Source: an uncultured Clostridia bacterium | GTDB taxonomy: Bacteria; Bacillota; Clostridia; UBA1381 | Direction: 5' to 3' | Assembly (NCBI GenBank): GCA_904395315.1 | Contig: CAJFNT010000048.1 | Span: 2,387 to 66,386 of the forward strand | DNA length: 64,000 nt | In this document: positions 1-64,000 of the stretch, in pieces | How the letters are laid out: every line of letters starts with the position of its first letter | Numbering within the stretch: position 1 is the first letter of the stretch | The notes under the pieces: generated by a model | Seen by the model: only the letters and a program-made list of their open reading frames with translations | Told to the model about the DNA's origin: nothing | Databases searched by the model: none | Translations under genes and position numbers: made by a program

Positions 1-181
1 AACAATAATATTATATGTATGAAGCAGACTATATTATAAATAAGTGTATCATATAATATGAAAAAATTCAACCTGAATTATGTTATTTCATAGCATTTTT
101 ATAAAAAATTCATAAATTGAATGTATCATAAACTACGAATTCAATAATTTTTTATTGATTAAAAAGCGCAAAATAATGATA

Positions 182-210
182 TTGACTAAAAAGCAAAATA
201 ATGATATAAT
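182..210 (+). promoter_or_regulatory. Sigma-A-type promoter upstream of the SLH surface-protein gene
   Basis: TTGACT 182-187, 17-nt spacer, TGaTATAAT (TATAAT 205-210). A degenerate direct copy of the same ~26-nt block lies at 155-180. Confidence 0.5.
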
Positions 211-331
211 AAATTCAGATATATCGTAAATTTTATTTTATGTTCACACATAATAATTACGGTATTAAAAAAGGGAGATAATGGCATTGCTGCCCTGTCC
301 ATTATTTCACAAAAGGAAAGGATTTGATTTA

Positions 332-3300
332 ATGAAAAAGCAGCTTTCATTTATTTTGGCGCTTGTGATGATCATGACAACACTTTTTACCGCACTACCG
401 GTAAATGCGGCATTCAGTGACGTTGCTGAAGATTACAAGTACAAGAACGCCATCACTACATTGAGCAAACTCAACGTGATCAATGGATATGAAAACGGCA
501 CTTTTGAACCGGAAAAAAGCATAACACGTGCCGAATTTACAAAAATCATAGTTTATATGCTCGGCTATGATAGTTTTACTGAAAAGATAACCCAATTTGA
601 GGACGTAGACTCCAATCATTGGGCAAACGAAAACATAAAGGTCGCATATGATCTCGGTATAATAAACGGTTTTGACGATAAAACATTTAAACCGGATGAT
701 CCCGTTACATATGAACAGGCATTGAAAATGGTAGTCTGCACACTTGGCTATCAAACACAGGCTGAACAGCTGGGAGGTTATCCCGAAGGCTATCAGTCTG
801 AAGCATCAGCGCTTAAGCTAACAGATAAAATATCAGGAATCACATTCTCTGACAACGCAACCCGAGGAGTTGTCACTCAGATAATGTATAACGCGCTTGA
901 AGTTCCAATGGTAGATCCTGTTACGCTTTCATCCAGCGAGGGCAAAACTCTTTTGAACGACTATCTCAATGTGCATATTCTAAAGGGAACCGTTGTTGGT
1001 GTAGAAGATTCCACAACATCTGAGTGTACAAACGATCTTGGACCGGGTCAAATGGATATCCTTGATTCCAAGGGTGATGAATATGTGATCAATTTTACAG
1101 AATATACAGATTCAGCAACCGATTTAACCCCTTATCTCGGAAATACGATCGTTGTTTATTACAGACAGGATCGCAATTCCGATGACAGATGGCTTGTTGA
1201 AATAGACAGTGAAACATATTCGAATACCGAGGTAACCGTAAATTCTAAGAATATTGAGAATTATGATAATGGTACTTTATACTATTATCCCGATGATAGT
1301 TCACGTTCCTCAAGTCTGCGGTTTGACACATCAGAACTTACCATACGCTATAACGGCAGAGCTGTAACTGATGATGTGGATCTTGGCGATTCCAGCTACA
1401 GTCCCATTGAAGCTCTCAGCGAATGGCTGAATCCAAACTCTGATCACTTTATATACGGAACTGTCAGATGCGTAGATAACAATGAGTCAGGACGTTTCAA
1501 CGTAATAGACATATATGACTATGAAACAATAGTCGCATATAGAACACCTACCACAACAGATTATAAGATAACGGACAAAACTATAACAGGAAATTCCCTT
1601 ATTCTTGATCCGGATTCCGCCGAGTATACTTTCACAATAACTAAAAACGGCAATCCCATAAATACTACAGCGGTTTCCGCGGACGATGTTTTAAATTACG
1701 CCGTAAGCCTTGACGGTGAGCTTTATACCGTATATGACACAGACGAAAGTATAAGCGGCACAATAACCTCACTGATGCTTAATGACGATGGAAACAGCAG
1801 CATATATATCGATCAAGTAGAGTATCCTGTAAGTGACCGTTTCCTTTCGTATATTGAAAATAAGGAACAAAAGCAGCTAACAACAGGAATGCAGATAACG
1901 GCATACAAAGATATGTTCGGCACTCTTGAATGGGGCACAGTATCGGCCTCAACTGACTACTATCCTTATGCATATGTTATAAACTATGAAAGCGAGGGTG
2001 AGAATTATTATCTTCGTCTGTTCGCACCGACCAATACAAGTATAACAAGTTTTACCTCTACAACAGCATACAGAGTGAAGAGCTATAAGATCGCTGATAA
2101 GGTAAAGCTCAATAACAAGTCTTCGTCCGGACCAAGCGTTATAGAAACTCTTACAGAGACCGCCGAAACCGCTAACCCTGACGCTGATATACCCAACGCA
2201 AAAGTCACGCTGACCGGCGTTAATCAGCTTATAAAAGTCGGATTCAACGATTCGGATGAAATCAACCAGATAATAACTATCAACTCTGAAGCAGAAGGAA
2301 CTCAGAACGATGACAATGGCGCACTAGTACGCTATAAGATGATGGACCCAGAAGCAAAATATTATGTCTCAAGTTCAAGCGTAAAAGAATCAAACACAGG
2401 CGCAACATACTATTCAATACGGACAAGCACACCTATGTTCGTTATTCCTAAAGACAGAACCGACTACGATTCATACGCATTGAAATCAGCCGTAACGACA
2501 AACAGTATGACTTCTGGCGGCTCATACTATATAGACGCATACGATGTAAATACTACACGATATCCTACCTGTGTACTCGTATACAATACTAACTTCAAGA
2601 GCGGCACTGCAATAACGAGAACTACAGCATATCGTCTTGTTGCGGATGATATAGAAGAGGAGTATAATGAATCTGAGGGAGATGTATATGATATGCTCCA
2701 CACTTATAACTCTGCTACCTCGATCACCGATACACCGATATCACCTGATGCTCAAGACGATTTCAGCCTCATCAAAAAGGGAGACGTTATTCTCTATGGA
2801 ACAGATTCAGAAAACATGGCTGATTCATACATGAAAGTGCAGGATTTTGATGAGATATCGAGAGTACTTGATGGGGAGCCAATAACATACGTTGATGAAA
2901 ACGGTGAAGAAAAAACTGAAACATATGCATGGCTTGAAACACAGGAGCAAACCGAAGAAAATAATTGGCAGAAATACATATTTGATTGGAGATATCCAAA
3001 AACAGGAGTAACCGAACCGACTGATGACTATTTCCAGACGGGCGGCAATGTTACAAATATTTTCTCCAGAGCTGCAATGTTTAACGTTTTGCAGGTACTT
3101 CCTGATACCAATGCTATATATGTGACAAGAAGCGGATTCGACGAAAACGGTCAAATAGATGATTCAACTTACGATGAGATAAGAATATCATCATCAACAA
3201 AAATTGTCAGATATGATCCTGAAACCGAGGAATTTACACCTTATGCAGATGGAACTGAAGACACAGCTCTTACAATAACAGATCTCAAAGAAGCTATGTA

Positions 3301-3403
3301 CTACGGTGATGACTGCTCAAAGGTGCTTATAACGTATGTCTCAAGCACAACAAGCGCTTCTTCGACAACACCTACAGCAAGATTTATAGTTATCTATCAA
3401 TAA
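332..3403 (+). CDS. Large secreted SLH-domain cell-surface (S-layer-like) protein
   Basis: ORF 281-3403. ATG 332 preferred: SD AAAGGAAAGGA at 313-323 and signal peptide MKKQLSFILALVMIMTTLFTALPVNA. N-terminal S-layer-homology repeats (FSDVAEDYKYKNAITTL.., FEDVDSNHWANENIKVAYDLGIING..) are followed by ~850 aa of T/S/D/Y-rich sequence without catalytic motifs I recognise. Confidence 0.8.
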   Translation: MKKQLSFILALVMIMTTLFTALPVNAAFSDVAEDYKYKNAITTLSKLNVINGYENGTFEPEKSITRAEFTKIIVYMLGYDSFTEKITQFEDVDSNHWANENIKVAYDLGIINGFDDKTFKPDDPVTYEQALKMVVCTLGYQTQAEQLGGYPEGYQSEASALKLTDKISGITFSDNATRGVVTQIMYNALEVPMVDPVTLSSSEGKTLLNDYLNVHILKGTVVGVEDSTTSECTNDLGPGQMDILDSKGDEYVINFTEYTDSATDLTPYLGNTIVVYYRQDRNSDDRWLVEIDSETYSNTEVTVNSKNIENYDNGTLYYYPDDSSRSSSLRFDTSELTIRYNGRAVTDDVDLGDSSYSPIEALSEWLNPNSDHFIYGTVRCVDNNESGRFNVIDIYDYETIVAYRTPTTTDYKITDKTITGNSLILDPDSAEYTFTITKNGNPINTTAVSADDVLNYAVSLDGELYTVYDTDESISGTITSLMLNDDGNSSIYIDQVEYPVSDRFLSYIENKEQKQLTTGMQITAYKDMFGTLEWGTVSASTDYYPYAYVINYESEGENYYLRLFAPTNTSITSFTSTTAYRVKSYKIADKVKLNNKSSSGPSVIETLTETAETANPDADIPNAKVTLTGVNQLIKVGFNDSDEINQIITINSEAEGTQNDDNGALVRYKMMDPEAKYYVSSSSVKESNTGATYYSIRTSTPMFVIPKDRTDYDSYALKSAVTTNSMTSGGSYYIDAYDVNTTRYPTCVLVYNTNFKSGTAITRTTAYRLVADDIEEEYNESEGDVYDMLHTYNSATSITDTPISPDAQDDFSLIKKGDVILYGTDSENMADSYMKVQDFDEISRVLDGEPITYVDENGEEKTETYAWLETQEQTEENNWQKYIFDWRYPKTGVTEPTDDYFQTGGNVTNIFSRAAMFNVLQVLPDTNAIYVTRSGFDENGQIDDSTYDEIRISSSTKIVRYDPETEEFTPYADGTEDTALTITDLKEAMYYGDDCSKVLITYVSSTTSASSTTPTARFIVIYQ

Positions 3404-3411
3404 CTAGTAAT

Positions 3412-3441
3412 GGGCATTCCCTATAGGGAATGCCTGTTTTT
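3412..3441 (+). terminator. Intrinsic terminator of the SLH gene
   Basis: GGGCATTCCC-tata-GGGAATGCC hairpin followed by TGTTTTT. Confidence 0.75.
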
Positions 3442-3464
3442 AAATAAATACAAGGAGGAATACA

Positions 3465-3818
3465 ATGCTTGAATTCATATGCTATCCCAAGTGCACGACC
3501 TGCACAAAGGCACGAAAATGGCTTGATAAAAATGAAATAGAATACAGAGAACGCAATATCAAAGAAGATCGCCCTTCAGCAGACGAGCTGAAAAATATTA
3601 TTACTCTTTCGGGTGTTTCGGTAAGAAAACTATTCAACACATCGGGAAAACTGTACCGTGAAATGGGATTAAAAGATAAACTTCCCGATATGTCTGAAAA
3701 TGATATGATAGATCTGCTTGCTTCCGACGGTATGCTTGTAAAACGTCCTATCGCTATAAATGACAACACCGCTCTTATAGGCTTTAAAGAGACAGAGTGG
3801 GCAGAAAAACTTCTTTGA
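3465..3818 (+). CDS. ArsC/Spx-family thiol-redox protein (arsenate-reductase-like fold)
   Basis: 117 aa. N-terminal YPKCTTCTKARKWL (CxxC followed by KAR.WL) is typical of the ArsC/Spx/MgsR family. SD AAGGAGGA lies 7 nt upstream. Confidence 0.7.
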   Translation: MLEFICYPKCTTCTKARKWLDKNEIEYRERNIKEDRPSADELKNIITLSGVSVRKLFNTSGKLYREMGLKDKLPDMSENDMIDLLASDGMLVKRPIAINDNTALIGFKETEWAEKLL

Positions 3819-3820
3819 AC

Positions 3821-4567
3821 ATGGCGAGCAATGATAATATACTAAGGATCTTAAACGAGTCAGCCGAAAATATAGGCTGGCACAATCCATATGATCAGGA
3901 ACTCCGCGAACAGGACAGTATCCGCCGCGGAGATATTGAAGCTCTGAAATCATGCTGGGAAGAAAAATATGAGGGAAGCATCGGAACACTTGCACTTGAC
4001 CCGCTGCGCAATATAAAAAACATTGCCATAGGAGTGATAACACTTTCATCAAGGAGTGCGATACAGGGCGGACTGAATCCGGAAACAATATTCTCGCTTG
4101 TCGATGCGGTCATTCTTAATATTGAGCAAAAACTAAAGACATGCGAGGAAGTGCTTGAAACGATACACAGCACACAGTTGACTCTTGCCTCAATGGTGCA
4201 TGACACACATAATTCCTCATCGTTCAATCCCATGATCTCAAAGACAAAAGATTATATATTCAGAAACATCCACAGTAAGATCGTAATTGCAGAAATAGCG
4301 AAATGGCTTGGGTTAAATCCTGATTACCTATCAGATCTTTTCAAACGCACAGAAAACATCACGATAACCGACTATATCATGAAACAGAAAATGGAACTAT
4401 GCTGTAATATGCTGAAATTTTCAAACTACACCATACAGCAGATAAGCGCCTACTTTGGATTCTGTTCCCAAAGTCATTTCACAAAACAGTTCAAACGTTA
4501 TACAAACACAACGCCCGGAGCATACAGAAAAAAATTCGCTGTAACGAATTTCACAAAAAATATATAA
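3821..4567 (+). CDS. AraC-family transcriptional regulator
   Basis: C-terminal double helix-turn-helix (IAKWLGLNPDYLSDLFKR..., QISAYFGFCSQSHFTKQFKRYTNTTPGAYRK). Start uncertain: ORF opens at 3797, ATG at 3821, no clear SD. Confidence 0.7.
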   Translation: MASNDNILRILNESAENIGWHNPYDQELREQDSIRRGDIEALKSCWEEKYEGSIGTLALDPLRNIKNIAIGVITLSSRSAIQGGLNPETIFSLVDAVILNIEQKLKTCEEVLETIHSTQLTLASMVHDTHNSSSFNPMISKTKDYIFRNIHSKIVIAEIAKWLGLNPDYLSDLFKRTENITITDYIMKQKMELCCNMLKFSNYTIQQISAYFGFCSQSHFTKQFKRYTNTTPGAYRKKFAVTNFTKNI

Positions 4568-4714
4568 GAATTATAACAAAGCGCTAAGATTCATTGTAGA
4601 ATTCAAGCGCTTTTTATAATACAATTAAATATATAGGAGAGAGTAACTTCAATATATAAATGCGGCACAATGCGGACCTATGCTGCATAGAACTTTATAA
4701 GGAGGTAAATACAC

Positions 4715-7700
4715 ATGAAGGCAAAGAAATTTCTTTCGGCCATTACCGCACTGACTCTTTTGCCTGCAGCCGGAGCAATAACGGGCAGCACGCCCGAAGC
4801 TGAGGCGGCAGCATCGTCAGCGGTCACGGTTCGACTCAATCCTGCCGAAGCTTCTCCGTTTAACAATGGTGAATTCGAGGGATGGGGCACATCTCTCTGC
4901 TGGTGGGCAAACCGCCTTGGCTACAGCGATAAACTCACACAGGCTGCAGCAGACGCGTTTTTCTCGGATGAGGGACTGAGTCTCGATATCGGCCGATACA
5001 ACATAGGCGGCGGTGACGATCCATCACACACCCATGTAACACGATCAGATTCCAAAGTACCCGGGGTATGGGAAACATTCGAATATACGAACGATGAAGC
5101 GGATGTTGATATTACATCATACGATATAACAAATGATCAGAACCAGTTAAACATCGCGAAAGCGGCGCTTAAGGCGAACCCCGACATATACTTTGAAGGT
5201 TTCTCCAATTCGCCACCGTACTTCATGACAAACAGCGGATGTTCCAGCGGAGCCGTAAATGCCGGTGATAATAATCTGCGCGACAATATGTATGATGATT
5301 TTGCAAAATATATTGCAGAATCAACAAAACTTTTAAAAGATAACGGCATTGAGTTTGAAAGCTATTCGCCTATGAATGAGCCGGATACCACCTATTGGGG
5401 CGCAATGAGCAACAAGCAGGAAGGCTGTCACTACGATCCCGGCACAAGCCAGTCAAATATGATAGTTGAAACAAGAAAAGCCCTTGATGAGGCCGGGTTT
5501 AACGATGTGCTCGTAGCAGGTATGGATGAAACAAGTATAGACACATCCGTAAGAAATCTTGACAGTCTCACAGACGAGGCTAAAGAGGCTCTTGGCAGAA
5601 TAGATACTCATACCTACAGTGGTTCCAATCGTTCCGGGCTAAAGGCAAAAGCTCAGGAAATAGGCAAGGATCTATGGATGAGTGAAGTAGACGGAGGCTG
5701 GGACGGTTTTGGTCTTGCCGACAGGATCATTGCCGATATGAACGGCATGATGCCTTCCGCATGGGTAATGTGGGATATCATAGACGTCCATAAGGATTCC
5801 GATTTCCGTGATCCAAGCGGCAATGCGACAGAGGCAAACAACAGCGTATCATACACAGGCTCGCTCTGGGGCGTTGGCATGGCTGACCACGACTCTGAAG
5901 AGCTCGTTCTTACAAACAAATATTATATGTTCGGTCAGTTCACAAAATACATAGAACCGGGTGACACTATAATAGCATCTTCAAATTCAACTCTGGCGGC
6001 TTACAACAAAGAAAGCGGCGATATTAAGATAGTTGCAACAAACTCGTCATCCTCAGACAGAGATTACGTTTTTGATCTTTCAGCGTTCACAAATCCCGGA
6101 ACTACCGTAACAGAGATACGTTCCGACAGAGATGGTAATGAAAAGTGGGCGAATATCGAAGATGAAGCAACTCTTGCCGACAAAAAGATCACCACAACTC
6201 TCAAGGCAGGCACAGTTACAACATATGTAATAGAAGGTAACGGCCCTACAGATTATGCATACATTTCCGGAGGCGGAAGTCAGCTTGGATTAGGTGATTC
6301 TATAACGCTCACCGTTCTCTCAAATCTTGAAGACGCTGAAAATGTTGAATGGTCTGTTTCTGATACAAACATAGCAGAGATCACATCAGACGGTGTTCTT
6401 ACGGCAAAGAGCTCTGGAAAATTCACGGTGTATGCAACGATCGGAAATTTCACAACATCAAGAGATTTTGATGTGCCCCTATATAAACTTTCCGGTACAG
6501 CATCATGGAGCGACGGGTCGAACGAGCCCAAGGACAGTGATGACTATACCAAAGTAGCGGACGGTGACTTCAACACGTATTTCGACGGTGTATCGGGAGG
6601 ATGGGTAATGTATGACTACGGTGCTCCATATAAGCCTTCCGAGATACTTCTCGCTGCAAGAAGCGGCAATGGTATGGAAAGCAGAACAGTCGGCGGCACC
6701 GTTCAGGGGTCAAACGACGGCATAACCTGGACGGATCTTTACAAGATAAGCTCTGCCATCCCGGCCGACGAGTATACAACGATAACATCCGATATGCTCT
6801 CTAACAACTACGCATACAGATATTTCAGATACACAAATAACGAGAACATGACAAACATAGCTGAATTTCTCATTAACGGCACTCCTTCCGAAGATGTTGC
6901 CGAAGGTGAACCAAGTATAACAGATCTTGATGCTATGAGCGACAATTTTGAAAGTGATTCCAACATATTCAACGCTCCCCAGGGTGATCTTTCATCCAAC
7001 GGAGCACAAGTATATCCTTCCGGACTTGAGCGTTTTTCAAACGTATTCGCTCCGGTCAAGACAACATCAACAGCTTCACTTTCAGAACCGGTAAATCTCA
7101 GCTCAAACCAGCGGTTCAGATTCACATTTAATATGTTCGCGGGTTGGGAAGACAGCGGCCGCGATAACACTCTAAGCATAAAGGATTCTGAAGGGAATGA
7201 TGTGTTCTCAATGACTGTAAATGTGGGCAACTGCAATTTTACAGCCCTTTCACTCGGCGGAAAAGATATACTTAACGGCGCCACAGTCGTCGCACAGTGC
7301 CGAACAGCGCTCAGCGGCAGAACCGGCGCTAACGGATGGGATTCAGCAAGTCAGCCGTACAGAAATAACGTAGGCTACAATAAAACGCTCGAGCTGATCA
7401 TAGACGGCACCGGAAATGCATCACTCACGATCTCCGGAGGAACATCAGAAACTTATACTTTTACAGCAGTACTTGACACGCCTATAAATATTTCATCACT
7501 TGAAGTTGCAGGAGATCACAGGACATCTGTAAAACGCATAGTATGCTATGATAACTTTGATGCTGATATCATAACATACGCTTCAGATCTTCCTCCTGCA
7601 GAATCAGAGGATCCGGAAGAGCCGACAGATCCGCCCGTTCTTCCGGAAAACGGCGAACTGATAAGTTTGAACTTTGACAACGGCGATCTTACAAGCGGTT

Positions 7701-9655
7701 CAAGCTACGGCAAAGCAGAGGGAACTCCTAAATTTGTGACCGAGGATGAAAAAAACTGCGTCCAATTCGACGGAACAGCAGCAACACAGATAAAGCTTAC
7801 TGATGCAAACGGCAACAGCCTACTCACAGGTCTTGATGAAATGACTATCAGCTTCAAATATAAGCCGGCAGAAGCAACAACCTCGTGGATGTTCTATGCT
7901 GCTCCAAATGACAATACACAGACAAACAACCAGGAGAAATACATCGGTGCCCTTGTAAAGGACAACGGCATACAGGTTGAACGATATAACAACAGTGGCT
8001 CACGTCCCGCCGCTGCAGAGGGTGCGATAAACGCCAACGAATGGAATGACGTTTTGATAATTATGAACGAAAATGATGTATCGCTCTACATAAACGGTGA
8101 ATTTGTTTCGGATGTCGACTCGTCAGTTGATATTTCTGATATGCTCGGAGCAAACTCTGTCGCTTATATAGGAAGAGCTAATTGGGGCAATGGCGAATAT
8201 GCTACCGGCTATATGGATGACTTCGTTATATATGATCACAGTCTGCTTTCGGATCTCACTCCCAATGCGGATCTAACAAAAGTAACATCGGATATAGAAC
8301 TTCCGACGGATATAAACGGTAACGCTGTCACATGGTCATCTTCAGATGATTCGGTAATAACCAACACCGGTAAGGTAACAAGAGGAGCCTCCACCGTGAC
8401 TGTAACGCTTACTGCTAAGGTAACGATCAACGGTACAGAACTCACTCGCAGATTCGATGTGACCGTTATCGGCCTTGCATCTGCCGTAGATACATTCACT
8501 GCATACGCTGAAAACGGAACCGTATATTATACCGGCGCATATCCGGAGAATACGCCATACGACACATATGTAGCCATTCACGGATCAGACGGCAGTCTTC
8601 TTGGTGTAAGCATGAATACTGACAGCGGCAGCTTTTCAAACATCCCTGACGGTGAATATGAAGTAAGCTGCTATATCTGGGATGATCAGGATCCTCAGGT
8701 AAACGCAACAACCAAAAAAGTTACTGTAGGACCCGAACTTGATACTACCGCATATCTCTTTGCGCATTTCATGGATAATGAGGCAAATGCAGATGACGAG
8801 CAGATATACTTCTCGGTATCAAAGGACGGTCAGACCTGGACTACGCTTAACGACGGAGCTCCGGTGCTCACAAGCAATGTGGGTGAAAAAGGTGTAAGAG
8901 ATCCATACATCCTCCGCGGCGAGGGCGGCAAATACTTTATAATTGCCACCGATCTCAGTATATACAACAGAAAACAAACTCAGGGCAGCAATGCTTGGGG
9001 GCTTTCACAAACAGCCGGCTCACAAAGCATCGTCGTATGGGAAAGCACTGACCTTGTAAACTGGAGCGAGGCAAATCTCGTTAAGGTCGCGGTAGACAAC
9101 GCGGGCTGTACATGGGCTCCTGAAGCCATTTACGATCCCGAAAAAGACATGTATATGGTATTCTGGGCATCAAAAACATCAGATGACAATTACTCGAAAC
9201 AGTGCATATACAGAAGCTATACCGCAGATTTCCAAACGTTCACGGAGCCTGAGATCTATATTGAAGACGATGTGAGCAATATCGATACAACGATAATAGA
9301 TCATGAAGGTATATACTACAGATTCACAAAAAATGAGTCAAGATCCTCTATCATCATGGAAAAGAGCAATTTTCTTGATGGTAAATGGACGCCTGTAGAG
9401 ACATATAACCTCGGCGATATGACCGGCTATGAAGGTCCGGCCATATACAAGCTCAACGGTGAGGACAGTTGGTGTCTTCTCCTCGACTATTATTCAAAAA
9501 GCCAAGGATATAAACCTTTTGTGACAGATGATCTTACAAAAGGCATCTTCACACAGACATCTGATTTCACGTTCGACGGCACATACCGTCACGGTACTGT
9601 AATGCCGATAACCGATGCGGAATATAACGCACTCATTGAGGCATATGGCGATTGA
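4715..9655 (+). CDS. 1646-aa secreted multidomain glycoside hydrolase: GH30-like catalytic domain + Ig-like (Big_2) + F5/8-type-C (discoidin/CBM32-like) + LamG jelly roll + C-terminal GH43-like beta-propeller
   Basis: SD AAGGAGG and a signal peptide. GH30-type motifs: EGWGTSLCWWANRLG, YSPMNEPD, WMSEVDGG. Discoidin block: ADGDFNTYFDG...YFRY. LamG block: ISFKYKP...VSLYINGEF...MDDFVIYD. GH43-type blades: VRDPYILR, FIIATDLS, WAPEAIYDPEKDMYMVFWAS, GYEGPAIYK. Confidence 0.85.
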   Translation: MKAKKFLSAITALTLLPAAGAITGSTPEAEAAASSAVTVRLNPAEASPFNNGEFEGWGTSLCWWANRLGYSDKLTQAAADAFFSDEGLSLDIGRYNIGGGDDPSHTHVTRSDSKVPGVWETFEYTNDEADVDITSYDITNDQNQLNIAKAALKANPDIYFEGFSNSPPYFMTNSGCSSGAVNAGDNNLRDNMYDDFAKYIAESTKLLKDNGIEFESYSPMNEPDTTYWGAMSNKQEGCHYDPGTSQSNMIVETRKALDEAGFNDVLVAGMDETSIDTSVRNLDSLTDEAKEALGRIDTHTYSGSNRSGLKAKAQEIGKDLWMSEVDGGWDGFGLADRIIADMNGMMPSAWVMWDIIDVHKDSDFRDPSGNATEANNSVSYTGSLWGVGMADHDSEELVLTNKYYMFGQFTKYIEPGDTIIASSNSTLAAYNKESGDIKIVATNSSSSDRDYVFDLSAFTNPGTTVTEIRSDRDGNEKWANIEDEATLADKKITTTLKAGTVTTYVIEGNGPTDYAYISGGGSQLGLGDSITLTVLSNLEDAENVEWSVSDTNIAEITSDGVLTAKSSGKFTVYATIGNFTTSRDFDVPLYKLSGTASWSDGSNEPKDSDDYTKVADGDFNTYFDGVSGGWVMYDYGAPYKPSEILLAARSGNGMESRTVGGTVQGSNDGITWTDLYKISSAIPADEYTTITSDMLSNNYAYRYFRYTNNENMTNIAEFLINGTPSEDVAEGEPSITDLDAMSDNFESDSNIFNAPQGDLSSNGAQVYPSGLERFSNVFAPVKTTSTASLSEPVNLSSNQRFRFTFNMFAGWEDSGRDNTLSIKDSEGNDVFSMTVNVGNCNFTALSLGGKDILNGATVVAQCRTALSGRTGANGWDSASQPYRNNVGYNKTLELIIDGTGNASLTISGGTSETYTFTAVLDTPINISSLEVAGDHRTSVKRIVCYDNFDADIITYASDLPPAESEDPEEPTDPPVLPENGELISLNFDNGDLTSGSSYGKAEGTPKFVTEDEKNCVQFDGTAATQIKLTDANGNSLLTGLDEMTISFKYKPAEATTSWMFYAAPNDNTQTNNQEKYIGALVKDNGIQVERYNNSGSRPAAAEGAINANEWNDVLIIMNENDVSLYINGEFVSDVDSSVDISDMLGANSVAYIGRANWGNGEYATGYMDDFVIYDHSLLSDLTPNADLTKVTSDIELPTDINGNAVTWSSSDDSVITNTGKVTRGASTVTVTLTAKVTINGTELTRRFDVTVIGLASAVDTFTAYAENGTVYYTGAYPENTPYDTYVAIHGSDGSLLGVSMNTDSGSFSNIPDGEYEVSCYIWDDQDPQVNATTKKVTVGPELDTTAYLFAHFMDNEANADDEQIYFSVSKDGQTWTTLNDGAPVLTSNVGEKGVRDPYILRGEGGKYFIIATDLSIYNRKQTQGSNAWGLSQTAGSQSIVVWESTDLVNWSEANLVKVAVDNAGCTWAPEAIYDPEKDMYMVFWASKTSDDNYSKQCIYRSYTADFQTFTEPEIYIEDDVSNIDTTIIDHEGIYYRFTKNESRSSIIMEKSNFLDGKWTPVETYNLGDMTGYEGPAIYKLNGEDSWCLLLDYYSKSQGYKPFVTDDLTKGIFTQTSDFTFDGTYRHGTVMPITDAEYNALIEAYGD

Positions 9656-9677
9656 TACGCGCAAGGATTGATAAAAG

Positions 9678-9709
9678 GTGTTCGGGGAAATTCCCGGACA
9701 CTTTTTTTT
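9678..9709 (+). terminator. Intrinsic terminator of the glycosidase gene
   Basis: GTGTTCGGGG-aaatt-CCCGGACAC followed by T8. Confidence 0.75.
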
Positions 9710-9713
9710 ATAC

Positions 9714-9737
9714 AAAAAACGGCGGTGGATACCGCCG
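9714..9737 (-). terminator. Intrinsic terminator of mntP
   Basis: Minus strand: CGGCGGTA-tcc-ACCGCCG followed by TTTTTT. Confidence 0.65.
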
Positions 9738-9746
9738 AAATAATAA

Positions 9747-10322
9747 TTAAAATGATATGATACCGAGGTGCTCCAATAATATTTTTACACCAAGCAGGAT
9801 CAAAATTATGCCGCCTGCCAGCTCCGCCTTTGACTTGTACTTTACACCGAATATATTTCCCATCTTTACACCGACAGCGGAAAGTATAAACGTTATAACG
9901 CCTATCGACACAAATGCAAATATCAAATGCGCGACCCCATCTATCAGGAATGCGAATGTTATGCCGACCGCGAGAGCGTCTATGCTCGTGGCTACCGCCA
10001 TAACAAACATTTCTTTTGCGCCGAGAGAACTGTTCGGTTCCTCCTCTTCCTTAGAAAGCGCCTCTTTTATCATATTCGCGCCTATAAAGCCGAGAAGCAC
10101 AAATGCGACCCAATGATCTACAGGCGTTATGTACTTTTCAAATGCGGCGCCGAGAAAAAAACCGATCGCCGGCATCAGCGCCTGAAAACCGCCGAACCAA
10201 GCTCCAACGATACACGGTTCCTTTAACGATACTTTTTTCATCGCCAATCCCTTGCAGACCGCGACTGCAAAGGCATCCATTGAAAGACTTACTGCTATAA
10301 GCAAAAGCTCGATTATCCCCAT
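9747..10322 (-). CDS. mntP: Manganese efflux pump MntP
   Basis: 191 aa, 6 TM, duplicated LS(M/I)DAFAV / TSIDALAVG motifs typical of MntP/YebN. Confidence 0.85.
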
Positions 10323-10404
10323 ATAATATTCCTCCTAAACTTCAGGCAGCAAGATCCTTTTCTTCCCACATACCCTTTATATCCATTTATAACGCATAGG
10401 GATA

Positions 10405-10433
10405 ATTATATCATATCGAATTTTGTTTGTCAA
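10405..10433 (-). promoter_or_regulatory. Sigma-A promoter of mntP
   Basis: Minus strand TTGACA (10428-10433), 17 nt, TATAAT (10405-10410). Overlaps the stop codon of the upstream GNAT gene. Confidence 0.55.
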
Positions 10434-10912
10434 TATTCCTTTACAAGCTTTGCGCGCACATATCCGCGAGAAGTATCTGTAGACTCTATGTAAAACCCCC
10501 TGCCATAATAAAATCTTATAAGGGAAGTTATTTTTGATCCCGTATAGAGCTGTATCCTGCTGACTTTCTTTTTTATCATTATTCTATCAACAAGATTCAT
10601 TATCGATTTTCCTATGCCATTATTCTGACTCGTTACTTTAACCGCAAATCTTGTTAAAAGAGCCGTTCTATCTGGCAAGATCTCGACACGCACACTGCCG
10701 ACCGGTTCCCTGTCCGAAAACGCTATGAGAACTATCTTTGTATCTATATCGTGCCGCACATCATCACTCGTCTCTTCAAGCGCTTCAACTTTTTCGATCC
10801 CGGCAAGTTCCTTATACTTTTGAAAAGCTTCCTGTGTTATGGTCATTATTGAATCAATATCATCATAATTGGCAAGACGTATTTGAAAAAGAGATTGGTA
10901 ATCAGCAAGCAT
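10430..10912 (-). CDS. GNAT-family N-acetyltransferase
   Basis: 160 aa with an acetyl-CoA binding block (FAVKVTSQNNGIGKSIMNLV). Confidence 0.8.
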   Translation of the reverse strand: MLADYQSLFQIRLANYDDIDSIMTITQEAFQKYKELAGIEKVEALEETSDDVRHDIDTKIVLIAFSDREPVGSVRVEILPDRTALLTRFAVKVTSQNNGIGKSIMNLVDRIMIKKKVSRIQLYTGSKITSLIRFYYGRGFYIESTDTSRGYVRAKLVKEY

Positions 10913-10940
10913 ACTAATTCCTCCTAAATCGGTTAATATA

Positions 10941-10974
10941 ACAAAAATAAAGCGGCTGCCGCTCAGGCAGCCGC
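10941..10974 (-). terminator. Intrinsic terminator of argF
   Basis: Minus strand GCGGCTGCC-tgagc-GGCAGCCGC followed by TTTATTTTTGT. Confidence 0.75.
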
Positions 10975-10985
10975 GCGTTATTCTA

Positions 10986-11903
10986 TCATCCCATCAAAGT
11001 TGCCATAACCGCTTTCTGAACGTGAAGCCTGTTTTCCGCCTCATCGAACACCACGCTGTGCGGTCCGTCTATTATATCTTCGGTGACCTCAAAGCCCCTG
11101 TATGCCGGAAGACAATGCATAAATATCGCGTCATCCTTGGCATGTGCAAATAGCTCCTTGTTTACCTGATACGGCATAAATACCTTCTGGCGCTCAGCCT
11201 TTTCAGCTTCCATACCCATAGATACCCATGTATCTGTGTAAACTATATCAGCATCTTTTATCGCCTCTATAGGATCCTCCGTCAAAAGCAAATCCGCGCT
11301 TCCCGCCGCAAAATCCGCCTTCGCATTTTCTACAACCTCCTCGTTGCACTGATAATCCTTCGTAGTCGCTATTGCGCAATTCACGCCGACCTTTGCGCAT
11401 CCATACATTATAGAATGCGCCATATTATTTCCATCGCCGATATATGCAAATTTAAGGCCTTCCAAACGTCCCTTGTGCTCGTAAGCCGTCATAAGATCCG
11501 CAAGCACCTGACAAGGATGGAGCAGATCAGTAAGAGCGTTGATAACAGGAATGTCAGCCTCTTCCGCGAGCTCTACGACATCTGAATGCGCGTATGTACG
11601 GATCATGATGCCATCGAGGTATCTCTCAAGCACCTTTGCAGTATCATGTATCGTCTCGCCTCTTCCGAGCTGTATATCATTCGACGAGAGGAAAAGAGGG
11701 TATCCTCCCAGCTGTGTCATCCCCACTTCAAAAGAAACACGAGTCCTCGTTGATGATTTTGTGAATATCATTCCGAGTGTCTTTCCCTTCAGGAGAGGAT
11801 GAGGGATACCGCTTTTCAATTCCTTCTTAAGCTTAAGCCCAAGATCCAAAAGTCCCTTCACCTCATTTGATGTAAGGTCATGTAAGCTTATCAAATCTTT
11901 CAT
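10986..11903 (-). CDS. argF: Ornithine carbamoyltransferase
   Basis: STRTRVSFEVG carbamoyl-phosphate motif, HPCQ, HCLPA. Start moved to ATG 11903 (SD GAAAGGGA). Confidence 0.9.
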   Translation of the reverse strand: MKDLISLHDLTSNEVKGLLDLGLKLKKELKSGIPHPLLKGKTLGMIFTKSSTRTRVSFEVGMTQLGGYPLFLSSNDIQLGRGETIHDTAKVLERYLDGIMIRTYAHSDVVELAEEADIPVINALTDLLHPCQVLADLMTAYEHKGRLEGLKFAYIGDGNNMAHSIMYGCAKVGVNCAIATTKDYQCNEEVVENAKADFAAGSADLLLTEDPIEAIKDADIVYTDTWVSMGMEAEKAERQKVFMPYQVNKELFAHAKDDAIFMHCLPAYRGFEVTEDIIDGPHSVVFDEAENRLHVQKAVMATLMG

Positions 11904-11941
11904 AATTACAAATTCCCTTTCTCTTTCAACAATTTTCGGTG

Positions 11942-13135
11942 TCAAAGCTCTGCCAAAACACCATCAAGTTCATTTACAAATATATCCGCCTCTTCTTTTG
12001 TTATTATGAGCGGCGGCGCTATCCTTATCGTCACACCCTTACAGAGGCTCGTAAGTATCTTTCTCTCAAAAAGCCTGTTAAATACCGGCCCGGCAAATTC
12101 AGGTTTCAGCTCTATCCCTATCAAAAGCCCCATACTACGGATCTCCACGATCTTTTCGGGATATTTTTCAGCTGTCTTCAAAAGCTTGTCCTTAAGATAT
12201 TTCCCCACTTCCGCTGAATTCTCAACAAGATTCTCTTTTTCATATATATCGAATACAGCAAGACCCGCAGCGGTCGCCAATGGATTCCCGCCAAAGGTGG
12301 TACCATGATCACCCGGCTCAAAAGCGGATGCTACATCAGCCTTCGCGCACATCGCGCCTATCGGTACACCTCCGCCGAGCGCTTTCGCGCAAGTGAATAT
12401 ATCCGGTTCTATCCCATATAATTGGTGAGCAAACAGCTTGCCCAGTCTTCCCATTCCTGTTTGTACCTCATCTACTATGAGCAGTATACCCTTTTCATTG
12501 CAAAGCTCTCTTACTTTCTCAGCATACTCTTTATCCATAGGATGAACTCCAGACTCTCCCTGCACAAGCTCTATCATTATAGCCGCTGTTTTATCCGTTA
12601 CAGCCGATTTAAGAGCGTCAAAGCTATTAGGCGCCACTTGTTTGAATCCAGGTGTGAGAGGCCTGTACGGATCCTGATAATGTTTCTGTCCGGTCGCCGC
12701 AACAGTTGCAAGCGTTCTTCCGTGGAATGAATGGTCAAGCGATATTATCTCATATCTATCCTCACCTTTTTTATAAAAATATATCTTTGCAAGCTTAAAT
12801 GCAGCCTCATTAGCCTCTGCGCCGCTGTTGCAGAAAAATGCCTTATCGGCACAGGTGTTCTCAACAAGTTTCTGAGCAAGTTTTGCCTGATTTTCTATAT
12901 AATAAAGGCTCGATGTATGTATCAGCTTGTCCAGCTGCTTTTTCAATGCGTCGATAAAGTCCGGATGCGAATGTCCAAGCGCGTTAACTGCTATCCCGCC
13001 CAAAAAATCATAATACACATCCCCATTGTCGGCGTAAAGCTTCAGACCCTTACCCCTTTCAAAGCATACGGGCAATCTGTCGCCGAATGTATTCATATAA
13101 TATTTTTTATCAAGTTCTATAATATCTTTTAGCAT
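11942..13135 (-). CDS. argD: Acetylornithine aminotransferase (class-III PLP aminotransferase)
   Basis: Class-III aminotransferase motifs (LIVDEVQTGMGRLGK, TFGGNPLA). Start at ATG 13135 (MLKDIIELDKKYYMNTF, SD GGAGGGG). Confidence 0.9.
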   Translation of the reverse strand: MLKDIIELDKKYYMNTFGDRLPVCFERGKGLKLYADNGDVYYDFLGGIAVNALGHSHPDFIDALKKQLDKLIHTSSLYYIENQAKLAQKLVENTCADKAFFCNSGAEANEAAFKLAKIYFYKKGEDRYEIISLDHSFHGRTLATVAATGQKHYQDPYRPLTPGFKQVAPNSFDALKSAVTDKTAAIMIELVQGESGVHPMDKEYAEKVRELCNEKGILLIVDEVQTGMGRLGKLFAHQLYGIEPDIFTCAKALGGGVPIGAMCAKADVASAFEPGDHGTTFGGNPLATAAGLAVFDIYEKENLVENSAEVGKYLKDKLLKTAEKYPEKIVEIRSMGLLIGIELKPEFAGPVFNRLFERKILTSLCKGVTIRIAPPLIITKEEADIFVNELDGVLAEL

Positions 13136-13287
13136 CTTATCCCCTCCGAGCGGTATATTCCGGCTCAAAATAAAATATAAAGCTGTCGTTTCGGGAAGAC
13201 TGCCCGTTCCGATCTGCTCAAAGACCAAAACGGGCAGTCCGCCTAACAAAGAGACAGCGTATCTTTATTCGACTTATTATACGAAAT

Positions 13288-13316
13288 ATTATACATCACT
13301 TTGAATAAAAATGCAA
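13288..13316 (-). promoter_or_regulatory. argD promoter overlapped by an ARG box (ArgR/AhrC operator)
   Basis: Minus strand TTGCAT (13311-13316), 17 nt, TATAAT (13288-13293). The plus-strand string TTGAATAAAAATGCAA (13301-13316) matches the Bacillus AhrC box core TGAATAAAAATKCAA. Confidence 0.6.
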
Positions 13317-13378
13317 CCCAATTTTTATATTTACTAAATTTTTAGTAAATATAACAACAAATATTCTTTCTTAGCGAG

Positions 13379-13400
13379 TGAATATGTTGCATATTATTCA
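13379..13400. promoter_or_regulatory. Second ARG-box-like palindrome
   Basis: TGAATATGTTGCATATTATTCA. It contains TGCATATTATTCA (TGNAT-W4-ATTCA pattern) and lies ~80 bp upstream of the first box. Confidence 0.45.
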
Positions 13401-13404
13401 TTGA

Positions 13405-13722
13405 TCATAACAATTTATCTAACTCATCTGCATATTCATCGAACGATCTCGCTCCGACAAGCTTCCCTACCTGCTTACCTTTATTAAATATAATAACAGT
13501 CGGTATCGAAACGATAGCATTCTCCGCAGCAAGTGCACTCTCATCATCGACATTTACCTTGCATACTTTTACCTTGCCGTTATACTCATCAGCAATTTCC
13601 GAGATCACCGGTGCCACAGCTCTGCACGGGCCGCACCATGATGCCCAAAAATCCACAAGTACCGGAATATCTGATTTTACTACCTCACCGTCAAATGTCT
13701 GTTTTGTCAAATTGATTTCCAT
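13405..13722 (-). CDS. trxA: Thioredoxin
   Basis: WASWCGPCR active site. Start at ATG 13722 (SD GAAAGGAG). Confidence 0.9.
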   Translation of the reverse strand: MEINLTKQTFDGEVVKSDIPVLVDFWASWCGPCRAVAPVISEIADEYNGKVKVCKVNVDDESALAAENAIVSIPTVIIFNKGKQVGKLVGARSFDEYADELDKLL

Positions 13723-13788
13723 AAAAAATCTCCTTTCATATATTGATTGATTATACCATACTGTCTCTGTTGCGACAGTAATTGCCAT

Positions 13789-14439
13789 TTATTTGTACCA
13801 TGGTATTGAGGAATGTACCGTATTTATACCATTAGATGAATGTATCTTTGTTTCCGTAAAGCCAGCCTTACCAAACACATATTCGCTTATCTGTGTGCCG
13901 GCTCCGGTTGTTATATATACGATTATTGAACGCTCACTGCCGCTGAGCTCGTTCACTTGATAATATACCGAACCATTACTGACCTGTGTATCCACAAGTG
14001 TATAGTACCCATTTCCACTGTCACTCACTTCAAGTATCCATTGTTGAGAATCGTTCCAGAGTATACCCATATCATCAGACTCCGCGGAAGTATAGAGAGT
14101 TATCGTATCGTTCACCCCGTCACCTGTTATATCGTAATTGCAACTGTCAACTGTAGACCATGTCCCTTCGCTCGCCGCGGATATATTGGATTTACCAACA
14201 AAAGCAGCTGCTTTTTCTGTCGCGGCAGCTTGCGACGCCAAAGCCGCCTGCGTAGCCTTTTCGGCATCTTCCTCTGCCTGCATATCATGCGCCATACGCG
14301 GCAATGCGTTCATAACATCATCCTGCTGCAACCGTTCTCCAAAATAAAATCCCGCGCCTCCCGCTGCAATAGCTATGACAACGCATATAATCACGACCAT
14401 GACACGGTGTCTTTTCTTACTTCCCATAAAATTCATCAT
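13789..14439 (-). CDS. Membrane-anchored hypothetical protein
   Basis: One N-terminal TM helix (VMVVIICVVIAIAAGGAGFYF), an Ala/Glu-rich linker, and a ~130-aa C-terminal beta-type domain. Start uncertain (ATGs at 14439/14436/14427). Overlaps the yigZ 3' end. Confidence 0.55.
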   Translation of the reverse strand: MMNFMGSKKRHRVMVVIICVVIAIAAGGAGFYFGERLQQDDVMNALPRMAHDMQAEEDAEKATQAALASQAAATEKAAAFVGKSNISAASEGTWSTVDSCNYDITGDGVNDTITLYTSAESDDMGILWNDSQQWILEVSDSGNGYYTLVDTQVSNGSVYYQVNELSGSERSIIVYITTGAGTQISEYVFGKAGFTETKIHSSNGINTVHSSIPWYK

Positions 14440-15070
14440 CCCTTCTGTCGGCATATTTTCGGCCTGTAATTTCAATGACCGCTCTGCCGTTTGTCAGATC
14501 TGTGATCTCCTCAAGAAGATATTTTGTCCGCTCCTGCGGCGCGCGTACAAAAAACGTCACATCATTTTCATATACCGTATCCTCAAGCTCAAGTCCTTCC
14601 GCAGCTATCTTATACTGTACTTTTCCTACCAGATCGTAACCAACGCGAACAGAAACTATATCACACATGCTTCTGATTATGACCCCGGCCTCCGCCAACC
14701 CCTGACGCGCGGATGAACCGTAAGCGTGTACAAGTCCACCGGTCCCCAGAAGCGTCCCTCCGAAATATCGCGTTACGACCACGATGACATCCGTGATACC
14801 TGATTTCCTTATAGTATCCAGCACCGGCATACCGGCTGTCCCGGACGGCTCACCGTCATCCGAATATCTGAATATATTGTTCTCGTCTATCACGTACGCG
14901 TAAACATTATGAGTAGCGTCCCTGTTTTCGGAACGTATCCAGTTCAGAAACTCAATCGCGTCCGCCTCGTTATCCACAGGCTTTACATGCGCATAGAACT
15001 TTGACTTTTTTTCAACCATGAGAGTTTCCGCTTCTTTAGAAACCGTCTTATATGTATCTTTTACCGACAT
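14417..15070 (-). CDS. yigZ: YigZ/IMPACT-family protein (UPF0029)
   Basis: SKFYAHV...ATHNVYAYV...YSDDGEPSGTAGMP is the typical YigZ N-terminal domain. Confidence 0.8.
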   Translation of the reverse strand: MSVKDTYKTVSKEAETLMVEKKSKFYAHVKPVDNEADAIEFLNWIRSENRDATHNVYAYVIDENNIFRYSDDGEPSGTAGMPVLDTIRKSGITDVIVVVTRYFGGTLLGTGGLVHAYGSSARQGLAEAGVIIRSMCDIVSVRVGYDLVGKVQYKIAAEGLELEDTVYENDVTFFVRAPQERTKYLLEEITDLTNGRAVIEITGRKYADRRDDEFYGK

Positions 15071-15085
15071 TGCATCACATCCACT

Positions 15086-15436
15086 CTATTTTTTCTTCAT
15101 CTTTATCTGCGAGTCAGAACGGCTGCGCGAGCGTTTTGGCTCGGGCAAGTCATCATACATCTCCTCGATCGCCTGCATAAGTTTTTCCGGATCACCATGA
15201 TCCTCATACAATATCATCTCCCCCGCGCCGGGATACGGAGTTACATAATTTACATCTCCAAGCACCCGTTCGGCTGAAGGAGTCTTTTTTAAGAGCAGCC
15301 TGTCACCATAGATCCCGCCGAACATGCGTCCTCTGTAATAAAGCGGATACTCTCCCGCCATCTGGCGGTACGTAATATCCTCCATATCATTTAATATATC
15401 AAGCAATTTATTAAGATATTCCTTACCGGCTGACAT
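15086..15436 (-). CDS. TfoX/Sxy N-terminal-domain family protein
   Basis: GEYPLYYRGRMFGGIYGDRLLLK...PYPGAGEMILYED pattern with a basic C-terminal tail. ATG 15436 preferred (SD GGGAGGG). Confidence 0.7.
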   Translation of the reverse strand: MSAGKEYLNKLLDILNDMEDITYRQMAGEYPLYYRGRMFGGIYGDRLLLKKTPSAERVLGDVNYVTPYPGAGEMILYEDHGDPEKLMQAIEEMYDDLPEPKRSRSRSDSQIKMKKK

Positions 15437-15517
15437 CTGCATCACCCTCCCGTTTATAATGTTGTCTTAAATATCATCCGGATATATTTTCAGCTTTATT
15501 ACGCTGTATGCGGAATA

Positions 15518-16777
15518 TCATACCGCATATTTTTTCAACCTTCCGTGAGCCGCACGGTCCAAAAGCACACGAAGCTCTATCCCATCTTCGGTATATTCCT
15601 CCGAAAGTACTTTTTCATTTGTGTGCAATTCATTTATGATACCACCGTCCGCATACGGAACAAGCAGTCTGTATTCACATTTTGCTCCCGGCGCCGTTTT
15701 TGACACAGCATCCATAAGCTCATCCATACCCATGCCCGTCTTAGCGCTTATGAAAACATTCATACCGCCTCCCGAGCGTGGAGGTATGAATTCTCCGGCA
15801 GCGTCACATTTATTATACGCGTTTATCACCGGTTTTCCACCGGCGCCTATCTCATCCAATACACGCTCGACAACGTCTATTTTGTTTTCTGTCTCCTCTC
15901 CCGCAGCATCTATAACATGAATGAGAAAATCCGCTTCTGCCGCTTCCTCAAGCGTAGACTTAAACGCTTCAATAAGATAGTGAGGCAGTTTTCTTATAAA
16001 GCCTACGGTGTCAATAATTATTATTTTCCTATTATCCTCAAGTGTTATCACCCTTGATGTAGTGTCAAGAGTGGCAAAAAGCTTATTTTCAGCTAAAACT
16101 CCGGCATCGGTAAGGCGGTTCAAAAGAGTCGATTTTCCCGCATTGGTATAGCCAACGAGCGCGCAAGTTATAACACCGTCTTTTTTTCGTCTCTCGCGTA
16201 AAAGGCCGCGGTGTTTTTTTATCTCTTTTATCTCCGATTCAAGAGCCGTTATTCTCGAACGTATATGACGCCTGTCCGTCTCAAGCTTCGTCTCTCCAGG
16301 GCCTCTCGTCCCTATGCCGCCACCTGTACGGCTGAGTTCGGTACCCATACCGCGAAGACGCGGCAAACTATATTTTAGCTGCGCAAGCTCGACCTGAAGC
16401 TTACCTTCACCCGAACGCGCGCGCATAGCGAAAATATCGAGTATGAGCATTGACCTGTCCAAAACACGCACTCCGATATACTCGCTTATGTTTCTGAGCT
16501 GTACTGGTGAAAGCTCGTCATCGAAAACAATAAGTTTCGCTCCGAGAGATTCCGCCGCCTCTTTCAGCTCTTCCAGTTTTCCTGCGCCGATATATGTTCC
16601 GGCATCCGGAGCAGGGCGGTTCTGCACTGTTTCGCAGACCACCTCTCCGCCCGCAGTTTTAACAAGTTCTTCAAGCTCACGCATAGATTCTTCTGTTGTA
16701 TCGTTTATTATATCGCGGCTGCCTGTATGCAATCCAACAGTTATAACCTTCTCTTTTTCCTTCTCAAAGCTTTCCAT
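15518..16777 (-). CDS. hflX: GTPase HflX
   Basis: HflX N-domain, LETDRR, G1 GYTNAGKSTLLN, G3 DTVGF, NKCD. Start at ATG 16777 preferred (SD GGGTGGTGA). Confidence 0.9.
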   Translation of the reverse strand: MESFEKEKEKVITVGLHTGSRDIINDTTEESMRELEELVKTAGGEVVCETVQNRPAPDAGTYIGAGKLEELKEAAESLGAKLIVFDDELSPVQLRNISEYIGVRVLDRSMLILDIFAMRARSGEGKLQVELAQLKYSLPRLRGMGTELSRTGGGIGTRGPGETKLETDRRHIRSRITALESEIKEIKKHRGLLRERRKKDGVITCALVGYTNAGKSTLLNRLTDAGVLAENKLFATLDTTSRVITLEDNRKIIIIDTVGFIRKLPHYLIEAFKSTLEEAAEADFLIHVIDAAGEETENKIDVVERVLDEIGAGGKPVINAYNKCDAAGEFIPPRSGGGMNVFISAKTGMGMDELMDAVSKTAPGAKCEYRLLVPYADGGIINELHTNEKVLSEEYTEDGIELRVLLDRAAHGRLKKYAV

Positions 16778-16884
16778 ATACATCACCACCCAAGTTCGCT
16801 CTTTTTCGTACATCTATAGTATACCAAAAAAATATGTATTAGTACAGTAATTTTTTTAAATTTTAAAAAAAATTTAAAAAAGGC

Positions 16885-16912
16885 TTGCAAAATCCCAAGA
16901 TTGTGATATAAT
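16885..16912 (+). promoter_or_regulatory. Sigma-A promoter of secG
   Basis: TTGCAA, 16 nt, TGaTATAAT (extended -10). Confidence 0.55.
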
Positions 16913-17029
16913 AGTATGGTATTATGCGCAAAGTTATATACGTCGGCGGAAGATCAACGCACGGCACTGCGCAGGACTATTTACGGGCATTCAGGATAAT
17001 ATCGTCCCGTTTGAAAAGGAGGTTTAAAA

Positions 17030-17275
17030 TTGAACACACTGTTTATCGTTCTCCACATCGTGGTAAGCGTTCTGCTTATCTTCATCGTTCTTGCGCAGGA
17101 GGGTAAGGACCCGGGTATGCGCGGCATTCAGGGAGCTTCGTCTGACATGGGCGATTCCTTCTTCAAGAAAGCAGGCGGTACAACAAAGGAAAAAATGCAG
17201 GTACGTCTCACAACGACAGTAGCTATCCTGTTCCTTATAACAACGCTTGTTCTTGTTATTCTTTCCGCAAGCTGA
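17030..17275 (+). CDS. secG: Preprotein translocase subunit SecG
   Basis: 81 aa, two TM helices, LAQEGKDPGM motif. TTG start with SD AAAAGGAGG. Confidence 0.85.
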   Translation: MNTLFIVLHIVVSVLLIFIVLAQEGKDPGMRGIQGASSDMGDSFFKKAGGTTKEKMQVRLTTTVAILFLITTLVLVILSAS

Positions 17276-17290
17276 TAAAAGAAGATATGC

Positions 17291-17316
17291 GCCGCTCTGT
17301 TGAGCGGCTTTTTTTT
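17291..17316 (+). terminator. Intrinsic terminator of secG
   Basis: GCCGCTC-tgtt-GAGCGGC followed by T8. Confidence 0.85.
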
Positions 17317-17365
17317 GCTTTCCGCGCAAAAAAATGCGGAGAGGACGATATGCCCTCACCGCACT

Positions 17366-17659
17366 TCACGACAGCTGTTTCAGCGCATCTTTGAGCCACC
17401 ACTCTCCGATATCAAGCGCTTTATACAAGTTATCACGCTTAGCTTTTCTGAAAACCTGTCCTTTTCCCAATTCGCCTGTGTTATCCATCACCTGGATAAG
17501 CACCTGCGATGCAACATCATGATCTTTTACCTTTTTTGTCTCCGTAATATCAAGCACCAATATAAGCTTATCTTCCAAATTACCGTAATATATCCTATTC
17601 CCACACCGTAATATCGGTTTTCCGTTATATGTCATATACTTTCTCTTCTTTACCGCCAT
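17366..17659 (-). CDS. Small hypothetical protein (97 aa)
   Basis: ATG 17659 with SD AAAGGAG. No recognisable motifs. Confidence 0.5.
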   Translation of the reverse strand: MAVKKRKYMTYNGKPILRCGNRIYYGNLEDKLILVLDITETKKVKDHDVASQVLIQVMDNTGELGKGQVFRKAKRDNLYKALDIGEWWLKDALKQLS

Positions 17660-17785
17660 TCTCCGTACTCCTTTCTTATCGATATATAGCAAATTATATT
17701 ATACCATACATCTGCTCCAATTGCAACCGGATTCCAAAAAAATTTACAAAATTATATGCCATTTTTTATTGTTTACAGTCCACAC

Positions 17786-17814
17786 TTGAAAATATTTCTG
17801 ATCTGTGATAGAAT
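17786..17814 (+). promoter_or_regulatory. Sigma-A promoter of the HAD hydrolase gene
   Basis: TTGAAA, 17 nt, TGaTAGAAT. Confidence 0.5.
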
Positions 17815-17847
17815 ATATTAGCAAAGCCAATGAAGGGAATAATTATT

Positions 17848-18498
17848 ATGAGATATAAATATATTTTTCTTGACCTCGACGGAACTCTTACCGATTCTAA
17901 GGAAGGTATACTGAACTGTGTTAAATATGCGCTTGAAAAAATGGGAACGCCATTGCCCGAGCCTGCGGAGCTGAACAAATTTATAGGTCCGCCCCTATTC
18001 GTCTCTTTTACAGAGTTCTGCGGATATTCTCCCGAAGACGCCCGCCGCGCTATCACATTTTACCGCGAGCGCTTCTCAGATATAGGTATATTCGAAAATA
18101 AGGTATATGATGGCGCTGAAAAATTTCTTAACAAACTCATAGACAGCGCAAGAATACCGGTACTTGCAACATCCAAGCCTAAGATCTACGCTGACAGGAT
18201 AGTCGTCCGCTATGGTCTGCGTCCATATCTGAAACTCGTTGTCGGCGCTGAACTGAACGGCACGCGCGACAGCAAGGCGGAGATAATAGAATACGCTATA
18301 GACAAGCTCGAAATAGACGATAGGAGCAGGATACTTATGGTAGGTGACAGACGACAGGATATAGAGGGCGCAAAGCAATGTGGCATCGACTCCTGCGGCG
18401 TAAGCTACGGCTATGCCGCCCCGGGGGAACTCGAAAGCGCCGGAGCTGACAACATCGCTGCCGATTTCGATGAGCTCTATAATATAATAAACAAGTGA
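17848..18498 (+). CDS. HAD-superfamily hydrolase (phosphoglycolate-phosphatase-like, subfamily IA)
   Basis: Motif I FLDLDGTLTDS, motif III K, motif IV VGDRRQD. Confidence 0.8.
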   Translation: MRYKYIFLDLDGTLTDSKEGILNCVKYALEKMGTPLPEPAELNKFIGPPLFVSFTEFCGYSPEDARRAITFYRERFSDIGIFENKVYDGAEKFLNKLIDSARIPVLATSKPKIYADRIVVRYGLRPYLKLVVGAELNGTRDSKAEIIEYAIDKLEIDDRSRILMVGDRRQDIEGAKQCGIDSCGVSYGYAAPGELESAGADNIAADFDELYNIINK

Positions 18499-18503
18499 AA
18501 AAG

Positions 18504-18533
18504 GCGTCTTGTCCGAACAATCGGTCAAGACGC
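18504..18533. terminator. Shared hairpin between convergent genes
   Basis: GCGTCTTG-...-TCAAGACGC with flanking A/T-rich runs on both sides. Confidence 0.55.
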
Positions 18534-18549
18534 TTTCTCTTTATACGCG

Positions 18550-19533
18550 TTATTCCGCGCACAAATATACATCCTTGTAAACAACTCCGAGACGCATCGC
18601 TTCGGCATAACTCGCTACAGCTACATCTATTTTGTTTCCGACTATAGCTCCGCCGCAGTCTTCCGCGCATCTGTAACCGTAACCGTCTATGTATACCCAT
18701 GACAACGGTTCTATGACATCCTTATCAACAGCGATCGTTCTTCCCGGCGTTATCGCTCCTGCCCACGCAGTCGCATTGCCCCACGCGCCGTTTGATTCCG
18801 CACCGGGAGCATAATGTGAAATCCTGAATGTTCCCAAGTATACCATGTTTGAGTTTTCCGCTCCCGAAGCCTCTGCTGTATTCCCGGCGATATTCAAGTT
18901 TGTATCTGCCGTTACCGGTACCAGTCCGTCAGGTATTACCGCAACATCAGGTATTGTAACGGATGCTGTTCTGCTCTCCTGCTCCCATGAAAGCTCAAGA
19001 TAAAACGATTCGATCACCGATCTGAGCGGAAACATGAGCGTACCGCCTCCCATGAGCTTGACTTTTCCATCAAGTTCCGATGTCCTGCCGAGTTCTATCC
19101 TCGTACCGCTTGCATCGATATAACCGAACTTGACCGCCGCATTCGCAGAATCGGCTGTAAGTTCCAAAGTAATATCTGCAGGTATCGCTGAGATTCCTGC
19201 CGCATCGGCACCGCTCTGACTTATCTTGTACGCATAACGTTCAATCGGTTTTGACGAGTCACTGTCTGCGCTTACGATAAGCTTAGCTGTAAGGCTTTCC
19301 TGGTCCCACTCCGTTCTCATGCCCATAGCGTCAGCCATAGCTCTGCTCGGTACATAAAGAGTATTGTTGATCTCCACAGGCTGATCATCAGCTGAGAAAT
19401 TAACTATTTCCGGAGTTTCATACGCAAGTGAGTCGACCTCAACCACCGTTTCGGCGGCAAAAACATTCATTCCTCCAAAAGCGGTCAAGGCTGCCGCAGC
19501 CAGCACGACTGCGGACTTTCTTAAGTTTTTCAT
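18550..19533 (-). CDS. Secreted cell-wall protein with copper-amine-oxidase-N-like (stalk) domain and C-terminal 3D domain (MltA/RlpA-like lytic fold)
   Basis: Signal peptide. [23 protein letters not shown] matches the stalk domain. C-terminus [11 protein letters not shown]...[40 protein letters not shown] is the 3D-domain pattern. Confidence 0.8.
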   Translation of the reverse strand: [327 protein letters not shown]

Positions 19534-19782
19534 TTTGATAAAGTCCTCCTGTTTTTCTTCTACATAGTAGAAGTATATTCACGGCTTGTCCTTTTTAAAA
19601 CATATCCGTGCCCGGAAGATCCATAGATCGGCAAAATCGCTCCCGTGCCGAATGGACCGGCGCGCTCTTCGGCCTTTTCATATCACTCGCGCGCCGACCG
19701 GGATTTTTACGCTTGATGCCGTATCCGGTCATCATGCATCTATGATCAAATCCGCTTTTTGCGGATGGATCATCTCAAATCA

Positions 19783-20937
19783 TTATAACTCAAAAACAAT
19801 AATATCTGTAGCTTCACCATCGATGATCCTTACCAAAGCATATGTCATGATATCCACGTCATCCCATGAAATTACATTTCCCTCATCGTCATAATTTCCA
19901 CTTGAGATATAATTTCTCGTTACAGCTCTCGGGCCGTTTCCGGCAAACTCGACCTTATCACCGCGCGAAGATCCGTTTACCGTATATACCATTGCTTCCG
20001 GATTCACATCAATGTCCATTCTGGTTCCGTCTGCATTGGCAAGTGTGAGCGAACTCTGCCCTGCCTCGATCGGCACTCCAAACGCATATAGATATCCGTT
20101 TCTTATATTTCCACCATAAGAAGCCACTCTCCATCCGCTCTGATTTGCCACTACTCCCGAAGCTGAAATAAGCTCCTCGAAATTATTTCCGAAATCGGCT
20201 CCCTCGCCTATATAATCGTCAAAGTCAGGACGGTATATAAGCTCGATACTCCTTATTCTTCCCTGAAGATCGGTCGTAAAATGTATGACATCTCCTTCTT
20301 TAAGCGCTGAAGTCCCAGAACCAGTGATATCAGATACCGCATCCGGAGCGGAAACGATACTTACTGTATCCCTTACATTAACCGTAACCTCATTTCCGGC
20401 ATACAGCATTGTAAGCACATCGTAATATTCACCGTCTATCTCGGTAACGTTAAGACCTGTAACGATGGCGGGAGCATTATTTGCATCATGCTCACTCGGA
20501 TAAGCCGAGGGATATGGTGTGTTCTGCGGAGGCGCTGTTGAAGTAGCCGCAGCTGTTGCTGTGGGCGTAGGCTCCGTGCCTGAAGGCTCTTCAGTAACAC
20601 TCGGCGCCGTTGTCTGCTCCGGCGCAGTATCAGCCTCTATCGTCATATCATATATATTGCCGCCTATATAGCAAATTCTTGCGTCATCATCCTGATATTC
20701 CTTCGGTACATTAAAAATATAAGATGAATTGTCATATTCAGCCATTGTACTGTAAGACAAAACTCCATTATCATAGAATGACAATACAGCTGTATTTGAA
20801 TTTTCATCATTATACTCTGTGTAGACCGTATTTTCCGTTGAATAACCTGTCACAGTATCATCTGCCGCAAATACAGCCGGCACCAACGCAGCCGCCACAG
20901 ATACTGCTGTAACAAACGCAATAAACTTTTTCAACAT
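19783..20937 (-). CDS. Secreted hypothetical protein with Thr/Pro-rich linker
   Basis: ATG 20937 (SD GGGAGAG), signal peptide MLKKFIAFVTAVSVAAALVPAVFA, linker APEQTTAPSVTEEPSGTEPTPTATAAATSTAPP. Confidence 0.6.
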   Translation of the reverse strand: MLKKFIAFVTAVSVAAALVPAVFAADDTVTGYSTENTVYTEYNDENSNTAVLSFYDNGVLSYSTMAEYDNSSYIFNVPKEYQDDDARICYIGGNIYDMTIEADTAPEQTTAPSVTEEPSGTEPTPTATAAATSTAPPQNTPYPSAYPSEHDANNAPAIVTGLNVTEIDGEYYDVLTMLYAGNEVTVNVRDTVSIVSAPDAVSDITGSGTSALKEGDVIHFTTDLQGRIRSIELIYRPDFDDYIGEGADFGNNFEELISASGVVANQSGWRVASYGGNIRNGYLYAFGVPIEAGQSSLTLANADGTRMDIDVNPEAMVYTVNGSSRGDKVEFAGNGPRAVTRNYISSGNYDDEGNVISWDDVDIMTYALVRIIDGEATDIIVFEL

Positions 20938-20971
20938 TCTCTCTCCCTTCGATATTTTAAATCTTAAAACA

Positions 20972-22129
20972 TCATTTTCCTTTATTTCTGGTAAGATAAT
21001 CAAGAGCAAACTGTTTTGCGCATCTTCCGCTTTTTCCGCCGTAATTCATTTCCCATCTTACTGCCTCCTTGCGGATATCTTCTGTCATCTCTACTCCGCC
21101 TCGGGCCAGCAGAACGCGCACTATCTCTATATACTGCTTAGGATCCGGTGCAGGGAAGAACAGGCTTATACCAAATCGTTCCGCAAGGGAAAGCGTCTCC
21201 TGTTTTGTATCATTTACATGCACCTCTCCGCCGTCACGGTCTGCCCAGGTCTCTCTTATGAGGTGGCGTCTGTTGGATGTTGCATAGATCAGCACGTTCC
21301 CGGCCGATGCCTGGATCTGTCCATCCATAGCGATTTTCAGAGCTCGATATTCGGTATCATGACGCTCGAAAGTCAAATCGTCGAGGAACAATATGTATTT
21401 ATGCGGTGAGTCCTCAAGCCGCTTCATAAGCTCCGGTATCTTTGTTATTGCTCTCTTGGGAAGCTCTATAACCCTGAGCCCTTCAGGTGCGAACATATTC
21501 AATAACGCCCTTACCGATGACGATTTTCCGGTACCTCGGTCACCGAACAAAAGCACATTATTAGCAAATTCACCGCAAACGAACGCGCTTGTGTTTTCGA
21601 TCAGGACTTTTTTCTGATGCTCCATGCCTACGATATCATCAAACTGCATCTTGTCTGTATGCTGAACACCTGTAATCTCTCCGTCAAATTTAAATGCTAT
21701 ATACTTTGCCATGATCCCACAGCCAAGCTTTTTATAATGCGCGATAAGTCTGTCAAGCAATTCTCCCGCCGTGCCGGACTCTGTGATCCCTTTTATCGAT
21801 TCCGTATATGCGCTGTAATATCCCGTATCGTTGCCTGAAGGCTTATACTTTATCTTTGTATTGAAGAGCCTCTTATATATCATCTCTATATCAAGCGACG
21901 CAAGACGGTAAAGGTCCTTCCCTATTTTCTTACCCGATTTTGCAAGTTTTGAAAGGACATTATCATCATTCGCCAGCATAGAGGCGATATACTCACGCAG
22001 ACTGTTATCCGTCACTCCCTCAAGCTCCGCAAATTTTATGATCCCGCGCAGAAGCGCAGTATTATCTTTTTCGAGAACCGCCTTTACAGTCTCATCGTTT
22101 TCTATATTTTGAAAAATGAATAGATCCAC
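20972..22129 (-). CDS. DUF815-type AAA+ ATP-binding protein
   Basis: Walker A LLFGDRGTGKSS, Walker B ILFLDDL. GTG start with SD GGGGAG. Confidence 0.7.
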   Translation of the reverse strand: MDLFIFQNIENDETVKAVLEKDNTALLRGIIKFAELEGVTDNSLREYIASMLANDDNVLSKLAKSGKKIGKDLYRLASLDIEMIYKRLFNTKIKYKPSGNDTGYYSAYTESIKGITESGTAGELLDRLIAHYKKLGCGIMAKYIAFKFDGEITGVQHTDKMQFDDIVGMEHQKKVLIENTSAFVCGEFANNVLLFGDRGTGKSSSVRALLNMFAPEGLRVIELPKRAITKIPELMKRLEDSPHKYILFLDDLTFERHDTEYRALKIAMDGQIQASAGNVLIYATSNRRHLIRETWADRDGGEVHVNDTKQETLSLAERFGISLFFPAPDPKQYIEIVRVLLARGGVEMTEDIRKEAVRWEMNYGGKSGRCAKQFALDYLTRNKGK

Positions 22130-22332
22130 TTTGTTAACACTCCCCTATCAGCTGCCTTGCTTTATATATGTATTTATCATATACGTGTTCATTATATCAT
22201 ATTTGTTACAAAAATGCAACACGATTATTACAGAATTCAAATATTACCCGTTTTTTATTCTTAATTTAATATATTTGTATCTCTATTTCTTTTATTTTTC
22301 TGTTATTTTACCGAAAATATCGGTAAAATATA

Positions 22333-22361
22333 TTGATTCTCCAGCAAAATTAGATTATAAT
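22333..22361 (+). promoter_or_regulatory. Sigma-A promoter of araD
   Basis: TTGATT, 17 nt, TATAAT. Confidence 0.5.
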
Positions 22362-22437
22362 GTTTTCATAGGGAAGACCATCTTCCATGCTATATTCATA
22401 ATCCGGACAACACTCCGGTAGAAAGGAATTTCATATT

Positions 22438-23130
22438 ATGTTAGAAGAATTGAAAAAACAGGTGTACGAAGCGAACATGGATCTGCCAAGATATGGGCTT
22501 GTCACATTCACTTGGGGCAATGTTTCCGGCATAGACCGCGAAAAAGGACTTTTCGTAATAAAGCCTTCCGGAGTCGAATACGATCTTTTAAAACCGGAAG
22601 ATATGGTGGTAATGGATCTTGACGGAAATAAAGTAGAGGGCGATTATAATCCTTCTTCAGATACTCCGACACACCTCGAGCTATACAAGGCATTCCCCGA
22701 ATGCGGCGGTATCGTCCATACACATTCGCCATGGGCAACCTCGTTTGCACAGGCATGCAAGGGGATCCCTCCGTTCGGAACAACACACGCTGACTACTTC
22801 TACGGTGAGATCCCCGCAACACGTCTCATGACTGCTGAAGAGATACACGGAGAATATGAGAAAAACACCGGTCTTGTGATAATAGAAACATTCAAAGACA
22901 AGGATCCCGTAGCGGTCCCCGGCGTGCTTGTTTCCAACCACGGACCGTTTGCATGGGGCGCCGATGCTCACAATGCTGTACATAACGCTGTTGTTATGGA
23001 GGAATGCGCAAAAATGGCGCTCAGATGCATGCAGCTCTCACCAGGGCTTCCTCCTATATCGCAGGCAATACTCGACAAACATTATTTACGCAAGCACGGA
23101 GCAAACGCTTATTACGGACAAAAAAAATAA
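22438..23130 (+). CDS. araD: L-ribulose-5-phosphate 4-epimerase
   Basis: Near-colinear with E. coli AraD from memory ([68 protein letters not shown]). Confidence 0.9.
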
Positions 23131-23150
23131 CAAGATCTCTCCGATCACAA

Positions 23151-23175
23151 AAAGGACCTGCAAAAGGTCCTTTTT
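23151..23175. terminator. Bidirectional terminator (araD / trkA)
   Basis: AAAGGACC-tgcaaaa-GGTCCTTT followed by TT. Confidence 0.7.
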
Positions 23176-23191
23176 GTAAATATATATTTCA

Positions 23192-23839
23192 TTATATATG
23201 AAGGCATTTCTGGATATCGCTGTTTTTTCCGAGAACAAGTATAGTTTCGTCTTCGGTTATCCGCGTATCTGGTGTTATACTCAGATCAAGTTTGCCGTCA
23301 CGTTTCATACCCATTATATTTATACTGTATTTTTTTCTTATGTCAAGTTTTCCGACCGTTTTTCCTATCCAAGATTTAGGTGGCGATATTTCAAATATCG
23401 CATTATCATCATCTATCGCAACATAATCAAGTATGTGATCCGAACTATACCGTATCGCAGTCCACTTTGCAAGCTGTCTTTCAGGATAAACCACTTCATC
23501 TGCACCATTTCTGCGCAAAAACTTTGCATGAACATCGCTTGATGCACGCGCTACTACCAGCTTAGCTCCAAGCTCCTGCAAAAGCGCCGTCGTCTCCAAA
23601 GAGCTTTGAAAATTATCGCCTATAGCAACTATACATAGATCAAAATTTCTAATGCCAAGCGATTCCAGAAATTCCTCATTCGTACTGTCACCTATCTGAG
23701 CGTTTGTAACATACGGAAGAACATCATTAACACGCTCCTCATTTATATCTATAGCCATTACCTGATGATTTAGCTCTGCCAGCTTCATAGCAGTGTGCTT
23801 CCCAAATCGTCCCAGGCCGATCAATAAAACTGATTTCAT
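23192..23839 (-). CDS. trkA: Trk/Ktr K+ uptake system, NAD-binding peripheral subunit
   Basis: Rossmann GLGRFG motif plus a C-terminal RCK_C domain. ATG 23839 with SD AGGAGGAG. Confidence 0.85.
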   Translation of the reverse strand: MKSVLLIGLGRFGKHTAMKLAELNHQVMAIDINEERVNDVLPYVTNAQIGDSTNEEFLESLGIRNFDLCIVAIGDNFQSSLETTALLQELGAKLVVARASSDVHAKFLRRNGADEVVYPERQLAKWTAIRYSSDHILDYVAIDDDNAIFEISPPKSWIGKTVGKLDIRKKYSINIMGMKRDGKLDLSITPDTRITEDETILVLGKNSDIQKCLHI

Positions 23840-23903
23840 AATATAACTCCTCCTGTTATAAGAAAAATACTCAATATCACCACATTGCAACGTTCCATCG
23901 ATG

Positions 23904-25247
23904 TCATCCAACCGTTATTTTTTCCTGCGGCAACTTTGAGAGCCCGTGTTTATTTACATTCCATGCGGCAAAGATCAATGTGAGACCGCCAACTCTTCCG
24001 AATATCATAAGCGATATAAGTATAAGATGTGAGATCACTCCCATGTTAGGAGTCGCTCCGAGCGAAAGTCCAACGGTACCCACAGCGGACGCCGTTTCAA
24101 AAAACGCCGTCATTACAGGTATGCCCTCGACACAGCTTATTATTATACCGCCTGTAAGGCATAAAACTATATACATAAGGAATATAGCGGCAGCCTGATA
24201 TACTGCCTCACCAGCTATACGGCGACCATAGAGTTGAGCATCGTCATTTCTTCTGAAAACAGCAATAGCTGTCATTATAAGAACCGCAATGGTCGTTGTT
24301 TTCATACCTCCCGCAGTTGACCCCGGAGAACCTCCAATAAGCATTAGAAGTATAGTCAAGACCTGACTCGGCTCGCTCAAGACCGTAAGATCCACAGTAT
24401 TAAACCCAGCAGTTCTCGGTGTTACCGATTGAAAAAAAGATCGCAGAAGCCTTTCTCCTATGCCAAGATCCCCCCATTCGGGTCTCGAAAATTCATAGAA
24501 AAAGAAAAATACCGCAGGTATCACGATCAATGCGCCTGTTACAGTAAATATCACTTTACTCTGCATTCGATATTTTCTAATATGGATACCGTGTGTTTTT
24601 ATATCATCCCATGTAAGAAATCCGATACCGCCTATAACTATAAGCGCCATTATAGTAATATTTATTACAGCATTAGACGCATACATTGTCAATGAGGAAT
24701 ACTCTACCTCTGTACCCATTATATCAAAACCGGCATTGCAAAATGCTGATACCGAATGGAACACAGCATACCATATCCCCTTTAAAGGACCGATATCTCT
24801 CGCAAATACAGGATACATAACCAACGCGCCTATAAATTCTATTATAAACACGCCTTTGATTATAAAGCTCGTGAGACGTACTATTCCCGATACCTTAGGC
24901 GCAGATATAGCCTCCTGCATCGTGCTGCGCTGCATGAGCCCTATTTTTCGTCCTGCAAACATGGCTATCGCTACCGCAAGAGTAACAACGCCCATCCCGC
25001 CTATCTGTATAAGAATTATTACAACGGCTTGTCCAAAATAAGACCAGTATGTAGCAGTATTCTGTACAACCAGTCCAGTTACACATACGGACGAGGTCGC
25101 AGTAAACAACGCGTCGATAAATGAGGCTCCCTCTCTGTCCTGGGTAGAGATCGGAAGCATTAAAAGCAACGTACCGATCGCTATTACAAGTAAGAATCCA
25201 AGAAGGATTATCCTTGATGAAGACATATGCTTATGTTTCAGCTTCAT
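23904..25247 (-). CDS. trkH: Trk/Ktr K+ transporter membrane subunit
   Basis: 447 aa polytopic protein with repeated MPM selectivity-filter-like GG/TAG motifs (IGGMG, NAGF, RTAGF, GSTAGG). Confidence 0.85.
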   Translation of the reverse strand: MKLKHKHMSSSRIILLGFLLVIAIGTLLLMLPISTQDREGASFIDALFTATSSVCVTGLVVQNTATYWSYFGQAVVIILIQIGGMGVVTLAVAIAMFAGRKIGLMQRSTMQEAISAPKVSGIVRLTSFIIKGVFIIEFIGALVMYPVFARDIGPLKGIWYAVFHSVSAFCNAGFDIMGTEVEYSSLTMYASNAVINITIMALIVIGGIGFLTWDDIKTHGIHIRKYRMQSKVIFTVTGALIVIPAVFFFFYEFSRPEWGDLGIGERLLRSFFQSVTPRTAGFNTVDLTVLSEPSQVLTILLMLIGGSPGSTAGGMKTTTIAVLIMTAIAVFRRNDDAQLYGRRIAGEAVYQAAAIFLMYIVLCLTGGIIISCVEGIPVMTAFFETASAVGTVGLSLGATPNMGVISHLILISLMIFGRVGGLTLIFAAWNVNKHGLSKLPQEKITVG

Positions 25248-25283
25248 GTTCCGTTAATTCCTTTCACAAACCAATCATCGGCA

Positions 25284-25313
25284 AACCGCGGCGGCGACAT
25301 ACACCGCCGCGGT
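25284..25313 (-). terminator. GC-rich hairpin after the P-type ATPase gene
   Basis: AACCGCGGCGG-...-CCGCCGCGGTT. The U-tract is weak. Confidence 0.45.
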
Positions 25314-25325
25314 TCGGCTTATGAC

Positions 25326-27965
25326 TTACTTTTTGAAAAGCGACCTTATCGCCTTGAGTATCTGTATAACTATGAACACAGCCACTGCCAGACCATAGAT
25401 CGTAAGAAGCTCAAATGCACCGATAGACGCAACCTGGAATATTCCCTGGAGTCCCGGAATAAGCAGTACAGCGTTTAAGAGAACAAACCCTATAAGGAAC
25501 GCGCCTATAAGGCTCCTGTTGTTCCACATCTGCTTCTTAAAGATAACCGGTCTGCCCGATTTACAGTTAAAACCATGAACAAGTCTTGAGAGACACAGCG
25601 TTGCAAACGCCATAGTACTTGCCATCTCTGCGCCGCCTCTGTTCAATCCAATATAGAATGCGATAAGCGTTGCTATACCTATAACCACACCTTCGACAAC
25701 TATATTCGTCATTACAAGCTTCGTCAAGATCGACTGATTCTTGTCTCTCGGTTTTTCACGCATAACATCACCGGAATACGGCTCCATACCCAACGCTATT
25801 GCCGGCAGACTGTCTGTGAGAAGATTTATAAAGAGCAGGTGCACCGCTGCAAACGGGACAGGAAGATTTCCCGGCGCCAAAGCAGCGTAAAGCACAGCGA
25901 GTATCGCAGCCGCATTACCTGAAAGCAGGAACTGTATAGAACGCTGGATATTCTTGTAGATATTTCTTCCATTCTCTACAGCCTTTACTATCGTAGCAAA
26001 ATTGTCATCGGTAAGAACCATAGACGCCGCATCCTTTGCGACCTCGCTGCCGGTGATACCCATTGCAACACCTATGTCCGCCTGCTTCAGTGCCGGAGCG
26101 TCGTTTACACCGTCACCCGTCATGGAGACAATATACCCCTTTCTCTGCCATGCGCTTACTATACGTATCTTGTGCTCAGGCGAAACTCGAGCGTATACCG
26201 CAACATCCGTTACGAATTCCTCAAGCTCCTTATCCGAAAGATTCTCTATCGCGCTGCCCTCAACAGCTCTGCGCTTATCGTCAAGTATACCTATTTTTCT
26301 CGCTATAGCCGATGCCGTCACAAGATGATCTCCGGTTATCATAATAGGCATGATACCCGCCATCTTACACTTCGCTACAGCTTCAGCGCTCTCTTCTCTT
26401 GGCGGATCCTGCATAGCGACGAGTCCGAGCAGGATATAATCCTTCTCGTCATCTGTCGTTATATCAACACTCGACACATCCTTTTCACATACGGCAAGCA
26501 CACGCAGTCCCATCTCTGAGAACTCTGTATTTACTCGTCTTAATTCATCAAGATCTTCCTTTGTAAATGCTCTCTTGCCGTCCATCGTCTTGACCTCAAG
26601 GATCATCGAAGCCAAAACATCGACCGCTCCCTTTGTAAGCATCTTATAATTCGGACCTATCTTATGCACCGTGCTCATAAGCTTTCTGTCAGAGTCAAAT
26701 GGTATCTCACCCAGACGCGGATATTGCTCACGCACCTCCTCACACGGAAGATCATGCTTCTTTGAAAAATCTATAAGAGCTATCTCTGTCGGGTCACCTA
26801 TCTCTTTTCCGTCCTTACGCACCGAATCGTTACAAAGCGCGCCATCAATTATGAGCTGCGCCTGACGCTCATTTATCTCTTCATCCTTGTCGATTATCTT
26901 GCCGTCAAAGTATATCTTCTGAACAGTCATTTTGTTCTGCGTGAGAGTTCCTGTCTTATCCGAACAGATTATCGAAACACTGCCCAGCCCTTCAACAGAC
27001 TGCAGCTTCCGTATGATCGCATTTTCCTTGGCAAGCTTCTGCGTTCCTATAGACAAAACTATAGTTACGATCGAACTCAAGGCCTCCGGTATCGCTGCGA
27101 CAGCAAGCGCGACAGCGAATACAAACGCATCCGAGAACAGTTTTATATCAAAACCGCCGCCGGCAAACAGCGCAGTCCGCTCTCTGAACAACTCGATACC
27201 CATAACTATCACACATATGATAATAATGATAAAAGACAACTTCTTTCCGAAATTATCAAGGCTGACCTGCAACGGGGTCTTCTTTTCCTGTGTATTTTTA
27301 AGAAGAGTAGCGATCTTTCCGATCTCGGTATTCATTCCCGTTGATGTCACTACCATCTTAGCTCGACCGTATGTCGCAAAACTTCCGGAATAAAGCATGT
27401 TTACTCTGTCGCCGAGCGGCTTATCACCCTCAAGCACAACATCCTGCTTTTCAACAGGCTCACTCTCTCCCGTTAAAGCGCTCTCATCTGCCTTAAGCGA
27501 TGCATTCTCAATTATTCGTCCATCGGCACAGACATAGTCTCCGGCTTCGACAACGACAACATCTCCGACAGCTACTTCTTTGCCGGGTATTACTTTGATC
27601 TCCCCGTCACGTATTACTTTCGCTTCCGGCGCTGACATCTCTTTCAAGCTGTCAAGTGACTGTTCCGCCTTTATGTGTTGAACGGTACCCAATATCGCAT
27701 TGATCGTTATAACTACAAAAATTACGATCGCGCTTTCTATATCTCCCAGTATACCTGAGATTATGGCGGCAATTATAAGTATAATTACCAGAAAATCCTT
27801 GTACTGTTCCAAAAACAGCATAACAGGATTTTTCTTTTTTCCCTCGGAAAGCTCGTTTTTGCCGTACCTGCGAAGATTTTCTGCCGCCTGCTGCGACGAC
27901 AATCCATTTTCGCCCGTTTTCAGCTCGTTCATAACGGATTCCTTAGTCATTTGAAACGGATTCAT
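25326..27965 (-). CDS. P2-type cation-transporting ATPase (Ca2+/Mn2+ exporter-like)
   Basis: LTGESEPV, CSDKTGTLTQNKMT, MITGDH, TGDGVNDAPALK. About 10 TM helices. SD AAGGAGAGG. Confidence 0.9.
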   Translation of the reverse strand: MNPFQMTKESVMNELKTGENGLSSQQAAENLRRYGKNELSEGKKKNPVMLFLEQYKDFLVIILIIAAIISGILGDIESAIVIFVVITINAILGTVQHIKAEQSLDSLKEMSAPEAKVIRDGEIKVIPGKEVAVGDVVVVEAGDYVCADGRIIENASLKADESALTGESEPVEKQDVVLEGDKPLGDRVNMLYSGSFATYGRAKMVVTSTGMNTEIGKIATLLKNTQEKKTPLQVSLDNFGKKLSFIIIIICVIVMGIELFRERTALFAGGGFDIKLFSDAFVFAVALAVAAIPEALSSIVTIVLSIGTQKLAKENAIIRKLQSVEGLGSVSIICSDKTGTLTQNKMTVQKIYFDGKIIDKDEEINERQAQLIIDGALCNDSVRKDGKEIGDPTEIALIDFSKKHDLPCEEVREQYPRLGEIPFDSDRKLMSTVHKIGPNYKMLTKGAVDVLASMILEVKTMDGKRAFTKEDLDELRRVNTEFSEMGLRVLAVCEKDVSSVDITTDDEKDYILLGLVAMQDPPREESAEAVAKCKMAGIMPIMITGDHLVTASAIARKIGILDDKRRAVEGSAIENLSDKELEEFVTDVAVYARVSPEHKIRIVSAWQRKGYIVSMTGDGVNDAPALKQADIGVAMGITGSEVAKDAASMVLTDDNFATIVKAVENGRNIYKNIQRSIQFLLSGNAAAILAVLYAALAPGNLPVPFAAVHLLFINLLTDSLPAIALGMEPYSGDVMREKPRDKNQSILTKLVMTNIVVEGVVIGIATLIAFYIGLNRGGAEMASTMAFATLCLSRLVHGFNCKSGRPVIFKKQMWNNRSLIGAFLIGFVLLNAVLLIPGLQGIFQVASIGAFELLTIYGLAVAVFIVIQILKAIRSLFKK

Positions 27966-28057
27966 ACAATAACCTCTCCTTGTTTGTTTTTTCAGGTGTT
28001 CGCCTGTCTTGTTTTTACGGCGCCGCTGCGCGCTCCCTTTTCCGCACCGTTTTCATA

Positions 28058-28118
28058 ACAAAAAAGAAGCAACACTTTTACAGCAGCACAATACCTGCAA
28101 TAAAAGTCTTGCTTCTCA
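28058..28118 (-). terminator. Riboswitch expression-platform terminator
   Basis: Minus strand AGAAGCAAGAC...GUGUUGCUUCU long hairpin followed by U6. Its 5' arm is the conserved 3' segment of the aptamer. Confidence 0.7.
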
Positions 28119-28193
28119 GAATACGGCACGGATCAAAAGATCGTACTGTCGACACCATATTACACCTTTAGGTGCAAGCTACTCCCCTTTATT
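28098..28193 (-). promoter_or_regulatory. yybP-ykoY (Mn2+) riboswitch aptamer
   Basis: Minus strand AUAAAGGGGAGUAGC...CACC-uaaa-GGUG...GUCGACAGUACGAUC-uuuu-GAUCCGUGC...AGAAGCAAGACUUUU. It shares the GGGGAGUAGC, (U/C)GACA and AGCAAGAC..CUUU signature blocks of the L. lactis and B. subtilis Mn2+ riboswitches. Confidence 0.75.
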
Positions 28194-28199
28194 AATATA

Positions 28200-28228
28200 A
28201 TATTAACATATCTTTTTACTTGTGTCAA
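28200..28228 (-). promoter_or_regulatory. Sigma-A promoter of the riboswitch-ATPase transcript
   Basis: TTGACA (28223-28228), 17 nt, TAATAT (28200-28205). The predicted transcription start falls at the first nucleotides of the aptamer. Confidence 0.6.
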
Positions 28229-28300
28229 GATATATTTTTAAATTTTTTTACGGAGCCGCAAGAGATATTCTCCCTGTCCGACCCCGTAACTTATATATCT

Positions 28301-29131
28301 TTATTCAAGCCCCTCGAGCATATCCGCCATCGGATCCAATTGAGCAAGCTTTGTGCCCTCTGCAAGACCTTTATCTGCATTTGCAGCGATCTCCGGCTTT
28401 ATCGGAAGTTTTGATATCGTTCCGATATTATGCTTTGCGGCGATCTCCTCAATATTGCTCTCACCGAATATATTATGCCGCTTACCGCAGTCTGGGCATT
28501 CGAAATACGACATATTCTCTACTATACCGAGCACAGGGATATTCATCATATCAGCCATGTTTACAGCTTTCTCCACTATCATACCAACAAGCTCCTGTGG
28601 AGAAGTCACAACGATTATGCCGTCTACCGGTAAAGACTGGAATACCGTGAGTGGAACATCTCCTGTTCCCGGAGGCATATCGACAAACATATAATCTATA
28701 TCTCCCCATACAACATCTTGCCAGAACTGTGTTACCACACCGGATATCACCGGCCCGCGCCAAAGTACCGGTGTTGTCTCGCTCTCAAGTAAAAAATTAA
28801 CCGACATGAGCTTTATGCCGCTTTCAGTCTCCACAGGGAATATACCCATATCATTTGCCATAGCCCTGTCTGTTTTTCCGAACATTTTTGGTATTGATGG
28901 ACCGGTAACATCCGCATCAAGCACAGCCGTCTTCTTCCCTCTTCTCTGCATGAGCACAGCCATAAGTGAAGTGACAAGTGATTTTCCAACACCGCCCTTG
29001 CCGCTTACGACAGCGATAACCTTCTTTACATTTGACAGCGCATTGCCGTCAACAAGCATACTCCCCTGCTCCGCGCGCTCTGAACAAGCCTCTCCGCATG
29101 AGGAGCAGTCATGATTGCATCCTTCAGCCAT
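28301..29131 (-). CDS. Mrp/NBP35/ApbC-family Fe-S cluster carrier ATPase
   Basis: Deviant Walker A VVSGKGGVGKS, CPDCG motif, N-terminal Cys-rich segment CNHDCSSCGEAC. ATG 29131 (SD GAAAGGAAA). Confidence 0.85.
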   Translation of the reverse strand: MAEGCNHDCSSCGEACSERAEQGSMLVDGNALSNVKKVIAVVSGKGGVGKSLVTSLMAVLMQRRGKKTAVLDADVTGPSIPKMFGKTDRAMANDMGIFPVETESGIKLMSVNFLLESETTPVLWRGPVISGVVTQFWQDVVWGDIDYMFVDMPPGTGDVPLTVFQSLPVDGIIVVTSPQELVGMIVEKAVNMADMMNIPVLGIVENMSYFECPDCGKRHNIFGESNIEEIAAKHNIGTISKLPIKPEIAANADKGLAEGTKLAQLDPMADMLEGLE

Positions 29132-29200
29132 TTTTGATTTTCCTTTCACATAAATATTTCGTAGTTCCTTGTTGCCGTACCGATCCTTCGGCACAGCATA

Positions 29201-29239
29201 AAAAGCAGGCGGAATACCCTCTAAGACGTATATTCCGCC
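29201..29239 (-). terminator. Intrinsic terminator of metK
   Basis: Minus strand GGCGGAAT-...-ATTCCGCC followed by TGCTTTTT. Confidence 0.7.
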
Positions 29240-29259
29240 CGAACATCACAGTTATCTGT

Positions 29260-30453
29260 TTAATCCATAATTCCGACAGCCTTTCTGAGTTCATCGACCA
29301 TATCCGTCTTTTCCCATAGCACACCCAGATCCTCGCGTCCCATATGACCGTAAGCCGCAAGCTTTCTGTATATCGGTTTCCTAAGATCAAGTCTGTTTAT
29401 TATTGCATAAGGTCTAAGATCGAACACACTTTCCACAGCCGCCTCTATCTTATCCTCATCAACCTTGTTTGTCCCAAAAGTGTCCACCATGATCGATACC
29501 GGATGAGCAACACCTATAGCGTACGCCAACTGTACCTCACATTTGGATGCAAGACCAGCGGCAACTATATTTTTTGCGACCCATCTTGCCGCATACGCCG
29601 CGCTCCTGTCAACCTTTGTAGGATCCTTTCCGCTGAATGCTCCGCCGCCGTGACGAGCGTATCCGCCATAAGTATCAACTATTATCTTTCGTCCCGTAAG
29701 ACCGCTGTCTCCGGCAGGTCCTCCAACAACGAATCTTCCGGTCGGATTTATATATATCTTCGTATCATTATCAACAAGATGCGCAGGCAACGTGGGCATT
29801 ATGACCTCACGCTTTATATCCTCACGCAGTTTCTCTATAGCAACATTCGGCGAATGCTGGCTTGAAACCACCACCGCCTCTATTCTTGAAGGCTTGCCGT
29901 CGTCATACTCAACGGTCACCTGTGTTTTTCCATCAGGTCTAAGATAATCAAGAGTTCCATCCTTGCGAACCTCTGTAAGCTTTTTGGCCATCTTATGCGC
30001 AAGATGTATTGGCATAGGCATATACTCCGGTGTCTCGTCACATGCATAGCCAAACATCATTCCCTGATCACCCGCTCCAGTAGAATTGAGACTGTCATCC
30101 TCTCCTCCTTCACGGTTTTCATATCCGGAATTTACTCCCTGAGCTATATCGGGAGACTGCTCATCTATAGCCGTTACAACTGCGCATGTAGTCCCGTCAA
30201 AGCCGTATTTAGCTCTGTCATAACCTATATCGAGCACAACACCTCTCGCTATTTTCGGGAAATCCACATAGCAATTAGTGGTAATCTCGCCCATTATAGA
30301 TATTATACCGGTGGTACAAGTGGTCTCACACGCCACACGCGCCATCGGATCATGTTTAATTATTTCATCAAGTATTGCATCGGATATCTGGTCACATATT
30401 TTATCGGGATGTCCCTCAGTGACTGATTCAGATGTGAATAATCTTTTGCTCAT
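29260..30453 (-). CDS. metK: S-adenosylmethionine synthetase
   Basis: [51 protein letters not shown]. Confidence 0.95.
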
Positions 30454-30560
30454 TCCCGTCAGATCCTTTCATAAGTATTGACAGCTCATCATCCGTCCTA
30501 TTATAAGCTATATTCTACTACAAATTGTGTTAAAAGTCAATGCATAGCCGCAAAAATATC

Positions 30561-32150
30561 TTATTTATCATTATTCTCATATTTCATACTGTCTCCGTCA
30601 CGTGTCAGTGAGCCAATAAACTCTCCGACTTCACTCATTATATTGAAATTCTCGCCTGATTTTACCGCGTAACATGGCTTTATATCTCCTGAATCATCTA
30701 TATAATACAAGTCTGCGTTTCTGTTGCTGTAATCATAAATACCTATTGTGTCATTATCATGAACTGTCATTATATTATTGATGCTGCTTTTTCCTCCCTT
30801 ATATTGTACCATTCCCGTTATTGACGCATAGTTCTCGGTAATGGCTTTCACATACTCATAATGCTGAATACGATCCGTATACCAATAAGAACGCTCATTA
30901 AAAATAAATATCGCTTTGCTGTCATCATGCGCGTCAGCTATTCGCATAAGCTCACCGCAATACTCCTCATCTTTGTCATTATTCCACTTATAAAGGCTTA
31001 GTTCACCTATATTGCAGATCGAAAACACCGCCACCAACAAGAAAGTGACGATCTTATATATCCCCCCCGGTAAGATCCGGCATAATACGGATTCCGCGAT
31101 CAAAGCCGTGCCTATGCATACCGGATATGCAACACGAAACGGGATCCTCACATATGAAAGTATAAATACTACCGAAATAGCAGCAGCTATAAGACCGACC
31201 CCCATCAGAATATCATACCACAATCTCCCGTCATTTCTCTCGCCTTTTGATATGAGCGCAAATATCACCGCGACAGCGGCTATAAACGATGCGTGTACAG
31301 GATTCTCAAAAATCACCCTTAATCCATCCATAAACGCTTCGCCTATAAGCTGAAACTGTAGCTCACCAAACACCTTTGTGTACCAGTCGAACGCATCACC
31401 TATATGATAACCAAGCATGTCCGCTGTTATAAGATCCGCTCTCTCTGCTACAGTCGGATTCCCGGAACTCAGTTTGTAATATAATATTGCCGCAGCGGTG
31501 AATATAACCGGAAACACCATTATCCATACAGATTTCCTATGTTTGAGCATGATTATCACAGTAAGCGCAAAAAAGATCGGTATCATTGTCTCATAAAATC
31601 CCACCGCAAACAGAGATGAAACAGCAAATATTATCAAATATCGCTTTTTCTTGGTGTTAAGATATTTCATTTCTGCGTATACGGCAAGTGACGCAAAAAA
31701 CAATGATGCTATTATACGGCTTGCCGCCGCTATCCAATAGAGCGCTTCAAATCCTATCGGAGAAAGAGCTATCACTACCATAAGCATTGCACCCGCAGAT
31801 ATCTTGCTTCCCTCAAATGCCTTATGCAGAAAATACACTGCCGCCGCAAGCATCGCCGTCAAAAGCACCTGCGCTATAGCCATGTTGCCTGTGATCGGTG
31901 TGTATATGAGCACATCTGCCAACCCGGCAAATGGTCTCACGGAAAGATCTGTCGTTGACATAATGTCGTCAGAAACGCTTCTGCCATAGTATAAGAACCA
32001 ATCATCTATCATCGGAAAGTATCTGAATCCGAATATCATTCTCTGAATCATTAAAAGAACAAACATCATGAGCGCCATAAATTCAGTTCTGTATTGTGAA
32101 ACTATACCGCCAAAAGTTCTTGCCCTCTTTCTTTTAAGTTCATCCTCCAT
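30561..32150 (-). CDS. Polytopic membrane protein, possibly a GT-C/GtrII-like glycosyltransferase
   Basis: About 12 TM helices followed by a ~150-aa soluble C-terminal domain. N-terminal FPMIDDWFLYYG acidic loop. Assignment is weak. ATG 32150 preferred (SD AAAGGAGA). Confidence 0.5.
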   Translation of the reverse strand: MEDELKRKRARTFGGIVSQYRTEFMALMMFVLLMIQRMIFGFRYFPMIDDWFLYYGRSVSDDIMSTTDLSVRPFAGLADVLIYTPITGNMAIAQVLLTAMLAAAVYFLHKAFEGSKISAGAMLMVVIALSPIGFEALYWIAAASRIIASLFFASLAVYAEMKYLNTKKKRYLIIFAVSSLFAVGFYETMIPIFFALTVIIMLKHRKSVWIMVFPVIFTAAAILYYKLSSGNPTVAERADLITADMLGYHIGDAFDWYTKVFGELQFQLIGEAFMDGLRVIFENPVHASFIAAVAVIFALISKGERNDGRLWYDILMGVGLIAAAISVVFILSYVRIPFRVAYPVCIGTALIAESVLCRILPGGIYKIVTFLLVAVFSICNIGELSLYKWNNDKDEEYCGELMRIADAHDDSKAIFIFNERSYWYTDRIQHYEYVKAITENYASITGMVQYKGGKSSINNIMTVHDNDTIGIYDYSNRNADLYYIDDSGDIKPCYAVKSGENFNIMSEVGEFIGSLTRDGDSMKYENNDK

Positions 32151-32270
32151 TTTACCCATCTCTCCTTTTTAAATATCGCAAAACCTCAAATCGTCATAAA
32201 ATTATTATACAATATTATCGCAAGTATGTCAATTTAATAATCAGACTTGATCTTATAGCTTTCAAATTAC

Positions 32271-32299
32271 TTGACAATACGATACATATAGGCTATAAT
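32271..32299 (+). promoter_or_regulatory. Consensus sigma-A promoter of metA
   Basis: TTGACA, 17 nt, TATAAT. Confidence 0.65.
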
Positions 32300-32385
32300 G
32301 TAATATAGATAAGGAGAGTTCTTTATCCTTTTTATGCAGGATAACGGGATCCGCCGAAAATCGTTATTAAGGAGTGGATGTTTTT

Positions 32386-33303
32386 ATGCCTATAAAAATT
32401 GCCGATAAGCTTCCGGCAACAAAACAGCTTACAAAAGAAAACATATTCGTAATGACCGAAAAGCGCGCGGCACGGCAGGATATACGCCCGCTCAAAATAG
32501 CGATCGTAAATCTTATGCCCGAAAAAATAAAAACTGAAACTCAGCTTTTGAGACTCCTCTCAAATTCACCGCTGCAGGTCGAAGTAGATCTGATACAGAT
32601 GACATCACATGTTTCCAAAAACACACCCACAGAGCACCTGTCAGCATTTTATAAAACATTTTACGATATAAAAGATTATAAATATGACGGAATGATAATA
32701 ACAGGGGCGCCGGTGGAAAATATGGACTTTGAAAATGTGGATTACTGGCCCGAGCTGACTGAGATCATGGAATGGTCAAAAACACACGTGACCTCTACTT
32801 TCCATATATGCTGGGCCGCACAGGCAGGCTTATATTACCACTACGGAGTGCCAAAATATCCTCTTGCAGAAAAATGCTCAGGCGTATTCAAACACAGAGT
32901 ATTAAGGCGCACAGCCAAACTTGTACGCGGCTTTGACAATATTTTTTACGCGCCGCATTCGCGCCATACAGAAGTGCGGGCAGAGGATATAAGAAAAGTT
33001 CCGGAACTTGAGATACTCTGCGATTCCAAAGAGGCCGGCGTGTACATAGTAACAACAAAAAAAGGACGCCGTATATTTGTGATGGGACACAGTGAATACG
33101 ATGCCGATACATTGAAAAATGAATATTTCAGGGATCTTGAACGAGGACTTGATCCTAAAATACCTGTGAACTATTTTCCTCACAACGATCCCACAAAAAA
33201 ACCAATAATACGCTGGAGATCGCACGCGTATCTTCTCTATTCAAATTGGCTGAATTATTTTGTATATCAAATAACACCGTATAATTTTGACGATATAAAC
33301 TGA
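32386..33303 (+). CDS. metA: Homoserine O-acyltransferase (MetA family)
   Basis: MPIKI...[56 protein letters not shown] 32386, 11 nt after AAGGAG. Confidence 0.9.
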
Positions 33304-33316
33304 TAACACAGATCAT

Positions 33317-33353
33317 GGTCCGTACAGTTTTTTTGCTGTCCGGACCTCTTTTT
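33317..33353 (+). terminator. Intrinsic terminator of metA
   Basis: GGTCCGtACAG-ttttttt-gCTGTcCGGACC followed by TCTTTTT. Confidence 0.75.
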
Positions 33354-33471
33354 ATACATTTTATACATTTTTTATCTGTTTTTATTCAATATTTATTTAA
33401 ATATTATGCATTATGTCAATTTAAAAAATCCTCTTACCATGATATAATTACTTATAAAGGATGGTAGTGCC

Positions 33472-34311
33472 ATGGAAACAAATGCAAACAAAAGTGTAAC
33501 AAACGAACAATCACAGGAATACAGTCTGAAAATCAAATTTGTAAGTATGACAAAAAACAGATTCTTTGCAAAAGACCTTGCATGTAAACCCAGAGAATTC
33601 CATGCATTCATTTTTGTTGAATCAGGCAAGGCATCTGTAACAGTAAACAAACGTTTTTTCTCTGTATCAAAAAACGACATAATGCTTATACCGAGCGGTT
33701 CATCCGCAGGCATGATAAAACGAAGCGAGGATTTCACGACACGCTGCTGTAATTTTAACGCTGAACTGAACGGCACGTCTCTTTTCAGACACTGCGCGCC
33801 TCCATATCATTGCAGCTTGAATGAGGTCCCGTCAATCAAGCCAAATCTCATCAAGATTGAACAGTATTTGGAATCCGGCGATATTTTAAGCGTACTGAAA
33901 GCTGAGTCTCACCTTATGCGCATGATAACGGATTTCCTTGAGGCTGTTCCCGTGATCAACAAGTACAGCTCCACGGATTCCGGAGAATTTGCACGCAGGA
34001 TCCGCATATATGTTGAAAACCGCATATCTTCAAAAATAACAGTCGAAGACATGGCTGCCGAAATGGGATATCACCCAAAATATTTTACCGTGCTTTTCAA
34101 AAAGCATATGGGAATGACACCCGCAAAATACATAAAAGACGCAAGAATAAACAAAGCAAAACAACTTCTTGCAAACAGTAACATAAGCATTTCTGATATC
34201 GCAGAGCTTACAGGTTTCTCGACCCAACCAAAATTCGCCAATGATTTCAAAAAAGCAGTCGGCAAAACGGCTTCGGAATACAGGGCTGCAAATCATATAA
34301 TGGGAAACTGA
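33472..34311 (+). CDS. AraC-family transcriptional regulator (cupin-like N-domain + HTH)
   Basis: C-terminal motifs VEDMAAEMGYHPKYFTVLFKKHMGMTPAKY and ISDIAELTGFSTQPKFANDFKKAVGKTASEYR. Confidence 0.75.
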   Translation: METNANKSVTNEQSQEYSLKIKFVSMTKNRFFAKDLACKPREFHAFIFVESGKASVTVNKRFFSVSKNDIMLIPSGSSAGMIKRSEDFTTRCCNFNAELNGTSLFRHCAPPYHCSLNEVPSIKPNLIKIEQYLESGDILSVLKAESHLMRMITDFLEAVPVINKYSSTDSGEFARRIRIYVENRISSKITVEDMAAEMGYHPKYFTVLFKKHMGMTPAKYIKDARINKAKQLLANSNISISDIAELTGFSTQPKFANDFKKAVGKTASEYRAANHIMGN

Positions 34312-34351
34312 AAAAACACTCCGGTGCTGATACGCACCGAGAGTGTTTTTT
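34311..34351. terminator. Bidirectional terminator (AraC gene / polyamine operon)
   Basis: A6-ACACTCCGGTGC-tgatac-GCACCGaGAGTGT-T6. Confidence 0.8.
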
Positions 34352-34354
34352 CAG

Positions 34355-35479
34355 TTACAACCTTCGTTTAAAGTCTTCATATCCGAATTCGCGGATCGCA
34401 TAGATGCCCCCGTTTAAATTCATTCCACAGATAGACGGAAGACAAACACCGTTGAATGTATTATTCTTTACCGTTGTGTATATAGCCATATCCTTAAAAA
34501 TAAGCCTGTCTCCTATCCTCAGTTCTTTTTCGAAAGAATAATCTCCGATTATATCGCCGGCAAGACACGTAACGGACGAAAGTCTGTAAGTATATGCCTT
34601 CTCACCCGGCTCATACCCATTCACAAGCGGAGGACGGTAAGGCATTTCAAGCACATCAGGCATATGGCATGCCGCCGATGCATCGAGTATCGCAGTCTTT
34701 ATTCCGTTATCCACGACCTCGCATACTGTCGAGACAAGATATCCGGCATTCAGCGCGACTGCCTCTCCCGGCTCCAAATAAACTTCTACACTATATTTTT
34801 CCTTTATGCGCTTTATTTCTGATATAAGCAGTTTTATATCATAATCTTTTCTTGTTATATGATGACCTCCGCCGAAATTTATCCATTTCATCTTATAAAG
34901 ATACTTTCCAAACTTCTCCTCGACAGCCGCCAAAGTAGTTTTAAGCGCGTCAGCATTCTGCTCACAGAGTGTATGGAAATGGAAACCGCTTATACCATCA
35001 AGCTCATCCGGCTCAAAATTTGACTCAGTTATACCCAGCCGTGAACCCGGCGCGCACGGATCATATATCCCATGCTCCTGTGTGGAGCATTCAGGATTCA
35101 GCCTCAGTCCAAAACTTCCACCATGAGCAAGAGCTTTTCCGCGGAATCTTTTCCACTGCGAAAACGAGTTGAATACAACATGGTCACATATATCGAGAAG
35201 CTCGTCAAACTCGCTTTCCTTATATGCGGGACTGAACACATGATTCTCTCCATGCATCTCCTCATGAGCAAGCCTTGCCTCAAAGAGTCCGCTCGCTGTC
35301 GCGCCGCTGATATATCTCTTAATGAGCGGATAATACGCATAATTTGAAAATGCTTTCTGCGCCAGCAGTATTCGGCACCCCGCCTCACGCTCCACCGATC
35401 GCAGTATCTCAAGATTCCTTATCAGCGCCGCCTCATTTATCACATAACACGGTGTTGGAACATTCTGCAAAGTATACAT
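34355..35479 (-). CDS. nspC: Carboxy(nor)spermidine decarboxylase
   Basis: 374 aa, alanine-racemase-fold decarboxylase. N-terminus VPTPCYVINEAALIRNLEIL, and FGGGHH, typical of CANSDC/CASDC. Confidence 0.8.
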   Translation of the reverse strand: MYTLQNVPTPCYVINEAALIRNLEILRSVEREAGCRILLAQKAFSNYAYYPLIKRYISGATASGLFEARLAHEEMHGENHVFSPAYKESEFDELLDICDHVVFNSFSQWKRFRGKALAHGGSFGLRLNPECSTQEHGIYDPCAPGSRLGITESNFEPDELDGISGFHFHTLCEQNADALKTTLAAVEEKFGKYLYKMKWINFGGGHHITRKDYDIKLLISEIKRIKEKYSVEVYLEPGEAVALNAGYLVSTVCEVVDNGIKTAILDASAACHMPDVLEMPYRPPLVNGYEPGEKAYTYRLSSVTCLAGDIIGDYSFEKELRIGDRLIFKDMAIYTTVKNNTFNGVCLPSICGMNLNGGIYAIREFGYEDFKRRL

Positions 35480-35482
35480 ATA

Positions 35483-36685
35483 TCAATCCACCATTTCCGG
35501 ACTGCGGCTTTCCTGCCAAGGCAGACCCCACTTGTTAAGAGCGTCCATAAACGGATCCGGATCAAACTCCTCAATATTGTAAACTCCGGGCTTGTTCCAT
35601 TTTCCGGTCATGATCATCATAGCGCCGATCATCGCCGGCACACCGGTCGTGTATGATACAGCCTGCGAGTCCACCTCTTTATAACACTCCTGGTGATCAC
35701 AAACATTATAAAGATAATACGTCTTATCCTTGCCGTCTTTCTTTCCCTTGAAAATGCATCCTATATTCGTCTTTCCTACGGTCCTCGGGCCAAGCGATGC
35801 CGGATCTGGCAAAACAGCTTTTAAAAACTGCAGCGGAACGATCTTTTTTCCTTCGAACTCGATCGGTTCTATCGACGTCATTCCCACATCCTCAAGGCAG
35901 CGCAAATGAGTAAGATAGCTCTCGCCGAATGTCATAAAGAAACGAATACGCTTTATACCCGGTATGTTGAGCGCAAGGGATTCTATTTCCTCATGATGAA
36001 GAAGATACATATCACGCTTGCCGACCTCCGGGAAGTCATATACACGCTTTATCTCCATAGGTTTCGTCTCTACCCAATGTCCGTCCTCCCAGTAGCTGCC
36101 GTTCGCGCTGACCTCGCGGATATTTATCTCCGGATTGAAATTTGTCGCAAACGGATACCCATGGTCTCCCGCATTGCAGTCGAGGATATCTATATAGTTT
36201 ATCTCATCAAATTCATGCTTTAACGCATATGCCGAGAACACTCCGGTCACACCCGGATCAAACCCGCTTCCGAGAAGAGCGGTGATCCCGGCCTCCTTAA
36301 ATTTATCACGGTATGCCCACTGCCATTTGTATTCGAATTTTGCCGTGTCTTCCGGCTCATAATTAGCTGTATCCACGTAGTTCGTCTTAGTAGCGAGACA
36401 TGCGTCCATTATCGTAAGATCCTGATAAGGAAGAGCAAGATTCAAAACAACATCCGGCTTGAATCCGTTTATCAGCTCGATAAGCTCGTCCACATTGTCA
36501 GCATCCACCTTAGCCGTGCTGATCTTTGTTGAGGATGTTCCGTCAAGCTTTTCTTTCAAAGCGTCACACTTTGACTTTGTACGGCTTGCTATCATTATCT
36601 CATCAAACACCTCACTGTTCTGAACGCATTTGTGGATAGCAACGGACGCAACCCCTCCGCATCCTATTATAAGACATTTACCCAT
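35483..36685 (-). CDS. Carboxy(nor)spermidine synthase/dehydrogenase (saccharopine-dehydrogenase family)
   Basis: Rossmann N-terminus MGKCLIIGCGGVASV. About 400 aa. Immediately upstream of nspC (3-nt gap). Confidence 0.8.
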   Translation of the reverse strand: MGKCLIIGCGGVASVAIHKCVQNSEVFDEIMIASRTKSKCDALKEKLDGTSSTKISTAKVDADNVDELIELINGFKPDVVLNLALPYQDLTIMDACLATKTNYVDTANYEPEDTAKFEYKWQWAYRDKFKEAGITALLGSGFDPGVTGVFSAYALKHEFDEINYIDILDCNAGDHGYPFATNFNPEINIREVSANGSYWEDGHWVETKPMEIKRVYDFPEVGKRDMYLLHHEEIESLALNIPGIKRIRFFMTFGESYLTHLRCLEDVGMTSIEPIEFEGKKIVPLQFLKAVLPDPASLGPRTVGKTNIGCIFKGKKDGKDKTYYLYNVCDHQECYKEVDSQAVSYTTGVPAMIGAMMIMTGKWNKPGVYNIEEFDPDPFMDALNKWGLPWQESRSPEMVD

Positions 36686-36711
36686 TTTCATCATTCCTTT
36701 CCTTGCTTTAT

Positions 36712-37575
36712 TTATTCCGAAAATTTATTGTCATATACCGCAAGCATAAGCTCACGCATCACTTTGAGCGCTGTAGCGGTTGAAGCTCCGCTCTGGTCGA
36801 GCATAGGCGAAAGCTCATTTATGTCCATCCCTACTATATTGAGCTTTGAAACTTTTAACACAGCTGCCAAAAGCTCTTTGAATGTCACGCCTCCGGCTTC
36901 CGGTGTGCCCGTTCCCGGAAATACAGACGGATCAAGCACATCAAGATCTAAAGTGAAATATACAGGCTTATCACCTATATCGCTGATAACCTCATCCAGA
37001 CCTTCAAATCCGAACAGACTCGTTTTTACATGATCTTTTCCCCACTTAAATTCCGATCTGTCTCCACTTCTTATCCCAAATTGAAATATCCTGCCGTCGC
37101 CAAGTATATCCCACACTCGTCTGATGACCGCGGCGTGCGACAATTCCGCGCCGAGATATTCATCTCGCAGATCAGCGTGGGCATCAAAATGTATTATATT
37201 CAGATCCGGATACTTTTTCGCCGCAGCCCTGACTGCGCCGAGCGTCACGAGATGTTCACCGCCTATCATAAGCGGTATTTTTCCGCAGTCGATTATCTCT
37301 GCAGTCCTGTTTTCAATATCCTTGAGAGCCAACTCCGGTCTGCCGAAGCAAAGCTCAAGATCCCCCGAATCGAAAATATCCGCATCCTCAAGATCAAGAT
37401 CCTGATACGGACTGTATGTTTCAAGTCCAAACGATTCGGATCTCATCGTTTTGGGAGCAAATCTCGTCCCCGGTCTGAATGATGTTGTTGAATCATACGG
37501 CGCTCCGAATATCACTATCCTGCTCTCCTCAAACTCATTGTCACATCCGAGAAATGTTTCTATGTTTTTTTCCAT
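36712..37575 (-). CDS. speB: Agmatinase (ureohydrolase family)
   Basis: IHFDAHADLR, GGEH, TLDLDVLDPS Mn-binding motifs. Confidence 0.85.
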   Translation of the reverse strand: MEKNIETFLGCDNEFEESRIVIFGAPYDSTTSFRPGTRFAPKTMRSESFGLETYSPYQDLDLEDADIFDSGDLELCFGRPELALKDIENRTAEIIDCGKIPLMIGGEHLVTLGAVRAAAKKYPDLNIIHFDAHADLRDEYLGAELSHAAVIRRVWDILGDGRIFQFGIRSGDRSEFKWGKDHVKTSLFGFEGLDEVISDIGDKPVYFTLDLDVLDPSVFPGTGTPEAGGVTFKELLAAVLKVSKLNIVGMDINELSPMLDQSGASTATALKVMRELMLAVYDNKFSE

Positions 37576-37607
37576 CCGATATTCCCTTTCTGAATATTTT
37601 GATCTGT

Positions 37608-38471
37608 TTATTCCGGCTCTACATCACTCAAAAGCTTTTCGACATATGCCGGCACATAAAACGCGCCCTTATGCACATGCGGCGTATAATATTTTGTTTC
37701 TATACCGTATTTTAACCACCGTTCCTCGCTGAAATCTCGCAGCGGATGATATTTTTTCGTTGCAAAACCAAAAAGCCAATGTCCTGACGGATATGTCGGG
37801 ATATGCGCCTGATATACGCGGCAAACATCAAATGAGCTTACGATCCTCTTGTGCGCCCTCTGCATCGCATATGCATCCTCATCATAAAACGGACTCTCAT
37901 GCTGATTTACCATTATGCCGTCTTCACGCAGAGCTTTAAAACAGTTACCGTAAAACTCCATAGTAAACAGCCCTTCCCCCGGTCCGAACGGATCTGTCGA
38001 ATCCACAATGATCAGATCGTACATATTCTCACAGTGCCTTATATATTTAAGTCCGTCTTCAAAATGGAAACTTATCTTTCCCTCTTTATTATCAAGACAC
38101 GCGGCAGTCTGAGGAAGAAATTCACGGCATACTTTTACGACTTCCTCATCTATTTCCACAAGATCTATAGTCTTAACAAAGTCATACCTCAAAAGCTCTC
38201 TTACCGTGCCTCCATCCCCTCCGCCGATAACAAGAATGTTCTCAGCACGAGGATGTACAGCCATCGGAACGTGCGTTATCATCTCATGATATATGAACTC
38301 ATCCTTTTCTGTAAGCATCATATACCCATCGAGAGTCAAAAACCTTCCGAATTCCGGAGATTCAAATATATCTATCTGCTGGAATTCACTTTTTCCCGAA
38401 TACAGCTGTTTTGTAACTTTAACAGAAAACTTTACATTCTTTGTGTGGTTTTCCGTAAACCATAATTCCAT
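37608..38471 (-). CDS. speE: Spermidine synthase (aminopropyltransferase)
   Basis: MELWFTE..., VIGGGDGGTVRELL, IIVDSTDPFGPGEGLF. ATG 38471 matches the Bacillus SpeE N-terminus. Confidence 0.9.
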   Translation of the reverse strand: MELWFTENHTKNVKFSVKVTKQLYSGKSEFQQIDIFESPEFGRFLTLDGYMMLTEKDEFIYHEMITHVPMAVHPRAENILVIGGGDGGTVRELLRYDFVKTIDLVEIDEEVVKVCREFLPQTAACLDNKEGKISFHFEDGLKYIRHCENMYDLIIVDSTDPFGPGEGLFTMEFYGNCFKALREDGIMVNQHESPFYDEDAYAMQRAHKRIVSSFDVCRVYQAHIPTYPSGHWLFGFATKKYHPLRDFSEERWLKYGIETKYYTPHVHKGAFYVPAYVEKLLSDVEPE

Positions 38472-38543
38472 GTTACATAAAACCTTTCCGTCCGCCATAC
38501 TTACCGCACATCGGACGCGGACCGTCCCTGCTGTGCGTTCCTT

Positions 38544-39983
38544 TTATTTGATCACATTTATAAGTCTTGTTTCAATATCCTCCGTACCCAGAAGAGTACA
38601 CCCTTTTTCACGCGCATATGAAATATATTCTATTATCTGATCAGTAATAAGCTCTCCCGGCGCAAGTATCGGTATCCCGGGAGGATAACACATAACAAAC
38701 TCAGAACATATCCTTCCCGCGGAACGCTCTATCGGAAGCTGCTCCTTATCCGCGTAAAACGCATCGCGCGGAGTTTCCATAAGTATCGGGTTAATATACT
38801 CCGTCTCGAGCATACCGGTCTTATCTCGTTTAAAGCGCCGACGTATCTCAGACAGCGCGCTTATCAATCTCTCAATATCTTTCTCTCTGTCTCCTACCGA
38901 AACATAGGCAAGCAGATTCCCCATATCTCCAAACTCAGTCTGTATATCATAATCATCACGCAGTATGTCATATACCTCGATTCCGGCAAGTCCCGTGTCA
39001 AGAGTATGGATCGAAAGCTTTGTATCGTCAAAATCAAATATAGAGTCACCGTTTATAAGCTCGCTGGAATACGCGTAATAATCACCTATCTCATTTATCT
39101 CATCCCGCGCGTACTCTACAAGCGCCTTTATCCTGTCAAATATTCTTTTTCCGTTCAGCGCCAGATTGCGTCTTGATATATCAAGGCTCGACATCAGCAG
39201 ATACGAACCGCTTGTAGTCTGTGTAAGATTTATTATCTGACGAACATAATCCGAATTCACTCCGGGACCGGTCAGCAAAAACGAGCTTTGCGTGAGAGAG
39301 CCTCCGGATTTATGCATACTGACCGCCGCTATATCCGCGCCGGCATGTATCGCGGCCGCAGGCATATCGTTCCCGAAATAAAAATGCGTGCCGTGCGCCT
39401 CATCGGCAAGCACGAGCATACCATGCCTATGAGCCAGCTCAACTATGGATCTTATATCGGAGCATATCCCATAATATGTGGGGTTATTCACTACAACCGC
39501 CTTTGCTGACGGATGCTCCTTTATTGCGCGCTCGACCTCTGAAACACGCATCCCAAGAGATATCCCCAGCCGCGCGTTTGTTTCCGGATTTACATATATA
39601 GGGACAGCTCCGCACAGTATAAGCGCGTTTATCACACTTCTGTGCACATTTCGGGGCAGTATTATCTCATCTCCCGCCTTTACAGCCGAAAGTATCATAC
39701 TCTGCACAGCAGACGTTGTGCCCCCAACCATAAAAAAGGCATGCGCCGCGCCGAACGCGTCGGCTGCAAGTTCCTCAGCCTCTTTTATTACAGAGACCGG
39801 ATGACACAGGTTATCAAGCGGTTTCATGGAATTTACATCCACTTCCATACACTGTTTGCCTAAAAATTCGGTCAGCTCTCTGTTTCCTCTGCCCCGCTTA
39901 TGTCCCGGAACGTCAAACGGGACGATCCTCATATTTTTCAAGTTAGTAAGAGCCTCATATACCGGCGCTCTGTTCTGATCCAT
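38544..39983 (-). CDS. speA: Arginine decarboxylase (Orn/Lys/Arg decarboxylase fold-I PLP enzyme, Bacillus SpeA type)
   Basis: FDVPGHKRG, PLP lysine context SMHKSGGSLTQSS. About 480 aa. SD AAAGGGGAA. Confidence 0.8.
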   Translation of the reverse strand: MDQNRAPVYEALTNLKNMRIVPFDVPGHKRGRGNRELTEFLGKQCMEVDVNSMKPLDNLCHPVSVIKEAEELAADAFGAAHAFFMVGGTTSAVQSMILSAVKAGDEIILPRNVHRSVINALILCGAVPIYVNPETNARLGISLGMRVSEVERAIKEHPSAKAVVVNNPTYYGICSDIRSIVELAHRHGMLVLADEAHGTHFYFGNDMPAAAIHAGADIAAVSMHKSGGSLTQSSFLLTGPGVNSDYVRQIINLTQTTSGSYLLMSSLDISRRNLALNGKRIFDRIKALVEYARDEINEIGDYYAYSSELINGDSIFDFDDTKLSIHTLDTGLAGIEVYDILRDDYDIQTEFGDMGNLLAYVSVGDREKDIERLISALSEIRRRFKRDKTGMLETEYINPILMETPRDAFYADKEQLPIERSAGRICSEFVMCYPPGIPILAPGELITDQIIEYISYAREKGCTLLGTEDIETRLINVIK

Positions 39984-40018
39984 ACCGCAATTCCCCTTTA
40001 CCACGTCGGCACACGCCG

Positions 40019-40816
40019 CTATTTGTGAAAAACATTCTTCCCGCTGTAGATCTCTATCATTTCCTTGCGGAGATTCTCAAGTATTCTCTCCCGTTCCTCC
40101 GGCGAAAGATCATAAGCGTTCGTATTAAACAAATAATTTGAAAGATCAAGTTCCTTTATCATAAGCCTTGTGTGGAACATATTAGCCTGATAGACATTTA
40201 TATCTGTCGCATTATATATATCAAGTGTCGCCTCATCAATATAATCCTGTATAGACGTCATCTCGTGATCCAAAAACAACTTCCTGCCCTTTACATCTCT
40301 CGTAAAGCCTCTGACCCTATAGTCCATAGTTATTATATCGGAATCAAAGCTGCCTATGAGATAATCAAGAGTGTGCAGCGGCGAAATATGTCCGCAGGTC
40401 TCTATATCTATATCAACTCTAAATGTAGCAATGCTCGTTTCCGGATGAAATTCCGGGTATGTGTGAACTGTTATATGGCTTTTATCAAGATGTCCCACAA
40501 TTATCTCAGGTGTTTCTGTTCCGCTGCTTTTTTTCTGTTTCTCTTTTCCTCCGCAGTCCCTGTCCACACTTGTCTCAGCTATCAGAAATGCCACTGATGC
40601 TCCCTGCGGCTCATAATCCTGTTTCGATACATTCAGCACATGCGCGCCTATCATATCTGTCAGCTTATACAAAATATTCGTAAGCCTATCGGAACTGTAC
40701 TGTGAATCGATATAGGCTATATATTCAAGCTGATCTCTGTTTGTTTTGGCGTAACAAACATCATAAATATTAAAACTCAGCGATTTTGTCAGATTATTGA
40801 ATCCATAAAGACGCAT
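40019..40816 (-). CDS. speD: S-adenosylmethionine decarboxylase proenzyme (long, E. coli SpeD type)
   Basis: LYGFNNLTKSLSFNIYDVCYAKT..QDYEPQGASV is colinear with E. coli SpeD from memory. ATG 40816 (SD GGAGGT). Confidence 0.85.
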   Translation of the reverse strand: MRLYGFNNLTKSLSFNIYDVCYAKTNRDQLEYIAYIDSQYSSDRLTNILYKLTDMIGAHVLNVSKQDYEPQGASVAFLIAETSVDRDCGGKEKQKKSSGTETPEIIVGHLDKSHITVHTYPEFHPETSIATFRVDIDIETCGHISPLHTLDYLIGSFDSDIITMDYRVRGFTRDVKGRKLFLDHEMTSIQDYIDEATLDIYNATDINVYQANMFHTRLMIKELDLSNYLFNTNAYDLSPEERERILENLRKEMIEIYSGKNVFHK

Positions 40817-40962
40817 CCGATTACCTCCGTAAAACGTATAGCGCGCCGCATTATCCTGCACACTTCAGTATCTATCGACACATTAAGCTTTGCCCTGCGC
40901 TATCACAATAAACACATCCAGAATAAAGACGATTTTTCGTCTTTATTTCCTAAGTCGTGTTT

Positions 40963-40991
40963 ATTATAACATATAAATTACCCGCTGTAAA
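40963..40991 (-). promoter_or_regulatory. Candidate promoter of the polyamine operon
   Basis: Minus strand TTTACA, 17 nt, TGtTATAAT-like -10 (40963-40968). Confidence 0.4.
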
Positions 40992-41044
40992 GAAAAAACT
41001 CGTAAAATTTTAGCTTATGTTCCAAGCTGCATACACAACTTAGT

Positions 41045-41207
41045 TTATCCACTGTATTATCAACAACACTGTGAATAACTATGTTATGTCTACCCCATAA
41101 TCTTTTGTTTTATCCACAGTTGGTGTGAATAAAGAGGACAACTCACGCGGATATATGTGTTTATACCAAAAACGGCTGCGCATAAGTGTGGATAAATATG
41201 TGGATAA
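41045..41207. promoter_or_regulatory. DnaA-box cluster (3 perfect + 3 one-mismatch boxes)
   Basis: TTATCCACA at 41110-41118. TGTGGATAA at 41187-41195 and 41199-41207. 8/9 matches at 41045-41053 (TTATCCACT), 41070-41078 and 41124-41132 (TGTGAATAA). Confidence 0.7.
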
Positions 41208-41360
41208 TGAGGATTACATAATTGTTTATCATATTTATGTAACACTGTGTAATCTTTATGTAATAAACTATATTACATTTAATGCGAATTGTAATATTTG
41301 TAACACGTTCTCAATCAATATAAAATATTTAATATATAGAATATTCGGATAAATGTATTG
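41208..41360. other. AT-rich tract adjoining the DnaA boxes (possible unwinding element)
   Basis: About 20 percent G+C by hand count. Rich in TGTAA/TTACA and TATTT repeats. Confidence 0.35.
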
Positions 41361-41470
41361 CTAAAAAACTCTCCATGATATATAATAAGTATATAGGCGG
41401 ATGCAAAACAAATATTTCGCGATCCGTTTAACAGATATAAGTTTCATGAACAAAAAAACGGAGGAACGAT

Positions 41471-42850
41471 GTGAAATCAAGATCAACATATATATGCAAT
41501 GAATGCGGATATAAATCACCGAAATGGCTCGGCAAGTGCCCGGGCTGCGGAAGCTGGAACACACTTATAGAGACTCTTGAAGCTCCTGTGTCACCTATCA
41601 CCAAGACAAAAGGCGCCTCATCTATCAGCACTGCCGCAAAAAGCACATTAAACCGACCTCAGCATATAAACAGCATAAAATACAGCACCGATACACGATT
41701 TTCCACAGGCATGCGCGAGCTTGACAGAGTCCTCGGCGGCGGAGTAGTAAACGGAGAGCTTATACTTGTAGGCGGCGATCCGGGAATAGGAAAATCCACA
41801 CTGCTTCTGCAGATATGCGAAAATGCGGGAAAAACAAAAAAGATCCTGTATGTATCAGGCGAAGAATCCGCGGAGCAGATCAAACTGCGCGCTGAAAGAC
41901 TCGGAGTGCGCACTGACAATCTGTATATCCTTTCCGAAACCGATGTCGAAACGATCCTCAGCGCTATAACAGACATGAGACCCGACATAGTAATAATAGA
42001 TTCGATACAAACGATGCATATAGACGCTATCGCATCAGCTTCCGGAAGCGTGCCGCAGGTCCGTGAGACCACCAACGCTCTTATGCGTCTGGCAAAATCC
42101 ATTTCAGTCTCTATATTTATAGTGGGACATGTTACAAAAGACGGGGCCCTTGCCGGACCAAGAGTCCTTGAACACATGGTCGACTGCGTCCTGTACTTTG
42201 AAGGCGACAGACAGCTTTCATTCCGAATACTCCGCGCCGTAAAAAACCGTTTCGGATCCACAAACGAGATAGGCGTCTTCGAAATGCGTGACACAGGTCT
42301 TGCGGAAGTCGAAAACCCTTCTAAAGCACTTTTAGAGGGAAGACCCGAAAACATCTCAGGCAGTGCGATAATCTGCGCTATGGAGGGAACGAGAGGCATT
42401 CTCGCCGAGATACAGGCGCTTGTAACTCCGACAGGATTCGGTAACCCGCGGCGAATGAGCTCGGGGATAGATCTGAACAGAGTGCTGCTGCTTATAGCGG
42501 TGCTTGAAAAACGCGCAAGAATGAACCTTTCAAATTATGATGTATATATAAATGTAGCGGGCGGGCTCAAAGTAGATGAAACCGCGGCAGATCTCGGTAT
42601 ATGTGCCGCAATAGCCGCAAGCCGCGCTGATACAGCAATACCCTCTGACATGATATTTATGGGTGAAGTCGGTCTGGGCGGAGAATTACGCGCTGTTTCG
42701 CAGCTTGAAAAAAGGCTGACAGAAGCGGCAAACCTCGGGTTTAAAACAGCGATAGCTCCCAAGCAATCGCTCAAAGGCATAAAGATCCCTAATGAGATAA
42801 AAGTTTTTGGAGTGAAAACCGTGAGTGAAACGATCGGACTTTTCAGATAA
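41471..42850 (+). CDS. radA: DNA repair protein RadA/Sms
   Basis: N-terminal zinc ribbon CNECGYKSPKWLGKCPGCGSW, Walker A GGDPGIGKST, KNRFG motif, Lon-like C-terminal domain. GTG start with SD GGAGGA. Confidence 0.9.
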   Translation: MKSRSTYICNECGYKSPKWLGKCPGCGSWNTLIETLEAPVSPITKTKGASSISTAAKSTLNRPQHINSIKYSTDTRFSTGMRELDRVLGGGVVNGELILVGGDPGIGKSTLLLQICENAGKTKKILYVSGEESAEQIKLRAERLGVRTDNLYILSETDVETILSAITDMRPDIVIIDSIQTMHIDAIASASGSVPQVRETTNALMRLAKSISVSIFIVGHVTKDGALAGPRVLEHMVDCVLYFEGDRQLSFRILRAVKNRFGSTNEIGVFEMRDTGLAEVENPSKALLEGRPENISGSAIICAMEGTRGILAEIQALVTPTGFGNPRRMSSGIDLNRVLLLIAVLEKRARMNLSNYDVYINVAGGLKVDETAADLGICAAIAASRADTAIPSDMIFMGEVGLGGELRAVSQLEKRLTEAANLGFKTAIAPKQSLKGIKIPNEIKVFGVKTVSETIGLFR

Positions 42851-42870
42851 TAAAAAGGAGATGGACCTAC

Positions 42871-43608
42871 ATGAAAGAAAAAATTTATACCATACCGGTC
42901 AACGAAGCGTATGACAAAGACTGCGAATGCCCGCTCTGCGAACTTGAGAAATCACTTGAGAGCGAAGCGGTAAAATATTCTCTCGGCGCGGCTATGATGG
43001 AACCCGATTACAGGACAGAATCAAATGAAAAAGGATATTGCCGCCGCCATTTTGATATGATGTTCTCAGCGCCGAACAAGCTCCCTCTCGCGCTTATCCT
43101 CGACACTCATCTTGACGAGCTTCGAAAAAAGATCGGTAAATATGAAAAAGACGCAAGATCGCTTGAGAAGCAGTCCGGAGGTATTTTCAAAAAAAGCGGT
43201 GCCGGAAAAACCGCCGGGGAAATATCATCGATGCTTGGTTCAGTCGAAAACGAGTGTATGATCTGTCAAAAAATAGATCATACAATGGAACGGTATATAG
43301 ATGTGCTCGTATACATGTGGGACAATGACGACAAGTTCAAGGAGAAATTTGACCGTTCCAAGGGCGTATGTCTGCATCATTTCAAAATGCTCTCGGATTA
43401 CTGCTCAAAAAACTCAAAATACGGAGCATTCCTATCAGCGCTCATACGCAAGGAAATTGCCGAGCTTGAGAGGATGCAAAACGATATACATAAATTCACA
43501 TTGAAATTTGACTACAGGAACAAGGATATGGAATGGGGCACAGCAGAAGACGCACCCATAAGAACAATAGAAAAAATAGTCGGATATATAGTAAACGATA
43601 CCGAATAA
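42871..43608 (+). CDS. Conserved hypothetical Cys/His-rich protein with internal duplication
   Basis: Two modules: CECPLCELE...GYCRRHFDMM and CMICQKID...GVCLHHFKML (CxxC...CxxH each). SD AAAGGAG. 20 nt after radA. Confidence 0.6.
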   Translation: MKEKIYTIPVNEAYDKDCECPLCELEKSLESEAVKYSLGAAMMEPDYRTESNEKGYCRRHFDMMFSAPNKLPLALILDTHLDELRKKIGKYEKDARSLEKQSGGIFKKSGAGKTAGEISSMLGSVENECMICQKIDHTMERYIDVLVYMWDNDDKFKEKFDRSKGVCLHHFKMLSDYCSKNSKYGAFLSALIRKEIAELERMQNDIHKFTLKFDYRNKDMEWGTAEDAPIRTIEKIVGYIVNDTE

Positions 43609-43616
43609 AAACAATG

Positions 43617-43653
43617 GAGCTGTCGCATTAAGAATCCTTAAAAGCGACAGCTC
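43617..43653. terminator. Hairpin between convergent genes
   Basis: GAGCTGTCGC-17 nt-GCGACAGCTC. Confidence 0.6.
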
Positions 43654-43665
43654 TATTCGTTATTA

Positions 43666-44652
43666 TCAATCTTTTGAGTGAGCCGCAAGATACTCTTCGA
43701 AGTTCTTGTATTCAGCTTTATGCTGCTGTGGCTTGAAGTCCGCTTTATATGTAACGGGACCTCTGCCGCTCTTCTTCTCGGTTCTCTCACGTCTTTCATA
43801 AGACTGACGGCTATAGCCGCCTCTTCCGCCTCCCGGCTGACGCTTACGGTTCCTTCCGTATCCGCCGCGGCGTCCGTATGGTCTCGGATTCTTCGGAGCT
43901 ATAACAACTTTACGGTACGGCTCCTGTCCGACAGAAAATGTTGTTACATCCTCATTATCCTGAAGACTCGAATGTATGATACGTCTCTCATACGGGTTCA
44001 TCGGCTCAAGAGTAAACTTCTTGCCAGTTCTCGCAACCTTTGCCGCGAGTCTTTCCGCAAGGGCCTCAAGCGCCTCAGAACGCTTCTCTCTGTAGTTTTC
44101 CGTATCTATGGATATCTTTATATAATCTTCCGAAGCACGGTTTACAACGAGTGATGTAAGATACTGCAAACTGTCAAGAGTATCTCCGCGCTTGCCTATT
44201 ACTATACCCATATTCTCACCGTCAAGGTTTATCTTTACGATATCATCCTCAAGCACCGCCGTAACTTTCACGTCAAGCCCCATCGCATTGAGTATATCGC
44301 TTATAAACTTTCTGGCATTTTCGGCAGGTGACTCATCGCAATATACAAGTTCTACCTCTTCTTGTTCCTCATCCGCCTCTGCGGCCTTCGGAACTTCCTC
44401 CGATACGGCAGGCTCAGTCTCAACTGACTTCTCCTCATATGTTTCAGAGCCGTCATTTGACAGAAGACTTACTTTTACTATCGCTTCTTTTGCGCCAAGA
44501 CCGAGAAATCCCTTTGAAGGCTCCTGAATTATCTCTATAGAAACATCTTCTCTTCCAGCTCCGAGTTCTTCAAGAGCTTCAGCTATTGCCTCGTCAACGC
44601 TTCTTGCCTTTTTTTCTATGGTTGTGCTGTTTTGTTTCGGGAACTTTGACAA
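43666..44652 (-). CDS. jag: KhpB/Jag RNA-binding protein (Jag_N + KH + R3H) with Arg/Gly-rich C-terminal extension
   Basis: KGFLGLG, VIGKRGDTLDSLQYL (KH), ERRIIHSSLQ (R3H). TTG start with a strong SD GGGGAGGA. The 76-aa tail is rich in RGG/GRG. Confidence 0.85.
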   Translation of the reverse strand: MSKFPKQNSTTIEKKARSVDEAIAEALEELGAGREDVSIEIIQEPSKGFLGLGAKEAIVKVSLLSNDGSETYEEKSVETEPAVSEEVPKAAEADEEQEEVELVYCDESPAENARKFISDILNAMGLDVKVTAVLEDDIVKINLDGENMGIVIGKRGDTLDSLQYLTSLVVNRASEDYIKISIDTENYREKRSEALEALAERLAAKVARTGKKFTLEPMNPYERRIIHSSLQDNEDVTTFSVGQEPYRKVVIAPKNPRPYGRRGGYGRNRKRQPGGGRGGYSRQSYERRERTEKKSGRGPVTYKADFKPQQHKAEYKNFEEYLAAHSKD

Positions 44653-45559
44653 CTAAGTCCTCCCCTTTCTTTTCAAAATAATAGTATAATACGATCTGCT
44701 GAACTATCTGTATCAAGCTGCTTATTATCCAATAAACACCAAGTCCGGCGGGCAGGATCAATGTAAAGTATACCGACATCGCCGGCATCATCCAAACCAT
44801 TGCTCTGCTCATAGCGGCAGCCTGATCATTTGCTTTGCTCTTATCCTGCCCCGACATATGCATCGATATCTTGTTCTGAACGATCGAAGCAATAAGCGAA
44901 AGTATCGGGATAATAAGAAGCATTACCGTATCAAGGTGATTGCCTATATCCGACAAGTAACTAAACGCTGACCACGGTGTTTTTGAAAGATCGAGTCCGA
45001 GAAAATTAAAGTTTATATACCATTCATGCGCACTGCCGAAGATCCTATGCGCCCAGTCAGACAATTGTATCTGTGATTGATCAAGCAGCTGTGTCGCATC
45101 CATATCTTTCAGCGATCCTATCACATCCGGGAACTTTTCGATCATTGCGTTTTTAAGGCTGTCCACCTTCTCTATGATATCAGCCGGAACATCCTTATAC
45201 GGAACATTAAACATATATGTGAGCGGTCTTCTTATAGCCTGATACAAAGCAAGAAGGATCGGCATCTGTATCAGAAGCGGCAGACATCCGCCTGACATAC
45301 TCACGTTGTTTTCCTTATAAAGCTTCATCATCTCCTGTTGAAGCTTTGCCTGGTCATTGGCATATTTCTGCTGAAGCTCAGCCACAAGCGGCTGTATCTT
45401 CTGCTGTTTTCTCATGGCCTTCTGCGATTTTATATTGAGCGGAAGCAATATGCTCTTTATCAAAACAGTGAAAATTATAATCGCAACACCATAATTCTGG
45501 ACCAGTTCATAAATAGTCTTTATGATCCAGCCCATACCCATGACGATATAATGCCACAT
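44594..45559 (-). CDS. yidC: Membrane protein insertase YidC/SpoIIIJ
   Basis: Oxa1-family core (GGCLPLLIQMPILLALY), basic C-terminal tail. ATG 45559 (SD GGAAAGGA). The 3' end overlaps jag by 59 nt. Confidence 0.9.
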   Translation of the reverse strand: MWHYIVMGMGWIIKTIYELVQNYGVAIIIFTVLIKSILLPLNIKSQKAMRKQQKIQPLVAELQQKYANDQAKLQQEMMKLYKENNVSMSGGCLPLLIQMPILLALYQAIRRPLTYMFNVPYKDVPADIIEKVDSLKNAMIEKFPDVIGSLKDMDATQLLDQSQIQLSDWAHRIFGSAHEWYINFNFLGLDLSKTPWSAFSYLSDIGNHLDTVMLLIIPILSLIASIVQNKISMHMSGQDKSKANDQAAAMSRAMVWMMPAMSVYFTLILPAGLGVYWIISSLIQIVQQIVLYYYFEKKGEDLVVKVPETKQHNHRKKGKKR

Positions 45560-45586
45560 AAAATATCCTTTCCGGCGCACGCGTCG

Positions 45587-45805
45587 TTACGGCACGGGAT
45601 CATACCCTCCGCCTCCGAACGGTCTACAGCGAAGAATACGCCTGACCGCGAGATAACCTCCCTTTAGCGCGCCATATTTTTCTACCGCTTCAAGCGCGTA
45701 CTGCGAACAGGTCGGAATAAACCTGCAGCAACCGGCACCTTTAAGCGGTGAGATCTGGTGTCTGTAAAACTGAATCAAAAAAATAAGTATCTTCTTCATA
45801 ATCAT
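45587..45805 (-). CDS. yidD: Membrane protein insertion efficiency factor YidD
   Basis: [31 protein letters not shown]...RILRC.PF..GGYDPVP. Confidence 0.9.
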
Positions 45806-46176
45806 CGGATATCAGTTTCCTTTTGTTTATCAGCGACGGCGGGACCTATAAGCCCCAGCGTGCGCATCACATATTCGAGATCCTTTGAGATCTGCGCAAA
45901 ACTCTTCCCGGCGGCGCGGTTCCGCGCCACTATCACCATATCGGAATTTCCCGAAAGCCTGTTCTCAAGCTGTCTGTAGCTTTCGCGCATAAGCCGTTTT
46001 GTTCTGTTTCTGACAACTGCCTTGCCCACCGACTTGCTTACCGTAAATCCCGCTCTGCAAAAACCACGTTTGCTGCGCATATAATATACTACCACGAATC
46101 CGCCGGCAGCAGACTTGCCTCTTGAATAAAGTCTTCTGAAATCCTTATTAAGCTTAAGCGGCTGAGTATTTTTCAA
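45802..46176 (-). CDS. rnpA: Ribonuclease P protein component
   Basis: Basic 124-aa protein with the RNR-type motif [17 protein letters not shown] start. ATGA overlap with yidD. Confidence 0.85.
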
Positions 46177-46375
46177 TTAAAGCACGCTCCTTTTCGGCAA
46201 AATACCGAACGCGAGCGGAAACTTTCTCCTGCCCGCGAACCGCAAATTTTGCATAACTTCCGGTAAAAACACACAGGCCGGACCGCAAGATCATCTTCGC
46301 CGTCCCGCCAAGATACAAAAAGAGCGTCTCATAGGAATATCCGCTTGCACGGATACCGAGACGACCCTCCTATAA

Positions 46376-46519
46376 TTATTTATCCGAAGTTGTAAGAATC
46401 TTTCTGCCTTTTGCGCGTCTTGCCGCAAGTACCTTTCTGCCCGACTTTGTAGCCATTCTCGCTCTGAAGCCATGAACCTTTACTCTCTGTCTTTTCTTCG
46501 GCTGAAATGTCATTTTCAT
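46376..46519 (-). CDS. rpmH: 50S ribosomal protein L34 (not in the ORF track, 47 aa)
   Basis: My own translation: [54 protein letters not shown] lies 10 nt upstream. Confidence 0.9.
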
Positions 46520-46601
46520 TGTTATATACACCTCCTAAACAAATCACTCCGCGGCCCCATTCGACCGCATTTATTTCCAAATATAATTAGACACCGTTTT
46601 T

Positions 46602-46630
46602 ATTATATTCAATATTCGTCAATTTGTCAA
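46602..46630 (-). promoter_or_regulatory. Consensus sigma-A promoter of rpmH-rnpA-yidD-yidC-jag
   Basis: TTGACA (46625-46630), 17 nt, TATAAT (46602-46607). Confidence 0.65.
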
Positions 46631-46710
46631 GCTTTTTTTCAGACTTTTTTTATTTTTTAACATATACCTTACCCGGATCAGAAAAATGTATGTCATAGAG
46701 AAGTTTTTTG

Positions 46711-46737
46711 TTAGCACTCTCGTTCATTGAGTGCTAA
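46711..46737. promoter_or_regulatory. CIRCE element (HrcA operator)
   Basis: Perfect TTAGCACTC-N9-GAGTGCTAA. Confidence 0.9.
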
Positions 46738-46997
46738 AATTAATACACTGTTCATATTTATGTCATTGAATCATAACACATTAGCGCTATAATAATAAAT
46801 GTAGAAAGGGAAAGAAAGCCTAACAAAAAAACAGCAGCCATTTATATGGCATACCGAAAGCAAGCTCTTATGACGCTTAACGGCATTCCCAAGTTCTGCA
46901 GGCAACGTCCGATATAAACAAAAGTATCTTATACCGAACGCATATAAATACAGTTGTTATGGACAGTATGTGTCCGTTTTAATAAGGAGGTATTATT

Positions 46998-47441
46998 ATG
47001 TTGAGAAGAAGAAACAATGGTTTATCGGTCTACAATCCGTTCCGCGAGATGGACAATTTTGAAAGAAACTTTTTCAGCGATCCGTTTGATTTCTTTAACG
47101 ACGGTTCTATTGCCGACTTTAAAACAGATATAACGGACGAGGGAGATCATTATAAACTCCAAGCTGACATGCCGGGATTCTCGAAAGATGATATCCATCT
47201 GGACATCAACGGCAATACGCTGACACTCAGCGCCGAGAGACATTCCGATCATGAAGATAAAGATAAGCACGGTAAATATATCCGCTGTGAACGTTCTTAC
47301 GGTTCATACAGCAGATCGTTCGATCTGTCGAACGTAAAGGCTGACGAGATCAAGGCTAAATACCATAACGGTGTGCTCACACTCACAATGCCTAAGAAAG
47401 AGATAACTTCAGGCGGAAGCAAGAGACTTGAAATCGAATAA
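46998..47441 (+). CDS. Hsp20/alpha-crystallin small heat-shock protein
   Basis: Alpha-crystallin domain (DITDEGDHYKLQADMPGFSKDDIHLDINGNTLTLSAER...YHNGVLTLTMPK). SD AAGGAGG. Confidence 0.9.
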   Translation: MLRRRNNGLSVYNPFREMDNFERNFFSDPFDFFNDGSIADFKTDITDEGDHYKLQADMPGFSKDDIHLDINGNTLTLSAERHSDHEDKDKHGKYIRCERSYGSYSRSFDLSNVKADEIKAKYHNGVLTLTMPKKEITSGGSKRLEIE

Positions 47442-47462
47442 CTGCTTTAATAGATCTTAAAG

Positions 47463-47501
47463 GCGATGCGCCGCGGAAATTCCGCGGCGCATCGCTTTTT
47501 T
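47463..47501. terminator. Strong bidirectional terminator
   Basis: GCGATGCGCCGCGG-aaatt-CCGCGGCGCATCGC followed by T6. Confidence 0.85.
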
Positions 47502-47509
47502 ATTCCCTA

Positions 47510-48223
47510 TCAGATGCTGACATTATGTTTTTTCGAACGCAGCGCGTTAGGGAGCATATATGCAACCACATACCCTATCGCGCATACAGGCAGAGCCGCT
47601 ATAACATCAACCACAGAATGCTGTTTCAAAAACACCGTAGATATCGATATAAGCACCGTAGTAACAGCAAACGCTGTTTTCCACGCCGGAGTTTTAAAAC
47701 GCTCGCTGTCCCACGCGGCAAACATTACGGCAACCGAGCCTATAACATGGATCGACGGGCATACGTTTGTGTTCGTGTCAAATGTGTAAAACCATGCCAT
47801 AAACCGCGTAAATACATTATCACGCGCAAATTCGATCGGCCTCAGCTCCTGGCAGTTCGGAAATACAAGATATACTATTATAGCGATCAGATAAGTTACC
47901 GCTACGAATCTCATCATTCTTCTAAACGCCGCCACATCAAAAAGCAGCGTGTATATATGTATGCCCACAAGAAACACGAACCAAAACAAATACGGTATTA
48001 AAAAAAACTCACAGAACGGTATACGGTCGTCCAGCGCGCAATGAATGGGAAAATAGCTCGAACGCACGCCGATCCTTTCCACAAATAAGAACATAAAACC
48101 AAATACCGGCCAGAAAAGCAAAAGCTTAAGATGGCTAAATTCCGAAGAATTTATATTGCCCGGTCTGAGCTTTCTGTAATCGACCGCCTTATACTTTTTC
48201 TTTTCATATTTTTCCCTTGTCAT
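47510..48223 (-). CDS. PAP2-superfamily membrane phosphatase/phosphotransferase
   Basis: 6 TM helices. CPSIHVIGS and QHSVVDV resemble the C2/C3 PAP2 motifs. ATG 48223 (SD AGGAGA). Confidence 0.6.
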   Translation of the reverse strand: MTREKYEKKKYKAVDYRKLRPGNINSSEFSHLKLLLFWPVFGFMFLFVERIGVRSSYFPIHCALDDRIPFCEFFLIPYLFWFVFLVGIHIYTLLFDVAAFRRMMRFVAVTYLIAIIVYLVFPNCQELRPIEFARDNVFTRFMAWFYTFDTNTNVCPSIHVIGSVAVMFAAWDSERFKTPAWKTAFAVTTVLISISTVFLKQHSVVDVIAALPVCAIGYVVAYMLPNALRSKKHNVSI

Positions 48224-49337
48224 ACTCAGAATCTCCTGCAAATATCTCATAAATCTTATTCATCGGGTCTTGTGAAAAATCCTGCCCAAGCTTAAAAGCC
48301 ATATCAGCAAGCTTTTTACCGTCTGTAAGCATATCAACGCAGATATTCTCAATCGAATCACACGCTTTGGCACAGACCGCAAAGCATTTGTCAACAAAAT
48401 ACTTCATGTTATATATCTCACATCCGTTTACCACATTCATAAACGCCATCGGAAGCGCTTTATGCGCCGCCTCCGTTATGCTCAAGCCTCCGGGCTTTGT
48501 TATATACAGATCGGCACTGTCCATAAGCTCATCAACTTTCTCCACAAATCCAAACACACGCACTCTTTCATTATTTCGAAAGCGAAAACTCATCCGTCTG
48601 CGCAATGTCTTATTTGTGCCGCATATCACAGTTATCTCAACGTTTTCCGGCATCTGTCCGCTCAAATTTTTTGTAAGCTTCGAGATTGGACCGCATCCCA
48701 TACTTCCGCACATTATAAGGATATGATCATGATCTGCAGGGATATGGAGCCTACTCTTTGCCGCGGCCTTATCTCTTTTCTCAAGGAAACAGCTGCGCAC
48801 GGGTATTCCCGTAGCCGTTATCTTCTCGCTCGGGATCCCTTTTTTCACAAATTCATCCCTGAGCGATTCGTCGGGTATGCAGTAATGATCGAGATCACTG
48901 TCGGCGGTACTCGGACTGCATGTATAATCCGTGGCTATAAAACCTGTTTTTGCCTTTGTACCGTAGCTGTTTTTAATATCGGTAAGTATGAGAGAAGAGA
49001 ACACATGCGTGCATAAAATAATATCATACTCACGGCTCTCTATGTAATTATTAAGCCGCTCAGTGCCGCCGGTCAGCATTTTATATACAGGCGCATTCTC
49101 ATCGAATATCTCGTCATGCCTCTCCGCAAAATCATATCCTTCGTCAAAAAGCTTAGGCATATGTCTGTATATGCGAGCATGCCATTTTGAGATAAAACCT
49201 GAGAATTTCTTTGATACAAATCCCAAAACATCTACCGTATCGCATAAATGACCGCGTTTTTCAAAAAACTCATGCACTGCCGCCGCGCATGAATTGTGCC
49301 CCTCACCGGTATTGCAGCTCAGTATCAATATCTTCAT
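48204..49337 (-). CDS. GT28-type glycolipid synthase (MGDG-synthase/UgtP-like diacylglycerol glycosyltransferase)
   Basis: N-terminus MKILILSCNTGEGHNSCAAAV and a C-terminal GT-B nucleotide-sugar domain (ITKPGGLSITEA). ATG 49337 (SD GGAGGAAGGGAG). Confidence 0.75.
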   Translation of the reverse strand: MKILILSCNTGEGHNSCAAAVHEFFEKRGHLCDTVDVLGFVSKKFSGFISKWHARIYRHMPKLFDEGYDFAERHDEIFDENAPVYKMLTGGTERLNNYIESREYDIILCTHVFSSLILTDIKNSYGTKAKTGFIATDYTCSPSTADSDLDHYCIPDESLRDEFVKKGIPSEKITATGIPVRSCFLEKRDKAAAKSRLHIPADHDHILIMCGSMGCGPISKLTKNLSGQMPENVEITVICGTNKTLRRRMSFRFRNNERVRVFGFVEKVDELMDSADLYITKPGGLSITEAAHKALPMAFMNVVNGCEIYNMKYFVDKCFAVCAKACDSIENICVDMLTDGKKLADMAFKLGQDFSQDPMNKIYEIFAGDSEYDKGKI

Positions 49338-49824
49338 TGCCACAAGCTCCCTTCCTCCGAATCTTCTCACGGCGTATTTTGTCAAGCGCCGCCAGTCTTT
49401 CAAGTCTCGGCCTGTTGTACCGCTGGATCATTATAAACGGAATATTTCCCAGTACCCATAGCAGCCATATCACCGTGCCCGCCGCGCCCGGCGCTATCAA
49501 AACGCACGGAAAACCGAGGACAGCAATAAACGCATGTGTAAACTCTGCCACCCGAGTCTCTCTTATCATTATATCGTAACTGACGTCTCCAATACCATTT
49601 TTTGAAGGCATAAGCGACGGAAATATCCTGCTCATATCCGGCAGCCTGTCTTTCCACCGTTTGATCCCAAATTTCTCATAGAATTTTCCGTTTTTCTCAA
49701 ATCCGAATATATGAAAGGATCTGTCACTTTTGAACATATTTTTAGGCAGCAGTCTCCCAATAAAAAAAGACACACTTCCCAAAACGGCAAGATATGCCGC
49801 GCACAATATAATATCTATCATCAT
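49303..49824 (-). CDS. Small membrane acyltransferase-like protein (CrtO/glycosyl-diaponeurosporenoate-acyltransferase-like)
   Basis: 173 aa, 3-4 TM helices. FGIKRWKDRLPD and RETRVAEFTH motifs as I recall for that family. Weak assignment. Confidence 0.45.
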   Translation of the reverse strand: MMIDIILCAAYLAVLGSVSFFIGRLLPKNMFKSDRSFHIFGFEKNGKFYEKFGIKRWKDRLPDMSRIFPSLMPSKNGIGDVSYDIMIRETRVAEFTHAFIAVLGFPCVLIAPGAAGTVIWLLWVLGNIPFIMIQRYNRPRLERLAALDKIRREKIRRKGACGNEDIDTELQYR

Positions 49825-49866
49825 ACCACCTGTTTCATACTATCAATATAGCGAAATAACGATACT

Positions 49867-49894
49867 ATTATATCATACTTTTTTGATTTGTAAA
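49867..49894 (-). promoter_or_regulatory. Sigma-A promoter of the glycolipid gene trio
   Basis: TTTACA, 16 nt, TGaTATAAT. Confidence 0.5.
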
Positions 49895-49930
49895 GTGTGT
49901 TTGACAAAATTCATCATTTTTACTGCAAAT

Positions 49931-49980
49931 GAAAGAAAAAGATCGGCGGTGACGCCAAAGTATAAACTTTGGCATACACC
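49931..49980 (-). terminator. Candidate terminator of the agr-adjacent non-coding transcript
   Basis: Minus strand GGTG-tat-GCCAAAGT-ttat-ACTTTGGC-gt-CACC, then GCCGAT and CTTTTTCTTTC. Confidence 0.45.
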
Positions 49981-50534
49981 CGACTCATACATAAATATGC
50001 AAATGAGTATACCCTAAAAGCCCGCCGGCTCATGCCGTCTCCGGGAGACTTTAACGGCACAGCCGAACGGCCAATCAGATCTCAGTCTCCTATGAACACC
50101 ATTCGGCACAACTTAATCGACAATATTTTATCAAAAAGTAACACTCTTATGTGTGCACAGAAAACGAAATGTTGCTGTTAAATCAGAGCATACGCCCTTT
50201 AAAATATTCATTTTTACTTATACACCGCAAAGTGCTATATCGTAAGTACCCTTTCGCTTTACCGGTCCAAGCAATCAGATACCACACATATAGACTTTCG
50301 CTCGCTGCGTATTTTTCAAGCCCTGTTTTCCGCCGGCAGAAAACCTCTCCCGTTCGGGGCTTGAAAGCGACTTTGAAGCCACAAAACTGCCTCCCGGTCC
50401 CATTCATTTATCGGTTTTCATGGAAAGAAAAGAAACCGAGACGTGAAAAATTGTGAGCATTGTAAATTAAGAAGCTCCTTTATTTACAATATAATAGGCA
50501 ATTGTGACACATTCATCTAACAATCACCTACCAC
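49931..50534 (-). ncRNA. Candidate ~0.6-kb LytTR-dependent non-coding RNA (RNAIII-like, hypothetical)
   Basis: Bounded by a direct-repeat-dependent promoter (50541-50609) and a hairpin plus U-tract (49931-49980). No ORF longer than 26 codons has an SD. Several GC-rich hairpins sit in an otherwise AT-rich stretch. Confidence 0.35.
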
Positions 50535-50540
50535 AATATA

Positions 50541-50609
50541 ATTTTACTATATAACATTTGATAAGTCAATACCATATGCAGGATTGGTCTTATTTCTACA
50601 GTATTGGTG
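50541..50609 (-). promoter_or_regulatory. Second LytTR-type direct-repeat operator + promoter
   Basis: Plus-strand TGCAGGATTGGTC (50577-50589) and TACAGTATTGGTG (50597-50609), 20-nt period. A 6-nt gap to GTCAAT (50565-50570, minus-strand ATTGAC), then 17 nt and TAAAAT (50541-50546). Confidence 0.6.
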
Positions 50610-50644
50610 CACGATTCGAAAAATCATAAAAAGCCGCCCCCATA

Positions 50645-51247
50645 TCAGAGGACAGCTTTAGTGCGTCTTTTCTGCTGCATGATCCATCCAACAGCCGCAA
50701 ATATTGCCACAGTGATAATCCCGACAGCTGTGACCACCGCAAATCTTTCTCCGTACGGTATAAAGCCGACATAGTTCAGTATAAAAAATACTGCAAGGAA
50801 TATGCTTACCACGATCACGCTTCTGCGTTTAAAAACCTTCCTCTCTATATCATCAAGGGGTTTCTTTTCCGCTTCCACCGGAGCTGTCACATACATGACA
50901 GCAGCCGATACAACGGTCATCATAACAGTAACGGTCTCAGAGAAAGGCCAATATCTTATAGCTGTCAATACGGCCGCGTATATTATACATGACGATATAT
51001 AACATCTAACGGCATTTTTCGCATGGCTTCCTCCGACATATTTTCTGATACATTTATAAACGATAATAAACACTGCGATCTCTAAAAGCATATTCGTAAA
51101 AAGTCCTATCGCCAAGGCGGACAATATGTTTGCGAAAGTTGTCAGAAATGTATTCAGACCATATGTATAATCCTCCGCGTCGTCCGCCTTAACGATCTCC
51201 TTTCGGACTGCACTGCCCACCAACCGTTTTGACAATGCCTTAAACAT
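50645..51247 (-). CDS. agrB: AgrB-family autoinducer-processing membrane peptidase
   Basis: 200 aa, ~6 TM helices. RKYVGGSHAKNAVRCYISS carries the catalytic His and Cys 7 residues apart, as in AgrB. Confidence 0.8.
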   Translation of the reverse strand: MFKALSKRLVGSAVRKEIVKADDAEDYTYGLNTFLTTFANILSALAIGLFTNMLLEIAVFIIVYKCIRKYVGGSHAKNAVRCYISSCIIYAAVLTAIRYWPFSETVTVMMTVVSAAVMYVTAPVEAEKKPLDDIERKVFKRRSVIVVSIFLAVFFILNYVGFIPYGERFAVVTAVGIITVAIFAAVGWIMQQKRRTKAVL

Positions 51248-51249
51248 TA

Positions 51250-51405
51250 TCAGAATTTGCGGTACTTCTTAGCTCCGCTCGGAAGTTCGTCCTGCCCCTG
51301 GAACCAACAGCTTGAGGAATTGGCCACCGATGCAAGCATGAAGGTAGCTACAACAGGTATAACTCCAAGCAACGCCGTGTACAGCTTCTGCAACTTCTTT
51401 TTCAT
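51250..51405 (-). CDS. agrD: AgrD-like autoinducing-peptide precursor (51 aa, not in the ORF track)
   Basis: My own translation: MKKKLQKLYTALLGVIPVVATFMLASVANSSSCWFQGQDELPSGAKKYRKF. SD AAAGGGAG lies 9 nt upstream. The stop is 2 nt before the agrB ATG. Layout: amphipathic leader, a single Cys, an acidic/Pro recognition tail. Confidence 0.7.
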   Translation of the reverse strand: MKKKLQKLYTALLGVIPVVATFMLASVANSSSCWFQGQDELPSGAKKYRKF

Positions 51406-51465
51406 TGGTATCAGCTCCCTTTCATTGATTTATACAGCCTGCTTCATTGGCTGTATTTCAATAAA

Positions 51466-51538
51466 ATGATACCTCAAACATGAAAAAAAGTCAATAATGC
51501 CTGCAGGATTGGTCATTTTTCTGCAGGATTGGTCATTT
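51466..51538 (-). promoter_or_regulatory. LytTR-type direct-repeat operator + promoter of agrD-agrB
   Basis: Two perfect copies of CTGCAGGATTGGTCATTT (51501-51518, 51521-51538), 20-nt period. A 6-nt gap to GTCAAT (51490-51495), then 16 nt and TATCAT (51466-51471). The repeats overlap the kinase stop codon. Confidence 0.65.
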
Positions 51539-52861
51539 CAGATCGTGTTCTGTAGATTCCCGGCAGCTCAGCGCAAAATAATTTATTATTATCAGCGTGT
51601 TAAACACCCGTGCACTGTGGTCATAGCTCCACTTTAACCTCCCGTCATACCTCTCCAGCGCATGATTTATACTTTCCATCCCTATACCATGCACATCACT
51701 GTCATCCTTTGACGATATCAACAGACCATTGTTATTCTGAGGCGGTCTGCCGCAGCTGTTCTCTACTTTGATAACGATATAGGCATCGTTCATTCCGTAA
51801 ACGCTGAGGAATATCCTCTTTTCTGCCGAGCGCCTGCAGCTTTCTATAGCGTTGTCCATCAAATTCGCAAAGATCGAAACGACATCGAGTTCCGCCAAAA
51901 ATGAAAGATCGATATCCTGCGCGTAGATCTGAAAAACGATGTCCTCACCGATACATTCCTCTGCTTTCTGTGAAAGCAGTATATTCAAAGCTTTATTGTT
52001 CGTGTATTCGGTAAGCAGAAATTCTTTGTTTTTATTCTCGAGGTCGTGTATCACAGACCGGACATCATTCTGATCCGCATTGAGCATTCCCTCGATATTT
52101 CTGCAATACTTTTCAAAATCATGCACCATTATCCTCAGATCGTCATATTTTTCTTTTATGACTCTGTAACTTTTAAGATCCGTCTCTCTTTTGCTCTCTA
52201 AAGCCTGCAAGTGTCGTATCTTTCGATTCTTTTCCATTATCCTGTCGCACACTATATAAACTACAAAGTTTGTAAGTATAAGCAACAGGCACAGCAACAC
52301 TGCCACCCACTGATTCTCTCCGCTCAAAAGTGTATGTATCTTATTGAATATACTCAGAAAAATACATGTTGACAGCGGAAGCAGCAGCAGCCAATATGCT
52401 TCCTTTGCCTTGTACTTTTGACTTCTGCTTATGGATATCCTTCTAAGTATTATTACCAAAACACAGTATACAACTTTTGACGTAAGATAAAATATAATAT
52501 CATCTGCTGTTGTAATAGTATGATATAGTTCAGGCTCTATTTTCACGTTTACAATAAGTGCTGCAACTAGCTCTCCAAACATCATAAGGACAGTCAAAAT
52601 TCCAATTTTTATAAGCATGTCACTTAATGTTTCAATGAATCCAGCATACAGTACGATACCATTAACCACTATAAAGCCAATTACATTAACAGCTGTACTT
52701 TGGGTCATACATACCAAACAATATACTGCATATCCAAATACAATAATTATATTACTTCTTATTCTTGAATGTCTGTACTTCATAATTGAATTTGTATAAT
52801 AAATCATTATCAAGCATTCAGATATAATAGGAAGTATGGTGGTAACAAATATAGTATTCAT
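51533..52861 (-). CDS. AgrC/HPK10-like sensor histidine kinase (polytopic sensor + GHKL ATPase)
   Basis: 6-7 N-terminal TM helices, H-box MVHDFEKY, N-box IFANLMDNAIESC, G-box DVHGIGMESI. The start overlaps the RR stop (ATGA). Confidence 0.8.
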   Translation of the reverse strand: MNTIFVTTILPIISECLIMIYYTNSIMKYRHSRIRSNIIIVFGYAVYCLVCMTQSTAVNVIGFIVVNGIVLYAGFIETLSDMLIKIGILTVLMMFGELVAALIVNVKIEPELYHTITTADDIIFYLTSKVVYCVLVIILRRISISRSQKYKAKEAYWLLLLPLSTCIFLSIFNKIHTLLSGENQWVAVLLCLLLILTNFVVYIVCDRIMEKNRKIRHLQALESKRETDLKSYRVIKEKYDDLRIMVHDFEKYCRNIEGMLNADQNDVRSVIHDLENKNKEFLLTEYTNNKALNILLSQKAEECIGEDIVFQIYAQDIDLSFLAELDVVSIFANLMDNAIESCRRSAEKRIFLSVYGMNDAYIVIKVENSCGRPPQNNNGLLISSKDDSDVHGIGMESINHALERYDGRLKWSYDHSARVFNTLIIINYFALSCRESTEHDLK

Positions 52862-53589
52862 CCTAGCTTATTTGCCAGCATAAAAAAGCTTTCATCAAAT
52901 TCCTTATATCTCCTCCTTGTCATCAGCGCAGTATATTTATTGCCGGCATAGCTCATGATGACATTGCTCTTAGTATACTTTACAACATATTTAAGATTCA
53001 CATAATAACTTTGATGAGGCTGGCAAAAATAATTCACCTCTTTCTCTATCATATTTTTCACATCGGAGAAGATCTCCTCCGCTTCAAACTCACCGTACAC
53101 AGTCGATGTCACGTGAGTATGACGTCCTGAGTTCGCAATATAGATCACAGAAGAAATATTCAATTCGACCTTTTGCTTGCTCCGAAGCCGGGTAACGATG
53201 ATACGCTTTGTTTCCGACTCTATCTTTTCAATAACCCTGTCAATGCCTACGCTCAGTCTGCGCCTGTCGATAGGCTTACCCAAAAATCGGATAGCTTTCA
53301 CGTCGAATGCGTTATCAAGATAAAACGGATAATTCGTTACAAATATCACAAGGCAACGGCTGTTCCTTTCAGCTATTCCCCTTGCAAGATCTATCCCATT
53401 CATTTCCTCCATCTCAATATCAAGCACGGCAAGATCATACTGTTCAGCCCTGTCAAGCAGATCGGCAGGTGAATCATATTTATGGATCAAAAATTCAATA
53501 TTCTTCTCAACGCATAAGCTACCTATCATCTCCATCTCCTCGTCAAGCGCTTTGCTCTCGTCATCGCAAACTGCTATCCTCAATTCCAT
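52858..53589 (-). CDS. LytTR-family response regulator (AgrA-like)
   Basis: Receiver domain (IAVCDDE...LAVLDIEM) plus a C-terminal LytTR DNA-binding domain (IYIANSGRHTHVTS...CQPHQSYYVNLKYV). Confidence 0.85.
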   Translation of the reverse strand: MELRIAVCDDESKALDEEMEMIGSLCVEKNIEFLIHKYDSPADLLDRAEQYDLAVLDIEMEEMNGIDLARGIAERNSRCLVIFVTNYPFYLDNAFDVKAIRFLGKPIDRRRLSVGIDRVIEKIESETKRIIVTRLRSKQKVELNISSVIYIANSGRHTHVTSTVYGEFEAEEIFSDVKNMIEKEVNYFCQPHQSYYVNLKYVVKYTKSNVIMSYAGNKYTALMTRRRYKEFDESFFMLANKLG

Positions 53590-53662
53590 TGTCTCATCTC
53601 ACAATCTCCACGTATCACAGCACCTATGATACACTTTATTTCCACAATTTTTTCACATTAAT

Positions 53663-53691
53663 ATTATATATTATCCTTTCGGATTAGTCAA
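53663..53691 (-). promoter_or_regulatory. Consensus sigma-A promoter of the RR-HK pair (no direct repeats)
   Basis: TTGACT (53686-53691), 17 nt, TATAAT (53663-53668). Confidence 0.55.
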
Positions 53692-53720
53692 TGAAAAAAT
53701 AATTTAACTTCCTTTTTGGA

Positions 53721-53751
53721 CAAAAAAATACAGCGGAACATATTGTTCCGC
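53721..53751 (-). terminator. Intrinsic terminator of the GH105 gene
   Basis: Minus strand GCGGAAC-aatat-GTTCCGC followed by TGTATTTTTTTG. Confidence 0.8.
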
Positions 53752-53769
53752 CGCATTATGTGTTATTTA

Positions 53770-55911
53770 TTAAGCAAGGAAATCACTAAGTCTTATTACC
53801 TCGATACCAGCAAGCATTACTATGCCTGTTCCATGCGTATCGTTAAGGTTCCAGCCCAGCTCATACTTATAATAATCCGGAATGAACGAGAACTCCGAGC
53901 CGCGGCATACACCGTAAACGTTCCCATTTGAATCAACGCTCGTTTTTGAGATCGCTTTCCAACCCTTATATACAGACTTCACATATTTTTCAGGATCTCT
54001 AAGCCATCCGTATCTTACGCCTCTTGAAAACGCGTATATGAACATAGATGTGCACGACGTCTCAGGATACGAATCCCAGTCGGTTATTACCTGATGCCAC
54101 ATTCCGTCCTCATCCTGAAGCTTGAGATACCCCTCGCAGAGCGTGTTTAAAAATTCTATAAGATCGCCTCTGAGCTCGTGATCCTCCGGTAGCTCAGCAA
54201 GCAGCTCCGTCATAGAGAATACGACCCAGCCGTTTCCGCGTCCCCACGGAACACCTGTCTTTGTATCATATTTAAAGTCATACACATGAGACATTATCTG
54301 CTGCTCGGGCATGTACAGAAGCTTCTTGAATCCAAAGAACTGTCTTGCCGCATCATCAGCATACTTTATATCGCCCGTAAACTTATAATATCTCGTAAGA
54401 AACGGTACGCTCATGTACAGATCATCCGCCCAGAGAGTCTGGTTGTGGAACGAGTGCATGAGATCCTTTCTGTAGAAAGTACCATCGGGCAGTCTTGACA
54501 TCTTATTGAATATGAAATCACCGACATAATCAGCTACTGCCTTAACACCGTCAAGAGGCATATACTTGTTTACCTCAAGCATAGTTGAAGCGAACGAGCC
54601 GCAGTCATCAAGACTGTCGATACTTGTGAGCAAATTATGTATCGATGTAGCGCCGCCGTACTGCTCCTTATCCCAGAGCGCATATTCGAGCGTATCGCAG
54701 CAGAGCTGAACATGATCATGTATATATTGCTTTATATCCTCCGAGCCAAGCTCCAATGCCGTATGGAGGAGACCATAGATCGTTACGCCGAGAGGATAAT
54801 TCCAACGACCGTAAAGTGTATTCTCATTGTACGGACGAACAAAAGTATCTGCGGCATTGAGTCTCCAATATGTTTTCGGCTCGCCTACAACATGGTGCAT
54901 ATCGCAGGCTCTGTCATATGGGAATTCAAAATCAGCCTCAAAAGGTCCTATGTACATCCATACATCGTCAGTTCCCTTGACCTCTGCAGCGCTTTCAAGC
55001 TCAATACCGTCCACAGTGAGCTCAAAGCCCCAATCGTCTCCGCCGCAGACCGACTTAACAAATATATCATGGGTCCCAAACTTGAGATCAACATCAAATT
55101 CAGCATCGCCGCCCTCTGTGGAGTATACCTCCTCGCGGTCAACATATACCTTGCATGCGCCTATGCTCTTCAAACGGAACTTATAAGCCTTGCCGCCCAT
55201 CTCGTCAAAGAACGCCTTCGTCCATGCCATAGCATATTTGCCCTCGGGAGTCCCGAACATATGCGTGAGCTGTCCCTTGCCGTCATCGGCAAACGATACA
55301 TCCGGATAGAGCTTCTTATCAAAGTCAGCCTCGCTCATACCTATCTCGAATTCAGGAACATAGCTGTCGTCAACCAGCTCCGTATATACAAAGCCTTCCT
55401 GTCCGTCACGCTCCTTTGTTGGCATCAATGTATACAGATCCCACTTTCCTATCCATGTGCCGAACTGCGCGCCGAAACCGGCTTTCGTCTTTTCCCAGCG
55501 GATACGTATATCGTTCCAGCCAGGCTTAAGATTTATAAACACGCGCGTTGCCGTTTCCGAATATCTCTCTTTAAATATATCTGACTTATAAGCTACTTCT
55601 CCGTTTACATACATTATCATCGGTCCGAAGCAGTTGATATCAAAACCGTTCGAGCTTTCCGCGTCGCTCCAGAGCTTTGTGAACGCCCAAACGCAGTCCT
55701 TATCCTTGCTCTCAGGGAATATCTTGTTGAAATCCACAAGATAACGATAGTCTGTTGTACGAACTATACCCTTGTTGGTATATGCTCTGTAGTATAGATC
55801 ATGCTTGAGGTTTTGACCCATAAAACGGTACGCCAAAGACGAGAGAATAGCCTTTGCGTCAGTGCCCTCATATGCATATATGCTTTTTGAATCATCAAAA
55901 TAATATCCCAT
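53770..55911 (-). CDS. GH105-type unsaturated rhamnogalacturonyl hydrolase with ~330-aa N-terminal beta-sandwich extension
   Basis: C-terminal (alpha/alpha)6 motifs RWNYPLGV, WADDLYMSVPFL, PWGRGNGWVVFSMTELL, CTSMFIYAF, GTGIVMLAG (YteR/YesR-like). No signal peptide. Confidence 0.8.
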   Translation of the reverse strand: MGYYFDDSKSIYAYEGTDAKAILSSLAYRFMGQNLKHDLYYRAYTNKGIVRTTDYRYLVDFNKIFPESKDKDCVWAFTKLWSDAESSNGFDINCFGPMIMYVNGEVAYKSDIFKERYSETATRVFINLKPGWNDIRIRWEKTKAGFGAQFGTWIGKWDLYTLMPTKERDGQEGFVYTELVDDSYVPEFEIGMSEADFDKKLYPDVSFADDGKGQLTHMFGTPEGKYAMAWTKAFFDEMGGKAYKFRLKSIGACKVYVDREEVYSTEGGDAEFDVDLKFGTHDIFVKSVCGGDDWGFELTVDGIELESAAEVKGTDDVWMYIGPFEADFEFPYDRACDMHHVVGEPKTYWRLNAADTFVRPYNENTLYGRWNYPLGVTIYGLLHTALELGSEDIKQYIHDHVQLCCDTLEYALWDKEQYGGATSIHNLLTSIDSLDDCGSFASTMLEVNKYMPLDGVKAVADYVGDFIFNKMSRLPDGTFYRKDLMHSFHNQTLWADDLYMSVPFLTRYYKFTGDIKYADDAARQFFGFKKLLYMPEQQIMSHVYDFKYDTKTGVPWGRGNGWVVFSMTELLAELPEDHELRGDLIEFLNTLCEGYLKLQDEDGMWHQVITDWDSYPETSCTSMFIYAFSRGVRYGWLRDPEKYVKSVYKGWKAISKTSVDSNGNVYGVCRGSEFSFIPDYYKYELGWNLNDTHGTGIVMLAGIEVIRLSDFLA

Positions 55912-56046
55912 GTTTTTACTCCTCTCGTTTCACAGAATTTCTGTAAATGGTTACATATATTATATAACCATACGATGGTATTTGTCAATTATCAATTGAA
56001 AATTTCACGCTTTTTTAAACAAATTAAACTGAATAGATCCAACACA

Positions 56047-56079
56047 CAAAAAACAGCACGGGAACAACGCGTCCCGTGC
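56047..56079 (-). terminator. Intrinsic terminator of the SLH/cohesin-like gene
   Basis: Minus strand GCACGGGA-cgcgttg-TCCCGTGC followed by TGTTTTTTG. Confidence 0.8.
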
Positions 56080-56089
56080 CACACTTAAA

Positions 56090-57480
56090 TTACTTGTTTG
56101 CTTCGATAAACCTCTGCAGGATCACAGCTGTTTCGGCGCGCGTCGCAGAGCCAAGAGGATCCACAGTGTCGCCCCTTCCGTTGATCAGCCCTGCTCCGAC
56201 AGCCCACCGCATATCCGCGACTGCCCAGTCAGAGATCGATCCGCAATCGGAAAACACGCTGATGTCGCCCTCTTCGTTGCTGTTCCAATCTTTATATGCG
56301 GCATATCTATGCATTATAGCCGCGATCTGTTCACGTGATATGCTTTCATCAGGTCTGAACTCCGAATCGGAAAAGCCTTTAACTATACCGTTAGCCTCTG
56401 CCCATGCTACCGCTTCGGCATAATACGCATCGTCTGCCACATCCTCAAACGTACACGCCTCCGCCTCCGGTCTGTTTTCCGCGCGATGGAGCACTGTGAC
56501 CATCATGCCTCTGGTAATGCTCATATCCGGCGCAAATTCCGTTTCGCTTACTCCGCCGAACAGTCCGTTCATATCGGCATAACGAACGGCATCATAAAAC
56601 CAGTCCGTCTCATCCACATCGATAAACGGATTCTTCCATTCATCATTTGAAGAAGATGATCCATTATCATTTGTCTCGGTCCATTTTGAATATAAAGTAA
56701 TATTTTTCGTTATTTTTGACGAGAAATCAAACTTTTCGGTAAATTCTTTGTCAGTGTACCAGCCGCCGAACTCGTATCCGTCTCTGACAGGGGGCTCCGG
56801 TTCCTCGATCGTACCGTTCGCTCTTACGCGCTGACTGTCTATTTGGCTTCCGCCCATAGTGTCAAAGCTGATGGTATAGTATGTTACGCCGCCTCCGCCC
56901 CCACCGGAACTGCCGCTGTTGGTGCCGCTGCCATTGTCATCAGCGCGAAGTATCTCCACAGTAAACGGAGCAGATGTTTTATCTCCGCTTGTTGTGCCGT
57001 CGTCTTCCACATACACCACCTGAGAACTGTCAAGCTTTATCTCTGTGTCCTCATCGCCGGTATACTCAAATGTAAGTTTCGCGGCATCATACGCTCCGCT
57101 GAATACATTTTCCGAACTGTAAAATCCGAAGTAGGCACGTCCGTTCTTGACAACTACCGGTGTATGCGATACACTTTTGATATCCTCATCTATATATTCC
57201 ACCGAACTCAAAGTCATTCCTTCCGGCAATGTTATCCCGAATTCGGCGCCGGCAAAAGCGTGTCCTCTTCTATGTTTATATCAAATGAAAACTCCGTCTG
57301 ATTTTCCTCCAGCTCTATCTGGCTGTCAGACACTGTTATCTCGGCTGCCTCGGCGTATGTCCCTATTATAACAAGCGAAAACGCCGCCGCAAAGATCCTC
57401 TTGAATTTATTTGTCAATGCTATCCCTCCAAAAAGCCGCCGCGGCGGCAGTTTTTTTACTTTATATCTTATTTCAGTCAC
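56090..57480 (-). pseudogene. Frameshifted gene for a secreted cohesin-like + Listeria-Bacteroides-repeat + triple-SLH cell-wall anchor protein
   Basis: ORFs 57232-57480 (signal peptide plus the start of a beta-sandwich domain) and 56090-57229 are consecutive parts of one protein in different frames. Adding one T to the T4 run (plus-strand A4 at 57254-57257) restores ...NIEEDTLFAGAEFGITLPEGM.... Confidence 0.65.
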
Positions 57481-57545
57481 AGACCCCCTAACACACTTCG
57501 GAGCAAGGGGGCCTTTTTGATCTGTGTCTTATATTTTTCTGTCTG

Positions 57546-60296
57546 TCACTGTTTCAGATAAGCATTTGAGATCTCAACAAGATCTGTAAGATCGATAACG
57601 CCGTCCGCGTTAAAGTCTGCTTTCTCTGCCTCTGCCCAGTTCTCTTCGCCGCTTTCCGCTCTGTAAAAGCCCTGAACATCCGCTATATCGTCAAGATCAA
57701 GCTTTCCGTCACCATTTACGTCATACTTATCTGATACGACCGTTGTTACGAGATCTGCATTACTGTCCACTCCGCCGGTCACTTCGCTGTTGAAAAGTAT
57801 GCTGTTGAGCTTAACATTTACGCTTCCGGTCTTATCCGAAGCCATTCTTACATTCAGCTGAAGTATGTCGCCTATCTCAGCGATGACCTCATCCTCAGTA
57901 CCAGGCAGATAGCCCATTACTACATCATATGTGATATCACCGTTTTCTGACGTTTCTTTTTGCTGCGCGTATACACTGCAGCTGTTAAGTCCATCAAGAG
58001 TCTGTCCGAGGAACATTCCTTCCTCGCTTCCTGATATCGTGAAATTGAGGTGCATCGTTTCAAGCTTTTCTGTGTTGCCGCTAAGCGAGAATACATACGG
58101 AACCAACTCATTTTTTGAGGCATGCTCCGGACCGCTTACCGACGCGCTTACCGCATTCTCATCAGGTGTCTCAGTCGGAGCCGGGGAAGTTGTAGCTGAC
58201 GGTGTTTCCGTAGGTTCCGGAGACGGTGTAACTGTAGGCGCTGCTGTCGCTGTAGGTGAAGGTGTTGCAGGTGTTCCATTGACTGTTTCGTCATATGTCT
58301 TTTTGACGTCATCCGCATTCATAGCGCCTGTATAAACTTTCGCCAATGCTATTTCACAATTTGCTGGATATTCAAGACTTCCGTCCGATTTTGAATCACC
58401 ACCGAGGAAGAGATAAAGCGGTCCTATAGACATTTCGCCCGATGCGCTTACCGAATCTTTCTCTTCACCATTGAGGTATATCTTTACATATGAACCGTCG
58501 TATGTGAACATCACGTGATTCCACTTATCCTTCTCCACGGTTGCGGTCGACTTCTTATAGCTTCCGCCCACATGCACCCATGCCTGAAGGTCATTTGTTC
58601 CGCTCTTCTGCTCAAAACAGAAACCAGCACTTTGTGTACTTCCGAGAGGATCATTGTTCTTTGTATCAAGCGGCTTATAATAGAGCTCTACAGTTATATC
58701 TGATGTGAGCTTCTCATAGATATCTCTTGACATCGTATACCTGAGACCATCGTCAACGCCATCGAATACCATAACGTCTCTGTCTATCTCGTCATCATGC
58801 TTTATCTGCGGCGCTCCGTACACATCAAGCTTACGTCCGTTCGCATCAGCGCCTGTGTTGTCTCTTTCAAAGTCAACATCAAGCACGTCTGCCGTCGGAG
58901 TAACATATATATCCTCAACTGTCTGAGCCTCGCCCGTTATCGGCGCGCTCTCCTGACCGAATGATGTTACCGCGGTTACCGCAACATCGTACTTTGTTCC
59001 TTCACTGAGACCTGTGATCTTAACATCCCAGTCAGCACGACGGCGATCGGGATTCTTGTAATAATCCGCAAAAACGTATCTCGTTACAGAGCTTTCCGTC
59101 TCAGGATCTGTGAGCACGACCTTATATCTGCTTATCATATCATTATTGTCCGACTCATCAGCCGATATTGCCGATGGGAAGCTTACAACAACAGACTTTT
59201 CATCCGCATCCGACACGGTCACTTCCGCATCAGCGCCAAATGCCGGGGCCTCGCCCGTTCTCACCGAGGTATATGGACGGTCCAAAACATCGTTTGCGTC
59301 AAATGTCCAAGGTGTTTCCTCATACATATATTCACAATCCGTAAAATCCATTCTATAGATCTGCACTGTTCCGTCATCCATTACATCGATCCTTAATGCC
59401 TGCGATGATTCCTCCGAATCAGCCGGACGCGTCACACCCGAACCTGATGACGGATCGACAGTTCCTGACTCATTTTCAAAATACGCTCCTATTGTAGCAT
59501 CCTGAATAGCTGTATATCCGTCATCCTGATATATTGAACGCGCATCCTCAAGAGTAGCATGCGAATGTCCTGAGATATGTATAGCCTGCGGATACTGTTC
59601 AAGCAACGCCACCATATCCTTATCGCTGCCCTTGCCGTAATTTCCGTACCATTCATTCGTTACATATGCCGTATCTCGTATTCCGTGATGTCCCATTATG
59701 ATAACAGGCGCTTCCGGATTTGCAGCATTCGCTTTTTCAAGCTCTGACTTCAAGAAATCATAGCAGCCAGTATAATCTCCGCTATAATTTGAAGCGCCGA
59801 GCTTTATCACAGTGGCAACAAGCCCTTGAGCCGGATCATCATTTTTATAAAAATAGTAAGCGCCTGTGTTATCCTGACCTGTTCCATTCTCGAATCTTTC
59901 AGCCGCACCACCCGCTGTGTTGAACTCGTGATTTCCCATCGCAAGTATGGTCTTTGTCACATCGCTACCGTTTGCAAAATGCGACCTATTGATTATGTCC
60001 ATCAGAGTGCTGTACTCGGACTCTCTTCCGTTATTCGTAATGTCCCCCACCAGCAATACAGCATCCGCATTCGGGTCTACCGTATTGAACACATTCAGCG
60101 CATTTTCCAGCTTATCAGACGCATTGTTGTCACGACCGATATGAACATCACTTCCAACAAAAAATCGTGCAGCAACGCCATCTGTCGGTGCCGCCTCCCA
60201 CTCTTTGTCGCTCTGCGGCTGCCATGCGAACGCTGTTGCAGCGCTTCCCGCGACAGCAGCGGTGATTAATACGGAAACTGCTTTTTTCCATTCCAT
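57546..60296 (-). CDS. Secreted calcineurin-like metallophosphoesterase with FN3-like, LamG and C-terminal dockerin modules
   Basis: Signal peptide MEWKKAVSVLITAAVAGSAATAFA. Phosphoesterase motifs GSDVHIG, VGDITNNG, MGNHEF, MGHHG, SGHSHAT. LamG block ELYYKP...VKIYLNGEE. Dockerin duplicated Ca-binding loops DVNGDGKLDLDD and DFNADGVIDLTD. Confidence 0.8.
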   Translation of the reverse strand: MEWKKAVSVLITAAVAGSAATAFAWQPQSDKEWEAAPTDGVAARFFVGSDVHIGRDNNASDKLENALNVFNTVDPNADAVLLVGDITNNGRESEYSTLMDIINRSHFANGSDVTKTILAMGNHEFNTAGGAAERFENGTGQDNTGAYYFYKNDDPAQGLVATVIKLGASNYSGDYTGCYDFLKSELEKANAANPEAPVIIMGHHGIRDTAYVTNEWYGNYGKGSDKDMVALLEQYPQAIHISGHSHATLEDARSIYQDDGYTAIQDATIGAYFENESGTVDPSSGSGVTRPADSEESSQALRIDVMDDGTVQIYRMDFTDCEYMYEETPWTFDANDVLDRPYTSVRTGEAPAFGADAEVTVSDADEKSVVVSFPSAISADESDNNDMISRYKVVLTDPETESSVTRYVFADYYKNPDRRRADWDVKITGLSEGTKYDVAVTAVTSFGQESAPITGEAQTVEDIYVTPTADVLDVDFERDNTGADANGRKLDVYGAPQIKHDDEIDRDVMVFDGVDDGLRYTMSRDIYEKLTSDITVELYYKPLDTKNNDPLGSTQSAGFCFEQKSGTNDLQAWVHVGGSYKKSTATVEKDKWNHVMFTYDGSYVKIYLNGEEKDSVSASGEMSIGPLYLFLGGDSKSDGSLEYPANCEIALAKVYTGAMNADDVKKTYDETVNGTPATPSPTATAAPTVTPSPEPTETPSATTSPAPTETPDENAVSASVSGPEHASKNELVPYVFSLSGNTEKLETMHLNFTISGSEEGMFLGQTLDGLNSCSVYAQQKETSENGDITYDVVMGYLPGTEDEVIAEIGDILQLNVRMASDKTGSVNVKLNSILFNSEVTGGVDSNADLVTTVVSDKYDVNGDGKLDLDDIADVQGFYRAESGEENWAEAEKADFNADGVIDLTDLVEISNAYLKQ

Positions 60297-60523
60297 AGTT
60301 ATTTTCCCTCTCTTTACTTGATGATATGTGATCGCGAAGCTACCGCTTCGCAACCACCCTTACTTATATAACAATTGACGCGATCTTTATCGCTGCGTTC
60401 TCTCTCGATCCCGCAATAAATATTTTAGCAAGCCAATGTAAAGATATCTACCTTTTTTTTCTTAAAAAAAGCGTTATTTCTATGTAAGCAAACACGTTCT
60501 GTTAATATTATTGATATCTATGC

Positions 60524-60556
60524 AAAAAAGCAGCCGCCGAAGATATTTTCGGCGGC
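60524..60556 (-). terminator. Intrinsic terminator
   Basis: Minus strand GCCGCCGAA-aatatc-TTCGGCGGC followed by TGCTTTTTTG. Confidence 0.7.
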
Positions 60557-60661
60557 ATAAAATACATATCCGTATCAAATATTATAAAAATCTATGTAAT
60601 CAAAAATTCAAAAAATTTAAGCTCTCGTTAAACATATTTAATAATATTTTAAATCGATATA

Positions 60662-61129
60662 TTACCGATTTCCGGCTGTATCAAGATAATCATACACAGA
60701 CTTCGGAATTTCAAAGTCCATTGTCATTCCGCCTGCAGAAAATGTCATATACAGCATATCCTTATAGGTTATAATACTGCATACGGGATAAATCTTATCA
60801 TCCTTTTCAGTTTCTCCGAGCGTTACCGTCTTCTGCTGTGAAAAACTGTATTCTCTGCTCGGTTCTGCGTTTTCAGGCATATCCTTGAGCTTCCATTCTG
60901 CAATATCAAGATGCTCCACAAAATCCTGTATCTCTTCAGACCCTGTTATATCGGCTATCTCTTCAAGCGATTCCGCATCCTTTACCGTTATCTTCTGTGT
61001 CTTCTTCATATTTTCGGTATAAGACGCAATATTGTCTATCTCTTGCCTTGTTCCGAGCATAAGTCCTACTCCCAAAACAACAGCCGCCGCCAAAACTATA
61101 ACACCGGCTGCCAATAATATCTTCTTCAT
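60662..61129 (-). CDS. Membrane-anchored hypothetical protein
   Basis: ATG 61129. N-terminal TM anchor MKKILLAAGVIVLAAAVVLGVGLMLG. No known motifs. Confidence 0.55.
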   Translation of the reverse strand: MKKILLAAGVIVLAAAVVLGVGLMLGTRQEIDNIASYTENMKKTQKITVKDAESLEEIADITGSEEIQDFVEHLDIAEWKLKDMPENAEPSREYSFSQQKTVTLGETEKDDKIYPVCSIITYKDMLYMTFSAGGMTMDFEIPKSVYDYLDTAGNR

Positions 61130-61161
61130 ACTTAATTGTGTCCTCCCCCAAAACGGGTATA

Positions 61162-63219
61162 TCAATCTATGTGTATACTAAACTCACTTCCCGCATCACC
61201 TACGAACACCACGCTTCCGCCCATAGGAAGAGCCACAACTGTTGACCCGTCTGCCCAAGAAAATGATGTATTGGTCCCCGCGCTGTCAAACACCGCAAAT
61301 GACGCATTCTCCGGTATCTCCGTACGCATGGTAAGCTCTTTTTCAGTGACCGGGACAGTATACCATCTTGCAAATCCGTCTTCAAGTATCGTACACACCG
61401 CGTCTCCGCCGATATATATGTCATCTACATCATCCTCGCTCACAAAAACACTGTTCGATGCATACATTAACTCTCTTCCGTCACTTTCCCTAAACTCTAC
61501 ATCACTCATATCCCTTCCGGCTGTTCCGGGGATCTCTATGGTCGCTTCGGCTGTATCTTCATCCACGATCTTCTCCATACTGATATATCCCGGCAGTTCT
61601 TCATCGATAAGAAGTTCAGATGTTATATTTCCAAGCGCGTATACTGCAGAGCTGTATTTTTCATTAAGCGGATAATACTTCTTGCCTACCCTATTTTTCC
61701 AAACCTCCGACATCTCCTCGCCTTCTTCCGGCTCAAGCTTCTGCGCAAGAAAATCAGATCCAGCTATCTGACAGAGTGTGGGCACCGTCTGATACACGCT
61801 CATCTTGATATATGTGTTGCTATTTTCTTCCGCAAATTCAAGGCGCTGCTGATTTTTTGAAGTCTCATCTGCCGGCACGAATATACCGTTGTCAGTATAG
61901 ACATAATTCACAGTCGTAAGGGACGGATCCATATCCTCAGCGCCCCATACGGCAAGAGTCAATGTTCCATCGGCATTTACCGTGACATCATACGCGCTTC
62001 CGGTAAGGGCATATATCCCGGAATACTCGGTATATTCCTCCGGCATCGGTACAGTGTCATACACCTCAAACACCTCATCAGGCAGCTCTTCAGCTATAAT
62101 ACCGTTTGCTTTTAACCTGTCAAGGAGAAGTCTGTTTGCAAAGAGCATATTTACAAGACTTGACCCTCCCGATGTCATTACCGCGGCCGCCATATGCTGA
62201 TGGGGCAACACGACCAGCGATGCATGATAATTTAAAGTGTCGCCGCCCTTTGTAAGTCCAGTTATTCCGTAACGTTCAAACGGGAAGCTGCTTACATCAT
62301 CCCAACCGAGACCATAATTTATATAGCTTTCACCGCTGGGATGCATTCCTTTCTCATATTCGGAAACAGCCGTCAGCTCTGCTGTCTCGGTCGAAAGAAC
62401 ATCTGTGTCTCCCATATATATCTGTGCGAATACGCACAGATCTTCAGCTGTAGAATATATTCCACCCGCGCCTATAATATTTATGTTCTCCGCCGGAAGC
62501 TCCTGATCAGTTCCCGCTTTATATGCCTTCGCAAGTCTCCCGCGGTCGAATTCATCAAGCGGCGTCTTTGTATTCGAAAGTCCCAGAGGCTCTGTTATCA
62601 TCTCCCTCAAAAGCGTCGTAAAATCCTTTCCGCTGACGCGCTCAGCCACTATCTCAGCAAGCGTGAATCCGTCATTACAGTAGACAGAAAACGCTCCCGG
62701 ATCCGCTTTGAGTCTCTGGTCCTTCAGCTCGTCAAGAAGCGCGTCATGCGCATAGGTATCATTGTCATTATACAAAAACGCGTTGCTCGTAGTCGAGCCC
62801 ATAAGCCCTGACGAATGGTTTAAAAGCATCCTCACTGTTATATCCTTATACCTCTCATCCGCCATCGTAAATTCCGGTATGTACTCCGTTACAGGCTTAT
62901 CGATATCCAGAAATCCGTCCTCATATAGCTTCATGACACATGCCGTTGTAAACATTTTACTCACAGAACCGGCACCATACATCGTATCCGCACTCAAAGC
63001 ATCAGGCTCGGACAATGAATACATTCCCTCTGTATCTGAGACAACTATCTCACCGTTGTCTATCAACGCATACTGCATACTTGTAACACCCGTAGACATA
63101 ACCACGTCTGCCGCGGTTATATCCTGCTGTACAGCCTGCGTATCATCCGCGGCAAACGCGCCTACAGGCATCACCGATATGACCGCGGCACATATCCCCG
63201 CTAAAATTCTTTTCCTCAT
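61162..63219 (-). CDS. Secreted serine hydrolase of the beta-lactamase/PBP4* (class-C-like) family with large C-terminal extension
   Basis: Signal peptide. SxxK motif GSVSKMFT, YxN-like YCND. ATG 63219 (SD GGAGGT). Confidence 0.75.
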   Translation of the reverse strand: MRKRILAGICAAVISVMPVGAFAADDTQAVQQDITAADVVMSTGVTSMQYALIDNGEIVVSDTEGMYSLSEPDALSADTMYGAGSVSKMFTTACVMKLYEDGFLDIDKPVTEYIPEFTMADERYKDITVRMLLNHSSGLMGSTTSNAFLYNDNDTYAHDALLDELKDQRLKADPGAFSVYCNDGFTLAEIVAERVSGKDFTTLLREMITEPLGLSNTKTPLDEFDRGRLAKAYKAGTDQELPAENINIIGAGGIYSTAEDLCVFAQIYMGDTDVLSTETAELTAVSEYEKGMHPSGESYINYGLGWDDVSSFPFERYGITGLTKGGDTLNYHASLVVLPHQHMAAAVMTSGGSSLVNMLFANRLLLDRLKANGIIAEELPDEVFEVYDTVPMPEEYTEYSGIYALTGSAYDVTVNADGTLTLAVWGAEDMDPSLTTVNYVYTDNGIFVPADETSKNQQRLEFAEENSNTYIKMSVYQTVPTLCQIAGSDFLAQKLEPEEGEEMSEVWKNRVGKKYYPLNEKYSSAVYALGNITSELLIDEELPGYISMEKIVDEDTAEATIEIPGTAGRDMSDVEFRESDGRELMYASNSVFVSEDDVDDIYIGGDAVCTILEDGFARWYTVPVTEKELTMRTEIPENASFAVFDSAGTNTSFSWADGSTVVALPMGGSVVFVGDAGSEFSIHID

Positions 63220-63285
63220 AACGCTTACCTCCAATTGGTGAACATAACCTTCAGCCGCAGAGCAAAGTTCTGCGGCTGTATACGA

Positions 63286-64000
63286 TCACTGTAAATTCAA
63301 TCTCCTCTTCATAAAATAATTCGTTATAAACCAGTATGCCGCCGCGATCACCGCTTCAAATACAATACCGGTTATCATAAGCATATGAAGCGACCGTATA
63401 CTGTTAAGATCACTCGTGCCGACACTGATAGCAAATGTGCTCATAAGTATCGTGCCTATTATTTGGCACACCATATAAAGTCCCACATATACTCCTACGG
63501 ACTTGATCGCCTTATGTGTGTTAGACGAATATCCTATGCTCATGCACGTATAGAACATAAGATTGGAATACGCCAATGAGATTATTAACAAAACCGCTAA
63601 TTCCGCAAATACGAGCCACGCTTCGCCTGTCAGCTGAGAAAAACCAGCAGTTATCGCATTCCATAAATCTCTCCAGAATTCGACAAAACTTACATCATGA
63701 CTTAATATCAAAGTCATAAATATACCATATGTAAATATTACAACAAGTATCGCGAGAGCCTCATATATCATAGCCGTAAACAACTTTGCAAGTATATTCT
63801 GCGCTGTGCTCACCGGCAGGGTGTTCATAAGATATCCCTCTTTCCCGAGCAGATTACGCTGAAATCTGTATATCGCATAAACATAGCTCAATACAATCGT
63901 TGCCACGGATACAAGCACAAGAAGCACGGTAAACACGATAGAAAGAGTAGCGTATACCGTGTTCGGAGACTCGATATTCGGCATGAACATATACATGAGT
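63286..64000 (-). CDS. ABC-2-type/permease-like polytopic membrane protein (5' end probably beyond the window)
   Basis: At least 6 TM helices. The ORF is open to within 4 nt of the window edge. Confidence 0.45.
   Translation of the reverse strand, partial: LMYMFMPNIESPNTVYATLSIVFTVLLVLVSVATIVLSYVYAIYRFQRNLLGKEGYLMNTLPVSTAQNILAKLFTAMIYEALAILVVIFTYGIFMTLILSHDVSFVEFWRDLWNAITAGFSQLTGEAWLVFAELAVLLIISLAYSNLMFYTCMSIGYSSNTHKAIKSVGVYVGLYMVCQIIGTILMSTFAISVGTSDLNSIRSLHMLMITGIVFEAVIAAAYWFITNYFMKRRLNLQ

Follow-up and report, generated by a model that had tools for sequence, protein, structure and literature searches.

What does a quorum-sensing locus control when a second copy of its own autoinduction promoter points away from its genes into a stretch of DNA with no evident gene? 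The question arises in an uncultured Clostridia bacterium, in a 64,000-nt stretch of one contig (hereafter the window). The locus concerned is predicted to specify an agr-type peptide quorum-sensing set of AgrB, AgrD, kinase and regulator, in the order regulator, kinase, agrD, agrB. The agrB product (50648-51247, - strand) matches the Pfam AgrB family (PF04647; E=3.4e-38), the AgrC-like histidine kinase matches HATPase_c_5 (PF14501; E=1.6e-17) and the AgrA-like regulator combines a receiver domain (PF00072; E=1.7e-12) with a LytTR domain (PF04397; E=8.1e-8). The 51-aa ORF at 51250-51405, whose sequence ends ...SSSCWFQGQDELPSGAKKYRKF, has no match in a Pfam search, and its identification as agrD therefore draws on synteny and sequence pattern: like other agrD genes, which specify a small precursor with a ring residue (Cys, or else Ser/Thr) and a C-terminal tail bearing charges, it directly precedes agrB, and its position and tail are kept across nine loci. 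The tail of this AgrB/AgrD clade follows the pattern ...GQ[DE]ELPxxAK[KR]YRKF, and C-W-F-Q-G is the candidate ring.

The promoter of agrD (P1) provides the template against which the promoter downstream of agrB (P2) can be read:

51466-51534, - strand: P1, the agrD operator-promoter, with repeats at 51522-51534 and 51502-51514, -35 at 51494-51489 and -10 at 51471-51466
50577-50589, - strand: P2 proximal operator repeat, GACCAATCCTGCA (given as TGCAGGATTGGTC at 50577-50589), presumed site of the LytTR response regulator
50597-50609, - strand: P2 distal operator repeat, CACCAATACTGTA on the - strand (given as TACAGTATTGGTG), 10 of 13 positions matching the P1 repeat
50541-50569, - strand: P2 core promoter, -35 TTGACT (50569-50564), 17-nt spacer and -10 TAAAAT (50546-50541), 10 of 12 consensus positions matched

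A sequence-only reading of the window had proposed that the agrD operator-promoter recurs downstream of agrB, and all of its features were found in place. Across the 64 kb there are exactly three copies of the 13-mer GACCAATCCTGCA, of which two precede agrD and one follows agrB, with no further copies at fewer than two mismatches. The proximal P2 repeat is thus an exact copy of both P1 repeats, and the distal repeat, with its three mismatches, lies 20 nt upstream, giving a 20-nt period; the -35 element follows 7 nt downstream of the proximal repeat. Since the proximal repeat, -35 and -10 are all shifted between the two promoters by exactly 925 nt, P1 and P2 are identical in geometry, a match far beyond chance. 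Both fit the LytTR/VirR-type layout of two direct repeats, with a period of ~20-21 nt, just upstream of the -35, and the P2 operator (CCAATA n14 CCAATC n3 CA) resembles the VirR motif CCAnTT(n15)CCAGTT(n3)Cac (PMC4963840). In three related contigs (L001-L003), the proximal repeat, -35 and -10 of P2 are invariant, and variation in the distal repeat is confined to positions outside the CCAAT..TG.A core. Judged from its sequence, P2 is a true second copy of the agrD operator-promoter, with transcription predicted to start near 50534.

P2 lies within, and points along, a gap of 820 bp (49825-50644) between the agrB stop codon and the start of the next gene. The description of this gap as the longest gene-free one in the window (~820 bp) holds, in that the only comparable gaps by crude gene calls are 46177-46997, which contains rpmH, and 40862-41470 (609 bp). 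The transcription signals in and beside it are as follows:

50630-50659, - strand: intrinsic terminator of the agrD-agrB transcript, a 12-bp stem followed by UUUUUAUGAUUUU (-18.4 kcal/mol, z -4.3)
49931-49980, - strand: presumed terminator of the candidate RNA, a 3' hairpin (stem 49943-49980) followed by the U-rich tract UCUUUUUCUUUC (49931-49942)
49867-49894, - strand: independent promoter of the CrtO-like, MGDG-synthase and PAP2 genes, TTTACA-16-TGnTATAAT with an extended -10, 11 of 12 consensus positions matched

The first terminator overlaps the agrB stop codon immediately upstream of P2, is invariant in L001-L003 and is predicted to insulate P2 from the agrDB transcript. A 3' hairpin with a U-rich end, followed by a separate promoter for the next gene, had also been anticipated, and both were found. 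The G+C-rich hairpin and U tract of a Rho-independent terminator are present in the window and, as an identical domain, in L001; in L002 the corresponding sequence is unrelated and without a clear terminator, so this 3' end of the RNA is not universal. The 3' half of the terminator and its U tract are homologous to the terminator of the GH88 gene in a sister lineage that lacks agr.

These signals bear on whether P2 instead provides a quorum-sensing input to the envelope-lipid genes that follow (CrtO-like acyltransferase, MGDG-synthase-like glycosyltransferase and PAP2 phosphatase), with the 600 nt forming a structured 5' leader and the terminator being leaky or regulated. P2 is co-oriented with the lipid genes and only ~110 nt separate the terminator from the first of them; the U tract is interrupted, the part of the stem nearest to it is short, and the sequence in L002 would also suit read-through. 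However, the hairpin and U tract are present in both the window and L001, and the lipid operon has its own near-consensus promoter, which lies outside the agr cassette and is conserved in the sister lineage devoid of both agr and the region.

The extent of that cassette is apparent from alignment of the related contigs, with boundaries that are approximate to about ±10 nt:

49949-53747, - strand: agr cassette of ~3.8 kb, comprising a sigma-70-type promoter, LytTR response regulator, histidine kinase, P1-agrD-agrB and P2-RNA

The region downstream of P2 is present in all three relatives bearing this agr locus (L001-L003), and its length is retained in each of them. In the sister lineage (L012-L017), the GH88 gene is followed by 168 bp and the CrtO-like gene, with nothing between. 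Because agr and the RNA region are missing together, they belong to a single cassette, and the region is inherited with agr as a unit. That it is gained or lost with agr, and not with the lipid genes, is a further point against the leader, which is possible but unlikely. Searches of the genome contig collection with AgrB and with MGDG synthase yielded no matches, as did a search of metagenome contigs with the clade-specific operator and -35 pattern; a generalised operator pattern yielded five matches in the metagenome contigs, one of them real, on a contig that breaks off within agrB. The RNA region is very rare in databases, and blastn against plasmids and phages found no match to it. For the neighbouring gene, the best relatives with a name come from MAGs of Clostridia or Eubacteriales, at ~45% identity.

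The transcript predicted from P2 to the 3' hairpin is the following:

49931-50534, - strand: candidate agr-controlled non-coding RNA of ~600 nt, with no conserved ORF, no Rfam family and structure-preserving substitutions

No ORF is conserved in this region because the relatives differ by frameshifting indels (2, 10, 1, 1 and 1 nt between the window and L001). The sequence-only reading had listed ORFs of 10 (MNVSQLPIIL), 18 and 74 codons, all of which are present, and had judged the strand to hold only tiny ORFs or ones lacking a Shine-Dalgarno sequence; frameshifts and a lost ATG indicate that the stretch is indeed non-coding. The 18-codon ORF has lost its ATG in L001 and L003, and L001 carries frameshifts in the 26-, 42- and 74-codon ORFs. 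These losses count against an mRNA reading, in which the transcript would encode at least one very small protein comparable to hld in RNAIII or the PSM peptides. AgrA directly drives peptide genes in staphylococci, and the 10-codon ORF, preceded at 7 nt by a Shine-Dalgarno-like GGUGA, is unbroken in each of the four sequences. However, its single variable codon carries two amino-acid changes (Pro to Ser and Pro to Leu), both of which are GC-to-GU changes inside the 5'-most hairpin (H1), and in the predicted fold H1 buries the GGUGA together with part of the coding sequence. A small-peptide mRNA is thus very unlikely.

A protein gene on the + strand, the 101-aa ORF at 50151-50456, was also considered, given that gene callers report an ORF of 101-128 aa in L001 and L003. 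It contains four frameshifting indels, no more than 64 aa can be aligned, at 58% identity against ~87% nucleotide identity, and substitutions at codon positions 1, 2 and 3 number 11, 13 and 19, with no clear third-position bias. The ORF has no Pfam match and its sole homologue among 5.8 billion proteins is at E=4.7; when it served as the protein query for finding the region elsewhere, L003 alone was recovered. This gene is highly improbable and effectively refuted.

If the region is non-coding, its evolution may still reflect selection on the transcript. The predicted - strand fold includes the following elements:

50459-50534, - strand: 5' domain, hairpins H1 (50491-50534) and H2 (50459-50490, TTGTAAAT..ATTTACAA, with AAAGGAG in its upper part)
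50231-50296, - strand: long hairpin H11, the best-supported helix, 25 pairs
50014-50078, - strand: GC-rich hairpin H15, 22 pairs, 97% of cells paired

The 5' domain (-24.7 kcal/mol, z -5.1) shows the highest conservation within the RNA, with 94.8% identity to L001 over 50400-50534, and the three variable pairs of H1 all remain paired (GC/GU or GU/AU). Among the 25 pairs of H11, eight have one-sided changes that are still paired and two have compensatory double changes (GC to AU), against two that are broken. The apical loop of H15 (50040-50052; AAAGUCUCCCGGA in the window and AUAUUCUCCCGCA in L001) holds a conserved UCUCCCG, which might, speculatively, bind a Shine-Dalgarno sequence; the loop of hairpin H3 is rich in pyrimidines. 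The GC-rich hairpins named in the sequence-only reading all exist in the predicted fold, but are not special for this genome, and no enrichment emerged for the C-rich loops to which it had pointed.

Structural constraint was assessed by predicting the fold from the window alone and permuting the L001 substitutions over it. These substitutions leave 17 pairs broken, where 28.2±3.4 would be expected (p≤0.002), include six double compensations against 1.9 expected (p=0.005) and also preserve the energy of the window structure (p=0.002-0.005). The reciprocal test, with the L001 fold and the window substitutions, gave the same outcome (p=0.006). All ten coding or intergenic control segments gave p>0.05 in the same test, and the substitutions do not preserve the window's + strand fold (p=0.19). 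Taken together, the permutation, control, reciprocal and strand results point to a constrained RNA structure: the substitutions preferentially keep the modelled - strand fold, in a comparison of four sequences that represent two effective lineages, with covariation on essentially one branch.

Folding energy itself was uninformative. The shuffle z-score of the region (-5.1) is unspecific, with coding controls reaching -3.7, and its composition-adjusted energy is an unremarkable 1.6 SD below the window norm. The energy difference between - and + strands is explained by G+U content, and a substitution-permutation test based on minimum free energy only also fires on a coding control (z=-5.1). Because such energy arguments are unspecific, reliance was placed solely on the structure-specific test and its controls. 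A scan of the whole window with all 4227 Rfam 15 families (cmscan, gathering thresholds) gave no match, and at E≤10 on 49700-50750 there were sub-threshold matches only, the best being rliI, whose 23 bits fall short of its cutoff of 45. Potential targets were sought within the 64-kb window by blastn and duplexfold, with no robust complementarity found; a duplexfold outlier at -52.8 kcal/mol, among crudely called translation-initiation regions, reflects hairpin-to-hairpin similarity at a mis-called start and is not credible. The idea of a GGA-rich CsrA sponge was likewise dropped, since an eye count of ~8 GGA motifs over the 600 nt is close to what chance would give.

The primary sequence is less constrained. 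Overall identity to L001 is 86.6%, no higher than that of the neighbours' third codon positions (88-91%), such that the region drifts at about the synonymous rate, and the segment 50100-50249 is only 74.7% identical, diverging faster than that rate. This divergence, the replaced 3' end in L002 and the rarity of the region would suit a decaying relic of a lost P2-driven effector gene (leader and coding region), now neutral, with P2 firing into junk. Against this stand the avoidance of broken helices and the enrichment of compensatory double changes, with nothing comparable in the controls, as well as the retained length. The G+C content of the region is also at the coding level, unlike that of the AT-rich flanking spacers.

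More distant agr loci provide a broader view of what lies downstream of agrB. The repeat family (G/A)ACC(A/G)A..TG(C/T)A, with a 20-nt period and 7 nt before the -35, is found at P1 of loci with AgrB only ~50% identical, and a second operator site downstream of agrB is also found in L006-8, L024 and L025, so that this operator type recurs in distantly related agr loci, at P1 and P2 alike. In L006 the P2 slot holds a 554-aa secreted protein, whereas in L024 P2 is predicted to drive a long stretch, with no terminator, into a gene for a small secreted protein. Because both lead to secreted-protein genes, P2 does not always equate to a stand-alone RNA, and the predicted run of these transcripts into a downstream gene is a parallel for the lipid-gene leader. 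The L006 protein likewise offers the relic a possible ancestor, but a tblastn search with this effector as a pseudogene test found no match in the region or elsewhere in the window; a relic is quite improbable. No homology between the window RNA and the P2 transcripts of L024 and L025 was detected by blastn or MAFFT. A TTGTAAAY..RTTTACAA hairpin is common to all three, which may be a coincidence.

These loci also allow a tentative generalisation, which is possible but doubtful. The agr cassettes of this little-sampled clostridial clade may share an 'effector slot' downstream of agrB, under the control of a second autoinduction operator and filled in several lineages by fast-evolving, mutually non-homologous structured RNAs of 0.6-0.7 kb and in others by secreted proteins. 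If so, a hidden class of quorum-sensing RNAs, borne on cassettes in commensal or environmental Clostridia and moving horizontally with the signalling genes, would have the window RNA as its first recognisable example.

Several known systems resemble the candidate. Similar to RNAIII of Staphylococcus aureus (agr P3; RF00503), it would be an RNA of ~0.5-0.6 kb with many hairpins beside the agr genes, is preceded by a second promoter that shares its LytTR direct-repeat operator with the autoinduction promoter, and is the presumed output of a quorum-sensing circuit. However, it has no sequence or structural similarity to RNAIII and no RF00503 match even at E≤10, lacks a conserved hld-like ORF (delta-haemolysin), lies in tandem downstream of agrB where RNAIII is divergent from it, and belongs to a locus that differs in opening with regulator and kinase. 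Thus, of the RNAIII-like character suggested from the sequence, the two-promoter layout and non-coding nature stand, whereas membership of the Rfam family and an hld-like ORF do not. VR-RNA, VirT, VirU and SpoZ contradict the accompanying suggestion that clostridial agr systems have no defined RNAIII-type effector (PMC10602386; PMC4963840), and the tandem layout, presented as a departure, has a precedent in fasBCAX (PMC12675982).

In Clostridium perfringens, VR-RNA (vrr), VirT and VirU are VirR-driven RNAs transcribed from direct-repeat VirR-box promoters, and VR-RNA is 386 nt long and predicted to be rich in stem-loops (PMC4963840). VirS/VirR senses an agrBD-derived peptide (PMC7492741). Whereas everything here sits in a single cassette, with the same operator before agrD, C. 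perfringens has virRS, vrr and agrBD dispersed over its genome, and agrBD is not activated by VirR; the repeat period is also 20 nt here against 21 nt for the VirR box. The comparison with VR-RNA was one of operator and published description, no Rfam family having matched the candidate. In Clostridioides difficile, RgaR drives both agrB1D1 and SpoZ through direct repeats upstream of the -35, with critical G residues at -51 and -72 (PMC10602386). One LytTR/VirR-like regulator acting on both agrBD and a regulatory RNA is the same logic as that of P1 and P2. However, agrB1D1 lies apart from spoZ and rgaS/rgaR, and AgrD1 does not signal through RgaS, whereas here the apparent cognate kinase is adjacent, which makes an autoinduction loop plausible. 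FasX of Streptococcus pyogenes is the last element of fasBCAX and has its own promoter, in which a ComE/LytTR-type site precedes the -35 (PMC12675982), and is thus an effector RNA transcribed independently of its kinase and regulator genes. It differs in its length (205 nt, the candidate being ~3 times longer and unrelated in sequence) and in having no agrBD partner and no known locus-encoded peptide autoinducer. The candidate is therefore a credible further example of the response-regulator-driven RNAs represented by VR-RNA, SpoZ and FasX, and not the first of its kind.

On balance, it is likely that the cassette comprises three transcription units and that P2 drives a structured non-coding RNA of ~600 nt as the agr output. 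In this model, a constitutive sigma-70-type promoter would supply the LytTR response regulator and histidine kinase, P1 would drive agrD-agrB up to the strong terminator, and P2, with base-for-base the geometry of P1, would produce the RNA, ending at the hairpin and U tract. As the autoinducing peptide accumulates, the phosphorylated regulator would bind the VirR-box-like repeats at both P1 and P2, simultaneously raising signal production and making the RNA. The RNA would most likely be the output molecule of the cassette, acting in trans on other transcripts or proteins as RNAIII, VR-RNA, SpoZ and FasX do.

The locus thus probably encodes a new regulatory RNA under signal control, similar in kind to those described in Staphylococcus and some clostridia. 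Effector RNAs of agr-type systems are well studied only in a few pathogens, through RNAIII, VR-RNA, SpoZ and FasX. Practical value is modest for a predicted RNA, but the analysis does provide a concrete operator motif and a search rule for orphan agr outputs in metagenomes, namely a second operator copy downstream of agrB. If the proposal is correct, the use of one LytTR operator twice, for signal and for RNA output, would reach an uncultured, non-pathogen-like lineage of Clostridia, in which the RNA would travel with the signalling genes as one 3.8-kb unit of insertion or deletion.

The agr locus and the flanking genes of interest all lie on the - strand of the window:

52858-53589, -: response regulator with receiver and LytTR domains
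51533-52861, -: AgrC-type histidine kinase
51502-51514 and 51522-51534: exact copies of TGCAGGATTGGTC, upstream of agrD (promoter P1)
51250-51405, -: AgrD-like precursor, 51 aa
50645-51247, -: AgrB (Pfam E=3.4e-38)
50577-50589: exact copy of TGCAGGATTGGTC, downstream of agrB (promoter P2)
49825-50644: 820-bp gap from agrB to the CrtO-like gene
past the gap, -: CrtO-like acyltransferase, MGDG-synthase-like glycosyltransferase and PAP2 phosphatase

P2, which the sequence-only reading had taken for a copy of the agrD operator-promoter, is borne out as such by the exact 13-mer, the 20-nt period and the same spacings. Exactly three sites in the 64 kb match TGCAGGATTGGTC without a mismatch, and a 10/13 copy (50597-50609) lies 20 nt from the site at 50577-50589. 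At both promoters the proximal repeat is followed on the - strand by 7 nt, TTGACT, a 17-nt spacer and the -10 hexamer (TATCAT at P1, TAAAAT at P2); the two modules can be aligned gap-free over the repeat/-35/-10 core, with the same 925-nt offset for the repeat, -35 and -10. This match in repeats and geometry is far beyond chance. The agrDB unit is closed just upstream of P2 by a 12-bp terminator hairpin and U run (50630-50659, -18.4 kcal/mol). The small ORFs and named hairpins of that reading are likewise all present where described, as are its 3' hairpin with a U-rich tail (49931-49980) and a separate near-consensus promoter for the next gene (49894-49867).

By eye, the response-regulator gene is preceded by a near-consensus sigma-70-type promoter (TTGACT, 17-nt spacer, TATAAT; 53650-53690, -) without operator repeats, which suggests that the sensor pair may be expressed constitutively, with autoinduction limited to agrDB and the RNA. 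Compared with L001, a related contig, the kinase is ~61% identical over its first ~150 residues (N-terminus, 52400-52861) and ~95% over the rest up to ~residue 400, and the AgrD ring (51250-51405) reads CWFQG in the window versus CWIQG in L001; these differences resemble the divergence of staphylococcal agr specificity groups.

The same repeat family is found at P1 of agr loci whose AgrB is only ~50% identical, where the repeat pairs (for example GACCGATGCTGCA/AACCGATGTTGCA, GACCAAAACTGTA/GACCGATTTTGTA and GCAAATGTTGCA/GACAAATGCTGCA) all keep the 20-nt period and stand 7 nt before the -35. Because a second such promoter recurs downstream of agrB in these distant loci (three further clades: L006-8, L024 and L025), the comparison strongly supports the repeats as the response regulator's putative operator, and P2 as a predicted 'output' promoter. 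The window operator also resembles the Clostridium perfringens VirR motif, CCAnTT(n15)CCAGTT(n3)Cac (PMC4963840). In L006-8, P2 precedes a 170-nt leader and a 554-aa protein that has a signal peptide but no Pfam domain; in L024, ~700 nt without a credible ORF and then, with no terminator between, a small secreted-protein gene; and in L025, at least 690 nt without a called gene, up to the contig end. None of these transcripts has sequence similarity to the window RNA, and the arrangements show that the predicted output of P2 is not always a stand-alone RNA. Among the distant AgrD homologues, the ring-forming Cys position holds Ser (SSGSWVRGQ) or Thr (STATWMKGQ) in L006 (4842-4997) and L004 (4845-4997), suggesting that these lineages may make lactone rather than thiolactone autoinducers.

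Sampling of the lineage is very sparse: only 17 homologues of AgrB occur among 5.8 billion proteins, and a collection with one genome per GTDB species holds no close relative of AgrB or of the neighbouring glycosyltransferase. The same agr locus and downstream region are present in three metagenomic contigs, L002, L001 and L003 (94%, 87% and 85% nucleotide identity to the window, the last contig being incomplete). L002 is identical to the window through most of the RNA, but in place of the final ~80 nt (the terminator domain) it carries unrelated AT-rich sequence that lacks a clear terminator (L002 ~2640-2700; window ~49945-50010), either by recombination or as an assembly artefact.

Between the window and L001 the RNA region carries indels of 2, 10, 1, 1 and 1 nt, and frameshifts disrupt the 26-, 42- and 74-codon ORFs; the 18-codon ORF has AGG in place of ATG in L001 and L003. 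An mRNA for a small peptide is very improbable: the 10-codon ORF is intact, and its single variable codon exchanges Pro for Ser or for Leu, both substitutions being GC-to-GU changes in the 5' hairpin. A protein gene on the + strand, as annotated by gene callers in L001 and L003, is extremely improbable, with four frameshifting indels inside, only 64 aa aligning at 58% identity, no clear third-position bias and essentially no homologues. The stretch is non-coding, a conclusion drawn because indels frameshift several ORFs, an ATG is lost and the 10-codon changes are non-synonymous within a hairpin.

Identity of the RNA to L001 (86.6% overall) is not above that of third codon positions in the flanking genes (88-91%), so constraint on primary sequence is not visible outside the promoter and the 5' end (94.8% over the first 135 nt; only 74.7% at 50100-50249). 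The - strand fold of 49925-50534 has an MFE of -200.8 kcal/mol (z=-5.1 versus shuffles). Four measures were discarded as evidence: the shuffle z (coding segments of equal length reach -3.7), the adjusted folding energy (only 1.6 SD below the value for its G+C/G+U over 846 windows of 600 nt), the strand difference in folding energy (a composition effect) and the MFE with real versus position-permuted substitutions (z≈-5, likewise for a coding control). Across the 64 kb, composition-adjusted predicted folding peaks elsewhere, over a 335-nt gene-free stretch (27966-28300, -; residual z=-3.2) that precedes a P-type cation ATPase gene (25326-27965); the stretch has no Rfam match and may be an unclassified leader or riboswitch.

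The fold was instead judged by whether the 81 L001 substitutions spare the pairs predicted from the window alone, relative to random placements of these substitutions on the same bases. Broken pairs numbered 17 (28.2±3.4 expected; p≤0.002), pairs changed on both sides yet still paired numbered 6 (1.9 expected; p=0.005), and the L001-substituted sequence on the window structure scored -150.5 versus -115±13 kcal/mol (p=0.002-0.005); ten control segments (nine coding, from seven genes, and one intergenic) gave p>0.05 on every measure. The effect holds when only the central 400 nt are considered (p<0.001) and in the reciprocal test, with substitutions towards the window on the L001 fold (16 broken versus 23.8 expected; p=0.006). 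On the + strand, no preservation of the window's fold is seen (p=0.19), and the L001 fold gives a weaker signal, as expected because of Watson-Crick compensations. Helices H1, H11, H12, H13/14 and H15 are best supported; H11, with 25 pairs, shows eight one-sided compatible changes, two double changes and two broken pairs. These data, which amount to two effective lineages, support a predicted - strand fold preferentially kept by the substitutions seen in L001. Set against the unremarkable primary-sequence identity, this makes it quite unlikely that the stretch is the neutrally evolving remnant of an effector gene since lost.

In the next-closest lineage (L012-L017; CrtO-like protein 69% identical), the order is SLH protein, GH88, 168 bp, CrtO-like, MGDG synthase, PAP2, Hsp20, rpmH and rnpA; agr genes are absent, as is any counterpart of the RNA region. 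Alignment places the cassette junctions inside the GH88 terminator (left, after GCGGCGG, ~53747; right, before CCGC(C/T)GAT(C)TTTTT, ~49949), so the final U tract of the RNA is homologous to the tail of the ancestral terminator of GH88. Whichever of insertion or deletion occurred, the RNA region goes with agr, not with the lipid genes. That P2 gives quorum-sensing control of the lipid genes, through a leader or by read-through, for which the leader of L006-8 offers a parallel, is unlikely, as the CrtO-like gene's promoter lies outside the cassette and is conserved in L012-L017. At its two ends the cassette is flanked by the halves of what is one GH88-gene terminator hairpin in the agr-less lineage (53748-53754 and 49941-49948, versus L012 5850-5885), each end bearing a copy of the CCGC(T/C)G..TTTTT half, which would fit either target-site duplication on insertion or deletion between direct repeats. 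Elsewhere in the window, 41045-41207, in the gene-free gap 40862-41470, holds seven DnaA-box-like 9-mers in ~160 bp (three exact TTATCCACA) and looks like an oriC-type cluster; it is flanked by a speD-like gene (-, by eye) and a radA-looking gene (+), with jag-yidC-rnpA-rpmH 2-5 kb away and no dnaA adjacent.

Rfam 15 gave no match in the whole window at gathering thresholds and only sub-threshold noise in the RNA region, which also has no similarity to plasmid and phage records; identity with RNAIII was rejected, as the RNA neither matches the RNAIII model nor contains an hld-like ORF. As a rule, Agr-type regulons include a regulatory RNA, such as RNAIII, the VirR-dependent VR-RNA, VirT and VirU, or Clostridioides difficile SpoZ, which shares with agrB1D1 the activator RgaR (PMC10602386). 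The independently transcribed FasX is the last element of fasBCAX, as the RNA is last in its cassette, and has a ComE-type site ahead of its -35 (PMC12675982). The sequence-only reading had held that no RNAIII-type effector was defined for clostridial agr systems and had set the tandem layout apart from that of AgrA-P3-RNAIII; the first claim is incorrect because VirR-driven VR-RNA, VirT and VirU and RgaR-driven SpoZ are published, and FasX is already so arranged. Its observation stands, and its interpretation as an RNAIII-like effector is only partly supported. By analogy, the RNA would fit the functional class of the RNAIII, VR-RNA, SpoZ and FasX effectors, though it is not RNAIII, and the reading we favour, with moderate confidence, is that a ~600-nt agr-controlled structured non-coding RNA may serve a mobile agr cassette as its output.
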